From positions 1-15,249 of the forward strand of contig JAWODC010000037.1 in the NCBI GenBank assembly GCA_046483495.1: a DNA stretch of 15,249 bases. The letters are read 5' to 3'. The translations under genes and the position numbers were made by a program. Below, piece by piece: positions 1-15,249 of this stretch. This stretch comes from Desulfobacterales bacterium (lineage in GTDB: Bacteria > Desulfobacterota > Desulfobacteria > Desulfobacterales > UBA5616). A model generated the notes under the pieces. That model saw only the letters and a list, made by a program, of their open reading frames with translations, searched no databases and had not been told where the DNA came from. The stretch's first letter is position 1. Each line of letters opens with the position of its first letter.

Positions 1-67
1 ACGCCGATTGGGCACCGATCGATCCGACCATTGCCAATGCCGCCGCTAATGCCACTGCTTTTTTCAT
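1..67 (-). CDS. 5' end of a secreted/periplasmic protein (partial, runs off the window); probably the next gene of the metal-uptake cluster
   Basis: ATG at 67-65 with SD CAGGAGG at 80-74. Translates MKKAVALAAALAMVGSIGAQSA..., a typical Sec signal peptide. Not in the ORF track. Confidence 0.75.
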   Translation of the reverse strand, partial: MKKAVALAAALAMVGSIGAQSA

Positions 68-155
68 GGTTCGCCTCCTGTGAGCTAAGGTTTTTGCTAT
101 GGAGACGCACGCAGCAGAATTTTCGTTTACAAAATAAATTCAAAATTCTTCATCC

Positions 156-200
156 CAACGCCGATATAGGGCCTGAGGGGAGGTTTTGAAACCTCTTCTA
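156..200 (+). repeat. Truncated (right-arm only) copy of the palindromic ERIC/RPE-like element
   Basis: caacgccgatatagggcc...ttttgaaacctcttcta aligns with the right arm of the 5339-5484 element read on the minus strand (caacgaagatattggggc...ttttgagacagcttgta); lengths 45 vs 44 nt. Its terminal TA overlaps the TAG stop of the 198..692 gene. Confidence 0.55.
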
Positions 201-692
201 AGGTTTCTCCTGTTTTTTGCGCCTCCACACATACGCGCCAAGGACAAGATTCAGCAGAATGCTCAGACCGAGAAACAGTTTGATGCCCATGGGCGCCTCT
301 GCAAATATGGCATTTTTTTCGTCCGAGATTCCATCCGTTCCCGTCTTAGAAAATTCGCCGGCGGTTTCCGGTTCACTTACCGTGACGGTTGCATGGACCG
401 CATGCCCCATACCGTCATTTACTTTCACCTGCCACTTTCCCGGTATGTCTGCCAAAAAAGCAAACCTGCCGTTTTGATCCGTGCGGCCGTTTTGATGCTC
501 TATTTTGTCGTTTTTCGGGCTGAAAACCAGGACCTCGGCAAACGCCATGGGCGTTTTGTCGGAATAGAAGAACTCCGCCGCAACCACCGCATCTTTGCCG
601 ATGAGGCGGTAGTCGGTACCATGGGCGAGAGCACTGTTAACAGGTGCGGCCGTCATCCATATCAAAGCCGAAAAAAAAAGCATTCGGTGCAT
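198..692 (-). CDS. Membrane-anchored periplasmic accessory protein of Ni/Co uptake (NikL/CbiL-like, DUF4198-related transthyretin-like domain)
   Basis: Signal peptide ending ALA|HGT; motifs YSDKTPMAFAEVLVFSP, GRTDQNGRFAF and DGMGH; C-terminal TM helix followed by RRKK. Start overlaps the upstream stop (TAATG at 692). Confidence 0.75.
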   Translation of the reverse strand: MHRMLFFSALIWMTAAPVNSALAHGTDYRLIGKDAVVAAEFFYSDKTPMAFAEVLVFSPKNDKIEHQNGRTDQNGRFAFLADIPGKWQVKVNDGMGHAVHATVTVSEPETAGEFSKTGTDGISDEKNAIFAEAPMGIKLFLGLSILLNLVLGAYVWRRKKQEKP

Positions 693-1417
693 TAGTTCAC
701 CTCGAATGTTAAAAAGGTCATAAATTTCAAATAGTCCAAACCGGAATTCTGTTCAGCGGGTATTCGGTGCGCTGCATACAGCAAGTGCATGCCGCCTTTT
801 TCAAAAGCTATTTCGGCTATGCCGTTCTCATCGGTTTTCGATTCCCGGTCAAGGTCGTCAAAAACCGAAATCCCTTCGAGAGGCCGGCCGTCAAACAGAA
901 CTTTAAAGGCTGCCGGCGTTCCCGGTGCCAGAGTCATGGGATCTGTTAGGGGCACCAATTCAAATTTCAATCCTAAGGGTTGACTGTTGCCTGCGGAGGG
1001 GGCGAACAGATTTTTTGAAAATTGCGTAGAAACAAATGCGCTCACAACCGTCAGGCCTGCTGTTTCGGCCGCCTGCCGGTTCATCAGTTTTTTGCCGCGT
1101 GTTGTGTTGACCCGGTCACCCCATTCGCTGACTACGGCCACCAGAGCAGGTTTTTCATTGGTGGTAAAGACGATTCGATCTTTTTCATTCAGCCGGTTTA
1201 CGGAAAGTTCGGTTCCATCGGGGGCCTTGGCTGAAATATGCTTTATACAGGACGGATCATAGGGGTCAAGGCGGTCTCCGATGATGCCCCTGCACACCCC
1301 ATAGGTGTCATCCCCTTCCTGGACCCAGAGATGATGGGCAAAACAAACACTTGCGGCACACCACATGCCTGCCATAGCCGCCGCGAACACCAACGCATTT
1401 TTTAAGCATCTTTTCAT
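692..1417 (-). CDS. DUF4198 family periplasmic protein (NikK-like component of Ni/Co uptake loci)
   Basis: Signal peptide ending CFA|HHLWV; DUF4198-type C-terminal motifs PLGLKFELVPLTDP, FKVLFDGRPLEG and KTDENGIA; SD AAAGGAG at 1433-1427. Confidence 0.85.
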   Translation of the reverse strand: MKRCLKNALVFAAAMAGMWCAASVCFAHHLWVQEGDDTYGVCRGIIGDRLDPYDPSCIKHISAKAPDGTELSVNRLNEKDRIVFTTNEKPALVAVVSEWGDRVNTTRGKKLMNRQAAETAGLTVVSAFVSTQFSKNLFAPSAGNSQPLGLKFELVPLTDPMTLAPGTPAAFKVLFDGRPLEGISVFDDLDRESKTDENGIAEIAFEKGGMHLLYAAHRIPAEQNSGLDYLKFMTFLTFEVN

Positions 1418-1437
1418 TTTTTACGGCTCCTTTTCAA

Positions 1438-1577
1438 TGTCCATCCGGAAACAGGCAATTTCGCGCGAGTTCAAGGCGGGCGCAAGATCGAAACCGCAGG
1501 AATCGTGTGCTGTTTTGAAGATTTCGATCTTGCGTCCAACGCAGAAATCGCGTGAAAGGGCCATTTATGGATGGACA
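1438..1577 (+). repeat. ~140-bp imperfect palindromic intergenic element (ERIC/RPE-like, MITE-like)
   Basis: Terminal IR tgtccatcc (1438-1446)/ggatggaca (1569-1577). Inner stem ggcgcaagatcgaaa (1479-1493)/tttcgatcttgcgtc (1522-1536). Motifs tcaaggcg, ccgcagg, tgaaga and caacgcaga. Confidence 0.85.
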
Positions 1578-1581
1578 CGTA

Positions 1582-3642
1582 TTAAAATTCGAATTTCACA
1601 CCGCCGGTGACAATCAGGCCCGGGGCGATGGTGTCCGCCCGGCCCTGCGCTCGAAAAATTGGATACGCTTCATCGAAAAGATTTTCAGCATTGATATAGG
1701 CGGTGAAGCGATCGAGAAATCTGCGCGAGACCGCGGCATCCAGGGTAAAATAGCCGCTGTCTTTGAACGTGTTTTCGTTATCGAAGTAGATATCGGCGTA
1801 ATAATTGCCTATCACGGATACATTCACGATTTTCGGGTTTTGGTAATGAAATCCCACATGGACATTGTGCCGGGGGTCGTTGGGCAGGTAGTTGCCCTCC
1901 AAGTCGGCATTGTTTTCATCCTCTTTTACCTCGGACACGTTGTAGGTGTAGTTGGCAAACAGGGTGAGATCGGATAGGGCATACCACGCGAGTTCGGTTT
2001 CGATTCCGTAAATATCCACCTCGCTGATGTTGTCCAGCTGATACTCAAACCGGGTTTTTCCGCCGGCAAACGTGCCGGTGCCGGTGAGGCGATCACCGAT
2101 ATAATCTTTGGCAAATGACTGGTAAAATGTCAATCTGCCCCAGAGGTTGTTTGTCAAAAAACGCTCCACTCCCACATCGTAGGACCATATTTTTTCAGGC
2201 TCCAAATCGGGGTTGGCCTCACGATAAAAAGTGCCGCCTCCACGGACATGAACCTTGTAAAGCTCGAACAGGCTCGGGGCCCGAAAGCCTTTCCCGCCGG
2301 ATGCCCGAAATGTGGTGCTGTCATCCGGATGCCAGGCGACACCCAGCTTGGGAGAGAAACCGCCCTCCGTTTGGGAGTCGAACGTATTGTCATAAGCCGG
2401 CTTTCCGGCGCTGCCCTGGCTGTCCCGGTTGGCGCCGTCCGAGGTTTTAATCCAGTCATAACGGGCCCCGAGGTTAAAAATCAGGCTGTTATCCCAAAAG
2501 CGGAGATCCAAACTTGCAAAGGGCGAAATGAAGCGCTGCCTGCCTTCTGCTCCGACATCCCGTATTGAAGAAACATATTCATCATCGTAATCCCAGGAGG
2601 CTTCCTTGTAAGCTGCACCCAAGGTGAAGTTCGACTGCGAACCGAACGGTATGGTTCCCTGAAAATCGGCGCCCCATGTCGTGGAAGGCATCTCCTCCAT
2701 GCGTAACAGTGACGAGTAGTCATCTTTTGCCGTATCCTGAAATGCCGTTTTGTCGGCTCGATTATAATACAGCAGCCCTTTGAGATCGAAAAGGTCCCCG
2801 TTGTGGCTGTAGTTCATCCAATATTGATCCAGGGTCAACTCGTCATAAAAGAATCTTCTTCCTTTCCCTGTTTCGTGATCGTAGTACAATCCGGTTATAG
2901 CGATATCGGATGCAGGGGTCAGATCATAGGTCACCTTGCCGAAAACTTTGCCGACTTCACGGTATCGTTTAATCTCGTAATCTTCCGGGTTTTCAACCAT
3001 GTAAAACCCATCGCTTTCTTCATAACCGCCGGCCGCCATCAATCCGATGCCCTTGATTTTCTGACTGTGATAACCGTGTCCGCCGTAGGTCTCGGCAGTG
3101 CCGGCTTCACCTCGGATCGACGTTTGCCTCTGAGCATTCGGCTTTTTGGTAATGATATGGATCACACCGCCAAGCCCCTCCGATCCGTAGAGCGCCGAGG
3201 TCGGACCCCTCACGATTTCGATACGCTCGATGGCTTCTTTTGGAATGTGGCCCCAGGCAACCCAGGCAATGGCGTTGTTGAAATTGTCGTTCTGCGGCAC
3301 CCCGTCCACCAGAATCAGAATGCGGTTGTTGCCCACACCGCGCATTTTCAACGGGCTTACGATGCCGTTTGTCTGCAGACCGTAATGCCGGAAATTATAC
3401 ATGCCCGGTACACTGCGAAGGATGTCTTCCACACGGTCGAAGGGAGAAGCCATGAGTTCCTCATTGGAGATGACCGTCACGCTCTGGGGCGCATCGAACA
3501 CCGGTATTTCGGAGCGGGTTGCCGAAACCACCACCTCATCCACGCGATACACATCCGTTGACGTTTCCTGCGCCGACAGCGACAGCGGGCATCCAAGAAC
3601 CGCAAGAGCCGATAAAACGCCGATCCACTTTAACCAGGCCAC
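1582..3642 (-). CDS. TonB-dependent outer-membrane receptor (probably Ni/Co or metallophore uptake)
   Basis: GTG start with SD AAGGAGG at 3656-3650; signal peptide; TonB box DEVVVSATR; plug motif IERIEIVRGPTSALYGSEGLGGVIHIITKK; barrel motifs FRAPSLFELY, NPDLEPE and NAENLFD; C-terminal Phe. Substrate inferred from neighbouring genes. Confidence 0.95.
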   Translation of the reverse strand: MAWLKWIGVLSALAVLGCPLSLSAQETSTDVYRVDEVVVSATRSEIPVFDAPQSVTVISNEELMASPFDRVEDILRSVPGMYNFRHYGLQTNGIVSPLKMRGVGNNRILILVDGVPQNDNFNNAIAWVAWGHIPKEAIERIEIVRGPTSALYGSEGLGGVIHIITKKPNAQRQTSIRGEAGTAETYGGHGYHSQKIKGIGLMAAGGYEESDGFYMVENPEDYEIKRYREVGKVFGKVTYDLTPASDIAITGLYYDHETGKGRRFFYDELTLDQYWMNYSHNGDLFDLKGLLYYNRADKTAFQDTAKDDYSSLLRMEEMPSTTWGADFQGTIPFGSQSNFTLGAAYKEASWDYDDEYVSSIRDVGAEGRQRFISPFASLDLRFWDNSLIFNLGARYDWIKTSDGANRDSQGSAGKPAYDNTFDSQTEGGFSPKLGVAWHPDDSTTFRASGGKGFRAPSLFELYKVHVRGGGTFYREANPDLEPEKIWSYDVGVERFLTNNLWGRLTFYQSFAKDYIGDRLTGTGTFAGGKTRFEYQLDNISEVDIYGIETELAWYALSDLTLFANYTYNVSEVKEDENNADLEGNYLPNDPRHNVHVGFHYQNPKIVNVSVIGNYYADIYFDNENTFKDSGYFTLDAAVSRRFLDRFTAYINAENLFDEAYPIFRAQGRADTIAPGLIVTGGVKFEF

Positions 3643-3695
3643 TGTTTTTCCTCCTTTTAATGTTTAAATGACGAAAAAAATCGTTTTCGTTCAAC

Positions 3696-3745
3696 AAAAA
3701 AACCACGAAGGTGCATCCCGATTGGGGTGCATGGACCTTCGTGGT
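3696..3745 (-). terminator. Intrinsic terminator inside the 5' leader of the TonB receptor operon (attenuator terminator)
   Basis: Minus-strand RNA ACCACGAAGG-UCCA-UGCACCCC-AAUC-GGGAUGCA-CCUUCGUGGU then UUUUUU: a 10-bp outer stem plus a 7/8-bp inner stem. It ends about 55 nt before the receptor start and lies about 200 nt downstream of the previous gene's stop. Confidence 0.8.
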
Positions 3746-3806
3746 CTCGTTTATTCCAATGATATGTAATTTAGTCTATCTCGGGCGAGACAGTAATCCG
3801 CATGCA
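3728..3806 (-). promoter_or_regulatory. Putative antiterminator helix, mutually exclusive with the terminator
   Basis: Nested pairings: UGCAU(3806-3802):AUGCA(3732-3728), GGAUU(3799-3795):GGUCC(3737-3733, two G-U pairs) and GUCUCG(3791-3786):CGAGAC(3749-3744). The 3' partners lie in the terminator's 5' arm. Found by eye, not folded computationally. Confidence 0.55.
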
Positions 3807-3862
3807 GTCATCTTTATATAACATTGATATGCAAGATCTTTAAAACGTTCCGGCATCTTCAT
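3776..3862 (-). CDS. Putative leader peptide (uORF), 28 aa: MKMPERFKDLAYQCYIKMTACGLLSRPR
   Basis: Open frame from ATG 3862 to TAG 3778-3776, stopping about 30 nt before the terminator. Cys14 and Cys21. No SD, so possibly near-leaderless. Below the ORF track's size cut-off. Confidence 0.55.
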   Translation of the reverse strand: MKMPERFKDLAYQCYIKMTACGLLSRPR

Positions 3863-3871
3863 GATGCGATT

Positions 3872-3906
3872 ATGATACAAAAACCATATATCCGGTAAAA
3901 TGTCAA
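3872..3906 (-). promoter_or_regulatory. Candidate sigma70 promoter for the leader/TonB receptor operon
   Basis: TATCAT at 3877-3872 with TTTACC at 3899-3894 (16-nt spacer). A perfect TTGACA at 3906-3901 is also present but lacks a good -10 at 17 nt. Confidence 0.35.
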
Positions 3907-3941
3907 GAATAAGCCAAGCGCCTTTCACCGCAAGACCGGGT

Positions 3942-4600
3942 TTAGAACACCACGTCTTCGAGATTCACCGGAGCGTGCGTCATCGGGCGGCACCCGTCTT
4001 TTGTGACCAGAACGGTGTCGGAGTGGCGAAAACCGCCGATGCCTTCCATATAGATGCCCGGCTCGATGCTGATAACCATGTTTTCTAAAAGCACGTTTTC
4101 ACTGCCCAGTGCAATCCAGGGGGGTTCGTGTCCTGTGATGCCGAATCCATGACCCGTTCGGTGCAAAATATTCTCACCGAACCCCCTTTTCCTGATAAGG
4201 TGCAAAACCTGCCGGTCGATCTCGGCTGCGTGTACACCCGGTCTGATCAGGTCAAATGCCAATGTGCGCGCTTCCATCATGGCTGAAAAAGGCGCCTTTG
4301 CCGATTCCGGTATTTCGCCGATAAAAAAGGTGCGCTCGAGTTCGGCGGAATACCCATCCGCCTGGGCTGTTACGATCGTGACGTTCGGGCCGCCGGTTTT
4401 TAGTGAATCGAACAATCCCGGAACGCAGTGCGGTTGGGCGGAAAGGGCACCCGGCCATACGGCGCACACCGTTTTGGTCAGGTTTGAGCGGCAATGTAAT
4501 AATCGAGTCCCAAATCCTCCATCATAGATCTTACCTTGAAGAGACGGGATTCGAGTTCTGCCGATTCCGGCGGCGACATTATAGGCGAAATCGCATCCAT
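3942..4600 (-). pseudogene. M24 family (Xaa-Pro peptidase/creatinase-like) hydrolase, internally deleted and frameshifted
   Basis: ATG 4600 (SD AAAGGA) gives MDAISPIMSPPESAELESRLFKVRSMMEDLGLDYYIAAQT, then TGA at 4480-4478; this is the start of a Creatinase_N-type domain. The catalytic half (DGYSAELERT, HRTGHGFG..HEPP, IEPGIY, GGFRHSD) follows immediately in another frame. Total is about 220 codons versus roughly 350-400 for intact members. Confidence 0.75.
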
Positions 4601-4620
4601 CTTATTTTGTCCTTTGATTA

Positions 4621-5223
4621 TCAGGAAACCAGCACGGCGCCGGCACGACGGGCTTTTTCCAGCAGCGGTTTATCATTGGCCGCTGATTTTCGATCATTGT
4701 CCGTGCCGTACTGATGCAGCATTTCATAGCTGCCGGCCCCAAGCGAGAAGGGTATCAGGTTGAACCATTCGTTCAGGTGATCGTACAGTTGCGGCAGCAG
4801 CGGCGCCGGCTCGGGATCGCCGCGGGAAATGACGAACACGAAATTTTTGCCTGTTGGAAAAGCCGATTCGTAGGTCGACTCTCCGGTTTCCGGATTTTCC
4901 CCGAAGCCGATAAAACTGTAAAGGCGATCCACCAGCATTTTGAACTGGCCGGAGACCTGGTACCAGTACACCGGTGTCCCCATCACGATACCGTCATACG
5001 CGGTCATTTCCTGGAGCAGCGGGGTAAGGTCATCTTTTTGGACGCATTTACCGAGGTGCTTTTTGCACCCTTCGCATCCGAGGCAGCCGTTGATGTTCAA
5101 GTCTCTTAGATTTACTAGACGGGTTTGGGCTCCCCTTGCGGCTGCCCCGTCGAGTACCGCTTCCACCAGGGTTTGCGTGTTCGCATTTTTCCTGGGACTG
5201 GCGTTGATGCCGATGACGTTCAT
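4621..5223 (-). CDS. Iron-sulfur flavoprotein-like flavodoxin family protein (NADPH-dependent FMN reductase fold)
   Basis: N-terminal INASPRKNANT FMN phosphate loop; CLGCEGCKKHLGKC (Cx2Cx2Cx6C); GTPVYWYQVSGQFKMLVDR; SD AAGGAGA at 5237-5231. Confidence 0.9.
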   Translation of the reverse strand: MNVIGINASPRKNANTQTLVEAVLDGAAARGAQTRLVNLRDLNINGCLGCEGCKKHLGKCVQKDDLTPLLQEMTAYDGIVMGTPVYWYQVSGQFKMLVDRLYSFIGFGENPETGESTYESAFPTGKNFVFVISRGDPEPAPLLPQLYDHLNEWFNLIPFSLGAGSYEMLHQYGTDNDRKSAANDKPLLEKARRAGAVLVS

Positions 5224-5338
5224 ATAATGATCTCCTTATAAGTAGGGATGATGGCCATCGCGGCATGTGACCGGCGATTTTCATCAAAATTGAACTGTTC
5301 ACGATTAGACTATGCTTTGTCACCCGGTCATGATAGAT

Positions 5339-5484
5339 TACAAGCTGTCTCAAAATAATCTTCTGCCCCAATATCTTCGTTGAAACCGCATGTTAAGTCC
5401 TCAACATACATGAGTATGCCTGCGGCTTAACATGCGGTTTCGCCTTGATCTTGAACCAAAATATTTATTTTGAGATAGCTTGTA
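5339..5484 (-). repeat. 146-bp palindromic intergenic element (same family as 1438-1577, opposite orientation)
   Basis: 19/20 terminal IR (5339-5358 vs 5465-5484) with TA ends; perfect 15-bp inner stem aaaccgcatgttaag (5383-5397)/cttaacatgcggttt (5426-5440); small central hairpin catac-atga-gtatg. Confidence 0.9.
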
Positions 5485-5526
5485 GTTTTTATAATATATT
5501 TGGGCAAATCAGACAAGGAGGAAGGC

Positions 5527-6099
5527 ATGAAAGTCGTCGCATTTAACGGCAGCCCCAGGAAGCAGGGCAACACCCGCATCTTGATCGACAAAGTGTTCAA
5601 GGAACTGAATCGGGAGGCGATAGAGACCGAACTGGTTCAACTCGCCGACAAAAAAATGAAGGGATGCATCGCCTGCTACAAGTGTTTTGAAAACCAGGAC
5701 CGGCGATGTGCGGTGAAGGACGACGGGGTGAATGAATGCATCGAAAAAATGATCGAAGCGGACGGCATCATTTTTGGATCGCCCACCTACTTTTCCAATG
5801 TTACCGCAGAGATGAAGGCATTGATCGACCGATCCGGCCTGGTCGCCACCGCGAACGGTTTCATGTTCAAGCGAAAGGTCGGTGCCGGTGTCGTTGCAGT
5901 CCGTCGTGCCGGAAGTGTTACGACCTTCGATGCCCTGAACCATTTTTTTTTGTACCACCAGATGGTCGTTCCGGGATCATGCTACTGGAACATGTCCATC
6001 GGCTTGAATCCGGGAGATGTGACGGGGGATGACGAGGGCCGCAATATCATGAAGGTGCTGGGTCAGAACATGGCCTGGCTGTTGAAAAAATTGAAATGA
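5527..6099 (+). CDS. Iron-sulfur flavoprotein (Isf-type multimeric flavodoxin)
   Basis: ATG 5527 after SD AAGGAGG (preferred over TTG 5500); FNGSPRKQGNT; CIACYKCFENQDRRC (Cx2Cx2Cx7C); GSPTYFSNV; RRAG motif. Confidence 0.92.
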   Translation: MKVVAFNGSPRKQGNTRILIDKVFKELNREAIETELVQLADKKMKGCIACYKCFENQDRRCAVKDDGVNECIEKMIEADGIIFGSPTYFSNVTAEMKALIDRSGLVATANGFMFKRKVGAGVVAVRRAGSVTTFDALNHFFLYHQMVVPGSCYWNMSIGLNPGDVTGDDEGRNIMKVLGQNMAWLLKKLK

Positions 6100-7379
6100 A
6101 AGAGAATCTCCTGAAAAACGCGTTAAAGCATCGATGGGGCAGCCTGGATTTAAGGTCCCTCGCCGCCGGTCCTGCCAAAAAAAGGATGGCCACACTCAAT
6201 GAATGGGCGCCTCCCGAAGGCATCAAGCCCCGACGGGATCTTTTATATCTCAGCGTCGGCATACCGGATTCCGAAGGACTTCCGCGAGATGAACTGCAAA
6301 AGGCCATGCAGCAGGTGATGGCCCGCCGGGATGATACCCCCCTGCGGTATGGGTTCGGCCAAGGTTATTTTCCCATCCGAGATTTTCTTGCCCGGCGGTA
6401 TACGCGGAAAAACCGGTTTGATACAACACCGGACTGGTTTCAGATGTGCAACGGGTCATCCGGTGCTATTGACCTGGTGGTGAGATCTTTCATCGATCCG
6501 GGTGATGTCGTTATCACCGAGTCTCCCGTCTACATGGGAAGCCTGGGGAATTTCATCGGAGTGGGTGCCGAGGTGTCTTCCGTAAACGTCGGCCCCGGCG
6601 GTATGGATCCGGCCGAATTGCGAAACACCGTCTTGTCGCTGAAGAAAGCCGGCCGGCGGGTAAAGATTGTTTATACCATTTCCACCTTTCAGAATCCCAC
6701 CGGCGTCACCATGAGCCGGAACCACATGGAAGCATTGCTTCGACTGGCTTCCGAGGAAGGGTTCCTTATCCTGGAAGACGCTGCGTATGAAGAACTTTAC
6801 TATGACCAAGTCGTGGCAGATACGCTGTTTTCGATGTCCGAGGGGTATGGCGTCATTTCGGTGGGCAGCTTTTCAAAAACCGTGGCGACCGGACTTCGAA
6901 TCGGTTGGATGCAAGCCCGTCCCGAATGTATCCGCCTTATGTCCCGGATGCGGTTCGATATGGGACAGAACCAAATGGCCCTCCAGATGATGGGGCGCTT
7001 TCTGGCTGATGGCTGCCTGGAACCCCATCTGGACAAGATGCGGCGGTTGTACAAAAAAAAGATGGAAATGTGTGCCGAATCCGTGCAGCAGAAGATAAGC
7101 GATTACATCGGCTTTATTCGTCCCCGGGGCGGCTTTTATTTGTGGGCGGAGCTCGCCCGGGGAATTCGCGCGGAAGATGTATGGCGGACGGCCGCCGAAG
7201 AGGGTGTCGCTGTGAATCCGGGGTATTCGTTTTTTCCCGACCAGGGGCTGACAAGAGGCGAATTTCTTCGGATTGCGTATTCCTGGACACCCATGGAAGC
7301 ATTGGAGGAAGCCGTCAGCCGCCTGGCCTGCGCCGTTTGCCGCGTGGCGGACGGTGATGCGACAACTACAACTATCTGA
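6096..7379 (+). CDS. PLP-dependent aminotransferase class I/II (ARO8/LysN/MocR-like catalytic domain, no HTH)
   Basis: FQNPTG, ILEDAAY, GSFSKTVATGLRIGW (PLP lysine), PRGGFYLW and FLRIAYS; ATGA overlap with the upstream stop. Confidence 0.92.
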   Translation: MKENLLKNALKHRWGSLDLRSLAAGPAKKRMATLNEWAPPEGIKPRRDLLYLSVGIPDSEGLPRDELQKAMQQVMARRDDTPLRYGFGQGYFPIRDFLARRYTRKNRFDTTPDWFQMCNGSSGAIDLVVRSFIDPGDVVITESPVYMGSLGNFIGVGAEVSSVNVGPGGMDPAELRNTVLSLKKAGRRVKIVYTISTFQNPTGVTMSRNHMEALLRLASEEGFLILEDAAYEELYYDQVVADTLFSMSEGYGVISVGSFSKTVATGLRIGWMQARPECIRLMSRMRFDMGQNQMALQMMGRFLADGCLEPHLDKMRRLYKKKMEMCAESVQQKISDYIGFIRPRGGFYLWAELARGIRAEDVWRTAAEEGVAVNPGYSFFPDQGLTRGEFLRIAYSWTPMEALEEAVSRLACAVCRVADGDATTTTI

Positions 7380-7514
7380 TTTGAATTAAAAAAAATATTG
7401 CTGTTACCGGCGAAAACCTGTACTTTAGTTGCAATCTCAAGATTTGGAATGCATCATATCTTGCAATCCGGCAATTCAATCGCAGAGCTTATAAAATATA
7501 GCAGGAATTCGATT

Positions 7515-9026
7515 ATGACCTCTTCATTCCCAATACTGATCGCGGGCGCCACGGGTTATGTCAGCGGCAGGCTTATACCCGAGCTCATCGAAAAAGGTTA
7601 CCGGGTAAGGGCTTTGGGGCGAAACCTTGAAAAATTGTCCAGCCGACCTTGGGCGGGCCATTCTCAGGTCGAGCTTGTCAAAGCAGACGTCCTGGACCTG
7701 AATTCACTTAAAAAAGCTGTCGACGGATGCCGGGCGGCGTATTATCTGGTACATTCGATGATTGCACGGGGAAATCAATATGTGGAGGCGGATCGCCAGG
7801 CAGCCAAAAACATGGCGAAAGCTGCCGCAGATACCGGGCTGGAGCGGATCATTTACCTTGGCGGCCTTGCAGAAGCAAGGGATAAACCCCTGAGCAAGCA
7901 CCTTAGGTCCCGTATTGAAGTGGCCGAAATTCTTCGCTCCGGAGCAGTGCCGACGACGGTTTTACGAGCTCCGATGATTTTGGGGTCGGGAAGCGCCTCT
8001 TTTGAAATACTCCGTTACCTGGTGGAGCGCCTGCCTATTATGACAACCCCCCGTTGGGTAAGATCCTTGAACCAACCCATAGCCATTCGCAATGTGATTC
8101 ACTATTTGACAGGGTGTCTCGAGCATGAGGAAACCACCGGGCAGACGTTTGATATCGGCGGGCCGGATATCCTGACATATCAGGATTTGCTGGATATCTA
8201 TGCAGAAGAAGCACATCTCAGAAAACGGATTATTATACCGGTACCTGTTCTTACACCGACGCTGAGTGCCTTATGGATAAACCTGATCACCCCCGTTCCC
8301 AAATCGATAGCCTTACCCCTGACCGAAGGGCTTACCAGCGATGCGGTATGCCGGGACAACCGGATTCAATCGATCATTTCTCAGCGGTTGCTTTCCTGTA
8401 GAGAGGCCATTCGACTGGCTTTGGAACGGGTAAAACAGGCACAAGTGGCAACCTGCTGGACGGATGCCGGTGATGCCGTGGAACCCGAATGGGCTCGATG
8501 CGGTGATGCCGTTTGGGCCGGCGGCACCATCCTGACCTCAGCCTACCGGGTTGGTCTGAATGCCGACGCAGAGGAGGTTTGGCATCATGTTTGCCGTATC
8601 GGTGGTGATACGGGATGGTATTACGGAAATTTTCTCTGGCGAATGCGGGGTTTCTTAGACCAAATCATAGGTGGGGTGGGGTTGCGGCGGGGACGTCGCC
8701 ATCCTTCGGAAATCCGTGTTGGGGATGCCCTGGATTTCTGGCGGGTGTTAAGAATCGACCCTCCGCGGTATATGCTGCTGCTTGCGGAAATGAAAGTCCC
8801 GGGAGAAGCATTGCTGGAATTTAATATCGTGTCTATGGATGCCGGGAAGGTTGAATTGAATATCATATCGAAATTTTTGCCCAGGGGTTTATTCGGCATT
8901 CTATACTGGTACGGGGTCTATCCCTTGCACGGGCGGGTATTTAAAGGAATGCTCAGCGCAATTGCCGAAGCCGTCGGCAAACCCTTTGTATATCATCCAA
9001 AGAAAATATACTCCGAAAGCTCGTAG
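7515..9026 (+). CDS. YbjT-like atypical SDR NAD(P)-binding protein with C-terminal DUF2867
   Basis: ATG 7515 after AGGA (preferred over TTG 7398); ILIAGATGYVS Rossmann motif; AYYLVHSM, SKHLRSRIEV and GSGSASFE; DUF2867-type RIGGDTGWY, GDALDFWRV and AEMKVPGEA. Confidence 0.9.
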   Translation: MTSSFPILIAGATGYVSGRLIPELIEKGYRVRALGRNLEKLSSRPWAGHSQVELVKADVLDLNSLKKAVDGCRAAYYLVHSMIARGNQYVEADRQAAKNMAKAAADTGLERIIYLGGLAEARDKPLSKHLRSRIEVAEILRSGAVPTTVLRAPMILGSGSASFEILRYLVERLPIMTTPRWVRSLNQPIAIRNVIHYLTGCLEHEETTGQTFDIGGPDILTYQDLLDIYAEEAHLRKRIIIPVPVLTPTLSALWINLITPVPKSIALPLTEGLTSDAVCRDNRIQSIISQRLLSCREAIRLALERVKQAQVATCWTDAGDAVEPEWARCGDAVWAGGTILTSAYRVGLNADAEEVWHHVCRIGGDTGWYYGNFLWRMRGFLDQIIGGVGLRRGRRHPSEIRVGDALDFWRVLRIDPPRYMLLLAEMKVPGEALLEFNIVSMDAGKVELNIISKFLPRGLFGILYWYGVYPLHGRVFKGMLSAIAEAVGKPFVYHPKKIYSESS

Positions 9027-9086
9027 CGCCTGTCACCTGCCGTCTCAGTGTAAAGAATAATTAGAACCGGCGTCAGCGTGGACTGC

Positions 9087-9263
9087 CTATTCCGCAATAT
9101 CTACATTGCCGGCGTAGCGACCGGCAACACCATCATCGACACAATTGCTCAACTCTTCATCGGTTGCTGAAGCGATGTCCTTCAGAGCGTTGACAGGGCA
9201 GATAAATGCATTGCCCGCGTCATCTTTGACCTTTACCCATACATCTTTTTTTTGTTCAGCCAT
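9087..9263 (-). CDS. Small acidic hypothetical protein, 58 aa, 2 Cys
   Basis: MAEQKKDVWVKVKDDAGNAFICPVNALKDIASATDEELSNCVDDGVAGRYAGNVDIAE; SD AAAGGTGG upstream; near-consensus promoter at 9338-9366. Missing from the ORF track. Confidence 0.8.
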   Translation of the reverse strand: MAEQKKDVWVKVKDDAGNAFICPVNALKDIASATDEELSNCVDDGVAGRYAGNVDIAE

Positions 9264-9337
9264 TGGAAACCCACCTTTAGTTTTACAGCCTTACGCCATT
9301 GATGTGAAAAATCGGATTTGGTTTGAAAACGGTAATA

Positions 9338-9366
9338 ATTATACAGAGCTTTTCTATAGGTATCAA
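9338..9366 (-). promoter_or_regulatory. Sigma70 promoter of the 58-aa protein gene
   Basis: TTGATA (9366-9361), 17-nt spacer, TATAAT (9343-9338). Confidence 0.75.
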
Positions 9367-9677
9367 ATGAAAATAAACAACGATTTGTGATTATCACTAA
9401 TGTCCATCGGTATGTTTGCCTGGTCGATACGGTGCAGCTATCCATATTTAGACATAATGGCGCTTCCGCCGGTGATCGATCAAGCGTAGACCCTGTTCCC
9501 GACCCAACCTTCTCTATGCCTGAAAGGTATTTTTCTGAACTTGCAGCCGAAATCCCGGCATGACAACCGACTTTCTTTGTGATATGCGGATACAGAAAAT
9601 GCGAAATTCGTGCTTACCAATCCCTTCTATTCAGATCCACACGTACGCTTGATCGTGTTGAACCAAAGTACAGCGCT

Positions 9678-12215
9678 ATGGACGAAAAAAACACGAATGC
9701 CGGCAAACCATCCGGCACCCTGGGAACGTTTGCAGGTGTTTTCACACCGAGCATCTTAACCATTTTAGGCATTATTCTTTTTCTGCGGACCGGTTACGTG
9801 GTGGGGTCCGCCGGCCTTGCCCGTTCGCTCATGATTATCGGTATTGCCAATCTCATCACCGTGCTGACGAGTGTCTCACTGTCGGCAATCGCCACGAACC
9901 TCAAAGTCAAGGGCGGCGGCGACTACTACCTGATTTCACGGACGCTTGGGCTGGAATTCGGGGGCGCCATCGGCGTGGTCCTGTTTCTGGCCCAGGCTGT
10001 TTCTATCGCTTTTTACTGCATCGGTTTCGGTGAGGCTTTGGCTGCATCGCCCGTCCTTTCGGCCCAGGCGGTTTCACCCCGGCTCATCGCGGCGGCTGCC
10101 GTTGCTTTTCTTTTTATATTTGCATGGATGGGGGCGGACTGGGCCACCCGTTTTCAGTATGTGGTGATGGCCTTGCTGGCTGCTGCCCTGGCGTCTTTTT
10201 TCATCGGCGGTTTTTCCCGGTGGAACGCCTCAATCCTCGGTGCGAACTGGTCTGCGCCCGCCGGTGGTCTTCCCTTCTGGGTGCTGTTTTCCCTCTTTTT
10301 TCCGGCTGTAACCGGGTTCACCCAAGGGGTGAGCATGTCCGGGGATCTCAAAAACCCGGGAAAAAGCCTGCCAAGAGGCACCTTCATGGCGGTGGGGATT
10401 TCCATCATCATTTATTTCGGTGCGGCCATGGTGTTTGCAGGTGCACTTACCAGTCGCAGTTTGACCGCCGACTATACCGCTATGCATCGCATTGCCGGCT
10501 GCTCAGGACTTATCGATGCGGGAATCATTGCTGCGACGCTTTCGTCGGCCATGGCATCGTTTTTAGGTGCGCCGAGGATACTCCAATCGTTATCCACGGA
10601 CCGAATTTTCCCCTTTCTTACATTTTTTGCCAAGGGTGCCGGGCCGGCAGCCAATCCCCGCCGGGCGGTGGTGCTGGCCGCTGGAATCGCAGGACTGACG
10701 ATTGCACTGGGGAACCTGAACGTAATCGCCCCGGTTGTCTCCATGTTTTTCCTGATTTCCTACGGACTGCTCAACTATGCCACCTATTACGAAGCCCGTG
10801 CTGCAAGCCCTTCTTTTCGACCGACGTTCAAATGGTTCGATAAACGGCTCAGCCTTGTCGGTTTTGCGGCCTGCCTTGGGGCGATGCTGGCCATCGATCC
10901 CATCACGGGCATTATCGCCATATCCATTTTATTTGCCGTTTATCAATACCTGCGGCGTACGGCCGATCCGGCCCGCTGGGCCGACAGCCGCCGTGCCTAT
11001 CACCTGCAGCGGGTCAGGGAGAATTTGCTGCAGGTCAATGCCTCCCCCGAACATCCCCGGGATTGGCGGCCTCAAATTCTGGCCTTTTCAAATGACCCCG
11101 AGCGTCGACCCCGGTTATTGCGGCTGACGGCATGGCTCGAAGGGGGAAGCGGAATGACTACCGTAGTCACACTCCTGGACGGCAAGGATATACTGCTGTC
11201 CAAAAAAAAAGAGGAAGTGGAGAGCGCTTTGCAGAGGGATATCCGTGAACACAATCCGGCGGCCTTCTCACTGGTGTTGACGACGACAAATATGGAGATT
11301 GCCGTTCATACCCTGCTTCAGGCGCATGGCATCGGCCCCTTGCGCACCAATACACTGCTGGTGAATTGGCTCGATGAACAAAACGAATCGGGTATGGGAT
11401 TTCGGGAACTTCTGTTCGTGCGGCAGCTTAAAACGCTTCACCGCCTGGGGTGCAATATCGCAGTGCTTCATGCCGAACCGGAGGCCTGGAGCCGCCTGAT
11501 GGATACCGATGCCGAAAGATCCCGCATCGATCTATGGTGGTCGGAAGATGCCACCGGCAGTCTGATGCTGCTTTTTGCTTATTTGATGACCCGCTCTGAG
11601 GCATGGAAAGGTGCTGTGCTGCGCATTCTGGCATTCCGAAACGATACACCGGAGGACAAGCAGAAGGAGGCCATCCGTCAGGTGTTGCGTGACGCGAGAA
11701 TCGATGCCGATATCGTGTTTGTGCCCGCCATGGATGACGCCGCTGTCATTTCGGCATCGGCTGAATCGACATTGATATTTCTACCCTTTCGATTTAGCGG
11801 CAATTTATTTGAACTTCCGGTGAAGTGTCCGGCCGAAGAGCTTCTGGAAAAGCTGCCGACAGCGGTTATGACGTTGGCCGCCGAAGATATCGATTTGGGT
11901 GCCGAGCCGGATGAGGGGATCGCCGCTGAACTGGCTGAAGCAAGAGACCTGTTGGAAAAAAGGAAGCGATTGGCCGAGGCGTCGGAAAAGGAAGCTGAAG
12001 AGGCCGAAAAAGCAGCCGAATCCGCGGAAGCGAAGCTTCGAAGGAGCATGTCCCGTCCTGAAAATGATCGAGACGAAGATCGTATCAAAGCACTGATCGT
12101 CGAACGGGATAAAGCCGTGGGGTCGGCGGAAAAAGCCCGGCGAAAAGCGGCCAAGGCCGGAGCTAAAGCCGAAGAGGCCCGGGAGGCCGTTGATTCGGCG
12201 GATACGGATAGGTAG
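9678..12215 (+). CDS. Prokaryotic cation-chloride cotransporter homologue (SLC12/CCC family, APC superfamily) with a charged C-terminal extension
   Basis: GTFAGVFTPSILTILGIILFLR, SAIATN, GGGDYYLISRTLGLEFGGAIG, FFPAVTG..SGDLKNP, DWRPQIL and GIGPLRTNT are CCC-type motifs. ATG 9678 preferred over GTG 9579; start uncertain. Confidence 0.9.
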   Translation: MDEKNTNAGKPSGTLGTFAGVFTPSILTILGIILFLRTGYVVGSAGLARSLMIIGIANLITVLTSVSLSAIATNLKVKGGGDYYLISRTLGLEFGGAIGVVLFLAQAVSIAFYCIGFGEALAASPVLSAQAVSPRLIAAAAVAFLFIFAWMGADWATRFQYVVMALLAAALASFFIGGFSRWNASILGANWSAPAGGLPFWVLFSLFFPAVTGFTQGVSMSGDLKNPGKSLPRGTFMAVGISIIIYFGAAMVFAGALTSRSLTADYTAMHRIAGCSGLIDAGIIAATLSSAMASFLGAPRILQSLSTDRIFPFLTFFAKGAGPAANPRRAVVLAAGIAGLTIALGNLNVIAPVVSMFFLISYGLLNYATYYEARAASPSFRPTFKWFDKRLSLVGFAACLGAMLAIDPITGIIAISILFAVYQYLRRTADPARWADSRRAYHLQRVRENLLQVNASPEHPRDWRPQILAFSNDPERRPRLLRLTAWLEGGSGMTTVVTLLDGKDILLSKKKEEVESALQRDIREHNPAAFSLVLTTTNMEIAVHTLLQAHGIGPLRTNTLLVNWLDEQNESGMGFRELLFVRQLKTLHRLGCNIAVLHAEPEAWSRLMDTDAERSRIDLWWSEDATGSLMLLFAYLMTRSEAWKGAVLRILAFRNDTPEDKQKEAIRQVLRDARIDADIVFVPAMDDAAVISASAESTLIFLPFRFSGNLFELPVKCPAEELLEKLPTAVMTLAAEDIDLGAEPDEGIAAELAEARDLLEKRKRLAEASEKEAEEAEKAAESAEAKLRRSMSRPENDRDEDRIKALIVERDKAVGSAEKARRKAAKAGAKAEEAREAVDSADTDR

Positions 12216-12407
12216 GGTTTTTGGGATCGTTTTGAGCGTTATGAGCGTTCGTTTGAATCTTAATGCTCAAGGTTGAAAGCCGGATCGGGCATTCATTCCC
12301 CCATGTGCAACCCGAACATAGGCTACAGTTTAGCCCGATGACATGGATTACACGGTTTGAGACATCGTTTACATCGGATCGGTTCTAATTTAGGAAAAGT
12401 ATTCGTT

Positions 12408-12471
12408 GTCGGTATCGGTATCGAAATTCATAAAAGAAAAAAACGATCCCGATCCCGATCCCGATTTCGAC
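12408..12471. repeat. Hexamer-periodic inverted repeat
   Basis: gtcg-gtatcg-gtatcg-aaa ... cgatcc-cgatcc-cgatcc-cgattt-cgac: NNATCG units on the left, complementary CGATNN units on the right, A-rich spacer between. Confidence 0.65.
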
Positions 12472-12568
12472 TGCCTTGAACAGCTTATAGCCCGAAGATT
12501 TCAACGAACGTTCCTTCGCTCTAAACGCCCTCCATCAGGGGACTTTTTTTCAACATAGCCGGTAAATC

Positions 12569-12597
12569 TTGATCAAGAATCGTAGAAAGTCTATAAT
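12569..12597 (+). promoter_or_regulatory. Sigma70 promoter of the CNNM gene
   Basis: TTGATC (12569-12574), 17-nt spacer, TATAAT (12592-12597). Confidence 0.7.
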
Positions 12598-12652
12598 ATT
12601 AAAATGATAAAAGAAAAAAATTCTATGTAGACCTGAACAGATCATCGAAAAT

Positions 12653-13837
12653 ATGAAAATGAAATTACCGGGTGCTCTTGCTCTTTTTTGCTTGCTGACA
12701 GATGCTCGATATGCAGTTTCGGCTTCATTCATGGATTCGGCCATCTCTACCGCTGATGTTCATCGAACGGATGTTTTGCTGCTGATTGCATACGTGCTGA
12801 TCGCGCTGTTTTTTTCTTTTCTATGCTCCGTTTCGGAAGCGGTTCTTTTGAGCATTACGCCCTCCTACATCGAAGGCCTACGAAGCAAAAAACAAAAACG
12901 GGCCGAAATGCTGAAAACGCTTAGGCTGGATAACGTTGACCGGTCACTGGCTGCCATATTGACCTTAAACACCATCGCCCACACCGTCGGTGCGATCGCC
13001 GCCGGGGCCAAAGCAACCGACGTATTCGGAAGCGCCTGGATCGGGTTGTTCTCGGTGGTCATCACACTGATGATCCTGTTTTTTTCCGAAATCATTCCCA
13101 AGACGCTTGGCGCCGTGTATTGGTCGAATCTTGCCTGGATAACGGCGTATTTCATCCGCGGCATCATAATCGTCCTTTATCCACTGATTCGAATCTCGGA
13201 AAGTCTGACCAAAATCATTGCTTCAGGCAAGATCATGCACGTCTTCAGCCGGGAAGAATTCATGGCCATGGCTTCCATCGGCGAAAAAATGGGTCATATC
13301 GAAAAGCATGAATCACGAATCATCCGTAATCTGTTTCGATTCGGTTCCCTGTCGGCGAGGGATATCATGACGCCCCGTACCGTCATTTCGGCATTGCCGG
13401 AAGATCTTTCAATTTCGGAAGCTGCCGGTACTGCCATTCGCACTGCATTTTCACGGCTGCCGGTTTACGGCAAGGAGATTGGCGATGTTACCGGTTTCGT
13501 CCTGAAAGATGAAATTTTGATGCTTAAATCCCAGCAGAAGAATCACGTAAAACTGTCATCCATAAAACGTGAAATAACCGGTGTTCCGGAAAACATCTCT
13601 TTGGTGCACCTGCTGGAATTTTTTCTGGACAACCGCCGCCACATCGCACTCGTCATCGATGAGCACGGCGGGATTCGAGGACTCGTAACGCTCGAGGATG
13701 TCGTGGAAACACTGCTGGGCATGGAAATTATCGATGAGATGGATAAGATCACCGACATGCGGGTCCTTGCACGAAAAAGATGGGCTGATCGCGCAAAAGC
13801 GCTCGGCATCGAGGCCGACCTCATTGACGATTTTTGA
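12653..13837 (+). CDS. CNNM (DUF21) + CBS-pair protein, hemolysin/CorB-like Mg2+/Co2+ transport family, lacking the CorC domain
   Basis: FSFLCSVSEAVLLS, AILTLNTIAHTVGA, FSEIIPKTLG, DIMTPR, FSRLPVY and IDEHGGIRGLVTLEDVVETLLG. Start could be a later ATG. Confidence 0.92.
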   Translation: MKMKLPGALALFCLLTDARYAVSASFMDSAISTADVHRTDVLLLIAYVLIALFFSFLCSVSEAVLLSITPSYIEGLRSKKQKRAEMLKTLRLDNVDRSLAAILTLNTIAHTVGAIAAGAKATDVFGSAWIGLFSVVITLMILFFSEIIPKTLGAVYWSNLAWITAYFIRGIIIVLYPLIRISESLTKIIASGKIMHVFSREEFMAMASIGEKMGHIEKHESRIIRNLFRFGSLSARDIMTPRTVISALPEDLSISEAAGTAIRTAFSRLPVYGKEIGDVTGFVLKDEILMLKSQQKNHVKLSSIKREITGVPENISLVHLLEFFLDNRRHIALVIDEHGGIRGLVTLEDVVETLLGMEIIDEMDKITDMRVLARKRWADRAKALGIEADLIDDF

Positions 13838-13858
13838 ATATCATGGGAAAGGATATGA

Positions 13859-14731
13859 ATGATGATCGATTTGTCAGAGATTAAAATGACAGGTACAGGC
13901 ATCGTGCGGCCCGAAGGGGTTATGGCTCTTGACGACGGCCGTCTTTTTACGGCCGACGGCCGGGGTCGTTGCGCTCGAATCGATGCTGCCGGAGAAACAT
14001 CATTCTTCGGCGAATTGGGCGGCGTGCCGAACGGCATTTGCATCGACACCGATGGGAACTGCATTGTCGCAAATATCGGCAACGGCCAGGTGCAGGCGCT
14101 CGAACCCGGCGGCGGACACACGGTTCTCTTTACCGAAGCGGACGGCCGGAAAATGCCGGCGCCGAATTTTCCCTATATGGATTTCAAGGGGCGCCTGTGG
14201 GTCTCGAATTCCACGGCAAACAGCGATATCGATGCAGCGCTGCGGAATCCTTCTCCCGATGGCTGTGTCGTGATCATGGAAAAAGGGGAGGCTCGGGTTG
14301 CTGCAGACGGCATTTATTTTTCAAATGGCGTAACCCTGGATCAATCGGAAGCGTACCTCTATGTGGCCCAAACCATGAAACGGAACGTGCTGCGTTATTC
14401 GATTCGCGTTGACGGTTCTTTAGGCCCGGCCGAAGTGTACGGCCCGAAATCCCTGGGCGACATGGGCTTTCCCGACGGCATTGCCTTTGATGACGCGGGC
14501 AATTTGTGGGTGACCTTCCCGGCCCGCAATGCTGTGGGCTATATCACGCCCGATGGGGATCTCGAGATGTTTCTTGAAGATCCGGAAAGAAACGTGCTCC
14601 ATCAACCCACCAATATCTGCTTCGGAGGCAAAGACCGGAAGACGGCGTATCTGGGAAGCCTCGAAGGCACTTCCATCCCTTATTTTCCCGTGCCTCATCC
14701 GGGGATGCGGCTGGTGCATCAAAAGCCTTGA
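13859..14731 (+). CDS. SMP-30/gluconolactonase/LRE family beta-propeller
   Basis: Metal-ligand motifs RPEG, VPNG, FSNG and FPDGIAFDDAGNLWV; PTNICFGG. Confidence 0.9.
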   Translation: MMIDLSEIKMTGTGIVRPEGVMALDDGRLFTADGRGRCARIDAAGETSFFGELGGVPNGICIDTDGNCIVANIGNGQVQALEPGGGHTVLFTEADGRKMPAPNFPYMDFKGRLWVSNSTANSDIDAALRNPSPDGCVVIMEKGEARVAADGIYFSNGVTLDQSEAYLYVAQTMKRNVLRYSIRVDGSLGPAEVYGPKSLGDMGFPDGIAFDDAGNLWVTFPARNAVGYITPDGDLEMFLEDPERNVLHQPTNICFGGKDRKTAYLGSLEGTSIPYFPVPHPGMRLVHQKP

Positions 14732-14912
14732 ACGGCCGGCTCCCCATCTCATAAAGACAAGTGAATTTTAAAGCATAAAAACCGGCAGGGCAGACAAAAC
14801 ATTTTCGTGCAGTCAGGTGAATGGATACGCTGTTCACCCCATATGCTCGATCGGTTTCCGTTGGTAATCTGGCGAAAAACAAGGAAACCTTCTTTTGCCT
14901 GGAGAAATGATC

Positions 14913-15107
14913 ATGCTTTGCAGCCTGTCCAATTTAAAAGAAACGGATGTTAAGAACATCACCGAGCTGGAAAAAGCGTTGGGAAAAACGCTGCTGGCTT
15001 ATTCCTGCCATGACATTCAATTGGCGGAGTTGAATGAAGAGGAGCTGAACCGAATCAAAAATCTCGAACAGAAAATGGGGATATCCCTTGTGGCGCTGAA
15101 CGTATAA
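14913..15107 (+). CDS. Small hypothetical protein (64 aa) with an internal tandem duplication
   Basis: ATG 14913, 8 nt after GGAG; halves SNLKETDVKNITELEKALGKTLLAY and AELNEEELNRIKNLEQKMGISLVAL align. Confidence 0.75.
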   Translation: MLCSLSNLKETDVKNITELEKALGKTLLAYSCHDIQLAELNEEELNRIKNLEQKMGISLVALNV

Positions 15108-15135
15108 AGGAGAGCGGCTGGCTTGTAGAGCGCTG

Positions 15136-15225
15136 TTATAGATTCCGTCCGATATCATTGGCCGTTTTCATGGCTTGGAATATTTCTCCGATTTTATCGG
15201 CATCTCCGATGTATGATTCGCAGCT
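15136..15225 (-). pseudogene. Possible C-terminal remnant of an FAD-dependent oxidoreductase
   Basis: SCESYIGDADKIGEIFQAMKTANDIGRNL* resembles the IGDA...AxxxG C-terminus of NADH:flavin oxidoreductases, but in-frame stops lie just upstream (15228-15226, 15246-15244). Confidence 0.35.
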
Positions 15226-15249
15226 TCAAACAGGCTTTGGCCTTTACCA

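Follow-up and report, generated by a model that had tools for sequence, protein, structure and literature searches.

A dual-hairpin RNA element predicted to attenuate nickel-uptake operons in Desulfobacterales and beyond

The leader of a TonB receptor operon

The window, by which we mean the whole 15,249-nt stretch of DNA that was analysed, carries on its minus strand a TonB receptor operon with a structured leader. Its features, listed from the predicted promoter downstream, are as follows.

3901..3906 (minus): TTGACA, -35-like hexamer of the predicted promoter, read from the sequence, 44 nt before the P1 loop
3853..3867 (minus): hairpin P1, 5-bp stem GCATC/GATGC, with a loop AUGAA that contains the ATG of the upstream open reading frame (uORF); -5.9 kcal/mol alone
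3776..3862 (minus): 28-codon uORF, really present in the sequence, non-conserved on comparison and judged incidental
3747..3852 (minus): variable spacer of about 107 nt from P1 to P2, containing a local hairpin (3793-3776)
3734..3746 (minus): mini-hairpin P2, GACC-ACGAA-GGUC, formed by the 5' arm of the terminator and predicted from folding to exclude it; its outer pair covaries
3696..3748 (minus): predicted intrinsic terminator, stem 3748-3703 followed by U7 at 3702-3696; -28.8 kcal/mol
3650..3655 (minus): AGGAGG, Shine-Dalgarno sequence of the TonB receptor, read from the sequence
1582..3642 (minus): TonB-dependent receptor, 686 aa, GTG start at 3642, predicted to take up nickel or a nickel chelate (PF07715 and PF00593)
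692..1417 (minus): DUF4198 protein, NikK-like (PF10670, E 7e-20)
198..692 (minus): NikL-like subunit (NF058648, E 2.7e-13, under the family cut-off)

The uORF runs from an ATG at 3862 to a TAG at 3776 (MKMPERFKDLAYQCYIKMTACGLLSRPR), with six residues between Cys14 and Cys21 of its peptide, and the terminator stem begins 27 nt past its stop codon. The 181-nt leader folds with a z-score of -4.3, and none of 200 shuffles folds equally well. The -10 partner of TTGACA is ambiguous, with the promoter scan proposing TTTACC-16-TATCAT at 3899-3872. An RNA library contains a single 154-nt contig that matches 3780-3932 exactly and is uninformative on start, end and strand, and BLAST against the host genome itself returned no paralogue of the leader at the nucleotide level. 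An earlier note on this DNA had described the uORF, the terminator with its U tract and the Shine-Dalgarno sequence of the receptor in this order, and all of them are present on the minus strand. Its placement of an attenuator before a nickel/cobalt-type uptake operon also stands as regards the regulated terminator, which is followed by TonB receptor, DUF4198 and NikL-like genes; what its feature set overlooked is the pair of conserved hairpins P1 and P2.

The Atlas label of the receptor is TonB receptor, nothing more specific. We take the DUF4198 gene to be nikK-like. In the available part of PMC545781, DUF4198 genes beside nikM are named NikK. Between the terminator and the Shine-Dalgarno sequence lies a palindrome, ACGAAAA-N5/6-TTTTCGT at 3671-3690 (minus), which might act as an operator or fold into a small hairpin and was not seen as a feature of the family described below. 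Upstream of the leader, an M24 peptidase reading frame (3942-4469, minus) matches only positions 56-208 of the 208 in its profile and has no clear start; truncation or a frameshift may have affected this gene.

Two conserved hairpins and a competing terminator

Relatives of the receptor were gathered from 61 related genomes, 68 genome loci and 73 metagenome loci. The motif of P2 and terminator is present in 54 of the 102 distinct receptor leaders for which 200 nt or more of upstream sequence was available, the window and two distant receptors being included in the 54. P2 lies at the start of the terminator 5' arm with the consensus RCC-ANGAA-GGY and can fold as a 4-bp mini-hairpin, and P1 is a hairpin that closely follows a TTGAC hexamer or predicted promoter and has NGAA or ANGAA as its loop. 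A wider collection comprised 179 sites, or 169 after dereplication (59 from receptor-related loci and 110 from genome searches); at 16 of them the other strand matches too, and some represent a single hairpin read twice. A covariance model, R1, matches the terminator site of the window with an E-value of 1.8e-9, this site being part of the model's own alignment.

P1 is found at 113 of the 169 sites (73 of the 110 from genome searches) by a finder that, like the search pattern, was derived from the first leaders inspected. In 100 shuffles the corresponding count averages 6.2 and never exceeds 12, and in a control stretch downstream of the terminator it is 11 of 166; kinship among sites can inflate the count. 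A detectable P1 is missing at the remaining 56 of 169. TTGAC stands 43-55 nt before the P1 loop at 83 of the 113 sites. The commonest loops are UGAA (33), AGAA (24), AAGAA (20), AUGAA (14), ACGAA (8), CGAA (8) and AGGAA (6), and the stems use all pair types, with C-G as the closing pair in 85. The spacer from P1 to P2 is free in both length and sequence (quartiles 36, 50 and 85 nt; range 6-149).

Since the core of P2 is itself the search pattern, its conservation is circular; its outer pair lay outside that pattern. The outer pair is Watson-Crick at 105 of 169 sites (shuffles: mean 65, maximum 85), with slid pairs at chance, and in 53 aligned sites 96% of cells are paired, which none of 500 shuffles reaches. 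By these counts, which kinship can likewise inflate, the outer pair of P2 is a covarying one. In the window, the closing pair of P2 has a predicted probability of 0.83-0.98 in five shortened transcripts and of 0.00 once the terminator is complete, and P2 alone is worth -4.9 kcal/mol against -28.8 kcal/mol for the terminator. Because the two structures exclude each other and P2 is the weaker, termination is the predicted default: the terminator would outcompete P2 and transcription would stop.

At 43 of the 169 sites, compared with 1 in a reverse-complement control, the terminator is itself capped by an NGAA-type loop. The idea that this apical loop substitutes for a missing P1 is not supported, as the loop occurs at 15 of 56 sites without P1 and 28 of 113 with it (p 0.85). 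Several terminators match the element in either orientation (L220 on G151:C139, L042, L046, L084, L166 and G492:C155). At L220, a TonB receptor lies on each side of the two-way element, and one hairpin may serve two divergent units there. At other loci, we observe tandem elements or a terminator loop that is itself a full ACGAA or AUGAA hairpin (L212:351-560, L245:459-580, L204, L207 and L248).

The earlier note knew of no described element of this type, and an Rfam scan of the window and 20 other loci, with NiCo, cobalamin, guanidine-II and Moco among the families covered, gave no match to the element at E<=1 in the window and none at E<=5 in the others. The leftover matches are chance snoRNA and sRNA ones far below gathering scores, with two snoRNA ones in the window lying away from the element. 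NiCo and cobalamin riboswitches are both in Rfam 15, and the NiCo riboswitch turns efflux on. The element shares with the NiCo (czcD) and cobalamin riboswitches the control by RNA, through termination, of nickel/cobalt or corrinoid transport, but differs in having neither an Rfam match nor a multi-stem junction, and it precedes importers, whereas NiCo serves efflux.

Distribution, regulon and exchange with NikR

Within the host order, Desulfobacterales, a strict pattern matches 219 of 301 genomes, some single hits being no hairpins, while a reversed-pattern control gives about 30 as counted by eye. A stricter pattern matches 38 of 201 genomes in a sample of the phylum, with 0 in the control. 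Carriers that could be named include Desulfobacteraceae, Desulfopila, Desulfurivibrio and Desulfoferrobacter, the last with the cultured D. suflitae (locus L103). In Bacillota, the element occurs in one record, NZ_CP154629.1 of Acetoanaerobium noterae, and a second record with DUF3842 (116 kb) had no site. Of the two sites in the A. noterae record, the first precedes an Opp/Nik-type ABC operon and the second uppP/bacA, and the record also has a cooT-DUF3842 pair next to its acs genes. PLSDB lists it as a plasmid, but with a length of 2.63 Mb and with flagellin, acs and housekeeping genes it looks like a chromosome. Its site before uppP/bacA, an unexpected target, is an element with UGAA at the terminator apex and no upstream P1 (L293:1684-2499). 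Two pattern matches in viral contigs were discarded as chance ones, as both fall within a phage terminase gene, in antisense orientation.

The host genome has exactly three sites by both pattern and model: the window receptor, a second receptor on contig C18 and nikK-nikM-nikL on contig C11. All three precede uptake genes. For a wider tally, 147 genome-search sites gave 133 distinct first reading frames, of which 8 clearly in the wrong frame were dropped and 125 were scanned. The first downstream genes encode DUF4198 (21), TonB receptors (21), CbiM/NikM (11), binding proteins/FecCD (15), TonB/ExbB/DUF3450 (4), porin-like proteins (4), DUF6802-like repeat proteins heading exbBD operons (6), class I methyltransferases (6), DUF3842 (4), FmdE (3), CooT (2) and others (13), together with 15 family-less products, two of which are LbtU porins by NCBIfam. 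Among the 125, no efflux pump and no nickel enzyme was named, and some regulated genes, such as 6 class I methyltransferases, 1 CobN-like gene and 1 BacA/UppP gene, give no specific pointer to nickel.

Some of these operons are unusual in content. Some element-controlled TonB receptors belong to, or resemble, the FCYXU and PUIUD motif types of NCBIfam (L213:1546-3678, L228:6372-7766 and L212:2611-3999), which suggests selenocysteine-containing metal receptors in the regulon. CobN/Mg-chelatase-like and tetrapyrrole-methylase-like genes in element-controlled operons (L306:1572-3050, L192 and L228:4640-5554) might handle imported metal tetrapyrroles or nickel chelates. On distant TonB receptors of the order, six leaders (L018, L019, L021, L022, L025 and L028) look by eye like cobalamin riboswitches.

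The way in which the element and NikR alternate points to the metal. Allowing up to 2 mismatches, a NikR-like operator is found in 17 of the 47 receptor leaders that lack the element and in 3 of the 50 that have it; the 47 include inner genes of operons and a few elements that are degenerate. The operator consensus used agrees with that in the available part of PMC545781. A nikR gene adjoins the receptor at 7 loci, none of which has the element. The window leader contains no NikR operator of the GTGTTAC-N13/14-GTAACAC type, and tblastn with one query found no NikR in the host genome, which is 96.7% complete. At the level of genomes, NikR occurs within the host order in 0 of 40 pattern-positive and 3 of 40 pattern-negative genomes, and outside it in 4 of 34 and 27 of 46, respectively, so that only 4 of 74 pattern-positive genomes also carry NikR. 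Between orthologous operons and between genomes, the element thus appears largely to replace NikR operators.

When compared to NikR repression of nikKMLQO in delta-proteobacteria, as given in the part of PMC545781 at hand, the predicted targets are shared (nikK, nikM, nikL and nickel TonB receptors) and the same logic is expected, but NikR acts at a DNA operator whereas the element would act as an RNA attenuator, and the two mostly alternate. From the gene content and this exchange, we infer that the signal is nickel and that the predicted uptake genes would be on when nickel is scarce. The metal is quite probably nickel.

A candidate reader and the competing explanations

Co-occurrence was tested for four families, namely DUF3842, CooT, NikR and ANTAR, in genomes that are related to one another and were picked by pattern, so that the counts overstate significance. 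From the host order, the sample took 40 of the 219 positives, all strong ones, together with 40 of the 82 negatives; from outside the order, it took all 34 positives and 46 of the 160 negatives. Within the order, DUF3842 is found in 40/40 pattern-positive and 22/40 pattern-negative genomes, and CooT in 40/40 and 26/40; outside it, the corresponding values are 34/34 and 8/46 for DUF3842 and 34/34 and 20/46 for CooT. The totals are therefore 74/74 versus 30/86 for DUF3842, 74/74 versus 46/86 for CooT and 4/74 versus 30/86 for NikR.

This co-occurrence predicts hidden elements in genomes that have DUF3842 and lack the pattern. Covariance-model matches were obtained in 21 of 30 pattern-negative genomes with DUF3842 and in 7 of 50 without it (50 of 56 run), and reading each match left true elements in 20 of 30 and 3 of 50, respectively. 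No true element was obtained in 10 of the 30 genomes with DUF3842. Where CooT occurs without DUF3842, the element is found in 1 of 16 genomes. Two genomes, G168 (100% complete, 30 contigs) and G046, have elements yet no match to DUF3842 or CooT, and G048 has a variant element with NikR and CooT and no DUF3842 match. The outer P2 pair is broken at both sites of G168, which fits decay, yet G168 is also a counter-example to the DUF3842 link.

In the host genome, DUF3842-cooT is present at G000:C18:102475-103095 (minus), behind parB and before an ispH-like gene, with no element, and in many relatives the pair follows one other conserved gene; the host pair looks like a core, unregulated locus. An element lies directly upstream of DUF3842 in 1 of 41 regions, which rules out autoregulation of every DUF3842-cooT operon.

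The two proteins do not resemble RNA binders. The DUF3842 model is a plain small Rossmann domain (pLDDT 81; best structural match Z 9.0) with a net charge of about zero and no basic excess, and the fold search returned no RNA-binding relative. Column identity in the family is about 76%, and we found no solved sequence relative and no usable Atlas match beyond the family itself. CooT is acidic (median charge -5), and its model (pLDDT 92.5) matches the CooT structures 6fan and 5n76. No Sm or Hfq protein is among the best 50 matches listed, so neither the fold search to that depth nor the charge supports CooT as an Hfq-like RNA binder. In the literature, DUF3842 turned up in a single paper, on an unrelated subject, and the part of PMC13056359 at hand treats CooT as a CODH maturase only. 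In the available part of PMC10230548, the proteome of a cooT deletion in Clostridium autoethanogenum, an organism outside the element survey, shows no changed nickel transporter among the matching rows of Table S3. The 'hp' gene of that study is described there as histidine-rich, so the hp deletion is probably not one of DUF3842.

We lean slightly towards reading the dual-hairpin leader as a protein-assisted antitermination system that is on when nickel is low, with DUF3842 as the reader and CooT as the sensor. A dimer or oligomer would bind both (A)NGAA loops and hold P2, allowing RNA polymerase to read through. Co-occurrence suggests that DUF3842 may be the protein that reads the RNA, and also that CooT, its nickel-binding neighbour, may switch it off when loaded with nickel. 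More tentatively, and with doubt just outweighing belief, DUF3842 and CooT could constitute a new class of metal-sensing RNA-binding antiterminator, in which a Rossmann-fold protein clamps two distant (A)NGAA hairpins until a chaperone loaded with nickel switches it off.

Among the alternatives, it is unlikely, though worth keeping in mind, that antitermination depends on another protein or on CooT alone, or that the metal to which it responds is not nickel but cobalt or a different trace metal. Only four families were sampled, CooT is also in 74/74 positives as well as G048, and CbiM-family, CobN-like and tetrapyrrole methylase genes are in the regulon. On the other hand, of the 16 genomes in which CooT occurs without DUF3842, just one has the element, while the exchange with NikR operators points to nickel, and none of the element-free receptor leaders contains a cobalamin-riboswitch box.

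A protein-free riboswitch is unlikely as well. Here, the two (A)NGAA hairpins would meet around a metal ion or nickel metabolite and control the terminator, for which the two-loop contact of guanidine-II is a parallel, and DUF3842 and CooT would be merely members of the regulon or makers of the ligand. The two look-alike loops, the third NGAA loop atop the terminator (43/169 versus 1), the three genomes with elements but without DUF3842 and the lack of any resemblance of either protein to an RNA binder favor such a reading. However, a ligand that holds P2 would switch importers on with the metal present, which is the wrong direction. The conserved loop and stem bases number only about nine, with no junction, the loops are non-complementary and separated by 6-149 nt, and the element tracks tightly with DUF3842, the prediction test included.

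The architecture is closest to that of ANTAR leaders (EutV, NasR and AmiR), for which we rely on the available part of PMC3369931. Common to both are two small hairpins with similar loops, the second overlapping the terminator 5' arm, and a logic of default off (predicted here) with read-through upon protein binding. ANTAR targets have hexaloops with A1 and G4 and a linker of 5-12 nt, and a linker of 14 nt already broke induction (PMC3369931). In contrast, the element has (A)NGAA tetra- or pentaloops, a spacer of 6-149 nt, P1 at the predicted transcript start and a metal-uptake regulon. As loop size, linker and partner differ, the element is predicted to work like an ANTAR leader without being a member of that group. 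That it is a divergent ANTAR target, with an ANTAR response regulator binding P1 and P2, seems very improbable: the layout is shared (PMC3369931) and ANTAR proteins are found in 5 of 6 genomes or records (the host genome and 4 of 5 others), but the loops are of 4 or 5 nt, the linker has a median of 50 nt rather than 5-12 nt, and G090, one contig with at least five element sites, has no ANTAR match.

The remaining alternative is the mechanism of the earlier note, in which a ribosome stalled on the Cx6C/SRPR peptide of the uORF selects either the terminator or an antiterminator of 16 bp, which might add a strain-specific layer to the conserved element. Like the leader peptides MgtL and CruR, CutF and the trp-type attenuators, the uORF is a short reading frame that ends near a terminator, although in one genome only. 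The proposed duplex between codons 19-26 and the terminator 5' arm can indeed be drawn in this sequence (5+5+6 = 16 bp, -16.1 kcal/mol) and is better than 193 of 200 spacer shuffles; as the other 7 are as good, it slightly outdoes chance in this single sequence. Across the family, the duplex lacks conservation. Pairing of spacer and terminator arm at p<=0.05 against shuffles occurs at 3 of 54 sites (drawn from the first 60 of the 113, window included), which is the chance rate (mean p 0.55), and the 16-bp duplex appears in 0 of 6 folded nascent transcripts.

The peptide itself fares no better. A conserved uORF, whose absence from orthologous leaders the note had named as grounds for abandoning the idea, is lacking in 48 related receptor leaders (the 54 with the terminator motif minus the window, two distant receptors and three short leaders). 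The best local peptide match there in any sense frame scores 27, compared with 31 in an antisense control and 152 for the peptide against itself, and the supposedly sensory Cx6C pattern is present in 3 of the 48. Even against the closest orthologues, whose receptors are 81-84% identical, the spacer is broken by indels. ATG reading frames of 15-60 codons occur at 12 of the 113 sites with both hairpins, none of them related. No Shine-Dalgarno sequence lies within 25 nt before the uORF ATG, and the ATG is explained by the AUGAA loop, which accounts for 14 of the 113 P1 loops. A CATAAT hexamer ends 6 nt before this ATG and could allow leaderless translation in this strain, but a leaderless start would remove the 5' arm of P1.

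With no conserved uORF in orthologous leaders, we reject the leader-peptide reading; there is very little chance that it is correct, and a peptide that decides termination through an antiterminator helix is unsupported. We judge the uORF to be incidental, with no conserved part in regulation. In contrast to MgtL, CruR, CutF and the trp-type systems, the conserved information lies in the RNA structure, and we have little doubt that the leader is a conserved RNA attenuator rather than a peptide-based one.

By sequence comparison, the window site is one member of a widespread dual-hairpin attenuator family of predicted nickel-uptake operons that is apparently unpublished. In the literature available to us, no description of a dual-hairpin nickel element was found, with the catalogues of Weinberg 2010 and 2017, Stav 2019 and Brewer 2021 covered via Rfam 15. 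In PMC11109978, a motif survey that includes Desulfobacteraceae motifs, the available main text does not contain cbiM, cobalt or TonB, and its supplement may list the element RNA. A term search of the accessible text of a 2025 antiterminator review (PMC12591593) found neither nickel nor cobalt, and the part of PMC11247825 at hand, on nickel in cable bacteria, does not mention a riboswitch. The RNA family, its metal input and the candidate reader appear to be new to print, the architecture being already known from ANTAR.

For the window, the analysis adds one member to the attenuator family and removes a leader-peptide false lead. Nickel enzymes such as CODH/ACS and hydrogenases are essential to sulfate reducers, syntrophs and acetogens, and NikR was found in only 3 of the 80 genomes of the order tested. 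The element offers a concrete, testable answer to how nickel import may be controlled in these organisms. It would give a role to the unstudied DUF3842 and mark TonB receptors and ABC transporters as likely nickel importers. If the proposed mechanism is true, sulfate reducers, syntrophs and acetogens without NikR would have their missing nickel regulator in DUF3842/CooT, which would also be the first nickel-responsive antitermination protein.
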